The translations under genes and the position numbers were made by a program. Source: Candidatus Tayloriibacteriota bacterium (GTDB lineage: Bacteria > Patescibacteriota > Minisyncoccia > Phycocordibacterales > JACOZD01). From it: DNA of 43,037 nt. Numbering within the stretch: position 1 is the first letter of the stretch; every line of letters begins with the position of its first letter. Below are positions 1 through 43,037 of the stretch, piece after piece. The stretch is from NCBI GenBank assembly GCA_016181525.1, contig JACOZD010000002.1, positions 1 through 43,037 of the forward strand, given 5' to 3'. A model generated the notes under the pieces. The model saw nothing but the letters and a program-made list of their open reading frames with translations. It had not been told where the DNA came from and did not search any database.

Positions 1-37
1 ACTTGTAAAATGCATAACAAAATAATATCCTAAAGGT

Positions 38-208
38 ATGGCTAAAGCACCAAAAACACCAGTTTTTTTTATAGCAACTAAGACAAGGAAAGAACCTGTT
101 GTTGTAAACTTCTACACCAAAAATGGAAAGTTGGTTTCATTTAATGCTGTTCAGAAAGTGAAAACTAAGACAGGCGTGAATTTTTACGCAAAGCGACCAA
201 AGCGCTGA
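38..208 (+). CDS. small basic hypothetical protein (56 aa, not in ORF track)
   Basis: ATG at 38 after AAAGG, open to TGA at 206-208, which overlaps the next ATG (TGATG coupling); MAKAPKTPVFFIATKTRKEP... Confidence 0.6.
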   Translation: MAKAPKTPVFFIATKTRKEPVVVNFYTKNGKLVSFNAVQKVKTKTGVNFYAKRPKR

Positions 209-573
209 TGTCGAAGAAACAATCTCTCACTTCCATAGATTTCGACTTTGGAGTTGGTAAAATCATTCCTGCAACACAAGAAGCTTTTAGTGATGAAGGG
301 TTTGACGTGCAAGTAAGGAAAACAGAAAAAGAATCCTTGTCCATTTTTAAGAGTACACTTGGAACTGAGATTGATTCCAAGCTTACGAGTAATGAACTGT
401 TTCCCACTGATGGGGAAGTATTTTTATTTATTGTTCAAAGAGTTCCGCAAGATTTTGCTTACTGTGCTGTAAAGCGATTGAGCTCTTCTCAAGATGTTGA
501 TGCACTTAAGATTTCAGGTTTAGAGCGCTCTGTTACTATGTTTCAAGAGCTCAAGAATAAAAAAATTCTCTAA
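208..573 (+). CDS. hypothetical protein
   Basis: 121 aa ORF translationally coupled to the upstream ORF; no motif recognised. Confidence 0.6.
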   Translation: MSKKQSLTSIDFDFGVGKIIPATQEAFSDEGFDVQVRKTEKESLSIFKSTLGTEIDSKLTSNELFPTDGEVFLFIVQRVPQDFAYCAVKRLSSSQDVDALKISGLERSVTMFQELKNKKIL

Positions 574-705
574 ATCAAGGGAGCTTTCGCCGCTCTTTCT
601 TGCGGCGAAGTGCGCGCGCATGGGAGGTGGGTGAGAAGCGAATACTTGGAGCTTCGCAAGGCCGGAGCGCGGCGGCGCGAGGAGGGGTCGCGGGCTACAA
701 AAAAG

Positions 706-734
706 TTGACATAAAACAGTGACCATGCTAATGT
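706..734 (+). promoter_or_regulatory. sigma70-type promoter upstream of the Cas7-like gene
   Basis: TTGACA (706-711), 17 bp spacer, TGc-TAATGT (729-734). Confidence 0.55.
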
Positions 735-789
735 ATTTTTGTTGATAGGGTGTACCTATCAATAAGAGTCTTAATCAAGGCTTTTTTCA

Positions 790-817
790 TTGACAACAGA
801 ATATTGACAACAGAATA
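790..817 (+). repeat. tandem 14 bp direct repeat TTGACAACAGAATA x2
   Basis: Exact copies at 790-803 and 804-817 in the leader of the Cas7-like gene. Confidence 0.8.
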
Positions 818-863
818 CAGGTAATAACGCCTTGAGCATGGCCTGAAAAAGCTCTGTTCTAAA

Positions 864-1571
864 GTGTGGAAAGGTAAGTTAGCTATGAAGATACGTGCGC
901 TACTCGTGGGGGTTGCCCCGCTTCTCATCAATCGAATGACACCGGACACGCTCGAAGGTCTCCGGACCAAGGTCCATAAGCCAAAAGCCAAGGATCTCTC
1001 GCCGAAGCAGGAAGCGATTGGCAAGATCTATCGGAAGGACGGCGACAAAGGGCCAATGGGCATTCCGACCTTGAATCTGCTTGCCGCTATCAAAGCGGCA
1101 GGACGGTTCCATAAGTTCGATGGCAAGAAAGCGGTCTCGACCGCCGAGGGCACCTTGCTCTATTCGTTCCTCTCGATTGAGGATGAGTTCCTGCCGTTCG
1201 CGAATAATAATACCAAGGGAGAAATCCAGTGGGAAGCCGACATGCGTCGGGGAACCTGCATGGACATCGCCGTTTGCATTGTTCGGCCGAAGTTCAAAAA
1301 TTGGTCGCTCGACGTCACCTTCCAGGTTGACGGGAAGCAGGTCAAAGAAGGTCTCATCCGTCAACTCGTGGATACCGCTGGCTCCAAGGCCGGCCTCTGC
1401 GACTTCCGTCCGAACAAGGGCGGACCCTTCGGCCGTTTTGCGGTCGAGAAGTGGGAAGTGACGATGGAAGAATCGGACAAGCAGGGCGGGTATTCGGAAG
1501 AAGTCGAAGAGTCAGAGCCATCTGGTAATGGTCCGAATCGTCTCGAGAAACTTGAGACGGCGCGAGCGTAA
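864..1571 (+). CDS. Cas7/RAMP-like RNA-binding protein (likely start ATG 885)
   Basis: RAMP-like motif order: N-terminal strand LxGxxPLL, IPxxNLxAAIxxA, RPxFxxW strand, helix ending in AG, and C-terminal Gly-rich loop GLCDFRPNKGGPFGRFAV; acidic tail; directly followed by a structured array. Confidence 0.75.
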   Translation: MWKGKLAMKIRALLVGVAPLLINRMTPDTLEGLRTKVHKPKAKDLSPKQEAIGKIYRKDGDKGPMGIPTLNLLAAIKAAGRFHKFDGKKAVSTAEGTLLYSFLSIEDEFLPFANNNTKGEIQWEADMRRGTCMDIAVCIVRPKFKNWSLDVTFQVDGKQVKEGLIRQLVDTAGSKAGLCDFRPNKGGPFGRFAVEKWEVTMEESDKQGGYSEEVEESEPSGNGPNRLEKLETARA

Positions 1572-1572
1572 G

Positions 1573-2273
1573 TATTTACTTGCGGTGTCTGCGTGTCTTG
1601 TGCTAGTCTACGGTAAGATGCGGTTCTCTACTGATGCCGCGGAGTGAAAAATCTCCGCGGCAAGATTTCCGTTTTGTTCTTTGTCGCCAGGTCCTGTTCG
1701 CTCGAGTTAAGTTGGTTTCTGCTCGTTACGGCACGGTAACCTTCAGTACGGCCCCCGCCCCTTTTTTGAAAAAGGGGCGGGGGAGAATTTCAAAATCTGT
1801 TTTTTTATTCCGGTTGAGTAACCCGTTCTCCGCTGGACCGGAGCACGGTGAAGTTCATTCCACTAATGGGCGAGAGAGTTTAACTCTCTCGCCAGAATTT
1901 CCGGTTCGGTTTGTTCGGCCAAACTATCCTGCGGTTCTCTGGCCTGCACTAAACAAATCCGAACTACGCGGCTGGCATTCTCTTGAATGCCAGCCATTTG
2001 ATTTTTTGTCATAAAAGTTTTTTAAGTTATCTCTCGCGGTAAGGTGCGTTTTTGTTCTCTTTCCCAGAGTTTGGTTTTCCATCCTACAGTCTTCTTTTTC
2101 TACAGGGCACAAGGTGAGAAACTTTGTGCGATTTACTTTTTATGTTTTTAATGTAAGGTAAGACTGGATCAGGCGTACCAACGTGTGCTTGAGTGTGCTC
2201 CACTCCTCTGCGGCCGACTCAGGTTGGGTATTGTAGGGATTCTCTATGGGGCGAGGAATGAAAATTCCTCGCC
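1573..2273 (+). ncRNA. array 1: six putative guide-like RNA units with 5-nt periodicity, each ending in a hairpin
   Basis: Units at about 1573-1662, 1663-1783, 1784-1893, 1894-1995, 1996-2129, 2130-2273. Hairpins at 1635-1662, 1752-1783, 1869-1893, 1970-1995, 2107-2129, 2250-2273. A pyrimidine falls at every 5th base of the unit body (e.g. 1672,1677...1752 all Y). RNA status is inferred. Confidence 0.8.
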
Positions 2274-2283
2274 ATTTTTGTAT

Positions 2284-2312
2284 TTGACAGTTTGTGATAC
2301 TCATGCTAGTAT
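2284..2312 (+). promoter_or_regulatory. sigma70-type promoter for the small ORF-DinG-array 2 unit
   Basis: TTGACA (2284-2289), 17 bp spacer, TGc-TAGTAT (2307-2312). Confidence 0.65.
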
Positions 2313-2423
2313 CTCAACCAGAAATAGCTCCATAGCTATAGCTATAATCTAGGTGAGTAATCTAGGTTTTTTGACAACACTGAATAATCAAAACACAGAC
2401 AACAAAGAGAAAGGAAATTCCTT

Positions 2424-2747
2424 ATGGGTAAGCATTATGTTGTAACTAGCTCGAGAATACGCCGAAAATCAAAAAAAGAGAAACGTCCTCCGAGCGTAAA
2501 CAAATACGCCCGTTTCGTACCTTCTCGGTCTTCTTTCTACCACTGGTTTGATAAAACTTTTCGCGACCTGCCAATTATTGGTGATCGCGGAGAAGTTCTC
2601 AAGGCGGGCTATCGTGTAACCTTTCATGGACGATTATATGCCCTTATGAAGGATACATCAATTCCGCAGACAGCACCCTCCATTCCGGGCACAGCAAACA
2701 AGTATCAAGGCGTCGGGCGATTCAAGTTGGTTGCCCGCCTTGATTGA
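2424..2747 (+). CDS. small basic hypothetical protein upstream of DinG
   Basis: 107 aa, AAAGGA RBS, K/R-rich N-terminus, abuts the helicase gene. Confidence 0.65.
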   Translation: MGKHYVVTSSRIRRKSKKEKRPPSVNKYARFVPSRSSFYHWFDKTFRDLPIIGDRGEVLKAGYRVTFHGRLYALMKDTSIPQTAPSIPGTANKYQGVGRFKLVARLD

Positions 2748-4585
2748 AAAAGAAAGGAAACATGCAACATCTGGAACATCTAAAATTATCTCTTTTAGAA
2801 GAGACGTTCCCCACAAGCGCTCTTCGTCGAGCGCCGTGGGCAAGTCAGCGGGAAATGTTTCGCATCATTTCCGAGAATGGCTCGGTCACGATCGAATCTC
2901 CGACAGGAAGCGGAAAAACCGCAGTCGAGTATACGGTCCTCAAAGCCGCAGACTTGAAACGGAAACAACCGCTTTTTCTCATCACTCCGAATAAAACATT
3001 GGTGGAGCAAATCCGCCAAGAGTTTCCGGATCTCAAAATCGCTCTTGGGCGAAACGAGCATCCATGTTTCTACTATCAGGACAAGTTGCCAGCTGATAAA
3101 CAGCCAATGGCAGACGAAATTCCATGCTCGCTTCTTAAAGACTGCCCTCATCGGGTGGACCAAGAGACAGGCAAAACTTTCGTAGAGGGAGCGATCCCAT
3201 GTCCGTATTTGAAGCAAAAGTTTGAGGCGAAGCAGGGCGGCATCGTTCTCTCCACCATAGCTTTCTATCTCTTCACTCAGCTTTTTAGCAAGGAGTGGGA
3301 GCAACCAGAAGTACTTGTCATTGACGAAGCACATAGGATGGCTGAAGTGGTGAGAAATGCACTCTCGTACGAAATCACTGATTGGCATTTACGAAAGTCG
3401 GTGGAACTTCTGCGAGAAATTGGTGCGGAGGAAGCAGAGTTGCTTCACGACTTCTACAAGAAGTTGGTTCATATAATCAAGTCAAAACCTGCGCATGAAC
3501 GAACCATGCTGAATGCCCGAGAAATTAGAGCGCTCATGGAAAAGCTTGAGGTCATAGATCAATCAGGACTCTTGCGCAAGCTTGAAAAGGCGGTGCGGGA
3601 GAAAGTGATTGATGTTGTCGAGAAACGGGAGACTCTGAAGAAGCTTGAAGTAGTGGTGAAGGATCTTCGCCGCTATCTACGCTCATTCGAGTATTCGCTA
3701 CCTGACGAAAATCGGCACGCGCTCAACTACACCTATGCCTTCTACAAAGACAAAGAGGAGAAAGGAGAGAAAGAGCATGTGCAGTATCGACTGGTGGTTA
3801 AATGCTACTATGTCGCACCCATCATCAAAAAAATTATGGGCAAGACAACGGTGGCTCTCTCGGCGACAATCGGAGATGATGAAGTGTTTGGCCATGAGAC
3901 GGGAATACGGAATCCATGTTTCAGTTTGGAATCCAATTTTCCGTCCGATAATGCTCGACTCTTTATGCCGACCGATACTCTCAATCTCGCGAAAAACGAG
4001 CGTGGTAATCGCGATTTACCAAAGAGTATCAGGATGGTGGCTCGGGCTTGCAAACGGTTGAGAGATAAAGGACACCGAAGTCTTTTCGTCACTATCTCTA
4101 ACCTTGAACGTGATAAGTTCATGATGATGGCAGAGGAGGAAGGTCTAAAGGCCATAAGTTACGGCAACGGCGTAACTGCAAAGGAAGCGGCTATCCGTTT
4201 CCGTGACGGCGAGGGTGATGTTCTCTGCGGCACGGCTTCAAACTATGCCGAAGGGGTGGATTTGCCAAAACAGATCGCACCAGTCATATTCTTTCTCCGA
4301 CCCGGGTATCCCAATCCTAAGGATCCGGGAACACAGTTTGAAGAAGAACGCTTCGGCGGCAGTCGGTGGGCGCTGTGGAATTGGCGGGTGATGATCCAGG
4401 CACTTCAAGTCCGCGGTCGGAACATTCGTTCTACCAAGGATCTGGGGGTGACGATATTCATATCACAGCAATTCCGGCGGTTCGTTCACGCATCACTTCC
4501 CAAATGGCTCGAGAAAGCATATGTCAATGACCGTACGTTTGACGAGTGTATTTCCCAAACGGAGGAGTTGTTAGGGGAAAAATAG
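2744..4585 (+). CDS. DinG/XPD-family SF2 helicase (likely start ATG 2762)
   Basis: Walker A ESPTGSGKT, VIDEAH, LSAT, AEGVDLP, QVRGRNIR; four Cys (HPC, IPC, DCPH, PCPY) consistent with an Fe-S site; AAAGGA RBS before ATG 2762. Confidence 0.9.
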   Translation: MKKKGNMQHLEHLKLSLLEETFPTSALRRAPWASQREMFRIISENGSVTIESPTGSGKTAVEYTVLKAADLKRKQPLFLITPNKTLVEQIRQEFPDLKIALGRNEHPCFYYQDKLPADKQPMADEIPCSLLKDCPHRVDQETGKTFVEGAIPCPYLKQKFEAKQGGIVLSTIAFYLFTQLFSKEWEQPEVLVIDEAHRMAEVVRNALSYEITDWHLRKSVELLREIGAEEAELLHDFYKKLVHIIKSKPAHERTMLNAREIRALMEKLEVIDQSGLLRKLEKAVREKVIDVVEKRETLKKLEVVVKDLRRYLRSFEYSLPDENRHALNYTYAFYKDKEEKGEKEHVQYRLVVKCYYVAPIIKKIMGKTTVALSATIGDDEVFGHETGIRNPCFSLESNFPSDNARLFMPTDTLNLAKNERGNRDLPKSIRMVARACKRLRDKGHRSLFVTISNLERDKFMMMAEEEGLKAISYGNGVTAKEAAIRFRDGEGDVLCGTASNYAEGVDLPKQIAPVIFFLRPGYPNPKDPGTQFEEERFGGSRWALWNWRVMIQALQVRGRNIRSTKDLGVTIFISQQFRRFVHASLPKWLEKAYVNDRTFDECISQTEELLGEK

Positions 4586-5261
4586 TTTCAGCTGCCCTTC
4601 GGCATTCTTGCGTGAAGTCGCGTAGTCCGAGCTCGCGTGCGCTTGTCTGCCGTTCAGTGCAGTTCGCTAAAGTACGGGCTGAGCATTTTCGAAAGAAAAT
4701 GCTCAGCTAAAATTTCCGGTGCAGTATAAGTCGCGCATCCTGCGCTGCTGTCCGGTGAAGTCCGCTAGCCATATGCTAGTGTGTCGTTCGGTGCCGAGTA
4801 ACATTTCGATGTCACTCGGCTAGAATTTCTGAAGTACACCAGTCTATGTTGCGGCGTTTTGTAGTTTGCTTGGCTAGACTGTCGTGCACTGCAGTAGCAG
4901 TACGGGCATAGCACCACGCTGTGGTGCTAGGCAAAAATTTCCCGTGTGGTAACGTAACCTTCCGTATGCTGTGTTAAGGTGCTACATGGTACACTCCGGA
5001 GCCAAGCTTTTGATTTAAAGGCTTGGCTATAATTTACTTCTGCTCCGTGTGCCTTGCTAGTCTCGGCCCCGGTCAGGTGGAGGTGTTGTCCAGTGCGATG
5101 CAGTTCGCCAGACTACGGCCTCGCCCTTTCGCGGAGAAAGGGCGAGGGAAATTTCTCTTGTTCTTTCAGTTCGGTTCGTTGCTCTGTGGTATAGTGGCCT
5201 GTGCTATGTTATACCAAGCTTGTCTACGGACGCGCGTATCAGAAATGGTACGCGCTTTTTT
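4586..5261 (+). ncRNA. array 2: six putative guide-like RNA units with 5-nt periodicity, each ending in a hairpin
   Basis: Units at 4586-4707, 4708-4820, 4821-4932, 4933-5028, 5029-5147, 5148-5255. Hairpins at 4678-4707 (GAAA loop), 4793-4820 (TTCG loop), 4906-4932, 5000-5028, 5119-5147, 5232-5255 followed by T6. Y at 4593,4598...4673 (17/17). RNA status is inferred. Confidence 0.8.
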
Positions 5262-5402
5262 CTTTGTCTGAAAAGGAGCCCCGCCACATCCTTTCTCCTC
5301 CCTTGTGGCGTGGCATATGTGCGCGGTGGGTAGGAAGGCAAGCACATACAAGAATGAGTCCTCGGACATTAAACAGGGCTTTTTTGTTTATTTTGAGTGA
5401 GC

Positions 5403-5431
5403 TTGACTTTTGTTGAAACTTACAATATATT
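5403..5431 (+). promoter_or_regulatory. sigma70-type promoter
   Basis: TTGACT, 17 bp spacer, TATATT. Confidence 0.5.
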
Positions 5432-5506
5432 TATTGAGACACTTGAGTAAGGTGCTCAAGGGTGCTCAAGCAAGAAATTGTACCTTGAAAGGAGAGATGA
5501 TCCTCG

Positions 5507-6292
5507 ATGAGATATTTTTCTGCTCGTCGGCGAATACAAGAGGAGCTTCAATACCTCCTTAAGTTTCTGACCGAGTACTTCGGAACAGAAATTCAGACAG
5601 TCGTTGTCTACGGAAGTTTCCTTAGGTGGTCATTCCGTAAATACAACGATGTGGATGTAGCAATCATTTTGCGTGATTCTCCAGAGTGGCGATGGAGCAG
5701 TTCAGAGTCCTTCTGGGATGCGCGAGATGATTCGCCATATCGTCAGAATTTCTTCCAAAAGCTCGAGCAGTTTCTCAAGGAGTTGGGTGCTTCTCGTCCT
5801 TACGACATCAAGGTCTTTACTACGCGTGACCTTGTATTGTTGGCAGAGTTCCAGGAACGCGTAGTCCACACCAGGGGGAACCTGGCACCGAGTATCAGAG
5901 CTGGGAAAGTCATTTTCCAGCGAAAGGAGAACGACATGGCGGAAATGAAGAAGAAACACAGGAGCTTCGTGGAGTTCCTGGACCGAGAGCTCCCGGCTCT
6001 CGGCATGACACACTGGTACAGAAGCAACGACGACTACGGTATCGGGATCGACTACCACGACATCGGCAAAGTCGTGACGGTGGAGCATCGCTTCCTGTTC
6101 ATCACTTGGACATCGAAGCGCACCATCACCATCGCGAGTGTGATTGCCGAGCCGGACACGCCGATTCATGGCGGAGCAGAGGATACTCTCCGGCTTCGCG
6201 TGAAGGTTCGTGAGGCAATACCGACGCTTCAGAGATTGGCCGAGAAGTTCGAAGATGCGACCTTCGGACTCAAAGCCGAGCTCATGTACTGA
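5507..6292 (+). CDS. minimal nucleotidyltransferase (Pol beta superfamily) domain plus unknown C-terminal region
   Basis: VVYGSF...NDVDVAIIL motif, later YDIKV and IRAGKVIF; in-frame internal RBS plus ATG at 5936. Confidence 0.75.
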   Translation: MRYFSARRRIQEELQYLLKFLTEYFGTEIQTVVVYGSFLRWSFRKYNDVDVAIILRDSPEWRWSSSESFWDARDDSPYRQNFFQKLEQFLKELGASRPYDIKVFTTRDLVLLAEFQERVVHTRGNLAPSIRAGKVIFQRKENDMAEMKKKHRSFVEFLDRELPALGMTHWYRSNDDYGIGIDYHDIGKVVTVEHRFLFITWTSKRTITIASVIAEPDTPIHGGAEDTLRLRVKVREAIPTLQRLAEKFEDATFGLKAELMY

Positions 6293-6312
6293 ACACGTCT
6301 CGCCTGTTAGTC

Positions 6313-6348
6313 AGAGGGAGTTTGCGAAAGCAGTTCCCTCTTTTTTTT
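6313..6348 (+). terminator. intrinsic terminator
   Basis: GAGGGAG-TTTGC GAAA GCAG-TTCCCTC stem followed by T8. Confidence 0.75.
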
Positions 6349-6638
6349 AGTTTCAAAGAGCAAGGAATTTGCCGCCAAGACTGAAATTCGTTAGAATTTC
6401 AATAATCCGAATCCGCCACATCCTTCGCTAAGGCTACGGAGTGCAAGGCAAAGAAAAACTTGAAATTATCTGATTCAAAATTGCGATTCAGATTTTCCAA
6501 TCAATTTTTCAGAGTTTTGGCCACCGCCGCCGAGGGCGGCGAAATGGGTTCGGACTATTTTCAGGAGACACAGCTGGTTTATAGCTCATTAATTAAGTTC
6601 TATTCAAGTATTTTGCAAAATACTAGAGTAGGATACAA

Positions 6639-6947
6639 TTGATGGCGTTAGGACTAAGCTCTGACCTTATTAAGATGGCAGTCAATTTTCGAAAATTGGA
6701 GAGAATTATCAAAGGTTTCGCCAATCACCGCCGCCTGGAAATACTTAATTTGCTTTTACATGAGCCAGAGCTCTCTGTTAGTGAAATATCTGAAAAGACC
6801 AGGACAGAGTATATGAACGCCTCTGACCATATTCGGAGGTTAGCTATTTCTGGTCTTCTTCTCAAACGTAATGATGGTAATATGGTGCGGCACAAATTAA
6901 CCCCTCTTGCCGAATCTATTCTAGAATTTTGCAAAAAACTAGAATAA
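6639..6947 (+). CDS. ArsR/SmtB-family transcriptional regulator (start may be ATG 6675)
   Basis: ANHRRLEILNLL...LSVSEISE...ASDHIRRL...GLL winged-helix pattern. Confidence 0.85.
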   Translation: MMALGLSSDLIKMAVNFRKLERIIKGFANHRRLEILNLLLHEPELSVSEISEKTRTEYMNASDHIRRLAISGLLLKRNDGNMVRHKLTPLAESILEFCKKLE

Positions 6948-6953
6948 AATCCA

Positions 6954-7118
6954 GTGAAAGAAATTCTAAAAAATAACAAAAAATTCTATCAGTGCCAGGA
7001 GTGCGGCTTGGTTTACGCCGACAAAGAAACTGCCGAGAAATGCCAAGCGTGGTGCATCGAACACAGAAGCTGCAACTTAGAGATTATCAAACACGCTGAA
7101 AAAAACTTTAACTTCTGA
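6954..7118 (+). CDS. small Cys-rich putative metal-binding protein (54 aa, not in ORF track)
   Basis: GTG start; YQCQECGLVY...AEKCQAWCIEHRSCNLEII. Confidence 0.7.
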   Translation: MKEILKNNKKFYQCQECGLVYADKETAEKCQAWCIEHRSCNLEIIKHAEKNFNF

Positions 7119-7158
7119 TTAAAGGTAGAAATATTTTAGGAGTGGTAGGCGTAATATT

Positions 7159-9462
7159 ATGCTCCATGAAATAAAGAGGAACAGTAAGAGATGCTATTTG
7201 GGCAATATCACTGTGCTCGCGGTCCTTTTATCTATTTTATTTTTAGTCGAGGCGTTGTTTCCTTTGTCATACGCTGGTTCAGAGGAAGGATTTAGAAGAA
7301 AGATTTCAGACCATAAAATCCATAATTACTTTGCCGAGGTCTGGAAGATAAGGAAAGAGATTGCTGAGGGGGGAGATGAAGAAGATAAATACAGGATATC
7401 GAAACGTCGAAGTTTGATGAAGGAACTTATGAAGCACGACCCCTCTCTTTTTTTCCTCCTCGCCGAAAGCGGAAGAAACAAAGCGAATTTTGAACGGAAA
7501 GAGCTTATAAAAGGGCTCGTCGAAATTGTTCATCATGATGAGATAAATTTCTCCAAACTTCGCGATGAATATTTTTTGCACACTAAAAGCAAGAGATTCA
7601 AACTTTATCCAGTATCTGATTTCAGACCAGAGGCGGGTTCGGAGATTTCTTTCCTCGGCTATACCGTCGGAGATAATATAGTCTTCAACCCGGCAGAGGG
7701 TATATCAGTGTTATCGGGCGAGAGGAACGAAGCTTTGGGGGAACAGAGAACACTGGTCATTCTTTTGAATCCCGAGACCGAGAGCGCCGAGCCGTTTACC
7801 GAAGAAGAAGCTCACAATATTGTTTTCGGAAGCACTGTCAGTAAATTCATGACTGAACAATCATATGGGGCTGTCTCTTTTACTGGTGACGTTTTGCCTT
7901 GGACGACCTTTCCTGCCAGAGGGAGTTGTACACTTCTCACTTCAGCCGAGCTCGAGGGAGTGATAGATTCATATAATATTGATTTGAGCGGTTATGACAG
8001 AATAATAAATTTGGTGCACATACCCACTCTGAATTTCTTAGGAGGATGCTCCACGATCGGCAAGAGCGAGTATGTTATAGGAGGAACAAGTTATCGTCTT
8101 TCACAAGCCTCGGTATCAACTTATGGATTTGATATTCCGGCCCGGTTTCTTGAATTTTTCCGCTGGACTCTCTTAGACGGCGCTTTAGCCCATGAACTGG
8201 GACACTCTCTCGGTCTCCACCACGCAAACGGCTGGGATTGCGGCGGCAGCTCGCTTGGCGCTGTCTGCGCGCGTGAGGAGTACGGCAATCTCTTTGACGT
8301 AATGGGGCAAGCTCTTTACTCCAGCCACACTAACGCTTTTTACAAACAACTACTGGGTTGGCTGCCTCCTTCGCGCATTCTGTCGGTTACCGAGTCAGGC
8401 CGCTTTGCCTTGCAGCCATTCGAGCGCTCCGACGGCGTTGCGGCCGCACGGATTAAGCTGGCGGGCAGTGATGCTTACCCTTACTACCTCGAGTTCAGAC
8501 AAAACCAGGGTTTTGACGTCGGTCTTGGGCGAAGTCATCTTGTCTCCAATCTACAAGGTCTAATGGTAAACCGAATTTTGGATATCTCCCGATTGGGCTG
8601 GAGTGTGCCGGCTCTCATCGATGCGCGCCCTACTTCTCTCACTTGGGCTTCTGATTTATTCGAAGTCACTCTTAATGCCGGTCAAAGTCTTATCGATGAA
8701 CGCTTGGGTATCGAGATCGAGACCGTGAGTTCCACTCTAGAGATTCTGATATTTGAAACCAAAATTTCTCCGCCGCCCTGTGAGCGCACCCCCCCGACCC
8801 TTTTCATACTGGAAGGCAGCGCTACTCCTGTAATTGCCTCTGGTGGCGCGGGTTACGTCACTCTTATTTTAAAGAATGATGACTATTTTGGATGCGGCCC
8901 TGCAGCAATAACAGTCACGCCTGCCCCTGGTTCTGCCGGGTGGGTATGGGAGGAGACTCGAAATCAAACTGTCAACTTGCTTCCGGAGGGGGCGCAAACG
9001 GCCTACCTAGGTTTTGGTTTAGATATTCCTCCTGATACTCCGCCCGGGTCTTACAATCTCGCTTTTGAAGCGCGGAACGAGGTCAGTGGATTGCAGTCAG
9101 AACTCATTCTACCCATAGAGATAGTCTCACCCCCGCATATTTCCGAAGTCCTGCCTCATATTGGCCCGGCTGGAACTGGGGTGATTATCAAGGGTAGCGG
9201 CTTTGATTCGCAGTCCACATTCGTGGATATGTGGAAAGTCAACTTTGGTTATCTTAGCGACTACTTGGAAGGAATCGATATCTCGGCTACTGAAGAGGGT
9301 ATTGAGTTTACTGTGCCCGAAGTGATTAATGTCTGCGCCGAAATCTGTGAAATCATCTCTCTCCCTCTGGGCAGGTACGAAATAATTATTACAGCCAACG
9401 GTGCCAGTGCCAAGGGGGATTTTATTGTCGTGCCGCCTGCGCCAGTAAAGTCCAAAAAGTGA
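7159..9462 (+). CDS. secreted/surface zinc metallopeptidase (M11-like) with C-terminal Ig-like domains
   Basis: N-terminal TM segment, HELGHSLGLHH zinc motif, EYGNLFDVMG Met-turn, IPT/TIG-like C-terminus. Confidence 0.8.
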   Translation: MLHEIKRNSKRCYLGNITVLAVLLSILFLVEALFPLSYAGSEEGFRRKISDHKIHNYFAEVWKIRKEIAEGGDEEDKYRISKRRSLMKELMKHDPSLFFLLAESGRNKANFERKELIKGLVEIVHHDEINFSKLRDEYFLHTKSKRFKLYPVSDFRPEAGSEISFLGYTVGDNIVFNPAEGISVLSGERNEALGEQRTLVILLNPETESAEPFTEEEAHNIVFGSTVSKFMTEQSYGAVSFTGDVLPWTTFPARGSCTLLTSAELEGVIDSYNIDLSGYDRIINLVHIPTLNFLGGCSTIGKSEYVIGGTSYRLSQASVSTYGFDIPARFLEFFRWTLLDGALAHELGHSLGLHHANGWDCGGSSLGAVCAREEYGNLFDVMGQALYSSHTNAFYKQLLGWLPPSRILSVTESGRFALQPFERSDGVAAARIKLAGSDAYPYYLEFRQNQGFDVGLGRSHLVSNLQGLMVNRILDISRLGWSVPALIDARPTSLTWASDLFEVTLNAGQSLIDERLGIEIETVSSTLEILIFETKISPPPCERTPPTLFILEGSATPVIASGGAGYVTLILKNDDYFGCGPAAITVTPAPGSAGWVWEETRNQTVNLLPEGAQTAYLGFGLDIPPDTPPGSYNLAFEARNEVSGLQSELILPIEIVSPPHISEVLPHIGPAGTGVIIKGSGFDSQSTFVDMWKVNFGYLSDYLEGIDISATEEGIEFTVPEVINVCAEICEIISLPLGRYEIIITANGASAKGDFIVVPPAPVKSKK

Positions 9463-9469
9463 ACCAAGA

Positions 9470-10318
9470 ATGTTAAGAATCGGAGCGCATCAGTCGATTG
9501 CCGGAGGGTACGCTAAAGCAGTGGAGAGAGTTCACGCTATCGGGGGCAACTGTCTCCAGATTTTCTCCGCCTCGCCCCGAAGTTGGAGCCGGCCCGCTCC
9601 GGACGCCGAAGACAAGAAAAATTTTTTGAAGTTGAGAGAGGAATTTGACGTTCATCCTGTCTACTTCCACGCTTCTTATCTCATCAACCTGGCCGATGGC
9701 GGAGAAGTCGGCCGGAGGTCAGTCGGGGCGCTCATCGCCGAACTTAAAGCGGCCGGGGACTGCGATATTGTCGGCAGCATCATCCATCTCGGCTCGTTTA
9801 AAAACGCTGACAGCGCCGCCGTGGCAGAAAACCGGTACTCGATTTTAATCGCCAATATAAAAGAGATTTTAGATAACACCCCTAAGCGCACCTTTTTTAT
9901 CATCGAGAATTCGGCCACCCGTAAAATCGGCCGGCGGCTGGAGGAGATAGCTAATATCATAAATTGGCTTGGCAGCGATAGAGTAAGGGTTTGTCTCGAC
10001 ACCTGCCACCTCCACGCCGCCGGCTACGACCTCTCCAGCCGGAGGAGAATGGAAGATTTTCTTAAGGACTTTGACTCTCAAATCGGTTTGTCACAACTCC
10101 AGGTTTGGCACGCCAACGACAGCCGCGACGCCTTCGGGTCGCTGCGCGACCGGCACGAGAACATTGGTGAAGGCAAGGTGGCCAAGGCCATTTTCTCTCT
10201 TCTTCTCCAGGAAGCCGAGACGAAGTATCTGCCTTTTATTATCGAGACGCCGGGTTTTGACGGCCAAGGGCCGGATGCCGAGAATATCGCTAGACTGCGC
10301 TCGCTGGAAGTCGGTTAG
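9470..10318 (+). CDS. nfo: endonuclease IV
   Basis: GAHQSIAGG, HASYLINLA, CLDTCHLHAAGYD, DRHENIGEG, IIETP. Confidence 0.95.
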   Translation: MLRIGAHQSIAGGYAKAVERVHAIGGNCLQIFSASPRSWSRPAPDAEDKKNFLKLREEFDVHPVYFHASYLINLADGGEVGRRSVGALIAELKAAGDCDIVGSIIHLGSFKNADSAAVAENRYSILIANIKEILDNTPKRTFFIIENSATRKIGRRLEEIANIINWLGSDRVRVCLDTCHLHAAGYDLSSRRRMEDFLKDFDSQIGLSQLQVWHANDSRDAFGSLRDRHENIGEGKVAKAIFSLLLQEAETKYLPFIIETPGFDGQGPDAENIARLRSLEVG

Positions 10319-10376
10319 AATGAGCTGTGTATAACCTTATGCTCCGAAACGTCTCTTGTTGATATAATTTTGCTGT

Positions 10377-12104
10377 ATGCTCACTCCCAATGAACAAGAG
10401 TATCTTGTAAAAATCCAGTCCTATAATCCCGGCATCGGAGACGCCGATATCCGGCTGGTACTTCGCTCAAGCGGCTGGAACGCCGAGAAGATAGAAGAAG
10501 GGGTAAAGTATCTTCGGGGCGGCCCTCCTCCGCCTTGGCCCAAGGAGACCTCTCTGCCGTCACCGGCCGTGAGCCCGCCGCCCCGGCAAGGGGGCGATCT
10601 CATCCCGCAGCCGGTTAAACCCGGACTGACTCCGCTCATTCAGTCAAAGGCGCCTCTGCCGCCGAAACCGGTCGCACTCTCTCCAGCTCTGCGCGGAACG
10701 CCCGGTGTTCGAGGCGTAGCTTTGGCCATGGCGGCATTGCTTGTTTTAATTTTAGCCGCCAGTGGTTTGTCATTTTTCCTCGGCCTGCCGCCGCTTGGAA
10801 CTCTCGGCAAGCCCGCTTCGCCGAGTAATTTTCTGACCACTATCTCAAAGGCCTTAACCGGGTCCGGGAGCTTGTCCCGAACCATAGTTCTGGAGTTTAA
10901 AGAAGAGCCGAGGGAGAACGGGGTCAAATCTTCCGGTTCGAGCGCCGTCAATGACTTTTTAAAGAGCATCTCTCCGGGTTCTTTCGCTCGGTCCCGGCTT
11001 GAGGCCAGCTACGCCGGCCGGGACTTCAAGGTCGAACTTGACGCCAGCGCCCGGGTTGGCCTCGCTGTCTTTGAGTCGGTCGGGGCCGTCGTTATCAAAG
11101 CGGGCAAAATTTATCTTAGAGTTGATAAACTTTATCCGAGTGCCTTAGCCACCTCGACCATCCTCGGTCAGTGGGTCTCACTCATGCCCGAGGAGTTGCC
11201 CCTCCTGGCCCGGCCCGAGGCCACCACCACTGCCGCCGGAGCGGGCCCGCTCCGGCTCGACGAGCGGGTCTACCTTGAATACCTTGAAACCGCTCTGCCC
11301 CTGGCCGACCGCCACCGGGTGATTAAAATCTCGCGGGTTAGGCGCGATGACATCTCCGGCCTAAAGGCCTATCGTTACGACATCAGGGTCAGTCTGCCGA
11401 ATTTAATCTCGTTTTATAAAGAGTATACCGAGGTAATGAGAGAGAGGTATGGAGCATCCGTCATTTCTCCCAATACCGGTTTGATTGAGTTTCTTGAGAA
11501 TGAAGATTCAGCCGAGGTTTTCGACTTTTGGAAAAGGAACAGCGCCGCCTCGGTGTGGCTCGACGAGAGAGGATTGCCCGTTTCCTCTCTTCTCACCTTG
11601 CGCTTGGTGCCTCCGGACGAGGTGACTACCCTCTCCGGCAGACAGTTTAAGTTGACCGTCTCGGCAGACGTCTCGCCCGGGTTGGCGGTTATCCAGGCCC
11701 CGGAGAGGTTTCTCTCGATCGAGGAGGCTCGGAGAATTCTCTTTGAACCGCCGCCCTCGCCTTCGTCCCTCAAGCCGCCGCCTCCGCCGGCCGCAAGAAA
11801 ACCGACTTCTGCCGTAACCGAAGTCAAGGCCGTTTTTGAAAAAATTCGCGCGGCTAACAGGACTCAAAATGCGGACGAGATGGATAAACATCTCACCGCC
11901 CGCTCGGTAGCCCTGCTCGCGGCCGGAGGCGAGAGAATCTGGTTTAAGGACTTTGTTTGGGTCTCCGGTCGGGTTTCAGGCTCGAGAGTGGTGACGGAGA
12001 TACGCATCATTGACCTGGCGGCCGGGGCCAGCACCTTGAGTGTCCCGTTTTTGCGTCAAGGCGGAGTCTGGAAAATGGGTTTAGCCGAAAGTCTGGAGCT
12101 TTAA
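10377..12104 (+). CDS. membrane-anchored hypothetical protein with Pro-rich linkers
   Basis: 575 aa, single TM segment, N-terminal LRSSGW motif. Confidence 0.8.
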   Translation: MLTPNEQEYLVKIQSYNPGIGDADIRLVLRSSGWNAEKIEEGVKYLRGGPPPPWPKETSLPSPAVSPPPRQGGDLIPQPVKPGLTPLIQSKAPLPPKPVALSPALRGTPGVRGVALAMAALLVLILAASGLSFFLGLPPLGTLGKPASPSNFLTTISKALTGSGSLSRTIVLEFKEEPRENGVKSSGSSAVNDFLKSISPGSFARSRLEASYAGRDFKVELDASARVGLAVFESVGAVVIKAGKIYLRVDKLYPSALATSTILGQWVSLMPEELPLLARPEATTTAAGAGPLRLDERVYLEYLETALPLADRHRVIKISRVRRDDISGLKAYRYDIRVSLPNLISFYKEYTEVMRERYGASVISPNTGLIEFLENEDSAEVFDFWKRNSAASVWLDERGLPVSSLLTLRLVPPDEVTTLSGRQFKLTVSADVSPGLAVIQAPERFLSIEEARRILFEPPPSPSSLKPPPPPAARKPTSAVTEVKAVFEKIRAANRTQNADEMDKHLTARSVALLAAGGERIWFKDFVWVSGRVSGSRVVTEIRIIDLAAGASTLSVPFLRQGGVWKMGLAESLEL

Positions 12105-12107
12105 TCT

Positions 12108-12143
12108 TGGTAAAATAAGCTGCGATCGCAGCTTATTTTACCA
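12108..12143. terminator. perfect inverted repeat (terminator or REP-like)
   Basis: TGGTAAAATAAGCTGCGATCGCAGCTTATTTTACCA right after the stop codon. Confidence 0.6.
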
Positions 12144-12258
12144 TTACCATCACCACTAGAGGAAACCAGAGGAAACCGGAGGAAATTTCAACTGGGTAAC
12201 TGAACACGTTCTGGCGGTCTCGGCTTTTCTTTGTTATACTCCCGGTAGACGCGCATAG

Positions 12259-13053
12259 GTGCGTTTGTTCTTTAAGTGTATGAAGATTCTGTCTAAATTG
12301 TTTTCTAATTCAGGAGCGCAGACTACTCTCTTTAGAGAGGACATTCTCAAGGAAATTAAGGAGGGCGGTCTCCAGATTGCTCCCTTCAATCCCGAGCTGG
12401 TCAAGGAGGCCTCAATCGACCTTAGCCTCGGTGAATATTACTTCGAGCAGAACGAGGACTATGAAATGCGGGCCCAGATTGGCGGCCCGCGCTGCCACAA
12501 TCCCTTTGACCAATTCTCCAGAAATTTATGGAAGTGCGACTGTTCGCGGGCCAAACCGGCTCAAATATGCGCCGACGAGCATGATGTCGTGCTGAAGGGT
12601 TTCGACCCGAAGGATTTGGCGGTGGTTATCAAACCCAAGCAGAGCATCCTGTCGGCCAGTCTGGAGTTTGTAAAATTGGGAGAGAGAATCTCTCTCCATC
12701 TTGACGGCCGGTCATCGCCCGCGCGGCTGCTTTTGAGGGCGGCCGGGCCGATGGACTTCATCGACCCCGGCTACGTCGACCCCGTAACCTTTCTTATCAC
12801 CAACCCTTTTGACACCTTGCCGGTTGTCCTTAAGGTCGGTACGCGCCTGGTTCAGTTTGAAGTCAAAAAGGGCGGCCCTGGTTGCAGCGGCTGCTACGGC
12901 GGTCGAGGCAAGTATTCTTCACCCGTAAGTCTCGAGGAGGCGCAGGCGGCCTGGCAGCCGGAAATGATGCACTCCAAGATGCATCTCGACCCGGAGGCCT
13001 TCCCCAGTATGACCGTTTACCCAGATAAACATATAACCAGCCGCGCGGTCTAA
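12259..13053 (+). CDS. dcd: dCTP deaminase-like protein (divergent)
   Basis: ASIDLSLG, GRSSPAR, FIDPGY, LKVGTRLVQ. Confidence 0.75.
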   Translation: MRLFFKCMKILSKLFSNSGAQTTLFREDILKEIKEGGLQIAPFNPELVKEASIDLSLGEYYFEQNEDYEMRAQIGGPRCHNPFDQFSRNLWKCDCSRAKPAQICADEHDVVLKGFDPKDLAVVIKPKQSILSASLEFVKLGERISLHLDGRSSPARLLLRAAGPMDFIDPGYVDPVTFLITNPFDTLPVVLKVGTRLVQFEVKKGGPGCSGCYGGRGKYSSPVSLEEAQAAWQPEMMHSKMHLDPEAFPSMTVYPDKHITSRAV

Positions 13054-13100
13054 AACCGCGCGGTTTTTCATTGGATTTTTAATTATTAGGATGATAATGT

Positions 13101-13634
13101 ATGTTTATGAATGCCAAGGGTGTTTTTTATTTTGTCTTAGTTTTAGGTATCGCCGTCCTGGCCTTTGTCTTTGTCAAGCCAGGCCGGCCGGCAGTCCGGA
13201 ACTTCTTCGAGTGTGAGGAGGCGGATTATCCGGTTCAGGAGTCTTTTCCCAGACGATGCACCGACAAAACCGGCAAAGTCTTCGTCGAGGACGTCGGCAA
13301 TGTTCTGGAGAAGCAGAACCTCATTCGCCTGGACCGGCCGAGACCGAACGAGTTTATTGAGAGCCCGCTCGAAATCTCCGGCTCGGCCCGGGGCGTCTGG
13401 TTTTTTGAGGCCTCTTTTCCCGTGACCTTAAAAGACTCGGTGGGGAGAATCATCGCGGAGGCGCCGGCCGAGGCGCAGGGCGAGTGGATGACCGCGGAGT
13501 TCGCGCCCTTTAAGGCTGTCTTAACCTTCTCATCGCCGACAGGAGAGTTTGGGTCTCTCATCTTGGAAAAAGACAATCCTTCAGGCCTGCCGGAGCATGC
13601 CGATTACCTCCGCGTGCCGGTGAGATTCAAATAA
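13101..13634 (+). CDS. Gmad2 Ig-like domain membrane protein
   Basis: ECEEADYPVQESFPRRC; ISGSARGVWFFEASFPV; KDNPSGLPE. Confidence 0.8.
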   Translation: MFMNAKGVFYFVLVLGIAVLAFVFVKPGRPAVRNFFECEEADYPVQESFPRRCTDKTGKVFVEDVGNVLEKQNLIRLDRPRPNEFIESPLEISGSARGVWFFEASFPVTLKDSVGRIIAEAPAEAQGEWMTAEFAPFKAVLTFSSPTGEFGSLILEKDNPSGLPEHADYLRVPVRFK

Positions 13635-13796
13635 AGGAGGGCACGCCGAAAAAACATGAGAAATTACGCTAAAGTCGGCGGGCGGCGGGGCAAACCGGGT
13701 TACCGGACACCATCCACATTTCGCAACAAAAAGGCGGTTGCAGTCGCTAGGCTAAAGAGATATACTTATTCACGTAAAAAGTTTTAAAGCGACAAT

Positions 13797-14393
13797 ATGG
13801 AAAACAACGAACCGAACAAAACGTCTTCAGCAAAGTTCGTAACGGGAGCGATTATCATTGTTTTGGTTGTAGCGGCGGCCGTGTTTGCGGGCAGTCGGCG
13901 GGGCGGCGAGGACAAGGTCGGGAGCGAGCCTCTGACTCCTCCTCCACCGGCGAGTGTCAATCCTCCGGCCGTCTCACCCGTGCCCCCGCCTGTCTCGCCG
14001 GGCGCCGTCTCGCTTAAGGTTTATTTTCCAAACAGCAAGCTCGACCCGGGAACCCCGGATTGCGCCAAGGTTTTTAGCGTTAGTCGAACCATTCCTGCCA
14101 CTAGGGCCGTGGCTAAGGCGGCTCTGGCCGAACTTCTCAAGGGTCCGACGGCGGAGGAGCTCTCCCTCGGATACTTTACCTCGATTAACTCCGGCGTCCG
14201 TCTGCAGAAGCTCTCAATCGTGAGTGGCGCAGCCAAGGCCGACTTCGATGAGGAACTTGAGAAAAATGTCGGCGGCTCGTGCCGAGTGACGTCCATCATT
14301 GCCCAGGTAGAGGAGACCCTGAAACAGTTCCCAACCGTACAAAAGGTCGAAATTTCCATTAACGGCCGGACGGAGGACATCCTCCAGCCGTAA
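13797..14393 (+). CDS. GerMN domain protein
   Basis: AALAELLKGPT...GGSCRVTSIIAQVEETLKQFPTV. Confidence 0.85.
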   Translation: MENNEPNKTSSAKFVTGAIIIVLVVAAAVFAGSRRGGEDKVGSEPLTPPPPASVNPPAVSPVPPPVSPGAVSLKVYFPNSKLDPGTPDCAKVFSVSRTIPATRAVAKAALAELLKGPTAEELSLGYFTSINSGVRLQKLSIVSGAAKADFDEELEKNVGGSCRVTSIIAQVEETLKQFPTVQKVEISINGRTEDILQP

Positions 14394-14406
14394 ATTTTTC
14401 AATTTC

Positions 14407-14565
14407 ATGCACTACGTTTGCACAGGCAATTGCGGTTGCACCTCGGAAACTCCTTGCGTCTGCGAGACCGAAGGGTGCGTCAAGGAGGGTAAACCCATGA
14501 TTGAGTGCGGTTGCACCGACAGTCAGCACAAGGAGGCCATCGATAAGACCAACAAGGGAGAGTGA
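14407..14565 (+). CDS. small Cys-rich (metallothionein-like composition) protein, 52 aa, not in ORF track
   Basis: MHYVCTGNCGCTSETPCVCETEGCVKEGKPMIECGCTDSQHKEAIDKTNKGE fills the intergenic gap; 8 Cys. Confidence 0.75.
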   Translation: MHYVCTGNCGCTSETPCVCETEGCVKEGKPMIECGCTDSQHKEAIDKTNKGE

Positions 14566-14577
14566 TAAAATAAGGGG

Positions 14578-15471
14578 ATGAGAAAGATTGTGGCGGCTTC
14601 GCTGGCCGCCGTGGCCGTTTTGGCGGTTTTTATAGTTCGAACCGGTTTCTGGCGAGAGGCTATAAAGGGCACCGAGCTGGAACGAAAGTTTGCCGAGCTG
14701 GAGAAACTCGTTTCGCCGTCCGGAGTGACCGAAGCCATTCGGGAGACCTTGCCCGGGCTCGAGAGCGCTGTTAAACGTCTGGAGGCGCCAGGGCCTTTGA
14801 GGAAGCCAAACGGCAGCGCCGCCCCGCTTACCCAAGGCGGAGTCTGGCGTTTAACCAACGACGAGAGAGTTAAAGCCGGTTTTCCACCCCTTGCCTTGAA
14901 CTTGCGACTGAACGTGGCCGCTCTCTCTAAGCTCCAAGATATGTTCGCTCGACAATACTTCGAGCATGTCGCCCTAACCGGGGAGGACGCCGGTCATCTG
15001 ACCGGGCAGGCCGGATATGATTTTCTCTCCGTCGGCGAGAATCTGGCTTTAGGCAACTTCTCGGGCGACGCCGGCTTAGTGGCCGCCTGGATGGCCAGTC
15101 CCGGCCACCGCGCCAACATCTTGAGTCCGCGTTTTAGCGAGATAGGCATTGCCGTCGGAGAGGGTTTTTTCGAGAGCAGAAGAGTCTGGATGGCGGTTCA
15201 GATTTTTGGCTGGCCGGCCGAGAGCTGCCCGGCTCCAGATGAGAACTTGAGGCGGCGAATCGAGGTGAGAGAACTTGAGCTCGAGGTCATGGAGGATGAG
15301 CTCACCCGCCGGCAGGAGACCTTGGAGAGCGAACCGGGACGCCGGCGGCAGGCGGTGGAGGAGTACAATAACTTGGTGGCCCGATACAACGCCCTCGTTA
15401 AGGAGCTCAAGCTCGTGATTGAGGAGTATAACGCCGGCGTCCGGAGCTTCAACGAATGTGTGTCGGGCTAG
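14578..15471 (+). CDS. CAP/SCP domain protein with C-terminal coiled coil
   Basis: YFEH, GENLALG, WMASPGHRANIL, EIGIAV. Confidence 0.9.
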   Translation: MRKIVAASLAAVAVLAVFIVRTGFWREAIKGTELERKFAELEKLVSPSGVTEAIRETLPGLESAVKRLEAPGPLRKPNGSAAPLTQGGVWRLTNDERVKAGFPPLALNLRLNVAALSKLQDMFARQYFEHVALTGEDAGHLTGQAGYDFLSVGENLALGNFSGDAGLVAAWMASPGHRANILSPRFSEIGIAVGEGFFESRRVWMAVQIFGWPAESCPAPDENLRRRIEVRELELEVMEDELTRRQETLESEPGRRRQAVEEYNNLVARYNALVKELKLVIEEYNAGVRSFNECVSG

Positions 15472-16651
15472 TATCTTTTAGTCTGGCGGCGTAGTATACC
15501 CCGACAAGCATGAGAAGACCTAAAACAACAAAGAGTTTGCCCTCGGTCGGGAGGCCGGTTGGGAGCGAGAGGAGAATGCCGGCTGCGAGCGGCGAGATGA
15601 TGTAAGCCAGAGGTCGGGCCGACCGGAAGAGGCTGATAATCGAGGCGTCGGCGGTGGAAACTTGCTTGAAAAAGTAAGATTCGGTCATAATTTCTACGGC
15701 GCTGGCCCCAACCCGAGTCATAAAAAGTATGGCCGCCCAGAGGGCGAAGTTTTTGTGGGAGACGAAGGCCATGAGGGCGGTAAAGAAAGCGGTCGTGATG
15801 AAGCCGGCCGCCAGGAACTCTTTCTCGCCTGTCCGGCTGTCGGCCAGTCGGCCCAAAGGGAGTTCGAAAAGGAGGAAAGGCAGGAGCATGATGGAGAAGA
15901 TAGCCAAAGTTTCTTTGAGAGTGAAGCCGACCGCCTCTTGGAGATAGATGGGAGTGTAAATCACCATCCAGGAGTAAAAAAATTGGAGAAGGAAGTTGGC
16001 CATGAAGATGCGGTAGATGTTTGGGTTCCGAAAGAGGGCGCGGGCGGTGGCGGGGATGTTGAGCTCGCGGTAAGAAGTGTCGCGGAAGAATTTTAGATTG
16101 ACGAGAATGATGACGAAGAGCGGCAGGAGAAAGATGACCGAGGCGGAATAAATCGAGCTGAAGCCGCCCCCGCCGGCTAAGAATGAGACCGCCAAGGGCG
16201 AAACGACGAAAGCGGCGTTGGCGGCGGTCATAAAAAGGCCGCGGACGGTGCCGGTCTCGCGGTTCCGGGTGACGGACTCCAGAAAGATGTCGAGGTCAAA
16301 GGCGATGAGGGGGAAGATGGCGTGATGAAGGATAAAAAATGCGGCGATGAGGTAGGGTTTATGGAGGAAGGCCAGACCGAGAATCAGGGCGGCCTCGAGG
16401 AGAATGAGGGAGAGAGTCAGACGGTAGTTGCCGGTGCGCCGCAGGACCTTGGCAAGGTAGAGAAAGATAAAGATATTTAAAGCGGCGCCGGCTGTGTAAA
16501 GGATGCCGACGTTCTCTTGGGAGAAGAACTTGGAGAGAAAGGAGGAGTTGACGTAAACAACGAAGGCGTAGTGGAAGGAGAGGAGGAGGGTCGAGACGTA
16601 CATGAGCCGCTCCATCATTCTCCCTCCCGGTCTCCGGGCGATTTCTTTCAT
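15449..16651 (-). CDS. MFS transporter
   Basis: About 12 TM segments, LGRLADSRTGEK motif A-like. Confidence 0.85.
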   Translation of the reverse strand: MKEIARRPGGRMMERLMYVSTLLLSFHYAFVVYVNSSFLSKFFSQENVGILYTAGAALNIFIFLYLAKVLRRTGNYRLTLSLILLEAALILGLAFLHKPYLIAAFFILHHAIFPLIAFDLDIFLESVTRNRETGTVRGLFMTAANAAFVVSPLAVSFLAGGGGFSSIYSASVIFLLPLFVIILVNLKFFRDTSYRELNIPATARALFRNPNIYRIFMANFLLQFFYSWMVIYTPIYLQEAVGFTLKETLAIFSIMLLPFLLFELPLGRLADSRTGEKEFLAAGFITTAFFTALMAFVSHKNFALWAAILFMTRVGASAVEIMTESYFFKQVSTADASIISLFRSARPLAYIISPLAAGILLSLPTGLPTEGKLFVVLGLLMLVGVYYAARLKDTSPTHIR

Positions 16652-16695
16652 TCCTCAATTATATCTTGATTGCTCCAGACCCTAAATGCCCGCCT

Positions 16696-18546
16696 CTACA
16701 CTCCCAAAATAACCGGAATGACGATGGGGCGTTTGGCGGTTTGCTGGAAGAGGTAGCGCGAGACGTTGTCGGTCACCTGATTTTTGACATAATCAAAGTT
16801 GATGGGGTTCATGCCCCGGGCGGCGTCCTCGATGGTTTTTTTGATGATGTAGCGGGTTTGCCGCAGAAGGTCCTGGGATTCGCGCAGATAAACAAAGCCG
16901 CGGGAGATGATGTCGGGCGATTTCTTGAGTTTCCCCGTCTGGGTGTTGACGCTCCCGATAATAACGAACATGCCGTCTTCGGCCAACATCTGCCGGTCGC
17001 GCAAAACCACCTCCTGGATATCGCCCACGGAGAAGCCGTCAACCATAACCGGCGAGGCCGGCGCCTTTTCCTTAAGAACCGTCATTCGTTCGCCTTTGTT
17101 TGTAATCTCAATAATGGAGCCGTTGTCCGGCACAATCACGTTTTTCTCTGGCGTGCCGAGGTCGCGGGCCAGCTCGGCGTGAAGGCGCAGGCGGTAATGA
17201 TTGCCGTGGATGGGGATAAAAAACTTTGGCTTAAGCCGGCGATGGAGCCACTCGATCTCGCCCCGGTTGCCGTGGCCGGTTGAGTGAATGTAGACCTCCG
17301 AGGTGCGGTAGTGGATAATCTTGGCGCCTTGGCGGGCCAGATTGTCCTTGAGTTTCTCCACCGTTTTTTCGTTCCCCGGGATGATGGAGGAGGAGAGGAT
17401 AACGGTGTCGCGGTTGTTTATCTGGACGGTTTTATGGGCCTTGGTGCCCATCCGCATCAGGGCGGCGAACTCCTCGCCCTGGGCGCCGGTGGCCAGAACC
17501 ACGATTTTGTCGGGCGGGTAGGCGCTCATCTCGGCGGCGGGTATGATGGTGCCTTTCTTGACCGTAAGCATCCCCGAGGTCTCGGCCACCTCGATGTTCA
17601 CCTTCATGCTCCGTCCTTCAATGACCACCTTTTTGCCGTATTTTTCGGCGATTTTAATGATATGAATCATTCTGGCCAGCTGGGAGGCGAAGGTGCCGAT
17701 GATAATCCGGCCTTTGATGTTTTTGATTATCTCCTCCAAGTTTTTGTGGACCACCGACTCCGGGGTGGAGAAACCGGGGTTCTCAATGTTGGTCGAGTCG
17801 GTTATGAGAAGGAGCACTTTTTTCTTATCGAAGATGCGGTAGGCCTCTTCTTCGGAGGCGGTCGGCACCTCGTCCACATGGTCGAGTTTGAAGTCGCCGG
17901 GATTAACGATAAGGCCGTAAGAGGTTTCAATGACGATGCCCATGGAGTCGGGGATGGTGTGGGTAACGTTGAAGAAGCTCACCGAAAGGGCGCCGATTTT
18001 CAAGTGGTCATCTTTCTCGATGATGCGGATATCCAAGTTTTTGAGATGCGGGAACTCCGCCTGCCGCTTTTTAATCATGATAGCGGTGAGGTTGCGGGTG
18101 TAGAGCGGCGGGTAGCCGATGCGGGGCATGAGATAAGGAACGCCGCCGATGTGGTCCAGGTGACCATGGGTGATAATGACGGCTCGGATTTTTTCCTTGC
18201 GTTCTTCGAGGTACTTGGTGTTGGGTAGAATGTAGTCAATGCCGGGAGTGTCTTCTTCTTTAAACTGAAAACCCATGTCCAGGACTAAAATGTCCTCGCT
18301 GGTCTCGACCAAGGTCATATTCTTGCCGATTTCCTCCACTCCCCCGAGGGGGATGATGCGGATGTCGCCCGGGGCGGGCGGAGGGATTTTTGCGCCTTCC
18401 CGCCCGCCGCCTCTCGCTGGCTCGCGGGAGACAGCTCTCCCCCCCGGAGCGCGCGGCGTCCGGGCTAGGAGCCCGGGCCGGCCGCTCCGGGGGCGGAGCC
18501 GGTCGCGGCCTAGCGCTCGTCTTAGTGTTCTTGGTGTGTAGGTCAT
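16696..18546 (-). CDS. rnj: ribonuclease J
   Basis: PLGGVEEIGKN, THGHLDHIG, HSTGHG, ISRGFVY; Arg-rich N-terminal extension. Confidence 0.95.
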   Translation of the reverse strand: MTYTPRTLRRALGRDRLRPRSGRPGLLARTPRAPGGRAVSREPARGGGREGAKIPPPAPGDIRIIPLGGVEEIGKNMTLVETSEDILVLDMGFQFKEEDTPGIDYILPNTKYLEERKEKIRAVIITHGHLDHIGGVPYLMPRIGYPPLYTRNLTAIMIKKRQAEFPHLKNLDIRIIEKDDHLKIGALSVSFFNVTHTIPDSMGIVIETSYGLIVNPGDFKLDHVDEVPTASEEEAYRIFDKKKVLLLITDSTNIENPGFSTPESVVHKNLEEIIKNIKGRIIIGTFASQLARMIHIIKIAEKYGKKVVIEGRSMKVNIEVAETSGMLTVKKGTIIPAAEMSAYPPDKIVVLATGAQGEEFAALMRMGTKAHKTVQINNRDTVILSSSIIPGNEKTVEKLKDNLARQGAKIIHYRTSEVYIHSTGHGNRGEIEWLHRRLKPKFFIPIHGNHYRLRLHAELARDLGTPEKNVIVPDNGSIIEITNKGERMTVLKEKAPASPVMVDGFSVGDIQEVVLRDRQMLAEDGMFVIIGSVNTQTGKLKKSPDIISRGFVYLRESQDLLRQTRYIIKKTIEDAARGMNPINFDYVKNQVTDNVSRYLFQQTAKRPIVIPVILGV

Positions 18547-18556
18547 TGTTTAACTA

Positions 18557-20296
18557 TTAATTTTTATTTACAAAAATATTCCAGACCTTGTCGGTCTCGA
18601 TGTACCATTCGTGGACGTTTAGGAACCTCTCGGCCGCGGTGGTGATGGAACCAAGGCCGACTCCCTTGACCTCTCGCGGCAGGACGTAGATAAAGTCCGG
18701 CGAGTAGAGAAAGACAGCCGGCACGTCCTCGGTCAGAATCTCGGCGAATCTTTGATACTTCTCCCGACGGACGGTGAGCTCGCTGGCGGCCCGGGCCTCC
18801 TCGAGGAGCTTGTCGGCGGCGGCGTCGGCGTATAGGGCAATATTGAGCCCCGGGTCATTGCGCTGGGAGGAGTGCCAGAAGGCAAAGAGGTCAAGCTCGC
18901 GGCCGACAATCTCGCCGAAAAGCAGGGAATCGTACTTGCGGGGCCGGATGACGTCTTGATTGAGGTCGCCAGTCTCAAAAATTTTAAGCTCAATCCGGGC
19001 GCCGATTTTCTCCCACTGGTCCTTCAAGAGCTCGGCCGCGCCGCGCAGTTCCTCGGCGTCCGAGGTGGAGATGGAGAAGGCCAGGGTATAAGTTTCCTTG
19101 CGGCTCTTTTTTTCCATGACCTGTTTCTCCTCGTTCCAGCTCCAGCCGTTTTTTTCGAGAAGAGCGCGGCCGGCCGCGGCCGAGGTGCTGGCCGCGTTTG
19201 CGTTTGGAGGGAGAGACAGGGGCACGGGTGAGTCGATGGGCGAGCCGAAGCCGCGGAGAACTTCCCGAACAATAATCTCGCGGTCAGTGGCCGTATTTAG
19301 GGCCTGTCTGACCTCGCGCAGAGATAAAACAGGGGCCTGATTTTGGTTGAAGAAGACGCCAAAGACCCGGGGCAGAGGGTAGCGGTCGAGGCGAGCGTTT
19401 GCGGAGAGATCCAGGGTCTCCCTCGGGGAGAGACTCCCGATACTCCCGATTTCGCGGCGGCGCAGGGCCTCGAGTCCAGCGCGCTCATTGCCGAAAAAGG
19501 TAAAGACGATTTTTTGGATTTTGGGCTCGCCTAACGGGTACTTGCGAAAGGAGCGAAGGATATAGAGATAAGGCAAACGACTCTCATTGGTTTTGAGTTT
19601 GGAGAGTTTATAAGGCCCCGAGCCGACCGGCTCGATGTTCCACTGGCTCCAGGCAAATTCATCGGGGCCGACATCCCTCCAGAGATGTCGAGGCAAGAGT
19701 CCCAAGGTGGCGTTCTCGAGAAAAGGCGGGTACGGCTCCTTGAGAGCGAAGCGGATGGTCTTGTCGTCAATTTTTTCGACTGTTATCCCGTCCCAGTTGG
19801 CTCGCTTAGGCGAGCGGGTGACCGGGTCCTGGGCGCGGGTGACAGTGAAAATTACGTCGTCAGCTGTAACCGGCGTGCCATCGTGAAAGTAGGCGTCTGC
19901 CCGGATGAAGAAGGTATACTCCCGGCCGTCGGGCGAGACGCTTACCGACTCGGCCATGTCGGGAATGAGTTCACCGGAGGGTGTGGCCTTGAGAAGTCCG
20001 GCGTAAATTAAGGCCACCAAGTCCTTATCGGCGTCGGTGATGGCTAGAAGGGGGTTAATCGAGCGCGGGGTGCCGATGATGCCTTCGGTTAAGGTGCCCC
20101 CGCGAGCCGGCACCTCCACCAGAAAGGCGGCATTTATGGTAGTGAGCATCCAGGCGACGCTCGCCGAGAGTCCGATGAAAATAAGGCAGAAAATCAGCCG
20201 TTCGGTTAGACTGAAGGCCTCGACGGCCCTCTCGGCTTCCGCAAAGAGCGCTATCCGCCTTTGACGCGTTATGAAGTTGCCCTTCGGTTGTAACAC
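18557..20296 (-). CDS. peptide ABC transporter substrate-binding protein (family 5)
   Basis: FHDGTPVTADDVIFT, PVGSGPY, N-terminal TM segment. Confidence 0.9.
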   Translation of the reverse strand: MLQPKGNFITRQRRIALFAEAERAVEAFSLTERLIFCLIFIGLSASVAWMLTTINAAFLVEVPARGGTLTEGIIGTPRSINPLLAITDADKDLVALIYAGLLKATPSGELIPDMAESVSVSPDGREYTFFIRADAYFHDGTPVTADDVIFTVTRAQDPVTRSPKRANWDGITVEKIDDKTIRFALKEPYPPFLENATLGLLPRHLWRDVGPDEFAWSQWNIEPVGSGPYKLSKLKTNESRLPYLYILRSFRKYPLGEPKIQKIVFTFFGNERAGLEALRRREIGSIGSLSPRETLDLSANARLDRYPLPRVFGVFFNQNQAPVLSLREVRQALNTATDREIIVREVLRGFGSPIDSPVPLSLPPNANAASTSAAAGRALLEKNGWSWNEEKQVMEKKSRKETYTLAFSISTSDAEELRGAAELLKDQWEKIGARIELKIFETGDLNQDVIRPRKYDSLLFGEIVGRELDLFAFWHSSQRNDPGLNIALYADAAADKLLEEARAASELTVRREKYQRFAEILTEDVPAVFLYSPDFIYVLPREVKGVGLGSITTAAERFLNVHEWYIETDKVWNIFVNKN

Positions 20297-20363
20297 TGTC
20301 TTGGTGCGAGCACGAGAAAGCGGAGGAGAGGCGCGGCCGGAGGCCGCGCCTCACGGGCGAGAG

Positions 20364-20603
20364 TTATGGGACGAGAAGAGCGGCAAAGGCCGCGGCCGCA
20401 AAAAACCCGCCCAGAACGCAGGTTCCGATGAAAAGCGTTTTTTCGAACCCCCTCCGAGTATGGAACGCTGAACTCCAGTTGTCGCCGAAGGCTCCGCCGA
20501 TGCCGGCGGCGCTCCTCTGGAGGAGGATACCGGCGGTGAGGAGGACAGCCAAAGCGATCTGGATGTATGGCAGGATGTTCCCGATGCTCGTCATTGCGGC
20601 CAT
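20364..20603 (-). CDS. secG: preprotein translocase subunit SecG
   Basis: ILLQRSAAGIGGAFG...TRRGFEK, two TM segments. Confidence 0.9.
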   Translation of the reverse strand: MAAMTSIGNILPYIQIALAVLLTAGILLQRSAAGIGGAFGDNWSSAFHTRRGFEKTLFIGTCVLGGFFAAAAFAALLVP

Positions 20604-20757
20604 TATAGCACGGCTCCCGGCGCCGGCAAGGTCTGCGGGTAACTTACTATTATAATCTATATTTGACCTCTTGTCAATATTGATTTAAGCTGGCTCGTCA
20701 TTATACTTGGAGTAAGGCCTTCTAGGGCTTTTTGTTTACAAGCTAAATTTCAGGCCC

Positions 20758-21093
20758 ATGAAAAGGAGTAAAACTAAAACTAAGAAGTCAAGCTCAAACC
20801 GGTTTAAGCTGGAGCCTTTAGGCGATAGGGTGCTTGTAAAACCCTCATCTCCCGAGGAGAGAAAAAGCGCGGGAGGGATTATCATCCCCGACACCGTCAG
20901 CAAGGAGAAGCCCGAGCGCGGCACGGTGGTGGCCGTCGGCAAAGGCAAGTTCGAGGACGGAAAACTTATTCCCCCGCGGGTTAAGGTCGGCGACGAAGTG
21001 GTTTTTTCCAAGTATGGTTACGATGAGCTCAAGATTGACGATATCGAATACTTTATCCTGCGGGAGGACGGCATTTTAGCCATAGTCAAGTGA
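20758..21093 (+). CDS. groES: co-chaperonin GroES
   Basis: PLGDRVLV, GGIIIPDT, VKVGD. Confidence 0.97.
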   Translation: MKRSKTKTKKSSSNRFKLEPLGDRVLVKPSSPEERKSAGGIIIPDTVSKEKPERGTVVAVGKGKFEDGKLIPPRVKVGDEVVFSKYGYDELKIDDIEYFILREDGILAIVK

Positions 21094-21099
21094 AATAAC

Positions 21100-22749
21100 A
21101 TGTCTAAAATAATTTTGTACAACGAAGAAGCCCGCAGAGCCCTCAAAAAGGGGGTGGATGTCGTCTCGGACGCCGTCAAAATCACCATCGGGCCCAGGGG
21201 CCGCAACGTCGTTCTGGACAAGGGCTACGGAGCGCCAACCATCACCAACGACGGCGTCTCCATCGCCAAAGAGATTTCTCTCAAAGATAAGTTCGAGGGC
21301 ATGGGGGCGGAGATTGTCAAAGAGGTGGCGGAGAAAACCAATGACGTCGCCGGCGACGGCACCACCACCTCGGTTATTCTCACTCAAGCCATGGTTGGCG
21401 AGGGTATGAGGCATCTCACTATGGGAGTAAACGCCATGGCCATCCGCGCCGGCATTGAGCGAGCGGCCGGTGACGTGGTGGCAGTGCTCCGCAAGCTTGC
21501 CAAGCCCATCAAAAACAAAGAGGAGATTATGCAGGTGGCCACCATCGCCGCCGAGTCGGAGGAGGTCGGCCGGATTATCGCCGATACCATCGAAGAGGTG
21601 GGCAAGGACGGGGTGGTGACGGTTGAGGAAGCCCAGACCTTCGGCGTGGACAAGGAGGTGGTGGAGGGTCTGGAGTTCGACAAGGGTTTCGTCTCGCCCT
21701 ACATGGTGACCAATGCCGAGCGGATGGAGGCCGAGTATCGCGACCCGGCCATCCTCATCACCGACAAGAAGATTTCCGGCGTCAAGGAGATTCTGCCTTT
21801 GCTCGAGAAAATGGTGGCAAGCGGCAAGAAAGATTTGGTGATTGTCGCCGATGACATTGAGGGCGAGGCCTTGGCCACCTTTATCGTCAACAAACTGCGG
21901 GGCGCTTTCTCCGTCCTCGGCGTCAAGGCCCCGGGCTACGGCGACCGCAAGAAGGAGTTGCTCGAGGACATTGCCACCACTGTCGGGGCCAAGGTGGTTT
22001 CCGAAGAACTAGGGGTCAAGCTCGAGAACGCCGATCTCTCCGCCCTCGGCCGGGCCGCCAAGGTCATCGCCAACAAGGATAAGACGGTCATTGTGGGCGG
22101 CAAGGGTCGGAAGAGCGATATCGAAGGCAGGATTGCCCAGTTAAAGAAGCAGCGGGAGGAGTCCGACTCTAAATACGACCAGGAGAAACTGGATGAGCGA
22201 ATCGCCAAACTCTCTGGCGGAGTGGCCGTCATTCGGGTCGGCGCCGCCACCGAGACCGAGATGAAGTATCTGAAACTGAAGATCGAGGACGCGGTCAACG
22301 CCACCAAGGCGGCTATTGCCGAGGGTATCATCCCGGGCGGCGGGGTGGCCTTCATCAAGGCCGCCAAGGAGGTGCGCGAGGTCTTTAAAGCCAAAAAGGA
22401 ACCGGCGGGGCTCGAATTTTCGCTCGGCTACGACCTGGTGCTCAAGGCCCTCGAGGCGCCTCTGCGCCAGATCGCCGTCAACGCCGGCAAGGACGACGGC
22501 TCGGTTATTGTCGAGAACGTCAAAAACGCCAAGGGCAACGTCGGTTACGACGCCGAGAAAGACGCCATTGTGCCCGACATGCTCGCGGCCGGCATCATTG
22601 ACCCGGTTAAGGTGGCCCGAAGCGGGGTAGAGAACGCCGCCTCCGCCGCCGCCATTCTCCTCACCACCGAAGTGGCCGTGGCCGAGGAACCCAAGGAGGA
22701 GAAATCAGTGCCCGGCGGAGGCGGCGGCGGGATGGGGATGGAATACTAG
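21100..22749 (+). CDS. groEL: chaperonin GroEL
   Basis: [17 protein letters not shown] tail. Confidence 0.99.
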
Positions 22750-22763
22750 GAAGATATGTTCAA

Positions 22764-22863
22764 TGTTCAACACTCGGTGTTGCACATCTCTCGGTGTTGC
22801 ACATCTCCCGACTGCCTACCGCTATGTGCAACACCGAGTGTTGCACACGGGCACGGTGTTGCA
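22764..22863. repeat. cluster of TGTGCAACAC-CGA-GTGTTGCACA palindromes
   Basis: Copies at 22764-22786 (inverted) and 22825-22847 plus partial copies; also at 23792-23814 and 30163-30183. Confidence 0.85.
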
Positions 22864-22966
22864 AAGTTGATAGTGAGGCCCGACTGAATGTCGGGCCTTT
22901 GCTTTTTAAGTGCTTTGTGCTAGATTCTTTGCAGCGTTGAACATTAAAACTAGAAAGGCAATATGA

Positions 22967-23701
22967 ATGAAAACGAAGAATATGACAGCTATTCTCGAGC
23001 GGGAAGAACTGCCCGAGATTGACCCGGAAAAACTGGTGGCGCGCAATGTCCTCGACTACGCCCGCGACAAGTTGGACTATAGGCATCCAAACGCCATAGC
23101 CCAAAATGAGGAGACCACACTATGTACAGCCCTGCGCACGGCAGGCATCAGGCCTCTGAATGAGAAGTCGGTGGAAAGATACAAAACAGAGATGCTTCAC
23201 AAGCACTCTCCCAGCTGGGTGAGCCGGTCCATGGCCTATGAAGAGCCAGTCCCCCTTTATGTTTTCGGCTCGTTTGCGGCCGCGGGTGTGATGGCGGCGA
23301 TGGTGGTGCTGGTGGCCGGAGGGGTTTATCTGTGGGCAGATAAGGTAGATTCCGCTCGCATAGGACTGATAATTTTGAAGTCCACTATTATCTTCCTGGG
23401 TTGCGGCACAGTCGCGACTTTGATGGCGTTTTTGGCGGGGATAGGAAGAAGGGTGTGCGGATGGAAGACTCTCAGTCTTGGAGAATACTCTCGTTTGAAA
23501 AAGGCGGTCCCAGAGTTTGCGCTGCAGACGGCCGTGGAGGTTCATCAGAGGTCTGGAGGAAAGGTGTTTTTCTTTGTTGAAGAGTTTGAGGTGGAGAGAA
23601 GAGTTATGGATCCCTTTCTCATCGCCCAAGGGCCGGAAGGCGATACTTACTATCTCGAGGTTTGGGACGAGCCTGGCTTCAAGCGAAAACGCAAGGCCTG
23701 A
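22967..23701 (+). CDS. hypothetical membrane protein
   Basis: 244 aa, two TM segments, C-terminal DPFL...YYLEVWDEP; own RBS and terminator (23727-23760). Confidence 0.8.
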   Translation: MKTKNMTAILEREELPEIDPEKLVARNVLDYARDKLDYRHPNAIAQNEETTLCTALRTAGIRPLNEKSVERYKTEMLHKHSPSWVSRSMAYEEPVPLYVFGSFAAAGVMAAMVVLVAGGVYLWADKVDSARIGLIILKSTIIFLGCGTVATLMAFLAGIGRRVCGWKTLSLGEYSRLKKAVPEFALQTAVEVHQRSGGKVFFFVEEFEVERRVMDPFLIAQGPEGDTYYLEVWDEPGFKRKRKA

Positions 23702-23791
23702 CTTCTTCCGGCCGTGCTTAATCTCCAACCGCTTCGGTTCAATTTTCGAAGCGGTTTTTTCTTTTTTGTGGTTGCTCTGTTGGGGAAGATA

Positions 23792-23814
23792 TGTGCAACA
23801 CCGAGTGTTGCACA
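23792..23814. repeat. TGTGCAACACCGAGTGTTGCACA palindrome
   Basis: Identical to 22825-22847. Confidence 0.85.
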
Positions 23815-23881
23815 AAGGCAGAATCGCACCATATCTCCATTCTCAAAAAAATTCGACATCGGATTTTGAAGTTGGTTTCCA

Positions 23882-24499
23882 GTGTCTCGTTTCTGGTTTC
23901 TTGGATATGCTAGAATTCTGGCGATGAGAGGTGAAAAAGGGCTGAAATGGATGTACATTTTGCTTGCGGCGGGGCTTGTGGCAGTTGTCGGCCTATCGCT
24001 GATTCTCTCTAAAGAGGAGAAGGAAGAAGGCCGGATGGAAAAATTGGCCGGGCCAAGCGCGGCCGAGAAATTTAGCTGGTCGACCTTCGCTCACGGCACT
24101 TTGCCTTTCTCCATCATGCATCCGCCCGCGGTCTCTCCGCGCGAGCTTCCCGGCACGGGCGCTCTCCATGCTGTGGCTGCTTTTTTTGACGGGACCCAAG
24201 GCCAGCCGAGCGAGCCGATTATGGTCATCGCGGCCGAGGATATGGAGGAGACCTACGGCCGAATTTATGCTTCGGCGGAGGAATTTATAAACGAGTCGCC
24301 ACCCTCGCCGGAGGCGAGGGCTTCGAAAGTCAGAGTGGGCGGCGTCACCGGACTCTTGCTCTCTGGAGCGGAGAATGGAGGCACCTCATACTCCCACCTT
24401 CTCCTGGCCAAAAAGGGAAGGCTTTGGAACATTATATTTAAGTCCGACTCCGCTCGAGCCCAAAAGATGCTGGCTACCTTCAAGTTTTTGGATAAATGA
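23882..24499 (+). CDS. membrane-anchored hypothetical protein (true start probably 23924 or later)
   Basis: N-terminal TM segment, ends MLATFKFLDK. Confidence 0.75.
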   Translation: MSRFWFLGYARILAMRGEKGLKWMYILLAAGLVAVVGLSLILSKEEKEEGRMEKLAGPSAAEKFSWSTFAHGTLPFSIMHPPAVSPRELPGTGALHAVAAFFDGTQGQPSEPIMVIAAEDMEETYGRIYASAEEFINESPPSPEARASKVRVGGVTGLLLSGAENGGTSYSHLLLAKKGRLWNIIFKSDSARAQKMLATFKFLDK

Positions 24500-24565
24500 T
24501 GTAATATACAAACTTATTAGCTAGTAGTCTGCAGTTTGCTAGTTCGGTAATTTAAAAAAATTTCC

Positions 24566-25123
24566 ATGACTATTCTATATATTGTGCTGGGGATTGCAGT
24601 TTTGATTCTTCTTTGGATTATTTTTGCCTACAATCGCCTGGTCTCACTGGTGAACCAAACCAAGGAGGCCTGGGCGGACATCGAGGTTCAGCTCAAACGA
24701 CGCTACGACCTCATTCCTAACCTTGTAAGCACGGTCAAGGGCTACGCCGCCCATGAGAGCGGCGCCTTCGAGAACGTGACAAAGGCCAGGGCCAGCGCCA
24801 TGGGCGCCACCTCTCTCCGCGACAAAGGTATGGCCGAATCGTCGCTGGCCGGCGCCCTGCGCACCGTTTTTGCCGTGGCCGAGGCCTATCCCGATCTTAA
24901 AGCCAACCAAAACTTCCTTGCCCTGGAGCAGGAGCTCTCCGACACCGAGAATAAAATTCAGTCGGCCAGACGTTTTTACAACGGCAACGTCAGAGACCTG
25001 AACACCGCCATCGAGTCCTTCCCAAGCAACGTCGTTGCCTCGCTCTTCCATTTCGGCAGGATGGAGCTTTTCGACCTGCCGGATGAGCACGCGGCCCAAG
25101 AGCCGGTGGAAGTGAAGTTTTAG
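24566..25123 (+). CDS. lemA: LemA family protein
   Basis: QLKRRYDLIPNLV, EAYPDLKANQNF, ARRFYN. Confidence 0.95.
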   Translation: MTILYIVLGIAVLILLWIIFAYNRLVSLVNQTKEAWADIEVQLKRRYDLIPNLVSTVKGYAAHESGAFENVTKARASAMGATSLRDKGMAESSLAGALRTVFAVAEAYPDLKANQNFLALEQELSDTENKIQSARRFYNGNVRDLNTAIESFPSNVVASLFHFGRMELFDLPDEHAAQEPVEVKF

Positions 25124-25208
25124 TACGTGACCCGAATCACCAATTCGCCCGAATAACACAATTTATTAAGTGTTACTCGCGACCATTCGCGGATTGAGGT
25201 CGAGTTAT

Positions 25209-26117
25209 ATGACTACTTTATACTCTCATCGCCGGAAAAATATCCAGAAAACCTGGCTGCTCGTAACCTCCTTTTTTCTCATCATCATCGCTCTCGGCTG
25301 GACCTTTAGCCAAATCTACAACAGCCCCGGCATTCTTTACTTTGCTGTTATCTTTAGCATTGTCATGAACATCTTGAGTTATTGGCACTCCGACAAGATT
25401 GCTCTGGCCCTCTCCGGCGCGCGCTCGATTCAAAAAGCGGACAACCCGGAGCTTTGGAATGTGGTTGAGAACCTCTCCATCGCCGCCGGCCTGCCCATGC
25501 CGAGGCTTTATGTCATCGAGGACGCCGCTCCCAACGCCTTCGCCACGGGTCGCGACAAGGAGCATGCCGCCGTGGCCGTTACCGCCGGTCTTTTAAGTAT
25601 TTTAGAGCGGTCGGAGCTCGAAGGAGTGATTGCCCACGAACTCTCGCACATTGACAACCGCGATATTCTCGTTTCCACAGTAGTTGTGGTGCTAGTGGGG
25701 TTTGTCACTCTTCTTTCGGACTTCTTTTTGCGCAGCCGATTCTTCGGCCGCCGCGACAATCATCGGGGCGGAGGCGGAGTGCTGCTTCTCATCGGCCTCG
25801 CTCTGGCCATCCTCTCGCCTTTGGTCGCCACCATTATCCAGTTGGCCATCTCCCGCAAACGGGAGTTTCTGGCTGACGCCTCGGGGGCTCTGCTTACCCG
25901 CTACCCCGAAGGGTTGGCCGGCGCTCTGCGCAAGATTGGCGGTTACGGTCAACCCCTGCGCCGAGCCAATCACGCCACCGCCCATCTCTTTATCATGAGC
26001 CCCTTTGGGCCCGAGGAGGAGAAGACGGGTTTTTTGACCAAACTCTTTATGACCCATCCGCCGGTGGCGGAGAGAATAAAAGCTTTACTAGGACGCCATG
26101 CGGATAACCTCCACTGA
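25209..26117 (+). CDS. htpX: M48 zinc protease HtpX
   Basis: PNAFATG, AHELSH, SRKREFLADA, THPP; ATG 25209 preferred over the upstream GTG. Confidence 0.95.
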   Translation: MTTLYSHRRKNIQKTWLLVTSFFLIIIALGWTFSQIYNSPGILYFAVIFSIVMNILSYWHSDKIALALSGARSIQKADNPELWNVVENLSIAAGLPMPRLYVIEDAAPNAFATGRDKEHAAVAVTAGLLSILERSELEGVIAHELSHIDNRDILVSTVVVVLVGFVTLLSDFFLRSRFFGRRDNHRGGGGVLLLIGLALAILSPLVATIIQLAISRKREFLADASGALLTRYPEGLAGALRKIGGYGQPLRRANHATAHLFIMSPFGPEEEKTGFLTKLFMTHPPVAERIKALLGRHADNLH

Positions 26118-26664
26118 CCGTCTCATCTCCTGGCTGATTTTACCGGTAATTCCGAGCTGGGTGACGCCTAATCAAGTTACTCTCCTCCGCTTTTTTCTTA
26201 TTCCTTTCGTGGTTTACCTCCTCATGATGGAGGAGTTTCGTCGGGGAGCCATTCTGTTTGGTCTGGCCGCTCTAACCGACGCCCTCGACGGCGCCATGGC
26301 CCGCTACCGCAACCAGATTACCGAGTGGGGGAAAATCTATGACCCCCTGGCCGATAAACTTTTGGTGGGCACGGCCGTGGGTGTTTTGGTGACCAAGTAC
26401 GTGAGTGAGTACCTGGCCGCGGCCATTATCTTCGTCGAGGTTCTCCTTATCGTCAATGCCTTCTACAAAAACCAAGCGGAAGGAAAGGTGATTCAGGCCG
26501 TCTGGGCCGGCAAACTCAAGATGATTCTCCAGTCGTCCGCCATCTTGCTCCTTCTCGTTTCCCTCATTTTCTTTATTCCTTCGCTCATCGCCGCCGTCAC
26601 CGGCCTCCTTTATCTTTCTCTCCTCTTTGCTTTGATTAGTCTCCTTGTCTATCGTTCTATTTGA
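26098..26664 (+). CDS. pgsA: CDP-alcohol phosphatidyltransferase
   Basis: PNQVT, TDALDGAMAR...WGKIYDPLADK. Confidence 0.85.
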   Translation: MRITSTDRLISWLILPVIPSWVTPNQVTLLRFFLIPFVVYLLMMEEFRRGAILFGLAALTDALDGAMARYRNQITEWGKIYDPLADKLLVGTAVGVLVTKYVSEYLAAAIIFVEVLLIVNAFYKNQAEGKVIQAVWAGKLKMILQSSAILLLLVSLIFFIPSLIAAVTGLLYLSLLFALISLLVYRSI

Positions 26665-26710
26665 AAGAATGGGCTTGAGTGTTTAGTATGAAGGAGAGTA
26701 TGAGGTGGAA

Positions 26711-26800
26711 GGAGGGTTCGCATAGTGGTCTAGTGCGCGCGCTTGGAAAGCGCGTAAGGGATAATTCCCTTCGAGAGTTCGAATCTCTCACCCTCCGCCA
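26711..26800 (+). tRNA. tRNA-Ser(GGA)
   Basis: GGAGGGT/ACCCTCC acceptor, anticodon GGA, long variable arm, GTTCGAATC, encoded CCA. Confidence 0.95.
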
Positions 26801-27055
26801 GTTGGGAAAATGCAAATTTGCAGAGGTCAGCTCGCGGCGCGAAACGCGCCGCTCGCACAGGATTTGAAAGGGATTTTTTGGCGAAAAGGAAAAGGATTTA
26901 TCAATGAAGGGCAAAAGAAATTTTTTCATAAGATTTTTCTTCAATGAGCGGCAAGTTGCCGCTCATTGACTTTTATTGTATAATATGCTATCCTTGAGTG
27001 AAATCTGGGTATGTTGCCTGGATGGAATCAAACAGTTCTTTGAAAGGAGAAAAAG

Positions 27056-27361
27056 ATGGAAAACACATCTGTGCATGAGAACAGCGGTGCTCGAGCACGA
27101 CTGAAGCCGGGGGCATTACTGATTTGGCGGGTAGCCCTACTGAGCTTGCTTGGGGTTGTGGTTGCTGCAATCTTCAAAATCAACATGCTCGTAGCACTGA
27201 CCATGACCGCCTTGGGTGTTGCCCTCGGAGTAGCGGGCTGTGGTTTTCTCTTTCAAAACAGGAAGGGGTTTACTGCTCGCGACAACCTCATGGCCAATCT
27301 CGTCGGTGGAGGATGTCTTCTGTCAGCCACTGCGATTCTGGTCTGGACATGGCTACTCTGA
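27056..27361 (+). CDS. small membrane protein
   Basis: Three hydrophobic segments; promoter TTGACT-17-TATCCT (26966-26994) and GAAAGGAG RBS. Confidence 0.75.
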   Translation: MENTSVHENSGARARLKPGALLIWRVALLSLLGVVVAAIFKINMLVALTMTALGVALGVAGCGFLFQNRKGFTARDNLMANLVGGGCLLSATAILVWTWLL

Positions 27362-27534
27362 TCTCGAGCTCAATCCGTGCCCCATGGTTACGATACGTCG
27401 TTGCTGTGGGGCATTTTCTTTTTCAGCGAGAATTTGCCGCCAAAGCCAGTGAATTTTTCAATAATTTTAAATTGAAAAATTCACTGAATTGAGTTATACT
27501 TAACTCAATAAAAACTTGAAATCGTTAACGCTCT

Positions 27535-27643
27535 CAGCTTCGCCTTTCATTTTGCCCGCCCGCACATTCCGAGCCGCGCACAGCGCGGCGAGGACAGAAT
27601 TCCGTTCGAGCTATTTCAAGAATACACCGCCAGTTGGGAAATG
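27535..27643 (+). repeat. dispersed repeat ending in the tRNA-Ser 3' junction sequence
   Basis: Inverted homolog at about 29168-29375; shares CCGCCAGTTGGGAAA with 26795-26809. Confidence 0.75.
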
Positions 27644-27825
27644 AAGTCATTGGCTCGCCCGCTACGCGGGCTCGCCAGCCGTTTTTCGCGGAAATTTCAA
27701 GCCGTTTTGAATTCAGTAAGGCCAAAAGCGGGCTTTTCTTTTCGGAATTGAAAAAAGTAAATAATTTTGCTATCATAGTATTGTAATCAATATAACACAA
27801 ATAATGATATCAAAGTATTGAAACT

Positions 27826-28023
27826 ATGGCAACGATTGGCGAAAACATCAAAAAGGCGCGAAATAAGCTTGGCTTGACCCAAGACGACTTAGTGAGAAAA
27901 TCCGGTGTAAAACACACAACACTTACAAAAATTGAGAGCGATGTTGTAGTCAAGCCAAGTGTGCAAACAGTCGCAAAAATTGCTAAAGCGTTAGGCATTC
28001 CAATAGAAGAACTAATCAAATAA
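27826..28023 (+). CDS. XRE/Cro-family HTH regulator
   Basis: IKKARNKLGLTQDDL...LTKIES...PSVQTVAKIAKAL. Confidence 0.92.
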   Translation: MATIGENIKKARNKLGLTQDDLVRKSGVKHTTLTKIESDVVVKPSVQTVAKIAKALGIPIEELIK

Positions 28024-28067
28024 ATTTATGGCAAAATGGCATTTCTGGGGCGAAAAAGAATTTTCTG

Positions 28068-28787
28068 ATGTTTATGAAAATATCTACATCAGGAGTTATT
28101 GTTTTTGAAGTTGTAAAAGAAATCAACGCTTTGGGCGTAAAGAAAAAACAGATTATTGATATTGGATGTGGCGAGGGTCATGCTACAAAACAAATTCTTG
28201 ATAGAATTGATGGCGAATATATTTGTGACCTACTTGATCCCAACGAAAACGCGCTTTCTTTGGCCGAAGCTTTTCTGACTCCAGAAAATGTCGTTGGCGA
28301 AGTTTTTCCGAGAACACTTGCAACTTTCAAACCAAGTAAAAAATATGATGTGGTTTTCACCTCTCACACAAATTACTACTGGGCATTAAATGAAAAAGAC
28401 TATGATGCTCAACTTAAGAAACTACCAACTTTTTTGAATGAGAAAGGAAAGTTAATGATTCTCACTTTGCCGGAAGAGAGCGACCACTATCGAATAGCGG
28501 TAAGAAAAATTTACCCAGAATTTAACTACGCGCAATACATCATCAAATTTTATAAAAATTTAGGTTTGAAAGTTGATGTAAAAAAACTCAAAATGAGAAT
28601 GTACGTCGGAGATATTCTAAGCACAAAAAGTCTTTTCGATCTCAAAATTTTCTACCGATTTATTCATAACACAGATTCTTTTCCGAGCGACGAGGAAAGT
28701 AGAAACTTTCTAAAGTTGGTACAAGAGTATCAAGTGGACAACTATCTTGATTTCAAGGATTATTTGATTGTAGTTTCAAATCCGTAA
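28068..28787 (+). CDS. class I SAM-dependent methyltransferase
   Basis: IIDIGCGEG, LLDPN, YDVVFTSH. Confidence 0.85.
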   Translation: MFMKISTSGVIVFEVVKEINALGVKKKQIIDIGCGEGHATKQILDRIDGEYICDLLDPNENALSLAEAFLTPENVVGEVFPRTLATFKPSKKYDVVFTSHTNYYWALNEKDYDAQLKKLPTFLNEKGKLMILTLPEESDHYRIAVRKIYPEFNYAQYIIKFYKNLGLKVDVKKLKMRMYVGDILSTKSLFDLKIFYRFIHNTDSFPSDEESRNFLKLVQEYQVDNYLDFKDYLIVVSNP

Positions 28788-29167
28788 TTTTGCCGCCAAA
28801 GAAAAACTTGAAATTGTCCTTTCCGCTCCGGTTCAAGGCGAGGCGGGCGGAAGGGGGGTGTGGGGGGAATTCCGCCATTCCCTTGCAAAAAACAGAGGCC
28901 AGCCCCGCCGCCTTGCAAGTCATTGCAAAGCACCACAGAAAAATACTCTTTTCATTAGGAGAAAAAGAAATCCGGCGCGCGCAAATCAAAAAATGTGAAG
29001 AAAACTTTTTGGCTGGCTGGCGAGCGTTAGCGAGCGGCGGCGGGGCGGCTTCCATTAGTCGGGGTTCTGCTCAAAAAAAGTTCGGATTTCGTCCAAAAGG
29101 TACCGCAATTCAGGATTTCGCAAGTGAAGAGAGGATGCCTCGCGGCGCGTTCCGCGCCGCGAGGCAT

Positions 29168-29375
29168 CCTCTGTAAATTTGCATTTTCCCAACTGGCGGT
29201 GTATTCTAAAAATAGCTCGAACCCTCTTTCGCTAAAGCTACAGACGGGCACAGCGGAATTCTGTCCTCGCCCAGCCCTTTCACAGAAAGAGCTGGGCGAG
29301 GAGTGGGCGGGCCTTCGCCTCGCTGAAGTGGCTTCGGCCACGCAAGCGGGCGGGCAAAACAAAAGGCGGAGCCGA
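29168..29375 (-). repeat. inverted copy of the 27535-27643 repeat, carrying short hairpin insertions
   Basis: Reverse complement of 29168-29199 matches 26795-26826 at 31/32 positions. Confidence 0.75.
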
Positions 29376-29572
29376 GAAAATTCCAAACTGCCAAAGAACC
29401 TGAAAACAAATCGGCTCGCTTGCCAGTCCGTAGCGAAGCGAAGGCGGGAACCATATTTTGCCTGCCCCGTAGCTTCGCGTAGCGAATGGTACTGGGGGAA
29501 GGGCAAAAGAATTTTTTTCATAAATTTATAGGACTCTGAAGGACTATTTATTAAAAGAGTTGTAACCAATAA

Positions 29573-30019
29573 ATGAAATTATTCCTAAACGGATTAAAGA
29601 TATCAGTCGGAATGTCCATACTATGGGGCATGTTTTCATTTGTTGTTCTATACCTTCAATACAAAGATATAGTCCGATCAATCACTCCAGCTTTTGGTGC
29701 CGCGGTAAAGCTTTTTCCTATCTTTTTTATTGCTTCTCTCGGATTGAGCGTTTTCACAAATAATTCCAAAAAAAGATCTCAATCAGAAATTGTCGGTGTG
29801 AAGAAATCATTTTGGACTAGTTCGCGCATAGGTTTTGTTCTCGGGTTATTACTTGGAATCGGAGCAATTGCATCATCTGTATTTTATTGTTCCGAAGGAA
29901 GAGAGTGTGGACCAGGATGGATATTTCCAACTGCTATATTGCCAATAGTTCTTCCATTTCTAGGTGCAATTCTAGGTGCAATAATTGGTCACAGTATCGA
30001 TCGGAAAAATCAAAAGTAA
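29573..30019 (+). CDS. hypothetical membrane protein
   Basis: 148 aa, four TM segments, AT-rich. Confidence 0.75.
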   Translation: MKLFLNGLKISVGMSILWGMFSFVVLYLQYKDIVRSITPAFGAAVKLFPIFFIASLGLSVFTNNSKKRSQSEIVGVKKSFWTSSRIGFVLGLLLGIGAIASSVFYCSEGRECGPGWIFPTAILPIVLPFLGAILGAIIGHSIDRKNQK

Positions 30020-30299
30020 AAAGCGGCCTTTTTTGTGTCATTATTTCATAAAGACTCTGAAAATTTTCCGCCAAAGAAAAACTTACTTGCCCGTCCGCAG
30101 GTCGCCTAAGGCGACCGAAGGAGGGAATCGTCCTTTCCGCTCCGGTTCCCGCCAGACACCGATGTGCAACACCGAGTGTTGCATCTGTGATTTTGTTATC
30201 GCCACCCCTTGACATATTAGCTTAATTATCATAGGATAAGTGGCAATCTGAACATGGTGTTCAGAAGCAACCAAATAGTTCCTTGAAAGGAGAAAAGCA

Positions 30300-30788
30300 A
30301 TGCATGAAATCCAATTGAAGTCGAAGTGGGGCGAGAAGCTGATCAAAGCGATCCCGGACAATGCGTCCTGGGAGTTCGTTTCGCATAGGGCCGGTTTGGT
30401 GAAGGCCCTCAATCTTATTGGGCCGGAGTCCTCGGACGTTCTACTCTACTTCGACGGGTTCTCGACAGTCAGAGTTCCGAGCAGAGACGTGAGCTTTCAC
30501 ATCGCAACAGAGAACAGCTCAGAGCTCGAAGAGTGTCCGATCGCAGAAATTCGTTACAGTCAACGAAAGAACGATATGGAAGTCCGTTGGCGAGAAATCA
30601 AGCTGTGGTTCAAGGATCGCGCTCAACTCGATCGATACGTACAGGCAGTAGTACTCCCCACCGGCGAAACCAAGCTGAACCCAAAACAGTTAGAGGAGCT
30701 CAAGAAACCGCAAGCGGAAGGTTCTTCTTCCGGCTCAGGGCTTCTACCCTTCGTTATCGGCCTTGGTCTTGGTATCGCGATCGATTAG
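30300..30788 (+). CDS. hypothetical protein with C-terminal hydrophobic tail
   Basis: Promoter TTGACA-17-TAGGAT (30209-30237), GAAAGGAG RBS, terminator 30811-30852. Confidence 0.8.
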   Translation: MHEIQLKSKWGEKLIKAIPDNASWEFVSHRAGLVKALNLIGPESSDVLLYFDGFSTVRVPSRDVSFHIATENSSELEECPIAEIRYSQRKNDMEVRWREIKLWFKDRAQLDRYVQAVVLPTGETKLNPKQLEELKKPQAEGSSSGSGLLPFVIGLGLGIAID

Positions 30789-31080
30789 TCGAGACAATGC
30801 CAGCATTTAGGAGCCACTTGCAGAATTAACTTCTGCGCGTGGCTCTTTTTTTGAAGCGAGAATTTGCCGCCAAAGAAAAAACTTGAAATTGTTACTTCCT
30901 TTCAGGAAGCCCAAACTGCCAAAGAACCTGAAAACAAATCGGCTCGAACCATATTTTGTAAGGGCAAAAGAATTTTTTCATAAAGGTTTCATTTAAGTCG
31001 GCAATGGAAGATTTGCTACGATAATGTTAATGTTGTCATGAATAAAGGTCGAGGTTAATTAGTAAAAAAGAAGCTAAAAT

Positions 31081-31650
31081 ATGCCGAAAATTAGTTGGAA
31101 AATTACATCAACGGTCGCACTCGTCGTGTTTGTTATCGTGGCGGCAATGGTGGCACCGGTGCGGTTCGCGTCAGCTGGCAGCGAAGGCGCGGACTACGAT
31201 TTTTTGATCGGGACCGGTTTTCTCTGCGGTCTTGACCCAAGTGCCTGTCCGGATATCGCAAGAGCAGATAATGGCGACACGATTGAGATTACCGGCTCGG
31301 GAGCACTGTCAACACATCCAAAATCAGTATCAGGCGGCGGGTCGTTCACCCACAAGGACGCATCTGGCGGCGTCCTGGCGAGCGGCACGTGGACTGCGGA
31401 CCAGTTAGTAAGTTTTCAGGGGTACGGTTGCGGTGGCGACGGGCTGCCGAGTTTTCTCTGCGGCGGCCGGGCTATTATCAAGGTAACGCTCTGGGTCGGT
31501 GGCGTGCCGGTTCACACCGGACTTTTGCAGGTTGATTGTTTGATTGGCGATAAAATCCCAGCGGCCGCGACAGAAGGAGTTCGCCTCTCTGTGCAAGACG
31601 CGCTCAACTTCAACAAAGAAGTAAGCGGATTCACCGTCTTTGTTGATTAA
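31081..31650 (+). CDS. secreted hypothetical protein
   Basis: Signal peptide ending in ASA, Gly/Cys-rich beta protein, terminator at about 31678-31706. Confidence 0.8.
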   Translation: MPKISWKITSTVALVVFVIVAAMVAPVRFASAGSEGADYDFLIGTGFLCGLDPSACPDIARADNGDTIEITGSGALSTHPKSVSGGGSFTHKDASGGVLASGTWTADQLVSFQGYGCGGDGLPSFLCGGRAIIKVTLWVGGVPVHTGLLQVDCLIGDKIPAAATEGVRLSVQDALNFNKEVSGFTVFVD

Positions 31651-31740
31651 AGAGTATTAAAACAAGTGCTGTATAATAAAAAGCAGAGACACAGTCTCTG
31701 TTTTTTATTAAGTTGTCCTTCTTTTTGACTTTGGGCTTAG

Positions 31741-32271
31741 GTGTATAATAGAGAGGTGGGGAAGGTTGCCTATCTTTTGATTGCGGCAGTCTCCATCTCT
31801 GCCGCTCTTATTCTCTTTTTTCTGAAAGTCGAGAAGGACGGGTGGTCGGATTTAAAACTTGAGGTCAACGATCCCGATGTAGGGTCGGGATCCCGACCGG
31901 AGCGTCGGGACTTAAATCTAGCAACTATCCTGATTGCCGACACGCCGGAGGAGAGGGCACGCGGCCTTGGCGGCCTGGAGAAACTTCGCGAGGGAGAAGC
32001 CATGCTCTTTGTTTTTGACGAACCGGCTTACCACTCCATCTGGATGAAGGACATGAATTTCTCAATAGACATCATTTGGCTCGATGAGAATTACCGAGTG
32101 GTTGATATAAAAGAGAGGGTGGCGCCGGAAACTTATCCAAAAATCTTCACCCCGCGGGATGAGGCCAGCTATGTTTTGGAAACTAAGGCCGGCTTAGTGC
32201 CGGAGGAGGGCATAAAAGCGGGAGACATTCTCGGGGGCGGTTTACACGGCAAAGAAGTTGTGGGGCACTAG
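31741..32271 (+). CDS. DUF192 family protein
   Basis: ADTPEERARGL, MLFVF, IWMKDMNFSIDIIW, YVLE. Confidence 0.88.
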   Translation: MYNREVGKVAYLLIAAVSISAALILFFLKVEKDGWSDLKLEVNDPDVGSGSRPERRDLNLATILIADTPEERARGLGGLEKLREGEAMLFVFDEPAYHSIWMKDMNFSIDIIWLDENYRVVDIKERVAPETYPKIFTPRDEASYVLETKAGLVPEEGIKAGDILGGGLHGKEVVGH

Positions 32272-32364
32272 CCTTTGTCTCCAGTTATCCACTCCTGCCT
32301 CGAAATCGGTGGAGTAGAATAAGTGAACTAAAAATTTTTTATAAAAAAATTAAATTCCAGATCC

Positions 32365-34725
32365 ATGGTCAAGACAAAAAATCTTGTAAAGTCTGCAGTC
32401 CCCGCTTCGGCTGTTAAGCGAGGTGAAAAGAAGAAAGAAAACACCTTCGTAAAGGTGGTGCGCAAGCGCGACGGCACCGTCGTGCCTTTCGATATCAACA
32501 AAATCAAGAACGCTCTCTACAAGGCCATGATTCAGACCGGCGAGGGGAGCGAAGAGGAGGCGGCGGTGGTAGCCAACAAGGTTTACGCCGACCTTATTCG
32601 TATCACCAAAAAGTACAAAAACTTCATCCCCGAGGTGGAGGGTATCCAAGACACGGTTGAGGCCGAGCTTATCCTCTCCGAGTACGTCAGGACGGCCAAG
32701 GCCTACATCCTCTACCGCGAGAAGCGGGCCAAACTGCGCGAGAAGGGTTTCCATGTGCCCGCCCACGTTAAAAAGCTGGCCGCGGAGAGCAAGCGCTACT
32801 TCCGCAACCCTTTGGGCGAGTTCGTTTACTACCGCACCTACTCGCGTTGGATTGACGAGGAGGGTCGGCGGGAAACCTGGATCGAGACGGTGGACCGTTT
32901 TATGGCTTTTATGAGAGAGAATCTTGGCGGCAAGCTCAAAGAAAGCGAGTACAAAGAGCTCCGGGAAACCGTTCTCTCCCACGAGGCCATGCCCTCGATG
33001 CGGTTGCTGCAGTTTGCCGGCAGGGCCGCCCGGGCTTCGAATGTCTGCGCCTACAACTGCTCCTTTGTCGCCCCGGAGTCCTTTCAAGACCTGGCCGAGA
33101 TTATGTATATCTCCATGTGCGGCACCGGCGCCGGTTGGGAGGTCTCGGCCATAAACGTGGAAAAGTTCCCGCAGATTCTGCCCCAGACCGGCGAGAAACT
33201 CGCAACTCACGTTATTCCCGACAGCAAGGAGGGCTGGGCCGACTCATTGGTGGTTGGGATGAAGGCCTGGGCGGTCGGCAAAGACATTGATTTTGATTTC
33301 TCTCTGCTTCGTCCGGCCGGGGCTAGGCTTAAGACCATGGGCGGCAAGAGCTCCGGGCCGGAGCCTCTGCGCCGGCTCCTCGCCTTTGCCCGCGAGCGGA
33401 TGCTCGCCCGTCAAGGCCGGCGCCTGCGGCCCATCGACATTCACGACATCATCTGCATGATAGGGGACTGCGTGGTGGCCGGAGGGGTGCGCCGGAGCGC
33501 CATGATCTCCCTCTCCGACCTCGACGACGGCGAAATTCGGGATGCCAAGAAGGGCGCTTTTTACCTCACCGACCCGCACCGCTCCTTGGCCAACAACTCC
33601 GCCGTTTACCTGCGCAAGCCCACCAACGAGGAGTTTTTGGAGGAGTGGATGGCTCTCATCAAAAGCCGTTCGGGGGAGCGGGGAATATTTAATCGCGGCT
33701 CGCTCGCCAAGCAGCTGCCGGGGAGACGCCTCGAAGTTTTGAAGAAACACAAGGGCTACCTCGACCCTTCGGGGGAGAGTGTCATCGGCCACCTCGGCAC
33801 CAATCCTTGCGGAGAGATAATTCTTCAAAGCAAGCAGTTCTGCAACCTCTCCGAGGTGGTGGCCAGGCGGGAGGACGATGAGAGGTCGCTTCTGCGCAAA
33901 GTTAGGGTTGCCACCATCCTCGGCACCTATCAATCGACCTTGACCGACTTTCCCTACCTCTCCAAGGAGTGGAAAGAGCGCTGTGAGGAGGAGCGCCTCC
34001 TCGGTGTCTCCATTACCGGCCAGTGGGACTCGCCGACAGTTCGCCGTCCCGAGGTTCTCTCCAAGCTCAAAGGAGAGGCCATCAAGGTCAATCGGGAGTA
34101 CGCCAAGCGCTTTGGCGTGAGTCTCTCCACCTGCATCACCTGCGTTAAGCCCTCGGGCACTCTCTCCCAGATGGTTGACTGTTCCTCGGGCATGCACCCG
34201 CGCCACGCGCCCTACTACATCCGCCGCATTCGCATCGCCGCCACTGACGCCCTCTTTAAGATGCTCAAGGACCAGGGCGTGCCTTACTACCCGGAGACAG
34301 GGCAGACCAAGGAGAACGCCACCACCTTCGTCTTGGAGTTCCCTGTCCGCTCGCCCGACAACTCTATCTTCAAGGACGATATTACCGCCATCGAGCAGTT
34401 GGAGTACTGGAAAACGGTCAAGTTGAGCTACACCGAGCATAATCCTTCGGTGACGGTCTCGGTCGGCGACGGCGAATGGGTTGAGGTGGCCAACTGGCTT
34501 TACAAAAACTGGGATATTTTGGGGGGACTGTCTTTCCTCCCCAGAGAGAAGCACGTTTACCAGTTGGCGCCTTATGAGGACATTGATGAGAAAAAGTATC
34601 ACGAGCTGGCCAGCCGGCTTAAAAATATCGACTACTCCAAAATCATTACCTACGAAAAGAGCGACGAGACCGAAGTTAAAAAAGAGCTGGCCTGCGTGGC
34701 CGGGGTGTGCGAAGTGGTTCAGTAG
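32365..34725 (+). CDS. nrdJ: class II (B12-dependent) ribonucleotide reductase with ATP cone
   Basis: VRKRDG ATP cone, YNCSF, GGVRRSA, GTNPCGEI, VKPSGT, C-terminal CxxGxC. Confidence 0.93.
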   Translation: MVKTKNLVKSAVPASAVKRGEKKKENTFVKVVRKRDGTVVPFDINKIKNALYKAMIQTGEGSEEEAAVVANKVYADLIRITKKYKNFIPEVEGIQDTVEAELILSEYVRTAKAYILYREKRAKLREKGFHVPAHVKKLAAESKRYFRNPLGEFVYYRTYSRWIDEEGRRETWIETVDRFMAFMRENLGGKLKESEYKELRETVLSHEAMPSMRLLQFAGRAARASNVCAYNCSFVAPESFQDLAEIMYISMCGTGAGWEVSAINVEKFPQILPQTGEKLATHVIPDSKEGWADSLVVGMKAWAVGKDIDFDFSLLRPAGARLKTMGGKSSGPEPLRRLLAFARERMLARQGRRLRPIDIHDIICMIGDCVVAGGVRRSAMISLSDLDDGEIRDAKKGAFYLTDPHRSLANNSAVYLRKPTNEEFLEEWMALIKSRSGERGIFNRGSLAKQLPGRRLEVLKKHKGYLDPSGESVIGHLGTNPCGEIILQSKQFCNLSEVVARREDDERSLLRKVRVATILGTYQSTLTDFPYLSKEWKERCEEERLLGVSITGQWDSPTVRRPEVLSKLKGEAIKVNREYAKRFGVSLSTCITCVKPSGTLSQMVDCSSGMHPRHAPYYIRRIRIAATDALFKMLKDQGVPYYPETGQTKENATTFVLEFPVRSPDNSIFKDDITAIEQLEYWKTVKLSYTEHNPSVTVSVGDGEWVEVANWLYKNWDILGGLSFLPREKHVYQLAPYEDIDEKKYHELASRLKNIDYSKIITYEKSDETEVKKELACVAGVCEVVQ

Positions 34726-34979
34726 GGTGCAGATTCTCTCGTTTTGATTTGCGGCTTGGCGGCAAGTGTCGAGCGCTGGCGGGGGCGCGCACACGAAAAC
34801 CCCCCGAATTGCTTCGGAAGGTTTTCGCGGCTGCCTACACAGAAATTGCTTTCCATGCAAGATGTACAGCCTTGCCGGTAATTCTAGACCGGTTCGGCGG
34901 TTTGTAAATGGGGTTCTTGTGGATAATTTTTTGGGCTTAAAAATTTGTCTTGAGTCAATGGTATGCTATAATAGCAGAA

Positions 34980-35554
34980 TCCTGCGCTGGACAGTTGCCC
35001 AGCACTTTTGTGCCACTGAAGAGAGCAAAGCGACTAAAGTTTAGTTAGACACTTGAGTGGAGACATTTAGAGTCGGTGGAACAAAAGTGCTGGGAGGAAA
35101 GTCCGAACACCATCCAGCTCCACTTTTACTGAAGAACTCCGTATCAATCGTGAATCACTCCGGCCATGCGAACATTATCTCCGAGATTCAGCTTGCAGCG
35201 TTGTTTAGTGAAAGTGGGGCTGGAGAGCATGGTAGCGGGTAACGCCCGCCCGGAGCAATCCGAGAGGTGCGAACAGAAACGACCCGGTTAAGTCCGGCTG
35301 AAACGGCCCCGACGCGGAGTCGGGACTCCGACCTCAAAGGAGCGTCGGAGCTAAATCCTTACCTTGGTGCAAGGCCGTACTCTGGGGGCTGGACACTAGG
35401 TGCTTTGGTCTGGAAGACTTCCAGATTCAAGTCTCTAGTCTCCAGCTCTCCAGTTTGTGCCGCTTGACCCTGACGGCAACGTCAGGGCTAGAGAAATAAC
35501 TATCATCCCACTGAAAGGCAGTGGCGAGACAGAATTCGGCTTACAGGCGCAGGA
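34980..35554 (+). ncRNA. rnpB: RNase P RNA (unusually long)
   Basis: GAGGAAAGTCCGAACAC, GGGTAACGCCC, ACAGAATTCGGCTTA; P1 pairing TCCTGCGC/GCGCAGGA; TATAAT at 34967-34972. Confidence 0.93.
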
Positions 35555-35558
35555 CCTG

Positions 35559-35597
35559 TATCAAAACACCCCGCTTAAAAAGCGGGGTGTTTTGATA
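35559..35597. terminator. terminator after rnpB
   Basis: TATCAAAACACCCCGCTT/AAGCGGGGTGTTTTGATA inverted repeat. Confidence 0.8.
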
Positions 35598-35632
35598 GTT
35601 GCTTTAAGAAAAAGTTTGGATATAATCAGCTT

Positions 35633-38002
35633 ATGAGCGTCAAGGGGATTTTTCAGAATCTTTTGAACTGGGAGCGGATGCTTTTTGCGGTTCCTCTGGT
35701 CGCCTTAGTCGTCGTTCCTCTTTTTTTTATCCCCGCCTCGGCCCTCGACCTTTCTTACAGCAAGTTTTTGATAATCACTTTGCTCGCTTTGGTTTTGTCC
35801 GCCCTCTCCGTTGGCCGGGCCGTTCTCCTTCGAACGGTCACCTTCTCCTCGCATCCCATCTTTCTTACCGCCGCCTTTCTTCTTATTGTGGCCGCGGTCT
35901 CGGCCTCTTTCTCTGAAAGCGTTTTTGTTTCTTTCTTTGGTTCCGGGACGGAGACGGGCACGGCGATGATGATGTTTGTGTTCTTCGCCATTTTTACTGT
36001 TATTTCTTTGGCACCGTTTCAAAGGTCAGCCTTGCTTGCGTCTCTCTCCATCTTTGCTCTGGTTTTTGCTGTCATTGTTCTTTTCGTCATTCTTAAGTTT
36101 GTTTTCGGTCCGGATTTTTTATCCCTCGGGCTTTTTCGAGGAGTTTTTAGCAACCCTTTAGGAACTTGGTTCGACTTTGGCATTCTCTCGGGAGCCGCGG
36201 CCCTTCTTTCGCTGGTTTCTCTCGAACTGGGGAGATTTTCTCGAAAGGTCAAGGTTCTCCTTCATCTGCTTTTGCTTCTCTCCCTCCTCTCACTTGTTCT
36301 GGTTGATTTTTCGGTTTTTTTGAGGCCGGGAGGTAAATTAGCAATCTCGGAGCTGTGGCTGGCCTTAGCTCTTTTTGCCTTGATAGTCGGCCTTTACCGT
36401 TTTTGGTCCAGCCGGGGGGCCATGGTTAAAACCGGCATTCCATACCGTCTTCTCCTGGTTTTTGTCTTCTCCGCCATTTTGGTTTTCACGGGTCAGAGGG
36501 TGACGGGCGGGATTATGAAGGCCAGAGGCTACATTCAGCCAGTCGAGGTTAGGCCGTCCCTAACCTCTACCTTCCGGGTCGGGAAGGGGATACTGCGCCA
36601 GGATCCCCTGCTCGGGTCCGGCCCCAACACCTTTGTCTCGGCTTGGGGGAAGTGGAAGCCGGCCGCTGTCAACGAGACTATCTTTTGGGGGGTTGATTTC
36701 CGCCAGGGTAGAGGTTTTGTTCTGACCTCGGCTATGTCCATGGGTTTCTCCGGTTTGGTCGCCTGGCTTCTTCTGGCTGCCGCTTACCTCTACGCCGGCT
36801 GGACGATTCTGCGTCGTCCTTTACCTCAAGAGTTTCTGCAGTTCGCCTCCGTTTCGACTTTCCTCCTATCTTTGTTTTTCTGGCTCTTTGCCATTCTCTA
36901 TGTTCCATCTCTTTCCATCATCGCCCTAGCGGTGATTTTTTCCGGTTTCTTTTTCTCCACCTTGGTTTCCGGAGAGAGAGGCGATGTCAGGGAAATGAAG
37001 TTGGCTCTGGCCTCTCCGGCCGCGGCCGGCCTGGCCGCCGGTAAGGTCCTCCTCCTTCTGGCCGCCTTCATCGGAGCTTACTTCGGAGTGGCCCGGATGG
37101 CCGCCGAGGCCAGCTTTGCCAAGGCCGGAGCGGCTCTCTCGAACGTCGATCAAGCTCTGAAACACCTCCGGAGGGCGGCGGCATTTTCCGGCTCCGATCG
37201 TTACTTCCGTTCCTTGGCCGATGTATATCTCGCCAAGGCCGGCATTTTTTATTCCCAAAATCGCGATAAGCTCGGTCAACCGGAGGTCGAGCGAAATCTG
37301 GTCGCGCTTTTCGAAAACGCCATCGCCGCCGCTAGGAGGTCAGTCTCCGCCAATCCGGCCAATTACGAAAACTATCTGGCTTTAGGCAGGGTTTACGAGC
37401 TTTTGGTGCCTTACGGCATCGCCGGCGCTGACCGGGAGGCCCTTGCCAATTATCGGCGCGCCGAAAATCTCGCGCCCCGCAATCCGGGTGTGTATTTGGC
37501 GGCCGGACGATTCTTGGCCGCCACCGGCAACGGCCGGAGCGCCAAAGAGCAGGTGGAGAAGTCACTTAAGGAGAAAAGTAACTTTACCGAGGCGGTATTC
37601 CTGCTCTCGCAGATCGAGGTCACGGAGGGCAATGCTAAGAAGGCCATCGCCGCCGCCGAAAAAGCGGCTGACTTTTCGCCCCTGAACCCAGTTGTCCACT
37701 TCCAGCTCGGCTTTCTTAAGTATTCCGGCAGAGACCTCAAAGGCGCTGCCGAGTCGCTGGAGCGGGCGGTGGCTCTCAATCAATCTTACTCCAACGCCCG
37801 TTATTATCTGGGGTTGAGCTACGACCGCCTGGGGAGGAGAAAAGAGGCCTTAGAGCAGTTTAAACGGATAGCCGAGCTCAATCGAGACAGCGCCGAGGTC
37901 AAGCAGATTATCGATAATCTCGAAGAGGGACGGGGCGCTCTCTCCGGTCTCTCCGGTGTGGTCGAAGCGGATAAAAGACTTGAGCCCCCTTTCAGGGAGT
38001 AA
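35633..38002 (+). CDS. O-antigen ligase-like polytopic membrane protein with C-terminal TPRs
   Basis: Many TM segments, PLLGSGPNTF, TPR repeats (YSNARYYLGL). Confidence 0.85.
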   Translation: MSVKGIFQNLLNWERMLFAVPLVALVVVPLFFIPASALDLSYSKFLIITLLALVLSALSVGRAVLLRTVTFSSHPIFLTAAFLLIVAAVSASFSESVFVSFFGSGTETGTAMMMFVFFAIFTVISLAPFQRSALLASLSIFALVFAVIVLFVILKFVFGPDFLSLGLFRGVFSNPLGTWFDFGILSGAAALLSLVSLELGRFSRKVKVLLHLLLLLSLLSLVLVDFSVFLRPGGKLAISELWLALALFALIVGLYRFWSSRGAMVKTGIPYRLLLVFVFSAILVFTGQRVTGGIMKARGYIQPVEVRPSLTSTFRVGKGILRQDPLLGSGPNTFVSAWGKWKPAAVNETIFWGVDFRQGRGFVLTSAMSMGFSGLVAWLLLAAAYLYAGWTILRRPLPQEFLQFASVSTFLLSLFFWLFAILYVPSLSIIALAVIFSGFFFSTLVSGERGDVREMKLALASPAAAGLAAGKVLLLLAAFIGAYFGVARMAAEASFAKAGAALSNVDQALKHLRRAAAFSGSDRYFRSLADVYLAKAGIFYSQNRDKLGQPEVERNLVALFENAIAAARRSVSANPANYENYLALGRVYELLVPYGIAGADREALANYRRAENLAPRNPGVYLAAGRFLAATGNGRSAKEQVEKSLKEKSNFTEAVFLLSQIEVTEGNAKKAIAAAEKAADFSPLNPVVHFQLGFLKYSGRDLKGAAESLERAVALNQSYSNARYYLGLSYDRLGRRKEALEQFKRIAELNRDSAEVKQIIDNLEEGRGALSGLSGVVEADKRLEPPFRE

Positions 38003-39682
38003 ATGGTCCAGAAAATATTCGAGTTACTTAGCAGAGAGGTCAAGGGCCTGCACGAGACCGCTTATCTCATCGGCCTCTTTACCATTCTCTCCCAGCTTCT
38101 CGGTCTTATTCGAGACCGGCTCCTGGCCCACCTTTTCGGGGCGGGGCAGACCCTCGACATTTACTACGCCTCTTTTCGGGTCCCGGACCTGGTCTTCGCC
38201 TCGGTGGCCTCACTGGTTTCCTTCTCGGTCCTCATTCCCTTTTTGGTCGAGCGGCTTACGCGCGACCGCGACCGCGGCGCCGGCTTTATTGACTCGGTTT
38301 TTTCTTTCTTCTTCTTTCTCATCATCGCCGTCTGCGCCGCCCTTTACCTCTTGGCTCCTCAAATTTTGCCCTGGCTCATGCCCGGCTTCGCCGCTTCAGA
38401 CCGGCTCTCGGAGTTGATTCTCCTTACAAGGATTCTCCTCCTCTCGCCCATTCTTCTTGGTTTCTCAAATTTCCTGGCGAGCATTATCCAGGCTCATCGG
38501 CGTTTTATGACTTACGCTCTCTCACCCATTTTCTACAACACTGGCATCATCGCGGGAATTATCATTCTTTATCCCGCCCTCGGGGTGGTTGGGCTGGCTT
38601 GGGGAGTGGTGGCCGGCGCCTTGCTCCATCTCTTGATTCAGGTTCCGCCAGCCGTAAAAACCGGTTTTTTCCCGCGTTTGCGTCTGGATGTGGCCTGGAG
38701 CGACATCAAGAACGTTGTTTTTCTCTCCGTCTCGAGAACCTTCGCCCTCTCCGTCGGCCAGCTTTCGCAGTTTGTGCTCATCGCCTTCGCCTCGCTCATG
38801 GCCGCCGGCTCCATTGCCGTCTTTAACTTCTCCTGGAACATTCAGTCGGTGCCTTTGGGCATCATCGGTGTCAGCTACTCGGTGGCCCTCTTTCCCACCC
38901 TCTCGCGCCTGATTTCCGCCAATGACCGGAGGAAGTTCTTGGAGAAGATGGTGGTGACTGCCCGGCACATTGTTTTTTGGTCAGTGCCGGCTCTGGTTCT
39001 TTTTATTGTTCTGCGGGCCCAGATTGTCAGGACTGTTCTCGGCACGGGCCAGTTTGACTGGCAGGCCACTCGTCTCACCGCCGCCGCTTTGGCCATCTTC
39101 GCCGTCTCCCTCCTGGCCCAGAATCTCGTTCTTCTCTTTATCCGGGCCTTTTACGCCGCCGGCGATACCCGCGTGCCGGTGACGGTCAACACCTTCTCGG
39201 CCGCCGGCACAATCGCTATGGCCTTTCTTTTTTTAAAACTCTGGAATGGTTACCCGCTCTTTGGTTACTTTATAGAGACCTTGTTTAAGGTCGAGAGTCT
39301 CTCTGGCACCAAGGTTCTGGCTCTGGTCTTGGCGGCGAGCGTCGGGGCGGTTTTGAATGCGGTTGCGCTATGGTTCATTTTCGGCAGGCGTTTCAAGGGT
39401 TTTAGTCAGCCGGTCCTGGCTACCTTTTATCACTCATTTTCCGCTTCGGTCATCATGGGGGCCATCGTCCATGGCGGGCTCAATATTTTTGACGAAGTTT
39501 TCAATCTAAACACCCTGCCGGGGATTTTCTTCCAGGGGTTCTCGGCCGGGCTTTTTGGTCTGGCAGCCGGCGTGATTGTCCTCTTGGCCATGGGCAACCT
39601 CGAGATTCAGGAAGTTTTTGCCGCCTTCCGCCGCAAGTTCTGGCGCGTTCAGGCCATTACCCCGGAGCAGGAGACTCTTTAG
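38003..39682 (+). CDS. murJ: lipid II flippase MurJ
   Basis: SQLLGLIRDRLLAHLFGAG, ASFRVPD, RAFYAAGDTRVP. Confidence 0.93.
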   Translation: MVQKIFELLSREVKGLHETAYLIGLFTILSQLLGLIRDRLLAHLFGAGQTLDIYYASFRVPDLVFASVASLVSFSVLIPFLVERLTRDRDRGAGFIDSVFSFFFFLIIAVCAALYLLAPQILPWLMPGFAASDRLSELILLTRILLLSPILLGFSNFLASIIQAHRRFMTYALSPIFYNTGIIAGIIILYPALGVVGLAWGVVAGALLHLLIQVPPAVKTGFFPRLRLDVAWSDIKNVVFLSVSRTFALSVGQLSQFVLIAFASLMAAGSIAVFNFSWNIQSVPLGIIGVSYSVALFPTLSRLISANDRRKFLEKMVVTARHIVFWSVPALVLFIVLRAQIVRTVLGTGQFDWQATRLTAAALAIFAVSLLAQNLVLLFIRAFYAAGDTRVPVTVNTFSAAGTIAMAFLFLKLWNGYPLFGYFIETLFKVESLSGTKVLALVLAASVGAVLNAVALWFIFGRRFKGFSQPVLATFYHSFSASVIMGAIVHGGLNIFDEVFNLNTLPGIFFQGFSAGLFGLAAGVIVLLAMGNLEIQEVFAAFRRKFWRVQAITPEQETL

Positions 39683-39722
39683 TTTTTGTATTCCGGTTTT
39701 TTTGATATATTGTTGTCCTTTG

Positions 39723-41501
39723 ATGAATGATACTCAAAAGATAAGAAATTTCTGCATTATCGCCCACATCGACCACGGCAAATCAACCTTGGCCGACCGG
39801 ATGCTCGAACTCACGGGCACGGTGGAGAAGCGTAAGATGCGCGAGCAGGTTTTGGACTCCATGGAGCTGGAGCGGGAGCGGGGCATTACCATCAAGATGC
39901 AGCCTGTCAGGATGAAGTGGGGAGATTATATCCTCAACCTGATTGATACGCCTGGACACATAGATTTCGCCTATGAAGTTTCGAGAGCTCTCAGGGCCGT
40001 GGAAGGGGCAGTGCTCCTTGTGGATGCCACTCAAGGCGTCCAAGCCCAAACCTTATCGACCCTTGAGGCGGCTAAGGAAGCAGGGCTTGTTATCATTCCG
40101 GCGGTCAACAAAATTGACTCGCCTCTGGCCAAAGTCGGCGAGGTCAAGGGGGAGGTCGCCGCCCTGCTTTCGTGCCGAGAAGACGAGATTCTCGAATGCT
40201 CCGGCAGAACCGGGCAAGGTGTCAGAGAAATTCTGGATGAAGTGGTGAAGCGCGTGCCGCCGCCTCGGGCCGAGACGAGCGGAGCGTTCAGAGCGCTCGT
40301 CTTCGACTTCAGCTACTCCGAGCATCGCGGGGTGATTGTTTATGTGCGGGTCACCGACGGCGAGGTAGGCCGTCAGGACGAGCTCCTCTTCCTGGCCGCC
40401 GGCCGCTCCTTTAAGCCGGCGGATATCGGGATTTTTACTCCCGAAGAGAGAACGGCGGAGAGTTTGGGCGCGGGCGAGATCGGGTTTCTCGTAACCGGCA
40501 TCAAGGAGCCGGCTGTCGCCTCCGTGGGCGAGACGGTGGTTTTGAAGCGCAGGCCTCTGCCGGCTCTCCCGGGCTACCGGGAGCCGGAGCCCCTGGTCTG
40601 GGCCTCCGTTTATCCAGAGGACCAGAGTGAACTCAACCTTCTTCGTCAGTCGCTCCTTGAGTTGCGTCTCTCCGACTCCTCGTTCACTTTTGAGGAGGAG
40701 TCTCTGGGTATTTTGGGGAGAGGTTTTCGGTTGGGTTTTCTCGGCATGCTCCATTTGGAGATTGTGACCGAGCGCCTCCACCGGGAGTTTTCTTTGAAGC
40801 TCGTCGTTACCACTCCCTCCATAAGTTACGAGGTGTTCGGCCGCCGGGGCGAGAGGCGGATGGTTTATTCTCCGGCCCTTTTCCCTGATTATAGCGAGAT
40901 TGAGAAGGTTCGCGAGCCCTGGGTTCGGGTCACGGTCATCGCCATCCCGGAGCACCTCGGTCCCGTTCTCCGGCTTCTCCGTGACCATGAGGCCGCGGTG
41001 GGCGAGACCGAGACCTTGAGAGACCGCACCAAGATAGAGGCCGAGATGCCCCTTAGAGAACTGATGAGAGGTTTCTTCGACCGACTGAAGAGCGCGACCG
41101 AGGGCTACGGCTCGATGACCTACCGGCTTATCGGGATGAGACCGGCGGAGGTGGTCAAGCTCGAGCTTCTTGCGGCCGGGGAGGCGGTGCCGGCCTTGAG
41201 CCGGGTGGTCTCGCGGCGGAGAGTGGAGGAGGAGGCCAAAAGAGCGGTGGAGAAACTCTACTCCATTTTGCCGCGTCAGCAGTTTAGAACCAAAATCCAG
41301 GCCAGGGCTTTGGGGAGAATCATCTCTTCCCGGACCCTAAGCGCCCTGCGCAAGGACGTCACTGGCTACCTTTATGGCGGCGACGTCACCAGAAAAAAGA
41401 AATTGCTGGAGAAGCAGAAAAAAGGCAAAAAAAAGCTTTTGGAGAGAGGCAGTGTTCACATTCCCGGGGACGCCTTTATCGAGATGATGAAAGAGTTCTA
41501 G
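39723..41501 (+). CDS. lepA: elongation factor 4
   Basis: IRNFCIIAHIDHGKSTLADR, GFLGMLHLEI, KKLLEKQKKGKK; start moved to ATG 39723. Confidence 0.97.
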   Translation: MNDTQKIRNFCIIAHIDHGKSTLADRMLELTGTVEKRKMREQVLDSMELERERGITIKMQPVRMKWGDYILNLIDTPGHIDFAYEVSRALRAVEGAVLLVDATQGVQAQTLSTLEAAKEAGLVIIPAVNKIDSPLAKVGEVKGEVAALLSCREDEILECSGRTGQGVREILDEVVKRVPPPRAETSGAFRALVFDFSYSEHRGVIVYVRVTDGEVGRQDELLFLAAGRSFKPADIGIFTPEERTAESLGAGEIGFLVTGIKEPAVASVGETVVLKRRPLPALPGYREPEPLVWASVYPEDQSELNLLRQSLLELRLSDSSFTFEEESLGILGRGFRLGFLGMLHLEIVTERLHREFSLKLVVTTPSISYEVFGRRGERRMVYSPALFPDYSEIEKVREPWVRVTVIAIPEHLGPVLRLLRDHEAAVGETETLRDRTKIEAEMPLRELMRGFFDRLKSATEGYGSMTYRLIGMRPAEVVKLELLAAGEAVPALSRVVSRRRVEEEAKRAVEKLYSILPRQQFRTKIQARALGRIISSRTLSALRKDVTGYLYGGDVTRKKKLLEKQKKGKKKLLERGSVHIPGDAFIEMMKEF

Positions 41502-41608
41502 ATGAAAAAAGCGGGGGCGGAGAAGAGAATCATGCTCAAGATGACGAGCGCTCCGACCACAATCCAGAAAATAGCCACTTTCTTTTTATGCTCTCGGTTG
41601 AAAAGCAT
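41498..41608 (-). CDS. 36 aa single-TM protein (not in ORF track)
   Basis: MLFNREHKKKVAIFWIVVGALVILSMILFSAPAFFI; basic N-terminus then TM segment. Confidence 0.6.
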   Translation of the reverse strand: MLFNREHKKKVAIFWIVVGALVILSMILFSAPAFFI

Positions 41609-41634
41609 GTTGTTTGCTATATACTAAATCTCCG

Positions 41635-42024
41635 ATGAGAGAATTTCAAGCCGCGCCGCTCGGCCGAGCCAGAGCCCGGCACTATCTCTACTCTTGGCCT
41701 GTTTTCATCCTGCTCCTGGCCGCTTTGGCCCTCTCGGCCAAAGCGGCCTTAAGGGCGGCCGCGGGCCTCAAGGAGAGTGAAGAAACCAAACGCCTTTCGG
41801 CCGAGAAGTTCTCCGCTCTCGAGGTCAGGCAAAAGGCGCTGGCGGCGGCCATCGAACACTTGAGAACGAAGGAGGGCGAGGAAGATGAAATCAGGAGAAA
41901 GTTCCGCGTCCGCCGGCCGGAGGAGGGGCTTATCATCCTCATCGAGGACGAAGAGCCGCAGTCCATCCGTCCCCGGCGCAGGGGTTTTTGGCGCCGCCTG
42001 ACGGAATTTTTCAGCCGGGATTAA
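41635..42024 (+). CDS. septum formation initiator (FtsB/DivIC-like)
   Basis: TM segment, coiled coil, EDEIRRKFRVRRPEE. Confidence 0.75.
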   Translation: MREFQAAPLGRARARHYLYSWPVFILLLAALALSAKAALRAAAGLKESEETKRLSAEKFSALEVRQKALAAAIEHLRTKEGEEDEIRRKFRVRRPEEGLIILIEDEEPQSIRPRRRGFWRRLTEFFSRD

Positions 42025-42031
42025 ACATGGA

Positions 42032-42102
42032 GCGGGATTGGTTTAGTGGCAGAACATGTGCTTCCCAAGCATAGGGCGCGAGTTCGATTCTCGCATCCCG
42101 CA
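42032..42102 (+). tRNA. tRNA-Gly(CCC)
   Basis: GCGGGAT/ATCCCGC acceptor, anticodon CCC, GTTCGATTC. Confidence 0.93.
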
Positions 42103-42158
42103 CCGATAGCTGATATAATACTTCTACATTACTATCACAAGTATCGTTAAGTATCGTT

Positions 42159-42398
42159 ATGAAAAAAGTTGAGATTTACACCACCCCGACCTGCGTGTAC
42201 TGCAAAGCCGCCAAAGAATTTTTCAAGGAGCACAACATTACCTACGCCGAACACGATGTGGCCGCTGATTTTGAGAGGCGCTCGGAGATGTTCGAGCGGA
42301 GCGGCCAGATGGGCGTGCCGGTCATCTCTATTGATGGTCAAATTCTCATTGGCTACGACAAAAACGCTCTAGCCAAGGCCTTCGGGGTGTATAAATGA
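42159..42398 (+). CDS. glutaredoxin/NrdH-like protein
   Basis: CVYC active site, SGQMGVPVI. Confidence 0.93.
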   Translation: MKKVEIYTTPTCVYCKAAKEFFKEHNITYAEHDVAADFERRSEMFERSGQMGVPVISIDGQILIGYDKNALAKAFGVYK

Positions 42399-42403
42399 AG
42401 GGC

Positions 42404-42475
42404 GCCGCCGTAGTTCAACGGACAGAACAAGGGACTCCTAAGCCCTAGATACAGGTTCAATTCCTGTCGGCGGCA
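42404..42475 (+). tRNA. tRNA-Arg(CCT)
   Basis: GCCGCCG/CGGCGGC acceptor, anticodon CCT, GGTTCAATTCC. Confidence 0.9.
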
Positions 42476-42511
42476 GATTTCTGATAAAATAAGCTCTTAA
42501 ATCTTAACGGG

Positions 42512-42754
42512 ATGGACGACGAGGAGAAAAAACTTTTGTATCGGGCGGTAAAACTCTCGGAGGATAACCACCACATGCTCCGCGAGATGCTCCGCTGGGC
42601 CAGGATTCGGCGCTATCTCACTCTTTCTTACTGGTTGATTATCATTGTTCTCACCGTCGCCGCCTACTATCTGGTCGAGCCCTACATCAAAGAGCTTTAC
42701 GGCGGTCTCGCCGGCGTCATTGAACTGGTCCAGAAACTCAAACCCGGGGATTGA
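42512..42754 (+). CDS. small membrane protein
   Basis: 80 aa, one TM segment. Confidence 0.75.
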   Translation: MDDEEKKLLYRAVKLSEDNHHMLREMLRWARIRRYLTLSYWLIIIVLTVAAYYLVEPYIKELYGGLAGVIELVQKLKPGD

Positions 42755-42806
42755 AGAGCGTTGAGTGGAAGGCAAGAAAATGATAAAGTGTCGGCGCGCT
42801 TTGTAA

Positions 42807-42879
42807 GCCGAGGTAGCTCAGTCGGTAGAGCGTCCGCCTGAAGAGCGGTAGGTCGCCGGTTCGATTCCGGCCCTCGGCA
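42807..42879 (+). tRNA. tRNA-Phe(GAA)
   Basis: GCCGAGG/CCTCGGC acceptor, anticodon GAA, GGTTCGATTCC. Confidence 0.95.
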
Positions 42880-42887
42880 TCACGGAG

Positions 42888-42960
42888 AATGGGGTCAGCC
42901 ACCTTTTCTCGGCCTTATCGGAAAATGGAAAATGGGAAAATGGGGTCAGCCACCTTTTCT
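42888..42960. repeat. 22 bp direct repeat AATGGGGTCAGCCACCTTTTCT x2 (REP-like)
   Basis: Copies at 42888-42909 and 42939-42960. Confidence 0.8.
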
Positions 42961-43037
42961 TGGCCTTCCCGCAGAACGGAGTGTCTGTTCAAGTCCATAT
43001 TTTTTAATCATAGCACGCTGCCATGTATCGACACCAA
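42946..43037 (-). mobile_element. 3' end of a probable IS200-like/REP-associated tyrosine transposase (partial)
   Basis: ...GVDTWQRAMIKKYGLEQTLRSAGRPRKGG*; GRPRK tail recalled from RAYT-like Y1 transposases; stop codon lies inside the repeat. Confidence 0.55.

Follow-up and report, generated by a model that had tools for sequence, protein, structure and literature searches.

A chromosomal locus of ~4.5 kb in a tiny groundwater bacterium (positions 726–5262, all elements on the + strand) is very likely a VIPR system, and one that belongs to a helicase-bearing clade of Patescibacteria and DPANN archaea. Coordinates are those of the window, that is, the whole stretch of 43,037 nucleotides that was analysed. 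VIPR (Viral Interference Programmable Repeat) is described in the available preprint text as a CRISPR-like RNA-guided system composed of Vipr and vrRNA (10.64898/2026.04.26.720920; 10.64898/2026.04.26.720927). In the locus, a vipr gene is followed by six RNA units, a small ORF, a helicase gene, and six further units; adaptation genes and a CRISPR array are absent, and the helicase is an accessory (vap) gene beside vipr. The original prediction had noted a likeness to VIPR, and this proved correct because the protein matches SUSP1 Vipr by profile, the units are laid out as vrRNAs are, and in relatives the helicase gene strictly accompanies vipr.

The vipr gene (885–1571, +) encodes a 228-aa protein; its ORF is open from 864, and the ATG at 885 is the start used in homologues. 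Its sequence profile identifies this protein as homologous to SUSP1 Vipr, whose structure is solved: a profile of 36 homologues matched PDB chain 36pp_D ("SUSP1 Vipr protein") with an e value of 1.4e-10 over profile positions 33–190 of 200, the single sequence matched the SUSP1 protein with an e value of 4.4e-4, and a match to phrog_4652 was also obtained (e value 7e-18). The AF2 model (pLDDT 88.5) has a beta-alpha-beta core, a beta-hairpin insert (76–116), and a G-rich loop, GLCDFRPNKGGPFGRF, ahead of the last strand, which is the composition of a minimal RAMP protein (RRM core, glycine-rich loop, and thumb) homologous to the described Viprs. The gene had originally been called Cas7-like and a comparison with Cas7 and Csf2 structures proposed, and this assignment was borne out. 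The best Foldseek matches are Cas7/Csm3 chains with a probability of 1.00; 57 PDB chains were found at an e value of 0.001 or less, and among the matches listed all are of Cas7 type (type VII Cas7, Csm3, Csf2, and Cmr), with Csf2 at rank 41. Against a viral library the model gave TM scores of 0.63–0.69. Although the Cas7 subunits of type III and type VII systems (Csm3 and type VII Cas7) are the nearest solved folds (e values 4e-6 to 1e-4, probability 1.00, TM 0.40–0.54), identity to them is 11–18%, Cas10, Cas14, and other partners are absent here, and their footprint of 6 nt contrasts with 5 nt in this locus.

Two arrays of six units with a period of 5 nt had been proposed, each starting close to the preceding stop codon, and this arrangement is present: array 1 spans 1572–2283 and array 2 spans 4586–5262, with the first repeat 11 nt past the vipr stop and 6 nt past the helicase stop, respectively. 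In a phase-free test, base identity at lags of 5, 10, and 15 was 0.373, 0.361, and 0.347 versus ~0.25 at other lags, and the lag-5 value (z = 7.5) was reached in 0 of 1,000 shuffles. We also counted windows in which [GC][CT] recurs with period 5 in at least eight of ten pentamers, using dinucleotide shuffles as control; the two arrays gave 35 and 36 positions versus shuffle means of 0.28 and 1.3, and again none of 1,000 shuffles reached the observed values. Elsewhere in the 43 kb, this threshold gave 5 clusters for the + strand and 17 for the − strand; a further 2 − strand clusters lie inside the arrays, for a total of 19 scattered clusters on that strand. At the stricter threshold of nine in ten, the motif is found on the + strand only. 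Of 161 curated repeats, 157 have a pyrimidine at position 3 (T in 128) and 139 have G or C at position 2 (C in 64), whereas positions 1, 4, and 5 carry 0.05–0.09 bits, with 0.09 at position 1. The consensus N-S-Y-N-N is thus a relaxed form of GGY/NN, and the triplet is, as had been noted, much more degenerate than GGY, which in its canonical form accounts for 29 of the 161 repeats.

Each unit consists of 10–18 pentamers of the form N-[G/C]-[T/C]-N-N, a strong hairpin, and in most cases AAUUUC. In array 1 (+), A1 (1572–1670) has 10 pentamers from 1582 and a hairpin at 1635–1662 (z −4.83) followed by AGAUUUCC; A2 (1671–1791) has 15 from 1675 and a hairpin at 1752–1783 (z −4.63), and A3 (1792–1901) has 12 from 1807 and a hairpin at 1869–1893 (z −5.35), both followed by AGAAUUUC; A4 (1902–2000) has 13 from 1903 and a terminator-like hairpin at 1970–1995 with a U-rich run (z −6.45); A5 (2001–2136) has an AT-rich lead, 14 pentamers from 2033, and a hairpin at 2107–2129 (z −4.08) followed by GAUUUAC; and A6 (2137–2283) has 18 from 2152 and a terminator-like hairpin at 2250–2273 with a U run (z −5.12). 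In array 2 (+), B1 (4586–4716) has 17 pentamers from 4591 and a hairpin at 4677–4708 (z −6.24) followed by UAAAAUUUC; B2 (4717–4829) has 10 from 4729 and a hairpin at 4793–4820 (z −4.07) followed by UAGAAUUUC; B3 (4830–4941) has 13 from 4833 and a hairpin at 4906–4932 (z −1.76) followed by AAAAAUUUC; B4 (4942–5036) has 11 from 4943 and a hairpin at 5000–5028 (z −4.60) followed by AUAAUUUA; B5 (5037–5155) has 8 from 5041 and, after a 1-nt phase shift, 7 from 5082, with a hairpin at 5119–5147 (z −4.09) followed by GAAAUUUC; and B6 (5156–5262) has 13 from 5163 and a hairpin at 5232–5255 (z −4.13) followed by UUUUUU, which matches the terminator predicted after the second array and would end the second operon.

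A structured 3' tail follows the repeat tract in all 12 units, with hairpins of 9–14 bp, and for 11 of them 0 of 200 shuffles folded as well; the hairpin of B3 is the weakest (11 of 200 shuffles). The tails are alike in structure and unlike in sequence, with UACGG and AAUUUC as recurring motifs at their flanks. In sequence and folding, the 12 units are built like vrRNAs. That the units are instead terminator or attenuator hairpins with repeat debris, next to an unrelated helicase gene, is hardly credible: every unit does end in a terminator-like hairpin, three carry U runs, and no RNA run was found to contain the locus, but the period-5 composition is not seen in shuffles and, as detailed below, both the arrays and the helicase accompany vipr in other genomes.

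The helicase gene (2762–4585, +; ORF open from 2744) encodes a 607-aa SF2 protein of the XPD/Rad3/DinG family, in agreement with the earlier assignment to DinG. It contains the Pfam domains Helicase_C_2, DEAD, and DEAD_2, its profile matches XPD, CHL1, FANCJ, and DinG, and among PDB entries it matches archaeal XPD (8.6e-10). In a defense library its best match, over the full length, is PADLOC typeIV_DinG (e value 3.5e-43); NCBIfam cas_csf4 is matched weakly (e value 1e-6; 27 bits, where the cut-off is 400), and no CasDinG chain is found among the best 60 of 81 PDB matches. The Walker A motif GSGKT, the DEAH box, and the cysteines C102, C122, C128, and C147 are invariant in 13 orthologues, and these four cysteines are predicted to form an Fe-S cluster site.

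Of the two promoters originally proposed, the one between the arrays was found and the other was not. A sigma-70-like site at 2284–2312 (+; TTGACA, 17 nt, TAGTAT, with TG), identified by consensus match at 10 of 12 positions, is predicted to serve the small ORF, the helicase gene, and array 2; upstream of 885 there is no consensus promoter. Two copies of a tandem 14-nt repeat are located at 790–817 (+), ~70–95 nt upstream of vipr (TRF 789–817, period 14, 2.1 copies, 100% matches), and the 9-mer it contains appears a third time ahead of the small ORF, at 2371. Three of the seven occurrences of this 9-mer in the 492-kb genome (both strands) fall in the VIPR locus. The repeat and 9-mer are a possible shared promoter or operator element. 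Terminator-like hairpins are those of A4, A6, and B6. The small basic ORF (2424–2747, +; 107 aa) is conserved only in the closest relative, locus L003 (tblastn identity 51%, e value 1e-28), where the DNA at that place does not align; it has no match in Pfam, PHROGs, NCBIfam, or PADLOC, and an Atlas search gave no usable match.

The layout of vipr and helicase genes recurs in contigs of Patescibacteria and DPANN archaea. As the original prediction anticipated for homologs, an array (at least nine of ten pentamers matching) abuts vipr in 17 of 17 loci from two domains in the genome contigs searched, and a helicase gene is present in 12 of these loci; four of the five loci lacking it end early at contig ends. 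Among 401 evenly sampled Patescibacteria genomes (Vipr e value ≤1e-5, helicase e value ≤1e-40), both proteins were identified in the same 10 genomes, this one included, and neither in the remaining 391; in all nine of the other double-positive genomes the two genes are on one contig. Among the genomes searched, none had the helicase without vipr. This helicase was not identified in 80 viral relatives from IMG/VR (0/80; one weak match at 26% identity), and in the tree of Vipr proteins a branch with an SH-aLRT support of 98 divides 27 cellular entries (22 with the helicase) from 79 viral ones plus L006.

The genes of L003 are 79–82% identical to those of the locus in DNA, whereas the arrays do not align except for two guides and some hairpins; the guide tract of B3 is ~80% like one guide tract in L003. 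On this sequence comparison, guides turn over between the two loci. The module proteins are 83–93% identical to those of L003 and the flanking genes 38–56%, which argues for transfer of the module between distant lineages. These observations bear on whether the locus acts against foreign elements or instead regulates genes of its host or is a domesticated remnant. Either of the latter would suit its chromosomal context, on a contig that also carries GroEL, LepA, MurJ, RNase J, and tRNAs, and a genome of only about 0.5 Mb (492 kb). However, transfer and guide turnover speak against it, as does a patchy distribution (Vipr is present in 9 of 400 other Patescibacteria genomes and in none of the 7 genomes listed for this bacterium's order), and no self match of the guides rises above permuted controls under any of seven reading rules. 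We consider host regulation or domestication very unlikely.

The seven rules were NN with skips of 0–3 and NNN with skips of 0–2, and the search for guide targets covered the bacterium's own genome (492 kb) and ~1.7 Mb of retrieved loci, in which no match exceeded permuted controls. With a repeat core much weaker than GGY and no constraint at position 1, this locus may not follow the published reading rule. There is a slight chance that the locus is a VIPR system whose code differs from the published one, for example if three variable bases were read in each pentamer (positions 4 and 5 and position 1 of the following pentamer) or if the skip were different. Position 1 carries little information, much like positions 4 and 5, and is near-even across 1,733 repeats in relatives (27/19/26/27% A/C/G/T), and the helicase-bearing clade stands apart from viral relatives in the Vipr tree; on the other hand, no tested rule gave targets, hence none is favored, and a preprint with YNNNG-type VIPR repeats reports no other rule in its available text (10.64898/2026.04.26.720920).

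The locus shares with described VIPR systems a RAMP-fold Vipr homologue of ~20–25 kDa, intergenic arrays beside vipr of ~100-nt RNAs that combine 9–16 pentamers with a structured 3' tail, the absence of cas1, cas2, and a CRISPR array, and an accessory gene whose product is predicted to act on DNA. It differs in its core, N-[G/C]-[T/C], with frequent C at position 2 and few GGY triplets; in hairpin tails whose sequence varies per unit between short fixed motifs, unlike the invariant tail and pseudoknot of the SUSP1 clade; and in its two arrays totalling 12 units, additional small ORF, and Patescibacteria host chromosome. Type IV-A CRISPR-Cas (Csf1-3, Cas6/Csf5, and CasDinG/Csf4) likewise pairs a Cas7-like filament protein with a DinG-family helicase and no nuclease, and the PADLOC and Csf2 matches reflect this. 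However, the locus has three ORFs and no array of identical repeats and spacers, Cas5, Cas6, and Cas8-like genes are absent, the guide would follow a gapped pentamer code, and the helicase, the one part resembling type IV, matches cas_csf4 weakly and has four invariant cysteines that resemble those of XPD and housekeeping DinG; we rejected this classification. The earlier statement that CRISPR parts are absent was confirmed: the window has no tandem repeats of CRISPR type, and the genome (81.65% complete) gave no Cas1 match.

Our working model for the VIPR locus rests on homology. By analogy with published work on SUSP1 and P. fulva, the units would be cut out of two or three transcripts: one with vipr and A1–A4, perhaps a separate one with A5–A6, and one with the small ORF, helicase, and B1–B6. 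Each pentamer would be bound by one Vipr protomer that grips S-Y and leaves the two following bases exposed, and the filament would read double-stranded DNA in a gapped manner, two bases read and one skipped, to form an R-loop; reading by the NN positions is predicted from the same systems. The filament may recruit the helicase, which, as type IV-A CasDinG and type I Cas3 suggest, would be loaded at the bound site and unwind 5' to 3', blocking transcription or replication of the foreign element. The block would occur without cutting because the locus has no nuclease.

The novelty implied by the degenerate triplet, cellular chromosome, and helicase was overstated, since all three appear in the available text of the VIPR preprint, which includes relaxed repeats such as YNNNG, degenerate triplets, cellular loci (25.5% of VIPR loci), and helicase accessory genes (10.64898/2026.04.26.720920). 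The locus is real, but its kind is already in print (bioRxiv 2026). According to that text types III–V encode nucleases or helicases and nucleases are confined to types III and V; by elimination, the locus is probably a VIPR type with a helicase accessory gene, likely type IV. There remains a small but real chance that the clade is a VIPR type not yet detailed, with a pyrimidine-anchored N-S-Y code, possibly three-of-five-base reading, hairpin tails of free sequence, and a dedicated Fe-S DinG-like helicase of the type IV CRISPR kind; if so, it would be a present-day bridge from VIPR to the combination of Cas7 and DinG on which type IV CRISPR is built. As a class of RNA-guided DNA recognition, VIPR is only months old, and bench work so far concerns virus-borne, repressor-type members only. 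With twelve guides and a helicase never found without vipr in the genomes searched, the locus is a clean, compact cellular example, and it offers a good test case for how an enzyme-bearing VIPR affects its target, whether the published code can still work with a much weaker repeat core, and whether organisms with half-megabase genomes use VIPR for RNA-guided defense.

The locus comprises three ORFs and two non-coding arrays, all on the + strand. A 228-aa ORF (vipr, 885–1571), which has an in-frame GTG at 864 but starts with ATG in its homologs, is directly followed by a first array of six units (1572–2283), a 107-aa small ORF (2424–2747), a 607-aa ORF encoding a helicase (2762–4585), and a second array of six units (4586–5262). 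The small ORF has no family in four libraries and only sub-threshold structural look-alikes in the Atlas, and a consensus search found no promoter for the first operon, which carries vipr. A 9-mer at 790 occurs seven times in the whole genome; three of the copies are in the locus, two in tandem upstream of vipr (790–817) and one upstream of the small ORF (2371–2379), making it a candidate for a shared regulatory site.

The protein encoded by 885–1571 did not significantly match anything in Pfam, NCBIfam, or PADLOC, and in PHROGs it matched an unnamed family (phrog_4652, E 7e-18). Apart from the protein of the window itself, a large protein database contains 35 relatives; all are hypothetical, and the few with a source label are from Patescibacteria and, in one case, a Pacearchaeota archaeon. 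A close homolog is OHA16911.1 (UniRef100_A0A1G2MZM0). An alignment of the relatives, in which a glycine-rich loop is invariant, was used as a profile and gave one strong match to a solved chain, 36pp_D (SUSP1 Vipr protein), that covers most of both lengths (E 1.4e-10; 4.4e-4 with the single sequence). AlphaFold modeled the protein with high confidence (pLDDT 88.5), and the solved structures that the model matches best are the Cas7-type subunits found in CRISPR complexes of types VII, III, and IV (probability 1.00, TM 0.40–0.54); the best match in a viral model library has a TM of 0.63–0.69. Based on the profile match and the structure matches, this protein is a Vipr that is Cas7-like in fold. 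The original prediction had proposed a Cas7-like protein and a resemblance to VIPR (Viral Interference Programmable Repeat) systems; structure prediction agrees with the former, the SUSP1 Vipr match bears out the latter, and overall the finding was real and correctly interpreted.

According to the preprint text that describes them, VIPR systems use a vrRNA composed of 9–16 YNNGG repeats and a structured tail, along which Vipr polymerizes with one protomer per repeat, such that GGY is sequestered and NN is presented; the resulting filament binds double-stranded DNA with two bases read and one skipped, and in the systems studied transcription is repressed (10.64898/2026.04.26.720920, 10.64898/2026.04.26.720927). 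The units of the two arrays are built like vrRNAs. Base identity within the arrays, calculated without choosing a phase or motif, is 0.373, 0.361, and 0.347 at lags 5, 10, and 15, respectively, and about 0.25 at other lags; these peaks are absent from the helicase gene and from a 6-kb control stretch, and the lag 5 value (z = 7.5) was reached in none of 1,000 shuffles. When 8 or more of 10 pentamers were required to carry [GC][CT] with a 5-nt period, 35 and 36 positions qualified in the two arrays, compared with means of 0.28 and 1.3 in dinucleotide shuffles, none of which (0 of 1,000) reached the observed counts. Elsewhere in the 43-kb window the same threshold yields five + strand and 17 − strand clusters, and two further − strand clusters are inside the arrays. 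Raising the threshold to 9 of 10 leaves one outside cluster on the + strand and none on the − strand; this sole match (33544–33625) falls within a ribonucleotide reductase gene and probably arose by chance.

Of 161 curated repeats, 157 have a pyrimidine at position 3 (128 of them T) and 139 have G or C at position 2 (75 and 64, respectively), with positions 1, 4, and 5 nearly unconstrained, so that the earlier description of the unit as N(G/C)Y plus NN is accurate. The canonical GGY is found in 29 of the 161. Each unit consists of 10–18 pentamers and then a hairpin, after which nine units have (A)AUUU(C/A) and the others a U-rich run. Hairpins of 9–14 base pairs are predicted in all 12 units, and for 11 of them none of 200 dinucleotide shuffles folds equally well (z −4.1 to −6.5), the remaining one being that of the third unit in the second array (z −1.76). 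Because the stem sequences vary between units and yet all fold, structure is kept and sequence is not. Own stem sequences for each unit are also seen in three relatives' loci (L003, L014, and L016); in two others (L004 2017–2634 and L005 2202–6236) the tail hairpin is nearly identical across units and resembles a CRISPR repeat. The junction formed by the hairpin and AAUUUC may, by inference, be where the units are processed. With the exception of a chance miRNA match, 500–5600 matches no Rfam family at E ≤ 1, ribozymes included, and thus no hammerhead is present between units.

The helicase matches the Pfam models Helicase_C_2, DEAD, and DEAD_2. Among solved chains it is closest to those of archaeal XPD (E 8.6e-10), and a 13-sequence profile matches XPD, CHL1, FANCJ, and Escherichia coli DinG. 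Because the Walker A motif (which includes K52), the DEAH motif, and four cysteines are invariant across the 13 orthologs, we read the protein, on sequence grounds, as an active Fe-S helicase and assume that it shares the 5'→3' polarity of its family. The only strong match in a defense library is to the full-length model typeIV_DinG (E 3.5e-43), a name that reflects the annotation of its members and is not proof of a CasDinG; the match to the NCBIfam model of Csf4 is weak (E 1e-6).

In species-representative genomes we identified 17 related loci, of which 15 are titled Patescibacteria or unclassified bacteria, one Woesearchaeota, and one Planctomycetaceae. An array directly adjoins vipr in all 17, with at least one in which 9 of 10 pentamers match, and the helicase is present in 12; four of the five loci without it end about 0.5–2.6 kb from vipr, and the fifth (L015) has full flanks. 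Among 401 evenly sampled Patescibacteria genomes, Vipr is encoded in ten, the helicase (E ≤ 1e-40) in those same ten, and neither in the other 391, and the two genes share a contig in all nine carriers other than the window's genome. In several loci two diverged vipr paralogs, each followed by arrays, accompany a single helicase gene (L005 1638–3357; L112 in genome G239, 7013–11394; and L117 in genome G102, with the second copy in L030).

Viral contigs yielded 130 relatives, of which 80 were kept; in most of them vipr is flanked by arrays on either side, and none encodes this helicase, with one helicase match at 26% identity. A quick maximum-likelihood tree of 107 Vipr sequences, which leaves out L019–L030 (duplicates of L001 and L111–L119) and matches shorter than 150 residues, has a branch (SH-aLRT 98) that divides 27 cellular rows, 22 with the helicase in the flank covered, from 79 viral rows and L006. 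The inner order is unsure because several branches are long.

The window is chromosomal. A prophage origin of this copy was rejected because the contig encodes GroEL, LepA, MurJ, RNase J, ribonucleotide reductase, and four tRNAs, and a scan of 19 neighboring ORFs revealed no phage family. The contig start (1–599) has a low GC content (36.7% vs. 52.8% for the genome) and two small ORFs (38–208 and 208–573) without a family match, and is possibly foreign DNA adjoining the module. It is followed by a stretch of 68% GC (600–692) that, in the two of the four groundwater runs with the greatest depth, is covered 6–7 times as deeply as the sequence around it (12-fold in X3 and about 2-fold in X4), with abundant loose ends at 629–692; partial copies are located close to the termini of other contigs in the genome (e.g., C2 628–665). 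This is probably a short repeat common to different organisms that breaks assemblies. Immediately downstream of the locus is a nucleotidyltransferase (Pfam Polbeta/NTP_transf_2, 5507–6292) that, given weak matches to an MntA antitoxin model and the PADLOC candidate PDC-S09, may be a defense or toxin–antitoxin neighbor. A 767-aa ORF (7159–9462) has a zinc-protease-like motif, HELGHSLGLHH, and no Pfam match.

The closest relative, L003 on a Taylorbacteria contig, encodes a Vipr and a helicase with 83% and 93% protein identity to those of the window, and the genes in its upstream flank have 38–56% identity to genes on another contig of the window's genome (C2 21657–26289). This difference in identity and location suggests that the module was transferred horizontally. 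Similarity at the DNA level is limited to 726–5258 (L003 6866–12700), within which the arrays align only in two guide tracts that are about 80% identical and in a few hairpins, a pattern that fits a module moving between lineages with guides that change faster than genes. The first array of L003 also contains an extra coding segment (8862–9221) with 50% protein identity to a gene on a further contig of the window's genome (C8 6343–6702). In DNA contigs from the four groundwater runs, all from one study, the locus is covered almost identically; strain differences are few, and the arrays show no variants. A search for RNA runs that contain the locus listed none.

We searched for targets with reading rules of NN with skips of 0–3 and NNN with skips of 0–2, using permuted guides as controls. 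Under all rules, the best matches of the window's 12 guides (13 tracts, as the fifth unit of the second array is split by a phase shift) to their own genome, in which the locus had been masked, were at the level of permuted guides. Nothing exceeded permuted guides when 153 guides from the window and the 17 loci were compared with the genome and those loci, or when 112 guides with 10 or more repeats were compared with viral and extra loci.

The locus belongs to the VIPR class and does not represent a novel kind of system. This class has already been published, together with relaxed repeats and a helicase-bearing form: seven types and six accessory genes are defined, NNNGG, YNNNG, and NNNNG repeats are noted, cellular chromosomes account for 25.5% of loci, and types III–V encode nucleases or helicases, with nucleases in types III and V only (10.64898/2026.04.26.720920). 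Of the 99 period-5 clusters reported in a later preprint, 21 have non-canonical cores (10.64898/2026.10.21.760802). The repeat core of the locus is weaker and its hairpin tails are free in sequence, and it most likely belongs to the published helicase-bearing type. As a representative of the enzyme-bearing cellular VIPRs, it is worth bench work.

Follow-up and report, generated by a model that had tools for sequence, protein, structure and literature searches.

The question raised by this locus is what two arrays of degenerate five-base repeats, each carrying a variable dinucleotide (NN), are doing in the chromosome of a groundwater member of the Patescibacteria. The original prediction, made from the letters of the sequence, placed periodic units within 1670..5227, where they are indeed present, and proposed that NN pairs with gapped targets, possibly codon positions 1 and 2 with the wobble base skipped. 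We analysed the whole stretch of 43,037 nucleotides (the window), and with a probability of roughly 0.85 we regard the stretch as a chromosomal VIPR (Viral Interference Programmable Repeat) locus that reads NN with a skipped base. VIPR, a relative of CRISPR, has been described in three 2026 preprints, including 10.64898/2026.04.26.720920 and 10.64898/2026.04.26.720927. If the locus is identified in this way, the predicted gapped code restates one that is already published and tested. Gapped pairing, skipping of the wobble base and the resulting blunting of synonymous escape are all stated for VIPR systems in the text of 10.64898/2026.04.26.720920, and would hold here by homology. The case illustrates that such a code is recoverable by careful reading of sequence alone.

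The vipr gene is followed by six vrRNA genes, a small ORF, a gene for a DinG-type helicase and six further vrRNA genes (Table 1), with terminator-like tails found 3′ of U4, U5 and U6. Searches of Pfam, PADLOC, NCBIfam and PHROGs gave no match to the small ORF. In the closest relative (L024) its place is taken by an ORF that is 51% identical, while a match was found in none of the 18 other screened loci, and the small ORF may be a lineage-specific accessory gene. At gathering score, Rfam identified four tRNAs and nothing else in the whole window, and no Rfam family, the hammerhead included, matched positions 1-5600 at E values up to 1. The locus is also spanned, with few differences, by contigs from four DNA runs of a single study; these runs may represent the source sample, and thus they do not provide independent support. 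Among the sequencing runs listed as carrying the locus there was no RNA run.

Table 1. Positions of the predicted features of the locus within the window.
Feature	Position	Strand	Remarks
ORF	208-573		upstream of vipr within the window; no PADLOC or NCBIfam match
vipr gene	885..1571	+	228 aa from ATG 885; frame open from GTG 864; RAMP/Cas7-like
Left vrRNA array, 6 units	1572..2273	+	period-5 body and 3′ GC hairpin per unit
Left-array units	U1 1572-1662, U2 1663-1783, U3 1784-1893, U4 1894-1995, U5 1996-2129, U6 2130-2273		
Promoter-like site	2284..2312	+	TTGACA-17-TAGTAT with TG; 10/12 matches; precedes small ORF
Small basic ORF	2424..2747	+	107 aa; no known family
DinG/XPD-type Fe-S helicase	2762..4585	+	607 aa; accessory (vap-like)
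Right vrRNA array, 6 units	4586..5255	+	ends with hairpin and T-run terminator
Right-array units	U7 4586-4707, U8 4708-4820, U9 4821-4932, U10 4933-5028, U11 5029-5147, U12 5148-5255		

In regard to the assignment to VIPR, it is based on the homology of the protein, the repeat architecture and the accessory gene. A profile of 26 homologues matched the PDB entry 36pp_D, "SUSP1 Vipr protein", with an E value of 2.6e-10, and alignment to the SUSP1 gene product (KT454805.2) by hhalign gave a probability of 97.65% and an E value of 2.6e-12 across 173 columns, covering residues 1-188 of 195. PHROG 4652 likewise matches the vipr product over its full length (E 7.3e-18). In the PDB, the top Foldseek matches of the AF2 model (pLDDT 83.7) were type VII Cas7 and Csm3, at E values of 3e-6 to 5e-4 and identities of 12-17%. 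Viprs that have been characterised are minimal RAMP proteins built from an RRM core, a G-loop and a thumb. Of the residues of SUSP1 Vipr contacting the GGY motif, taken from section 5 of 10.64898/2026.04.26.720927, five were mapped and four align by hhalign to like residues (R138 to R134, D177 to D173, W178 to F174 and R179 to R175), and these four are invariant or nearly so across the 26 homologues. SUSP1 His17, which contacts the first G of GGY, aligns to Asn16, itself near-invariant in the homologues; this pattern of aligned residues fits a loss of the first G but does not in itself prove the same binding mode. By analogy, the Vipr homologue should polymerise along the repeat RNAs. A TRAP-like protein-binding RNA had been our first idea for the arrays, TRAP-binding RNA being built of triplets with two-base spacers, and was dropped on the homology to Vipr.

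The best match of the accessory protein in the defence library was the PADLOC model typeIV_DinG PDLC01439 (E 3.5e-43 over 16-574 of 575), while the curated Csf4 model TIGR03117 matched only weakly, scoring 27 bits where the cutoff is 400. Pfam domains Helicase_C_2, DEAD and DEAD_2 were identified, and the translation holds GSGKT, DEAH and cysteines at 102, 122, 128 and 147; by these motifs the gene is intact. The order vipr, array, helicase, array is shared by 20 of 25 related loci spread over many Patescibacteria lineages: a helicase lies beside vipr in all eight loci of a phylum sample and in 12 of the 17 taken from genome contigs, and in four of the five loci where it does not, the contig stops 0.5-2.6 kb past vipr. 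In the relatives, arrays of period 5 lie on the gene strand and adjoin both vipr and the helicase gene. Type IV CRISPR was also considered, and was rejected as neither conserved repeats nor Csf genes were found: TRF and a repeat finder revealed no conserved direct repeats in 1500-5400, and the ORFs 208-573, 864-1571 and 2424-2747 had no PADLOC or NCBIfam match to Csf1, Csf3 or Cas6/Csf5, in a window that begins 884 bases before vipr.

Each of the 12 units consists of 10-20 pentamers of the form Y-N-N-n-S, a GC hairpin and, usually, AAUUUC. When the register of U2 (1667-1751) and U7 (4588-4677) was anchored on the 3′ hairpin alone, a pyrimidine occupied repeat position 1 in 17/17 and 18/18 pentamers, respectively, and G or C occupied position 5 in 14/17 and 18/18. 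By our own arithmetic, 35 pyrimidines out of 35 against a background of about 0.55 have a probability near 1e-9. Segmentation of all 12 units yielded 182 repeats, and 169 pentamers after 13 4- or 6-mers were left out. Position 1 was T in 141 and C in 26 of these pentamers, and position 5 was G in 85 and C in 65, both columns being somewhat inflated, as the segmentation favoured T at the former and G or C at the latter. Positions 2 and 3 were near-uniform (0.02 and 0.09 bits). The original prediction took NN to be the sole variable part of the repeat, and this must be amended: position 4 was G in only 69 of the 169 pentamers (A 42, T 31, C 27) and therefore three positions per repeat (2-4) are variable, not two, as position 4 also is across the repeats of the relatives.

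Furthermore, the autocorrelation of T in the right array peaks at lags 5, 10, 15 and 20 (0.22, 0.15, 0.13 and 0.15). A strict repeat caller run on both strands of the 43-kb window made seven calls, six of them inside the two arrays. In a context-preserving and hence only partial shuffle test, the observed top score was reached by 2/200 shuffles of the left array and 0/200 of the right. Stems of 9-14 GC-rich base pairs, with one mismatch at most, were found in all 12 units, their sequence being different in each, and in one relative (L014) the hairpin is sequence-conserved; folding of whole units revealed no body structure common to them. Against L024, a Taylorbacteria MAG whose genes share about 79-82% DNA identity with those described here, the arrays are unalignable save for one guide and short pieces of hairpin. 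In that single orthologous guide pair, position 4 differs in 6/14 repeats and the NN bases in 6/28 (our own count from the alignment), a faster turnover of position 4, as for an unread base, that is not significant; two of the repeats change at positions 2, 3 and 4 together. Between close relatives, the variable positions are hypervariable and the scaffold is kept.

The NN series given in the original prediction was reproduced in our register as repeat positions 2-3. The degenerate peptides derived from it by reverse complementation were recovered exactly for units 3 (GDSVPPGTLH), 4, 5 and 7; for unit 12, ITPITAEEE was recovered, and the first three residues, HFI, fall on 4-mers in the new register. 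Its hand tallies agree within a few counts with ours, which are TC 21 to GA 6 (20 to 6 in the prediction), AG 9 to CT 3 (8 to 1), TG 10 to CA 6 (9 to 4), CC 14 to GG 4 (9 to 4), AA 16 to TT 11 (15 to 9) and GT 17 to AC 12 (17 to 7). The proposed likeness of this composition to the antisense of codon starts holds formally: against the antisense of codon positions 1-2, the NN frequencies give a correlation of r 0.75, compared with 0.11 for sense and 0.26 for the genome background. The antisense model exceeded the sense model by 29.5 bits (bootstrap 95% range 10.2 to 50.7), was the best of six phased models with 16.6 bits over background, and was preferred to sense in 11 of 12 units. Among clean guides of the relatives, 93/130 preferred antisense to sense, with a sum of +205.7 bits. 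In a stricter subset of the relatives' repeats, set against the background of the source genome, all phased models fell below background, antisense being the least negative (-49.5 vs -79.9 for sense) and not the best in every locus. The composition suggests that the guides are mostly antisense; such a signal could also stem from constraints on the RNA itself.

The excess of gapped matches over controls that the original prediction called for did not appear in the searches run, which were small or based on exact seeds. In the own genome, with skips of 0-3, the best matches equalled those of 20 shuffles per guide. When 142 guides were compared with 606 kb of the relatives' loci, no excess over shuffled guides was observed for skips 0-2, with 4 real against 8 shuffled guides matching at ≥80% for skip 0, 7 against 5 for skip 1 and 7 against 5 for skip 2, and with skip 3 only each guide's own gene was matched. 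Five scans of viral contigs with exact seeds of 9-10 NN and one-base gaps gave two matches in total, both extending at chance level: one for U7, with NN 1-10 in agreement and 3/16 in the rest (23/36 NN bases overall), and one for U2 in a giant-virus bin (21/34 NN bases). U6, U11 and the conserved core of U9 had no exact-seed match in viral contigs. In metagenome contigs, the U9 core had six matches, two of them identical in sequence, with 21-24 of 28 bases, about the chance expectation for 20 fixed bases; the best (24/28) falls in an ORF resembling a membrane permease, and another match is in an SNF2-like helicase. Finally, when 301 genomes of the class were screened with 12 NN of U7, allowing up to three mismatches, no match was found. 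Given how few and how strict they were, these searches do not weigh against the code.

The pairing code proposed for NN at this locus is carried over by homology from the SUSP1 system. According to the texts of the 2026 VIPR preprints, Vipr filaments hold the GGY of successive YNNGG repeats, and the NN bases pair with DNA, with one base of the target, usually the codon wobble, left out. By extension, each RNA of about 100 nt would be coated by a Vipr filament with one protomer per pentamer, n-S-Y (the counterpart of the published G-G-Y) would be held by the protein, and the two variable bases would be displayed for pairing with double-stranded DNA, one target base per repeat being passed over. 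A guide of 12-17 repeats would thus read NNxNNx..., typically codon positions 1-2 minus the wobble base. The hairpin would serve as a 3′ tail or handle and, by analogy with DinG of type IV-A CRISPR, the helicase would act after target binding. The system probably serves to silence phages or other mobile elements of these bacteria, or to interfere with them.

It is also conceivable that this is a VIPR system with another code in its clade, where position 4 pairs as well, giving a contiguous triplet target, or where the skip has another length. The argument for pairing at position 4 starts from the first G of GGY, which is not fixed: it varies in the window and across the relatives, the G1-contacting His17 of SUSP1 has given way to Asn16, two repeats of the orthologous guide pair have changed at all three positions together, and in the preprint text the published rule was tested on YNNGG systems only. 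However, Asp173, aligned to the other G1 contact, is retained, and the turnover in the orthologous pair, although not significant, is higher at position 4 than at NN. Position 4 also agrees only at chance in the two viral seed matches (5/18 and 4/17), themselves probably not real targets. On balance, we consider a different code unlikely.

Far less probable is that the RNAs act without base-pair guiding, as scaffolds or decoys of the Vipr filament that regulate or sequester the protein or the helicase. Such a role would agree with target searches that gave nothing above controls, but not with hypervariable positions in a scaffold kept between close relatives, with an NN composition that is codon-like and strand-specific, or with the programmability of the homologous system via NN stated in the text of 10.64898/2026.04.26.720920. 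Decay of the locus into a relic with degenerate, no longer functional arrays would explain why hairpin sequences differ by unit, why 4- or 6-mers occur in U1, U5, U8 and U12 and why the first G is lost; yet both genes are intact and retain their catalytic and contact motifs, the layout and the repeat form recur in 20 of the 25 related loci, and the hairpins stay paired despite their sequence turnover, and we give this origin the least credence of all.

A more speculative version, rather doubtful in our view, is that the helicase-linked clade lost the pocket for the first G through the His to Asn change, so that three bases per repeat became free, read as whole triplets or as NN with a tolerant third base by guides overwhelmingly antisense to coding strands. 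If true, this would imply strand-specific action coupled to a 5′-3′ DinG helicase, or even targeting of mRNA, and an intermediate between VIPR and type IV-A CRISPR. Regardless of that, tests of the VIPR code were made on phage systems whose repeats are strictly YNNGG, and the locus with its approximately 25 relatives places VIPR on the chromosomes of ultra-small Patescibacteria, which have genomes of 0.5-1 Mb. There it would be partnered by a DinG helicase (20/25 loci) and carries at least 12 guides in large arrays. Relaxation of the repeat and the corresponding change in the protein offer a natural experiment on the pocket that sets the code, the link to a helicase bears on the proposed descent of CRISPR, and of type IV especially, from VIPR, and an antisense bias of the guides, if it is real, would set these systems functionally apart from those of phages.

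Set against the published types by their main-text descriptions, the locus would be a new VIPR member. The words "Patescibacteria", "DinG" and "CPR" are absent from the main text of 10.64898/2026.04.26.720920, which describes 667 systems (25.5% of them chromosomal), predicted nucleases or helicases in types III-V, the alternative repeats NNNGG, YNNNG and NNNNG, and 9-16, and at least 4, repeats per vrRNA. The enzymatic accessory, the YNNNG-like repeat and the chromosomal site agree with this account, the YNNNG variant being relaxed further here by the use of G or C as the last base. The type II system of Escherichia phage SUSP1 shares with the locus a homologous Vipr, vrRNA genes flanking the protein genes on both sides, and units of about 100 nt in which pentamers, each with two hypervariable bases, follow one another in tandem ahead of a structured 3′ tail. 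It differs in its phage genome, in the strict YNNGG read in its arrays in place of Y-N-N-n-S, in a tail described as a conserved pseudoknot rather than a simple GC hairpin of unit-specific sequence, in an accessory that is a small predicted DNA-binding protein and not a 607-aa DinG helicase, and in having targets on both strands, while composition here suggests mostly antisense guides. Class 1 Cas7 filaments (Csm3, type VII Cas7) resemble the Vipr homologue in predicted fold, in one protomer per RNA repeat and in a thumb that periodically breaks the duplex, although identity is as low as noted above. Spacers of crRNAs have no internal fixed bases, and five of every six bases pair. Type IV-A CRISPR-Cas (Csf with DinG/Csf4) likewise has a backbone protein of the RAMP type together with a helicase of the DinG family, and is thought to silence rather than cut, as VIPR is; the guide period of the locus is 5 and not 6, with fixed bases every 5 nt inside what would be its "spacers".

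The tandem units that the original prediction had described are confirmed by a register anchored on the hairpins, by column counts and by autocorrelation, and the period-5 repetition in both arrays is real. Each non-coding stretch (units 1-6 on the left, 7-12 on the right) holds six units of 96-144 nt, in which a body of 10-20 pentamer repeats is followed by a GC-rich hairpin (stem of 9-14 bp with at most one mismatch allowed in the search, loop of 3-6 nt) and by a short junction rich in A and T, in most cases AAUUUC. The hairpin structure is kept across all 12 units, with a different sequence in each. Most bodies end, next to the hairpin, in UACGG and many open with UCCGG; these first and last pentamers look like handles rather than guide sequence. 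The last unit closes with a hairpin and a T-run terminator, and terminator-like tails are present on three units of the left array. Junctions after the hairpins (for example 4821-4826, 4708-4713 and 5029-5034) often resemble a -10 box (TAGAAT, TAAAAT, TATAAT, then TTC), and the units may be transcribed singly rather than processed out of a common precursor; a promoter scan picked out a single -10-like junction only (4798-4826). Within the body of unit 4 (1903-1965), the 5′ part is complementary to the 3′ part, with a long stem predicted (fold z -5.5 for the entire unit), and comparable self-complementarity is absent from the other units.

Features of the locus and its surroundings, with the vipr paralogues of two relatives
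Feature	Coordinates	Strand	Remark
vipr gene	885-1571	+	directly upstream of left non-coding stretch
Left non-coding stretch, six units	1572-2273	+	hairpins, repeat register
Small ORF	2424-2747	+	between left and right stretches
DinG/XPD-type helicase gene	2762-4585	+	between left and right stretches
Right non-coding stretch, six units	4586-5255	+	hairpins, repeat register
Nucleotidyltransferase gene	5507-6292	+	directly downstream of locus; weak MntA-antitoxin-like and PDC-S09 matches
Winged-helix regulator gene	6639-6947	+	ArsR-like; Csa3 models match too
dCTP deaminase-like gene	12259-13053	+	7 kb downstream; Pfam DCD, E 4e-16
vipr paralogues, L014	7495-8130 and 11244-11900		
vipr paralogues, L026	1638-2183 and 2800-3357		

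With the register set by the hairpin alone, repeat position 1 was a pyrimidine in 35/35 and position 5 G or C in 32/35 pentamers of units 2 and 7. Segmentation gave 182 repeat units, from which 13 four- and six-mers were left out; in the remaining 169 pentamers, position 1 was T in 141 and C in 26, and position 5 was G in 85 and C in 65, both counts being somewhat inflated since segmentation favoured T and G/C at these positions. Positions 2 and 3 (NN) carry almost zero information, and position 4 was G in 69, A in 42, T in 31 and C in 27. The autocorrelation of T in the arrays peaks at multiples of 5, and a stricter repeat caller made seven calls in the 43-kb window on both strands, six of them inside the arrays. 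The sole call outside, a short TTTCC/TCCGG-type repeat at 12151-12185 (-), looks like a simple tandem repeat rather than a vrRNA.

The gene preceding the left array has no match in Pfam, PADLOC or NCBIfam. A profile of 26 homologues of its product retrieved a single PDB structure, 36pp_D ("SUSP1 Vipr protein", E 2.6e-10), and profile comparison (hhalign) with the 195-aa SUSP1 protein, whose locus was taken from GenBank record KT454805.2, covered nearly the entire length (probability 97.65%, E 2.6e-12). The product is also matched by PHROG 4652, a phage family of unknown function (E 7.3e-18), and its AlphaFold model (pLDDT 83.7) has a fold like that of Cas7-type backbone proteins (type VII Cas7, Csm3). 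Upstream of the gene (789-817, 700-830), a 14-nt tandem duplication with TTGACA was observed in the promoter region, and ORF 208-573 is followed by a very GC-rich stretch (about 574-700).

According to a preprint on VIPR (10.64898/2026.04.26.720920), each locus combines vipr with an accessory gene (vap) and with vrRNA genes on the flanks. The vrRNAs measure about 100 nt and carry 9-16 repeats of the form YNNGG ahead of a structured tail at the 3′ end. Recognition of double-stranded DNA is set by the NN bases, one target base being skipped in every repeat; the overwhelming majority of skipped bases are codon wobble positions, and synonymous escape would fail against such skipping. Seven types are described there, with nucleases or helicases in III-V, alternative repeats in some systems (NNNGG, YNNNG, NNNNG) and a chromosomal share of 25.5%; VIPR/SUSP1 is also covered in another 2026 preprint (10.64898/2026.10.15.759431). 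The original prediction had independently proposed pairing of NN with one target base skipped, wobble as the skipped position and resistance to synonymous escape, and it coincides with the published VIPR code (10.64898/2026.04.26.720920). It matches a code established experimentally for the VIPR family, to which the locus, judging from its protein, RNA and gene order, belongs. The locus is a chromosomal, helicase-linked VIPR form with relaxed repeats.

In regard to the codon signal, the peptides derived earlier from NN were reproduced for units 3, 4, 5 and 7, and for unit 12 in its ITPITAEEE part, while the dinucleotide tallies agreed with our recount within a few counts. With codon usage taken from 210 long ORFs of the genome to which the window belongs, and not from a phage, the antisense of codon positions 1-2, as predicted, gave the best fit among six strand/phase models, with +16.6 bits over genomic background, compared to +4.5 for sense 2-3, -18.4 for sense 1-2 and -39 or lower for the remaining three (Pearson r 0.75 for antisense, 0.11 for sense, 0.26 for background). 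Without the first and last pentamer per unit, antisense exceeded sense by 29.5 bits (bootstrap 95% 10.2-50.7) and background by 12.9 bits, the latter with a range that spans zero (-0.5 to 24.9). Antisense was favoured in 11 of the 12 units and in 93 of 130 clean guides of relatives, which come from related genomes and are not independent. In a stricter subset of the relatives' repeats every model fell below background, and the RNA's own constraints could mimic part of the codon signal. The excess of gapped matches proposed as a check was not found: searches for targets stayed at chance level in the own genome, in 606 kb of related loci, in viral contigs (five exact-seed scans, zero mismatches tolerated), in metagenome contigs (one scan) and in 301 genomes of the class. 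Because exact seeds were used without mismatch tolerance and only a handful of scans was run, this is a weak negative and no refutation of the code.

Of 401 genomes drawn from the phylum, 9 (the window's among them) encode a Vipr homologue, and a scan of genome contigs added 17 further vipr loci, titled Nomurabacteria, Taylorbacteria, Paceibacterota, Saccharibacteria, Uhrbacteria, Komeilibacteria and others. A helicase adjoins vipr in all eight loci of the phylum sample and in 12 of the 17 contig loci; in four of the five helicase-less ones the contig stops 0.5-2.6 kb past vipr, and in L036 the helicase is absent despite 8 kb on either side. Related loci carry period-5 arrays after vipr and helicase, on the gene strand. 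In two relatives, L014 and L026, the locus contains a pair of diverged vipr paralogues, with a separate array after each copy. Some homologues, among them the loci L026 and L027 and protein P0012, are binned as Woesearchaeota, Pacearchaeota or Planctomycetaceae, which could reflect transfer or mis-binned short contigs.

The helicase of the window is intact (GSGKT, DEAH, four Fe-S cysteines), with the model typeIV_DinG as its top, full-length match in the defence library (E 3.5e-43) and a weak match to the curated Csf4 model. Between it and the left array lies a small basic ORF of 107 aa with its own strong promoter-like site (2284-2312); its product has no family match in four libraries, and the sole relative in which it is conserved is the closest one, L024 (10463-10807), at 51% identity compared with 93% for the helicase. 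The nucleotidyltransferase and the winged-helix regulator may form a small toxin-antitoxin or defence module adjoining the VIPR locus. Some members of the dCTP deaminase-like fold, also encoded nearby, act in phage defence.

L024 shares 83% protein identity in Vipr and 93% in the helicase (genes about 79-82% in DNA), and its arrays are unalignable to those of the window, save one guide and short hairpin pieces. The only orthologous guide is unit 9 (4821-4932, L024 about 13293-13400), whose body shares about 80% identity, including four identical pentamers in a row; 22 of 28 NN bases are kept by hand count from the alignment. Its 3′ tail hairpin sequence is entirely different, which suggests that tails turn over or that guides shift between scaffolds. 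The two guides diverge at position 4 in 6 of 14 repeats and at 6 of 28 NN bases, a weak, non-significant sign that position 4 is less constrained.

Compared to SUSP1, the vrRNA tail is a plain hairpin, which in L014 is a sequence-conserved repeat, whereas a pseudoknot is reported for SUSP1. The structural preprint (10.64898/2026.04.26.720927) describes one Vipr protomer per repeat and a thumb that pushes out one target base together with the GGY of the guide. The contacts given are H17 and D177 for G1, R138 and W178 for G2, and R179 with residues next to it for Y3. When the two proteins are aligned by hhalign, R138, D177, W178 and R179 correspond to R134, D173, F174 and R175, invariant or nearly so across the clade, and H17 to the near-invariant Asn16. 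Positions 5 and 1, the equivalents of G2 and Y3, are retained, while position 4, equivalent to G1, is conserved neither in the window nor in the relatives. The contact residues fit this RNA pattern, and the replacement of H17 by Asn16 may be linked with the loss of G1.

Follow-up and report, generated by a model that had tools for sequence, protein, structure and literature searches.

A probable chromosomal VIPR locus with two arrays of period-five guide RNAs in a Patescibacteria genome

Systems named VIPR, for Viral Interference Programmable Repeat, were first described in 2026 (bioRxiv 10.64898/2026.04.26.720920). The VIPR RNAs, vrRNAs of roughly 100 nt, alternate a GGY or related scaffold triplet with a hypervariable dinucleotide (NN); protomers of Vipr, a relative of the RAMP proteins, bind the scaffold triplets and leave NN exposed to pair with DNA in a gapped manner, and the published systems act by transcriptional silencing (10.64898/2026.04.26.720920). 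Variant scaffolds (NNNGG, YNNNG and NNNNG) are also reported there, as are types III-V with helicase or nuclease accessory genes. Non-canonical motifs, for example WGT/NN and TGH/NN, appear in the accessible part of a later preprint (10.64898/2026.10.21.760802), and the accessible part of the structural VIPR paper states that the role of the helicase accessory genes is unknown.

The window analysed here, the whole of a 43,037-nt stretch of a Candidatus Tayloriibacteriota contig, very probably contains a VIPR locus with arrays of about a dozen guide RNAs, an assignment that follows from the homology of the gene upstream of the first array to the solved Vipr protein of SUSP1. Two intergenic arrays, array 1 at 1572-2273 and array 2 at 4586-5255, each comprise six head-to-tail units, and a helicase gene is located between them. 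The features are as follows.

885..1571, + strand: vipr gene (228 aa, putative RAMP-family vrRNA-binding protein), directly upstream of array 1; start at 885 taken from the homologue alignment
1572..1662, + strand: array 1 unit 1, vrRNA candidate; 10 repeats, one slip; hairpin 1635-1662; the weakest unit of array 1
1663..1783, + strand: array 1 unit 2, vrRNA candidate; 17 repeats; hairpin 1752-1783
1784..1893, + strand: array 1 unit 3, vrRNA candidate; 13 repeats; hairpin 1869-1893
1894..1995, + strand: array 1 unit 4, vrRNA candidate; about 15 repeats, one slip; hairpin 1970-1995, then a T run
1996..2129, + strand: array 1 unit 5, vrRNA candidate; 15 repeats; hairpin 2107-2129, then a T-rich tail
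2130..2273, + strand: array 1 unit 6, vrRNA candidate; 18 repeats; hairpin 2250-2273, then a T run
2284..2312, + strand: promoter-like site, TTGACA, 17 nt, TAGTAT, with TG (consensus match only); precedes orf107, the helicase gene and array 2
2424..2747, + strand: orf107, small basic protein; no family in Pfam, PHROGs, NCBIfam or PADLOC
2762..4585, + strand: XPD/DinG-like SF2 helicase with an Fe-S cluster motif, accessory (vap-type) gene, from Pfam, PADLOC and PDB relatives
4586..4707, + strand: array 2 unit 1, vrRNA candidate; 18 repeats; hairpin 4678-4707
4708..4820, + strand: array 2 unit 2, vrRNA candidate; 16 repeats, two slips; hairpin 4793-4820
4821..4932, + strand: array 2 unit 3, vrRNA candidate; 14 repeats; hairpin 4906-4932; homologous guide in related locus L015
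4933..5028, + strand: array 2 unit 4, vrRNA candidate; 12 repeats; hairpin 5000-5028
5029..5147, + strand: array 2 unit 5, vrRNA candidate; 17 repeats, one slip; hairpin 5119-5147; homologous guide in L015
5148..5255, + strand: array 2 unit 6, vrRNA candidate; 15 repeats; hairpin 5232-5255, then TTTTTT

The features of a VIPR system found in the window are a Vipr homologue, at least four tandem 5-nt units (the threshold of VIPR array callers, 9-16 or more per RNA being typical), hypervariable NN bases, a 3' tail and an accessory gene; the scaffold corresponds only to a related consensus, with Y fixed and G or C before it, and not to GGY. The arrangement most resembles type II VIPR, as described for Escherichia phage SUSP1 and a Pseudomonas fulva prophage (10.64898/2026.04.26.720920,.720927), in its Vipr homologue, in arrays that flank protein genes, in a structured 3' tail and in units of about 100 nt with 9-16 or more pentamers of a pyrimidine-ending scaffold triplet and two variable bases. 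The G-loop scaffold residues of SUSP1 Vipr (D, an aromatic residue and R) are likewise kept. The window is set apart from the characterised phage systems by a relaxed x-(G/C)-Y scaffold in place of the type II GGY, by tails that are hairpins of several sequence classes rather than the one invariant pseudoknotted tail of SUSP1, by twelve guides against four in SUSP1, by an Fe-S helicase where type II has the DNA-binding vap1, and by its position on a Patescibacteria chromosome instead of in a phage or prophage. Lacking the canonical GGY and an invariant tail, and with a helicase as the accessory gene, the system is not type II.

Types III-V are said to include host-encoded, defence-island systems; like them, the locus is cellular, has an accessory gene for an enzyme and departs from the standard scaffold consensus (YNNNG is listed). 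The main text on these types names no DinG/XPD family and no Patescibacteria, the type definitions being placed in figures and supplements. As far as the accessible part of the later preprint goes, the VIPR-like clusters found by entropy periodicity (10.64898/2026.10.21.760802) also have period-5 arrays beside Vipr-like folds and a scaffold degenerate at one position; those clusters are described as keeping a fixed trinucleotide pattern over 10 repeats, whereas in the window a single array mixes G and C as its second scaffold base and tracts run to as many as 18 repeats. Type IV-A CRISPR-Cas (a Csf complex with the DinG helicase Csf4) offers a different parallel, the pairing of a RAMP-family backbone protein, seated on a guide RNA, with a DinG/XPD-family helicase. 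Interference by type IV-A is by silencing, not cutting. Unlike type IV-A, the window has no CRISPR repeats, no Csf1, Csf3 or Cas6 and no adaptation genes, its register is 5 nt with gapped pairing, and its helicase falls far under the Csf4 equivalog cut-off.

The five-nucleotide register and the repeat units

The first-pass annotation had described array 1 as a strict positional code of period five, a constrained triplet followed by two free bases, which repeat finders would not see and which could not come from codon structure, and had pointed to small RNAs of about 90-145 nt. The positional code is borne out by both the shuffled controls and the logo. Lag-5 autocorrelation in the array 1 region is 0.160 for T (z 4.2) and 0.144 for Y (z 3.8), values reached by 0 and 1 of 2000 dinucleotide-preserving shuffles, respectively, and the periodicity of array 2 is stronger (lag-5 z 5.6 versus 4.2 for array 1). 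When 1362 windows of 700 nt from the 492-kb genome were ranked on lag-5, the two arrays took ranks 1, 3 and 4. Lag-3 autocorrelation in array 1 is about zero, and the open reading frames that span the arrays matched only shared hairpins in 37 other loci, in agreement with a period that is not derived from codons. Tandem Repeats Finder, at a score of 30, reported no repeat inside 1573-2273, so the array was indeed invisible to it. Other lag-5 peaks in the genome (contig C3 at about 12.7 kb, C13 at about 10.3 kb, C27 at about 36.8 kb and C10 at about 2.1 kb) were judged by eye to be T-rich intergenic DNA and not arrays.

For the logo, the register was fixed by Y alone, giving 145 pentamers from 10 strict runs. 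The base preceding Y is G in 43%, C in 38% and A in 4% (G/C 81%), and T makes up 83% of Y; the first scaffold base is G in 38% (0.07 bits), and the NN positions N4 and N5, with 0.03 and 0.06 bits, are near-random. Chance runs elsewhere in the window (467 pentamers) have G/C before Y in 47% and T as Y in 47%. Among 179 triplets the commonest are GGT (26), AGT (22), GCT (18), TCT (15), CGT (13), TGT (10) and ACT (10), which include all six that had been named as dominant.

Strict Y runs at stride 5 were compared, unit by unit, with 5000 mononucleotide shuffles of the same unit. In array 1 the run is 9 in unit 1 (1589-1629; p 0.052, individually weak), 17 in unit 2 (1667-1747; p 0.0008), 13 in unit 3 (1804-1864; p 0.0028), 11 in unit 4 (1900-1950; p 0.016), 15 in unit 5 (2030-2100; p 0.019) and 18 in unit 6 (2149-2234; matched by 0 of 5000 shuffles), counts that equal or exceed those given earlier for this array. 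Over all 12 units the runs range from 8 to 18, and unit 2 of array 2, with a run of only 8 (p 0.15), is individually weak. To call the code strict goes too far, since some units contain one-base register slips and the middle base is G or C in only 81%.

A lone Y run of 11-13 is not special and is common by chance. Both strands of the window hold 48 strict runs of at least 11, 38 of them outside the arrays, and about 140 runs of at least 12 were counted, in a hand tally, in the other 27 contigs. The 10 strict runs of the arrays all lie on the + strand within about 1.4 kb, and it is this clustering on a single strand, together with the T and G/C biases, that makes the arrays significant, not run length alone.

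The units, 91-144 nt long, are built from 10-18 pentamers of x-(G/C)-Y and variable NN, and each tract ends in a short motif resembling ACGG and then a hairpin rich in GC. At the junctions the sequence ARAATTTC(C) stands in register with the next tract. A 3' hairpin follows the repeat tract in all 12 units, with stems that differ; those that end the six units of array 1 have 9-15 bp and are 89-100% complementary. In the six units that were folded the hairpin is the dominant element of both the minimum free energy and the centroid structure. MAFFT/RNAalifold alignment of the 12 tails was poor, with only five consensus pairs, and the hairpins are therefore better documented singly. T runs lie directly 3' of 4 of the 12 hairpins. 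The hairpin and T run of array 1 unit 6 are likely, from their sequence, to be the end of a first transcription unit, and array 2 unit 6 has a terminator-like end that may close a second. No Rfam family matched the arrays. Both arrays are nearly unchanged in contigs from four DNA runs of one study, with differences at 4626 and 4659 and a base inserted behind 4591.

The Vipr homologue, its helicase neighbour and related loci

By sequence comparison the product of the vipr gene is a homologue of SUSP1 Vipr. A phmmer search matched it to PDB 36pp_D ('SUSP1 Vipr protein') with an E-value of 4.6e-4, and a profile of 21 homologues matched SUSP1 Vipr at 1e-9 over profile positions 118-192 only, the match to the solved protein being confined to the C-terminal third. 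In the SUSP1 Vipr structure paper the scaffold contacts are R138, D177, W178 and R179; in the window protein the aligned residues are R, D, F and R, the arginine opposite R138 being its putative thumb arginine. The homologue alignment also contains a conserved glycine-rich motif that appears G-loop-like, and R141, F181, R182 and P183 are invariant in the 21 homologues. The family is large, with 6459 cluster representatives at E<=1e-3. Searches of Pfam, NCBIfam and PADLOC with the protein returned nothing, the 21 homologues gave only scattered chance matches to Pfam at E<=5, and in PHROGs the product corresponds to phrog_4652, which is annotated as of unknown function. Across 12 loci no Vipr residue was seen to track G-only as opposed to G/C scaffolds.

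The helicase carries the Pfam domains Helicase_C_2, DEAD, ResIII and DEAD_2. It has a Walker A motif (GSGKT at 49), a DEAH box at 188 and, between them, four cysteines (102, 122, 128 and 147), all invariant in 11 homologues, as expected of an XPD/DinG-like SF2 enzyme with an Fe-S cluster. Its match to the PADLOC typeIV_DinG profile PDLC01439 (CAS-IV-A; associated) is full length with an E-value of 3.7e-43. Two further typeIV_DinG profiles give E-values of about 0.01-0.04; for NCBIfam cas_csf4 the score is 27 bits, where the cut-off is 400. The best solved relatives are archaeal XPD proteins (E 8.6e-10). Two prediction runs for a Vipr-helicase complex both scored 0.00, a result uninformative either way. 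A homologue of orf107 with 55% identity was found in the same position in L015 only, an Atlas look-up offered nothing usable, and orf107 is possibly a second accessory gene.

The other genes of the window include GroEL, ribonucleotide reductase, an elongation factor and dCTP deaminase, and the 492-kb assembly is 81.65% complete as a cell. The locus is on the cellular chromosome of an ultra-small groundwater member of the Patescibacteria with a genome of about 0.5 Mb. We had first thought of a phage that carried a Cas7-like gene, a DinG and odd arrays, and gave this up in view of these cellular genes and the completeness of the assembly.

In a positive control, an Ounavirinae coliphage, the same scan flagged intergenic regions beside a vipr homologue, where canonical GGY/NN was visible. 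Among IMG/VR relatives, 9 of 13 loci have their highest lag-5 windows in contact with the vipr homologue; seven loci were read by eye, among them L006, L010 and L012 with clear GGY/NN tracts. The helicase adjoins vipr in none of the 13 IMG/VR loci and in 11 of 13 related Patescibacteria loci, from two sets (4/5 and 7/8). In the set of five, the order vipr then helicase recurs in all four loci that have both genes; in the set of eight, the seven with the helicase beside vipr show various orders. On the Vipr tree the helicase label is clustered: it requires 3 changes, where shuffled labels need 8.6 on average and 0 of 500 shuffles came as low. This linkage, kept in differing genomic contexts, argues for a functional pair. 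In L015, L017 and L018 the highest lag-5 windows lie between vipr and the helicase gene, and after the latter; L016 has no lag-5 peak in the vipr-helicase gap, yet five strict runs are found there.

In L015 the cassette sits within a cell-wall/division gene cluster. Vipr is 83% and the helicase 93% identical in protein sequence, and the genes are 79-82% identical in nucleotide sequence; between the arrays, by contrast, the common sequence amounts to just three patches of 45-55 nt. Unit anatomy and the kinds of tail hairpin are nevertheless alike. Two of 13 window guides have homologues in L015, with NN identities of 22/28 and 18/24; the excess is 8 and 6, and 20 shuffles gave at most 4. Over the two pairs 40/52 NN positions and 50/78 triplet positions are identical, and these proportions do not differ significantly.

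Alternative explanations and a possible mechanism

Y runs of 11-13, taken singly, often arise by chance and a 126-aa open reading frame (1634..2014) spans three units, so that a compositional artefact or a hidden coding frame might be suspected. Such an origin is scarcely credible, however, when the lag-5 values are hardly ever reached by shuffles, the arrays are the top windows genome-wide, chance runs lack the T and G/C biases, lag 3 is silent, and the reading frame crosses three hairpins and has homologues only at the hairpin patches. Instead, each unit could be a small regulatory RNA in its own right, or the units a stack of intrinsic terminators, with no relation to the neighbouring protein, period 5 being a by-product of an RNA-protein or DNA-shape constraint; the terminator-like hairpin at the end of every unit and the T runs after a third of them would fit. 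The reading of triplets at spacings of 2-3 bases is also a property of ring proteins such as TRAP, and TRAP-like triplet binding was entertained, then dropped on the identification of Vipr. That the neighbouring gene is homologous to a protein known to read such pentamers, that period-5 tracts flank Vipr homologues elsewhere and that Rfam gave no match make independent RNAs or terminators very improbable.

A degenerate type IV-A-like CRISPR-Cas remnant, in which a Cas7-like protein and a DinG would accompany a decayed array, draws on the typeIV_DinG profile as the helicase's best PADLOC match and on the kinship of Vipr with the RAMP proteins (10.64898/2026.04.26.720920). Against it stand the missing repeats and the lack of other Csf proteins: no direct repeats of CRISPR size occur in the window, no Csf or Cas profile matches Vipr or orf107, the period is 5 and not 6, the cas_csf4 score is far from its cut-off, the closest solved helicases are archaeal XPD, and a search for Cas1 in the 81.65%-complete genome found none. 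We regard a remnant of this kind as practically excluded. A working VIPR that uses its guides to control host genes or some resident element, as a silencing or dosage circuit with the helicase merely a repair-type neighbour, fits the chromosomal setting amid cellular genes, the position of the L015 cassette and the silencing activity of published VIPR; no window guide, however, beats shuffles in its own 492-kb assembly, at that completeness, and the helicase stays with vipr in differing contexts, so that own-gene regulation appears improbable.

The search for targets found none. With an NN-skip-one rule, none of the 12 window guides scored better than shuffled guides against 655 kb that included the own assembly, and for 97 guides from the window and its relatives against 785 kb there were 7 real and 8 shuffled matches at >=0.80. 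The only perfect matches in the scan were the guides themselves, at skip 3. Of the codon phases, NN composition agrees best with positions 1-2 of antisense codons (+8.8 log units; shuffled mean +6.6), a weak hint that mostly reflects base composition.

The preferred reading is thus of a VIPR locus, and by analogy with the published systems the free NN bases are its information-bearing guide. Both arrays would be co-transcribed with the flanking genes, array 1 by read-through from the vipr promoter and array 2 from the promoter-like site at 2284, and the transcripts would be cut at or near the junctions to give vrRNAs of about 90-145 nt. One Vipr protomer would hold each pentamer, with the scaffold triplet flipped out and NN presented, and the resulting filament would read double-stranded DNA by the NN-skip-one rule, in which case each guide would specify 20-36 bases over 30-54 bp. 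Going beyond the papers, it would seem that Vipr of this lineage keeps register mainly through its pyrimidine pocket, tolerates G or C as the second scaffold base and leaves the first free. Also beyond the papers, the helicase may be loaded at the R-loop or triplex of the filament and, as a 5'-3' Fe-S enzyme, might extend or enforce interference by unwinding or clearing the target. Such a chromosomal VIPR most likely protects its ultra-small host from phages or other mobile DNA. More tentatively, these elements might together represent a Patescibacteria VIPR lineage with a loose pyrimidine register, in which the helicase turns binding into active interference, a solution like that of type IV-A and possibly its forerunner; taken jointly, this is rather unlikely, if still worth stating.

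The period-five code is the noncontiguous VIPR guide code already present in the 2026 preprints, and the locus is therefore a correct rediscovery and not a new principle. What it adds is a chromosomal VIPR with twelve guides in a Patescibacteria genome of some 0.5 Mb from groundwater. Since its scaffold keeps only Y and G/C, it bears on the minimum RNA contacts that Vipr needs for register, and hence on the freedom with which guides may be designed. The helicase partner is conserved across the phylum, and the clade offers at least 12 natural examples in which the role of the helicase in VIPR could be probed. If the joint reading of the lineage were true, it would give ultra-small bacteria an RNA-guided defence.

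Phased pentamers in the two arrays

The periodicity of array 1 is real. Over the whole region, T has a lag-5 autocorrelation of 0.160 and pyrimidine one of 0.144, values matched by 0/2000 and 1/2000 dinucleotide-preserving shuffles respectively, and no lag-3 signal was found in the same autocorrelation, bearing out the pyrimidine phasing of period five described in the first-pass annotation. The code had also been expected to escape repeat finders, and Tandem Repeats Finder did detect nothing in array 1. Array 2 gives values of 0.218 and 0.159 (0/2000 shuffles for each). Both arrays top the 43-kb window in lag-5 signal over 300-nt windows, and they take ranks 1, 3 and 4 among the 1362 windows of 700 nt in the 492-kb assembly.

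Features of the window
885-1571, + strand: gene for the 228-aa protein
1573-2273, + strand: array 1, in the gap between the 228-aa gene and the small ORF
2424-2747, + strand: small ORF
4586-5506: gap after the 607-aa helicase gene with array 2, six more units built as in array 1
26711-26800: tRNA-Ser(GGA)
42032-42879: run of tRNA-Gly(CCC), tRNA-Arg(CCT) and tRNA-Phe(GAA), at the contig end

Array 1 consists of six units arranged head to tail and 91-144 nt long. Every unit is closed by a GC-rich hairpin, 9-15 bp in length, with a stem sequence that changes between units. In both arrays an ACGG-like motif is usually found 5' of the hairpin, and 3' of it comes an ARAATTTC(C) junction; the last units have a terminator-type T run instead. 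The junction keeps the phase of the tract that comes after it: TTT serves there as the first triplet and CC as the first NN, the two unconstrained bases of the pentamer.

The strict pyrimidine runs at stride 5 are 9, 17, 13, 11, 15 and 18 in units 1-6, with within-unit shuffle p values from 0.052 for the weakest unit down to <1/5000. Single runs of 11-13, taken alone, are the chance expectation; 38 of the 48 strict runs of at least 11 in the window lie outside the arrays, and a hand tally gave ~140 of at least 12 on the other contigs. Chance does not account for the clustering of ten such runs on a single strand in ~1.4 kb, nor for their base composition. When Y alone fixes the register, the base before Y in the array pentamers is G or C in 81% and A in 4%, Y is T in 83% and the two NN positions that follow are close to random, at 0.03 and 0.06 bits, a logo that agrees with the proposed code; chance runs elsewhere have G/C before Y in 47% and T at Y in 47%.

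The Vipr homologue and the neighbouring helicase

The earlier reading was essentially right, and the code is not new, having been in print since April 2026. It belongs to VIPR (Viral Interference Programmable Repeat), described in bioRxiv preprints of 2026 (10.64898/2026.04.26.720920,.720927, 10.64898/2026.10.15.759431, 10.64898/2026.10.21.760802), from which the following is taken. Vipr is a minimal RAMP protein, and its ~100-nt guide RNA, the vrRNA, is a series of 9-16 pentamers, each made up of GGY and a hypervariable NN, with a structured tail behind them (10.64898/2026.04.26.720920). Each repeat is bound by one Vipr protomer with the GGY flipped out, and pairing with double-stranded DNA is through the NN bases, every third target base being skipped (10.64898/2026.04.26.720920 and.720927). 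Seven types are published, with variant scaffolds that include NNNGG, YNNNG and NNNNG (10.64898/2026.04.26.720920) and WGT/NN and TGH/NN (10.64898/2026.10.21.760802). Some types have helicase or nuclease accessory genes (10.64898/2026.04.26.720920), the role of which is given as unknown (10.64898/2026.04.26.720927).

The 228-aa protein upstream of array 1 has no family in Pfam, NCBIfam or PADLOC. It matches the solved structure 36pp_D, 'SUSP1 Vipr protein', from an Escherichia phage, with an E value of 4.6e-4 as a single sequence, and of 1e-9 when a profile of 21 homologues is used. The scaffold contacts of SUSP1 Vipr are R138, D177, W178 and R179 (10.64898/2026.04.26.720927); their counterparts in the aligned window homologue are R, D, F and R, and R141, F181, R182 and P183 are invariant across the 21 homologues. 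Agreement with the published plan, point by point, identifies the locus at the level of sequence as VIPR. It is newly recognised and unannotated; the protein is present but nameless in NCBI nr, and its Taylorbacteria relatives are labelled 'hypothetical' or 'uncharacterized'.

The accessory protein is, as judged from its motifs and matches, an XPD/DinG-like Fe-S helicase. GSGKT (49-53), DEAH (188-191) and the four intervening cysteines are conserved without exception in 11 homologues, the Pfam matches are Helicase_C_2 and DEAD_2, and the closest solved proteins are archaeal XPD. The top PADLOC profile is labelled typeIV_DinG (E 3.7e-43) and the arrangement is alike in logic to type IV-A CRISPR-Cas. 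Membership of that type was rejected: no CRISPR repeats were found in the window, no Csf profile matched Vipr or the small ORF, no Cas1 was found in the 81.65%-complete genome, and the helicase scores far under the cut-off of the Csf4 equivalog model. The helicase adjoins vipr in 4/5 and 7/8 Patescibacteria loci, the exceptions being L034 and L014 (in the latter the contig stops 522 nt past vipr), and it lies beside vipr in 0/13 of the viral IMG/VR loci. In a Vipr tree built from 25 sequences (L002, L010 and L038 omitted), where the branch between the two groups is weak (49/86), the helicase label changes three times compared with a shuffled mean of 8.6, and 0/500 shuffles were as low.

Related loci

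Out of 1.84 billion, 6459 cluster representatives match the Vipr profile at E<=1e-3; distant homologues in isolated phages are annotated as hypothetical or not at all. In 9/13 IMG/VR loci the lag-5 signal peaks in windows that touch the vipr homologue, and clear GGY/NN tracts are visible in L006, L010 and L012 among seven inspected by eye. As a positive control, the identical scan of an Ounavirinae coliphage record flags intergenic regions beside the vipr homologue, with canonical tracts visible.

The clade of the window is Patescibacteria, with five loci from species-representative genomes in Nomurabacteria, Taylorbacteria, Saccharibacteria (two) and one unclassified MAG. A vipr homologue occurs in 10/401 sampled Patescibacteria genomes, the window's own included, and in 0/7 listed genomes of the same order. 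In 9/9 Patescibacteria loci examined, the gaps that adjoin the genes contain many phased runs. L015, L018 and L031 resemble the window in mixing G and C at the second scaffold position, and L016, L017 and L035 have mostly G there; no Vipr residue change was found to track scaffold differences across 12 loci. In L032 (G239:C1:3500-20000) two vipr paralogues and a helicase share one genome, with 38 strict phased runs of at least 10 across ~6 kb of intergenic DNA and a much larger guide repertoire.

The Taylorbacteria locus L015 has units built like those of the window and shares several of its hairpin classes. Its proteins are 83% (Vipr) and 93% (helicase) identical and the genes 79-82% in DNA, while the arrays have only three common patches of 45-55 nt. 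Two window guides have recognisable homologues in its array 2, with NN identities of 22/28 and 18/24, above the shuffled maximum. The cassette moves as a module, its flanks in L015 being unlike those it has in the window. At L015 (1-5900, 7862-8173) it sits inside a cell-wall/division cluster (MraW, PBP transpeptidase, Mur ligase) beside a KilA-N gene, and a PemK/MazF-like ORF lies within the first array zone.

Neighbouring elements and proposed function

A GC-rich element at 600-692 has a contig depth ~6x that of its neighbours in 2/4 groundwater runs (~13x in X3, <2x in X4) and many loose contig ends (629, 655, 658, 660, 692). Nucleotide similarity to L015 starts just past it, at 726, and it may be a multi-copy repeat at the cassette boundary. 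Between a promoter-like stretch at ~707-735, seen by eye, and the vipr start, a perfect tandem 14-mer (789-817, two copies, TTGACA in each) looks like an operator or doubled -35 box. Just 3' of array 2, a nucleotidyltransferase (5507-6292; weak MntA-antitoxin and PDC-S09 matches) and a winged-helix regulator (6639-6947) may form a small defence or toxin-antitoxin neighbourhood. A common intergenic element of ~35 nt, ending AGAATT in both copies, lies at ~6360-6400 and at ~2230-2270 of C10, another contig of the assembly, with similar promoter-like boxes nearby (window 5403, C10 ~1702). The perfect tandem 17-mer at 22773-22807 has related direct and inverted copies at ~13000-13060 of contig C3, and may be a regulatory site common to both contigs. 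In unit 1 of array 2, same-study contigs carry an extra C following 4591, a T>C change at 4626 (the first scaffold base by the register used) and a G>A change at 4659 (one of the NN bases), some of them at low depth.

With anatomy, homology and conserved gene-array order established, published systems suggest that the arrays would be transcribed together with the flanking genes and the transcripts cut at the junctions. One Vipr would sit on each pentamer and DNA would be read NN-skip-one, so that each guide would specify 20-36 bases. A gapped-pattern search of 655 kb and 785 kb gave no guide targets better than those of shuffled guides; antisense codon positions 1-2 are the best fit to the NN composition, mostly via base composition. 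We would further propose that register is set here by the pyrimidine pocket, with either G or C tolerated at the second scaffold base and the first free, that the helicase may act on the R-loop/triplex and enforce interference, and that the system, in its chromosomal setting, would defend the cell. What is noteworthy in the locus is its relaxed scaffold, its hairpin tails, its twelve guides and a helicase partner found phylum-wide.

Follow-up and report, generated by a model that had tools for sequence, protein, structure and literature searches.

A probable chromosomal VIPR system with two guide-like pentad arrays and a DinG/XPD-type helicase in a Patescibacteria bacterium

The region between positions 864 and 5262 most probably represents a VIPR (Viral Interference Programmable Repeat) system encoded in the chromosome of a Patescibacteria (CPR) bacterium, in which positions 4586-5261 constitute one of two vrRNA arrays; we give this reading a probability of about 0.85. 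All positions are those of the window, that is, the whole stretch of 43,037 nucleotides that was analyzed. VIPR systems were described as comprising a minimal RAMP protein (Vipr), vrRNAs in which 9-16 YNNGG pentads precede a structured tail, and a vap gene with an accessory role, and as being found mostly in phages and prophages, and in chromosomes too (10.64898/2026.04.26.720920). In the same description, the pentad RNAs were shown experimentally to be programmable guides: the NN bases pair with double-stranded DNA, one target base being skipped per pentad, and binding represses transcription. Seven types are distinguished there, with nucleases or helicases in types III-V, and the text also describes arrays interspersed with hammerheads and clades using NNNGG, YNNNG or NNNNG; Escherichia phage SUSP1 and a Pseudomonas fulva prophage serve as the type II reference systems (10.64898/2026.04.26.720920). 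A companion report describes one Vipr protomer per pentad, a helical filament and a triplex R-loop (10.64898/2026.04.26.720927), and the non-canonical motifs WGT/NN and TGH/NN have been listed as well (10.64898/2026.10.21.760802). The features of the locus are given in Table 1.

Table 1. Features of the VIPR-like locus, with positions counted from the first letter of the window.
Feature	Positions	Strand	Remarks
vipr-like gene	864..1571	+	235-aa minimal RAMP, Cas7 fold (predicted)
Array 1, vrRNA-like units U1-U6	1572..2273	+	adjoins the vipr stop codon; hairpins located
Promoter-like site (TTGACA, 17 nt, TAGTAT, with TG)	2284..2312	+	10 of 12 consensus matches; consensus match only
Small basic ORF, 107 aa	2424..2747	+	overlaps the helicase start; family-less
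DinG/XPD-type SF2 helicase, 613 aa, presumed accessory (vap) gene	2744..4585	+	Pfam, PDB and PADLOC matches
Array 2, vrRNA-like units U7-U12	4586..5262	+	adjoins the helicase stop codon; terminator at end
U7	4586..4707	+	body 4586-4677 (18 pentads from 4588); 13-bp hairpin 4678-4707
U8	4708..4819	+	body 4708-4793; hairpin 4794-4819
U9	4820..4932	+	body 4820-4905; hairpin 4906-4932
U10	4933..5028	+	body 4933-4999; hairpin 5000-5028
U11	5029..5147	+	body 5029-5118; hairpin 5119-5147
U12	5148..5262	+	body 5148-5231; hairpin 5232-5255; T-run, terminator-like, operon terminator

Array 2 is composed of six head-to-tail units, whose borders were set by the positions of the hairpins. Each unit starts with a body of 67-92 nt that advances in five-base steps and continues with a hairpin of 9-14 bp, usually followed by AAUUUC; array 1 (1572-2273) follows the same grammar and contributes six further units. 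The earlier note had read this grammar, in U7 for example, as a triplet NST alternating with a dinucleotide NN, and the sequence of 4586-5261 is as it was given there, with U7 parsing as triplet plus dinucleotide from position 4591. The pentads that we write Y-N-N-N-S are this same pattern in another phase (triplet N-S-Y, then NN), and the NN dinucleotides correspond to pentad positions 2-3, which are the code positions of the published systems. Among 175 in-register pentads from all 12 units, position 1 was T in 83% and C in 14%, and position 5 was G in 43% and C in 38%; positions 2-4 were variable, with G at position 4 in 39% of cases. The final pentad ahead of the hairpin was often canonical, such as TACGG or TATGG.

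The five-base period exceeds chance. The self-identity was 0.35 at lag 5 and 0.30 at lag 10, as compared to about 0.24 at other lags, and the peak at lags 5 and 10 was absent from the flanking genes. Runs of at least five YNNNS pentads covered 47.3% of array 2 on the + strand versus 4.4% on the - strand, and 36.7% versus 4.2% of array 1; in the genes on either side they made up 0-4.1%, and in the 37 kb of the window that remain, 2.3%. The claim, made from the letters alone, that the same grammar is used in both arrays is confirmed. When each unit was held in a fixed phase and compared with shuffles, five of the six array 2 units reached p < 0.05. In U7, a T occupied 16 of the 18 steps, and in U10 it occupied 11 of the 13; none of 2000 shuffles reached either value. 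The other three were U9 (T on 12 of 18 steps, p 0.0035), U12 (12 of 17, p 0.02), and U11 (10 of 18, p 0.047). U8 failed this test (T on 7 of 17 steps, p 0.77) and fits the period only if two steps of a length other than five, i.e., two register shifts, are allowed. U1 and U5 of array 1 also failed (p 0.28 and 0.40, respectively). With a register tracker that rewards T, and whose counts therefore flatter the pattern whereas the fixed-phase and regex figures carry no such bias, 157 of the 202 tracked pentads matched YNNNS, 90 matched YNNNG, and 38 matched strict YNNGG. VIPR vrRNAs are recognized by tandem pentads of GGY/NN or a related consensus, with at least four units, and it is the related form that the arrays show. 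Strict YNNGG runs of at least three pentads were found neither in the window nor in the helicase-linked loci, except for 1.0% of the locus L010.

A hairpin of 9-14 bp closes each of the 12 units, and in array 2 its pairing is perfect or nearly so; the hairpin sequence differs from one unit to the next. The 13-bp GAAA hairpin that had been noticed in U7 is indeed perfect over its 13 bp (arms 4678-4690 and 4695-4707), and the hairpins of the array 2 units were present in their minimum-energy structure. An AATTTC motif follows the hairpin in four of the six array 2 units (+ strand positions 4711, 4824, 4936, and 5150), while U10 carries AATTTAC and U12 carries a terminator T-run. Compensatory changes were observed in related tails: an A-U pair of U6 is replaced by G-C in tails of L002, the closest long related locus, and a U-A pair in one of the L002 tails T2_4 and T2_9 is C-G in the other. 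At the Rfam gathering level, only four tRNAs were detected in the window, with nothing in the arrays and no hammerhead. A long self-paired body was dropped as a candidate structure, the pentad pattern not being self-complementary; a TRAP-like ring-binding RNA and a DNA curvature pattern were also considered and dropped.

A consensus scan classified four of the 12 hairpins (U4, U5, U6, and U12) as terminator-like, and the five terminator-like sites of the region compare with a shuffle mean of 5.2. It could thus be argued that the arrays are ordinary intergenic terminators or REP-like palindromes in which a five-base pattern arose by chance. However, most of the hairpins lack a T-run, the period is restricted to one strand of the arrays and is found again behind relatives of the 235-aa protein down to 36% identity, and no second array of this kind was found in the 492-kb assembly, which makes this explanation extremely improbable.

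The promoter-like site listed in Table 1 stands upstream of both the 107-aa ORF and the helicase gene, and the consensus scan revealed no + strand promoter-like site of equal quality between it and array 2. It is thus likely that array 2 is co-transcribed with the helicase gene.

Positions 800-5300 were found as contigs in four groundwater DNA runs, which come from one study, and in no RNA run. The arrays were nearly identical in all four. The only differences seen in array 2 were a C inserted behind 4591, a T>C change at 4626 (pentad position 4), and a G>A change at 4659 (position 2), too few to bear on diversification.

The 235-aa protein encoded ahead of array 1 matched no family in Pfam, NCBIfam, or PADLOC; by its predicted structure, it is a minimal RAMP with a Cas7 fold. 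The AlphaFold2 model (mean pLDDT 85.3, pTM 0.78) was compared with the PDB by Foldseek, and the type VII Cas7 and Csm3 proteins came first (best E 4.7e-07; 97 chains at E<=0.001), the Cas7/Csm3 chains matching with a probability of 1.00 and a TM of about 0.45-0.57. Viral RAMP-like proteins from BFVD also matched the model (best E 9.6e-11, TM 0.62/0.70), and the protein belongs to phrog_4652 (full-length match, E 5.7e-18). The motifs DMRRG, VRPKF, and FRPNKGGPFGRF are conserved among the homologues; in the model, FRPNKGGPFGRF forms a G-rich loop and DMRRG sits at a beta-hairpin. A profile built from 21 homologues retrieved 6,459 cluster representatives at E<=0.001, of which 2,177 also passed E<=1e-10 and 376 passed E<=1e-30, and the nearest ESM Atlas clusters were 82-100% viral.

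A tblastn search with the same protein returned eight phage records, two of which were inspected for YNNGG tracts; in both, such tracts lie directly beside the homologue. In Pseudomonas phage LESphi2, three strict YNNGG tracts, one of them with 11 consecutive pentads, were observed upstream of the homologue, and strict runs make up 30.9% of the upstream spacer. In Gordonia phage Pipp, they make up 47.8% of the 272 bases downstream of the homologue. It is because these remote phage homologues adjoin textbook YNNGG tracts in both loci examined that the locus was filed as VIPR. Vipr proteins are characterized as small RAMPs with a single RRM, a G-rich loop and a thumb. The 235-aa protein is assigned as a Vipr-type RAMP through its fold, phrog_4652, and its phage homologues, rather than through the reference proteins of SUSP1 or P. 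fulva.

By its sequence matches, the 613-aa protein is a helicase of the XPD/DinG family. It carries the Pfam domains Helicase_C_2, DEAD, and DEAD_2, it is matched by archaeal XPD chains of the PDB at E 9.5e-10, and four cysteines are located between its first helicase motifs, at the iron-sulfur cluster site of the XPD/DinG family. Its best profile was PADLOC PDLC01439 (E 3.7e-43, full length), which is judged here by its label, 'typeIV_DinG, CAS-IV-A associated'. A tblastn search of the phage collection with the helicase gave no match at E<=1e-10. The 107-aa ORF matched no family in Pfam, NCBIfam, PADLOC, or PHROG, and L002 alone yielded a homologue, with 55% identity across 83 residues.

In CRISPR-Cas of type IV-A, a filament of the Csf2 RAMP assembles on a guide RNA and acts with the DinG helicase Csf4, without a nuclease, interference being expected to occur by binding. 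The window locus may resemble such a system in that it would pair a guide RNA coated by a RAMP filament with a helicase of the DinG family, with no nuclease in the module, and interference by binding and not by cutting would be expected here too. The Cas7 fold of the 235-aa protein and the full-length match of the PADLOC typeIV_DinG profile to the helicase could then be taken to indicate a decayed or minimal type IV CRISPR-Cas locus, with a Csf2-like Cas7, a Csf4-like DinG, and an array whose repeats have drifted into unrelated hairpins; the order of a hairpin followed by AAUUUC may also resemble a Cas6-type repeat with its 8-nt 5' handle. Several results speak against this possibility, which we consider very unlikely. 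Direct repeats are absent, and no pair of window tails was among the 22 most similar tail pairs ranked (the lowest being 73% identical). The bodies follow a five-base grammar that is impossible for captured spacers. Cas1 was not found in the 492-kb assembly, which is 81.65% complete, and the ORFs of 864-4585 gave no Cas5, Cas6, Cas8, Csf1, or Csf3 profile match in Pfam, NCBIfam, or PADLOC. The models of Csf4 proper were weak on the helicase (TIGR03117 cas_csf4, 27 bits against a cut-off of 400; Csf4_0_IVA, E 0.0093 only), and no CasDinG chain was present among its PDB sequence matches. The locus also differs from type IV-A in register, with five bases here and six there, and in its germline-encoded putative guides, as well as in having no CRISPR repeats, no equivalents of Cas5, Cas6, or Cas8, and no adaptation genes.

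The VIPR reading was also examined in related genomes. Homologues of the 235-aa protein were present in 11 genome loci (L001-L011), with 36-83% identity; seven of these carry Patescibacteria-group labels, three are labeled only 'bacterium', and one is labeled Gammaproteobacteria. In the order of the host, 11 of 301 sampled genomes encode the protein, and 10 of 190 genera are represented, and this patchy occurrence is the pattern of a self-contained mobile module. The helicase gene adjoins the vipr homologue in nine of the 11 loci, the exceptions being L001, which is a short contig, and L011, where none lies within reach. The proposal that the shared grammar ties the helicase to the Cas7-like gene is thus supported by this adjacency and by the predicted Cas7 fold of the RAMP. 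The other neighbors are housekeeping genes that differ from locus to locus, and no further conserved neighbor was observed. In two viral contigs that encode relatives of the protein (L014 and L015), no helicase was found within 6 kb, and only short pentad runs were present.

The arrays of the related loci sit between and behind genes, and a non-coding stretch of units, each with a variable body and a hairpin, was found behind every homologue. The T-autocorrelation peaked at lag 5 or 10 in most of these loci, and YNNNS runs covered 22-56% of the + strand and 0-25% of the - strand in the 12 array regions of L001-L011 (L009 left out). L004 and L006 carry YNNNG repeats. Eight hammerhead type III-like matches, all on the + strand, were detected between the units of L008 (E 1.4e-05 to 0.51); all of them score below the Rfam gathering level, and their cores are complete. 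A tRNA lies inside the array of L003. The hammerhead-like elements and the tRNA therefore suggest that the arrays are processed into single RNAs. For the hairpin of U12, related hairpins close the arrays of L001 and L002.

The earlier note had described the units as entirely different from one another. In an all-versus-all comparison of the 12 window bodies, no pair exceeded a local alignment score of 15.5, against a pentad-shuffled null with a 99th percentile of 14.5 and a maximum of 17, and the tails were unlike each other too, in agreement with this description. Invariance across relatives, which had been named as the mark of a structural RNA rather than of guides, was not seen either. The window and L002 share 93% protein identity in the helicase and 83% in the RAMP (about 80% in DNA), and only four of the 12 units have a detectable relative there, with body scores of 34 (U9), 28 (U11), 21 (U7), and 19 (U5), all above the null maximum; the counterparts of U9 and U11 are T2_7 and T2_9, respectively.

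Tails and bodies behave differently in these comparisons. Sixteen unit pairs have tails with 77% identity or more, and in every one of them the body score was at most 16.5, which is within the null. L001 and L002, whose vipr genes are 79% identical in DNA, share four syntenic units, two of which have kept their bodies (scores 56.5 and 53) while the other two have not (10.5 and 8.5). Tails are thus copied and maintained, whereas bodies are swapped or rewritten, which narrows the question of how new units originate without naming a mechanism. The idea that the units form a diversified guide repertoire is supported, since it fits both the VIPR guides shown experimentally and this turnover of bodies between persisting tails.

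In six orthologous unit pairs, 18 of 144 bases differed at pentad positions 2-3 and 52 of 215 elsewhere (Fisher p 0.0065), a test made on a small sample, with some promoter sequence inside one of the pairs and with registers assigned by the T-rewarding tracker. Position 4 was the most variable (32%), and it appears to be free in the helicase-linked clade. The greatest conservation at positions 2-3 is expected from the published code, provided that the target of orthologous guides stays the same.

The target searches were negative. Contiguous, ungapped, full-length matches of the 12 bodies in their own genome reached at most about 50-60% identity, which was taken as chance, and when both arrays were compared by blastn with 50,697 phage records, nothing matched at E<=0.1. 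Seven gapped rules (NN with skips 0-3 and NNN with skips 0-2) were applied to the 492-kb assembly and to the related loci; self-hits aside, the real scores exceeded those of pentad-shuffled controls by at most 1-2 positions, and the targets expected are phages of the host, which lie outside the scanned set.

These negative results, obtained for contiguous matches in the own genome and the phage collection and for the gapped rules in the own genome and the related loci, would be expected if the units were not guides and served instead as scaffold, decoy, or sponge RNAs whose only role is in assembling the RAMP filament or titrating it, with variable bases drifting neutrally. Only the scaffold bases and the hairpin are constraints common to every unit, and phage satellites have been reported to carry decoy-directing vrRNAs (10.64898/2026.10.15.759431). 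However, the supposedly free positions 2-3 are the most conserved ones in orthologous units, which is the opposite of neutral drift, and some related bodies of the window and L002, where the genes are about 80% identical, share uninterrupted stretches of up to 21 bases. Moreover, a scaffold would require a single unit, yet twelve different ones are maintained, and homologous systems were shown to be programmable guides (10.64898/2026.04.26.720920). We therefore regard a non-guide role as unlikely, and guide function at the window locus as supported by homology and by the pattern of the sequence.

The locus shares with the described VIPR systems a single small RAMP gene, no CRISPR array, and one DNA-related accessory gene. 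Further likenesses are units of about 100 nt built of tandem pentads with two hypervariable bases and a structured 3' cap, arrays on both sides of protein genes, and a patchy distribution like that of mobile elements. It differs from them in several respects. The scaffold is Y-N-N-N-S here but Y-N-N-G-G in the description, and the array 2 bodies hold about 13-18 pentads versus the reported 9-16. Each unit has its own simple hairpin, whereas the SUSP1 clade is described with an invariant tail containing a pseudoknot, and a DinG/XPD-type helicase takes the place of the DNA-binding vap1 reported in the reference systems. The host is a groundwater CPR bacterium carrying the locus on its chromosome, not a phage, and the system is known here from its sequence alone. 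By the text of the published descriptions, the locus, L004 and L006 with their YNNNG repeats, and L008 with its hammerhead-like elements fit VIPR types III-V or the non-canonical variants. The words 'DinG' and 'Patescibacteria' are absent from the main texts of two of these reports (10.64898/2026.04.26.720920 and 10.64898/2026.10.21.760802).

TIGR-Tas systems (tandem interspaced guide RNA arrays; PMC12045711) also use guide RNAs encoded in non-CRISPR arrays and occur in phages and parasitic bacteria, but their effector has a Nop domain and their guides are contiguous, whereas the protein encoded here has a RAMP fold. The period of their arrays is reported as 18 nt (10.64898/2026.10.21.760802), in contrast to the five bases of the window arrays.

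If the published VIPR systems are taken as a guide, array 2 would be transcribed with the helicase gene and then cut into single vrRNAs. Each pentad would be bound by one Vipr protomer, giving rise to a helical filament in which the protein would hold the scaffold bases, N-S-Y here in place of G-G-Y. The NN bases would pair with the double-stranded DNA of a phage or mobile element that competes with the system's carrier, every third target base being skipped, and the target would be silenced by binding. By analogy with type IV-A CRISPR-Cas, we further propose that the helicase may load at the R-loop and extend or enforce interference.

The VIPR kind of system has been in print since April 2026, and the locus is a further example of it with variant features. 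We would only tentatively go further and regard the helicase-linked CPR clade as a distinct VIPR branch, marked by a protein that reads a relaxed YNNNS scaffold with position 4 free, by an own tail for each guide, and by a Cas1-free cassette exchange of bodies between conserved tails, whose DinG partner would make it the nearest living counterpart, or a donor or recipient, of the type IV Csf2-DinG core.

VIPR has been studied so far in E. coli and Pseudomonas phage systems, and the locus shows the same logic as a fixed chromosomal feature of an ultra-small bacterium from groundwater. With 12 putative guides and a DinG/XPD-type helicase in about 4.4 kb, and with two or three proteins, the locus offers a compact natural case for asking what a helicase contributes to interference that relies on binding only. 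Its relatives indicate that conservation in orthologous guides lies in the two code bases, and the duplication of tails with replacement of bodies narrows down how a repertoire may diversify without an adaptation module. The VIPR grammar could, moreover, be recovered from the raw sequence alone.

RNA elements lie within the arrays of two related genomes that encode a homologue of the window's 235-aa protein. At locus L008, hammerhead type III-like elements separate the units in both arrays; the eight Rfam matches had E-values of 1.4e-05 to 0.51, and all eight fell under the Rfam gathering score. The CUGAUGA and GAAA cores of these elements were intact. At locus L003, a tRNA gene sits within the vrRNA-like array, which suggests that tRNA-processing enzymes release the RNAs of this array.

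YNNGG pentads, the repeat units of published vrRNAs, were found beside the remote homologues in two phages. In Gordonia phage Pipp, pentad runs at 5598-5798 of the locus record overlap the CDS of gene 43, and this gene is probably a vrRNA array that was mis-annotated as a protein. In Pseudomonas phage LESphi2, the last of three YNNGG tracts comprises 11 pentads in a row, and the tracts adjoin the cI/cro region of the prophage; the Vipr-like gene P21_9 carries no annotation.

Table. Features located in the window, in the loci of related genomes (L002, L003, L008, L009) and in phage loci (L012, L013). Coordinates outside the window are those of each locus record.
Feature	Location	Strand	Context or evidence
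15-bp inverted repeat; tandemly duplicated 14-mer containing TTGACA	window 735-769; about 791-818		just upstream of vipr gene
Nucleotidyltransferase, Polbeta/NTP_transf_2	window 5507-6292		shortly downstream of array 2; PADLOC candidate PDC-S09
Winged-helix regulator	window 6639-6947		downstream of array 2
Long AT-rich palindrome, 16-19 bp stem, GCGATCGC core	window 12108-12143; genome contigs C13, C24, C27		
Palindrome of ~21-23 nt, 9-10 bp stem	window 22825-22847, 23792-23814, 30164-30184		outside VIPR locus
MazF/PemK-like ORF	L002 7862-8173		between array 1 and helicase operon
tRNA gene	L003 7005-7079		within vrRNA-like array; 70 bits
Hammerhead type III-like elements (8)	L008 2474-3827, 5890-6529	+ (all)	Rfam model matches
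Two Vipr-like genes	L009 6001-6570, 9864-10382		few kilobases apart, one locus
YNNGG tracts (3)	L012 4582-4881 (Pseudomonas phage LESphi2)		upstream of Vipr-like gene P21_9
Gene 43, CDS annotated 'hypothetical protein'	L013 5590-5859 (Gordonia phage Pipp)		directly behind Vipr-like gene 42

The second of the two Vipr-like genes at L009 shares only 27% identity with the window's protein, and a second genome (G237) holds two matches together on contig C6.

In the window, the inverted repeat and the duplicated 14-mer upstream of vipr may play a regulatory role. Within 4462-4621, a second haplotype of the helicase gene's 3' end, with seven linked substitutions at 4492-4546, was present alongside the window's form in three of the four groundwater runs. 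Two kinds of palindrome were located elsewhere: the shorter one is found in three copies in the window, and the AT-rich one, present on at least four contigs, is REP-like or terminator-like.

Gene content around the VIPR loci varies, the MazF/PemK-like insertion of L002, the closest long related locus, being missing from the window. The nucleotidyltransferase and the winged-helix regulator encoded downstream of array 2 may constitute a further defence or toxin-antitoxin module.
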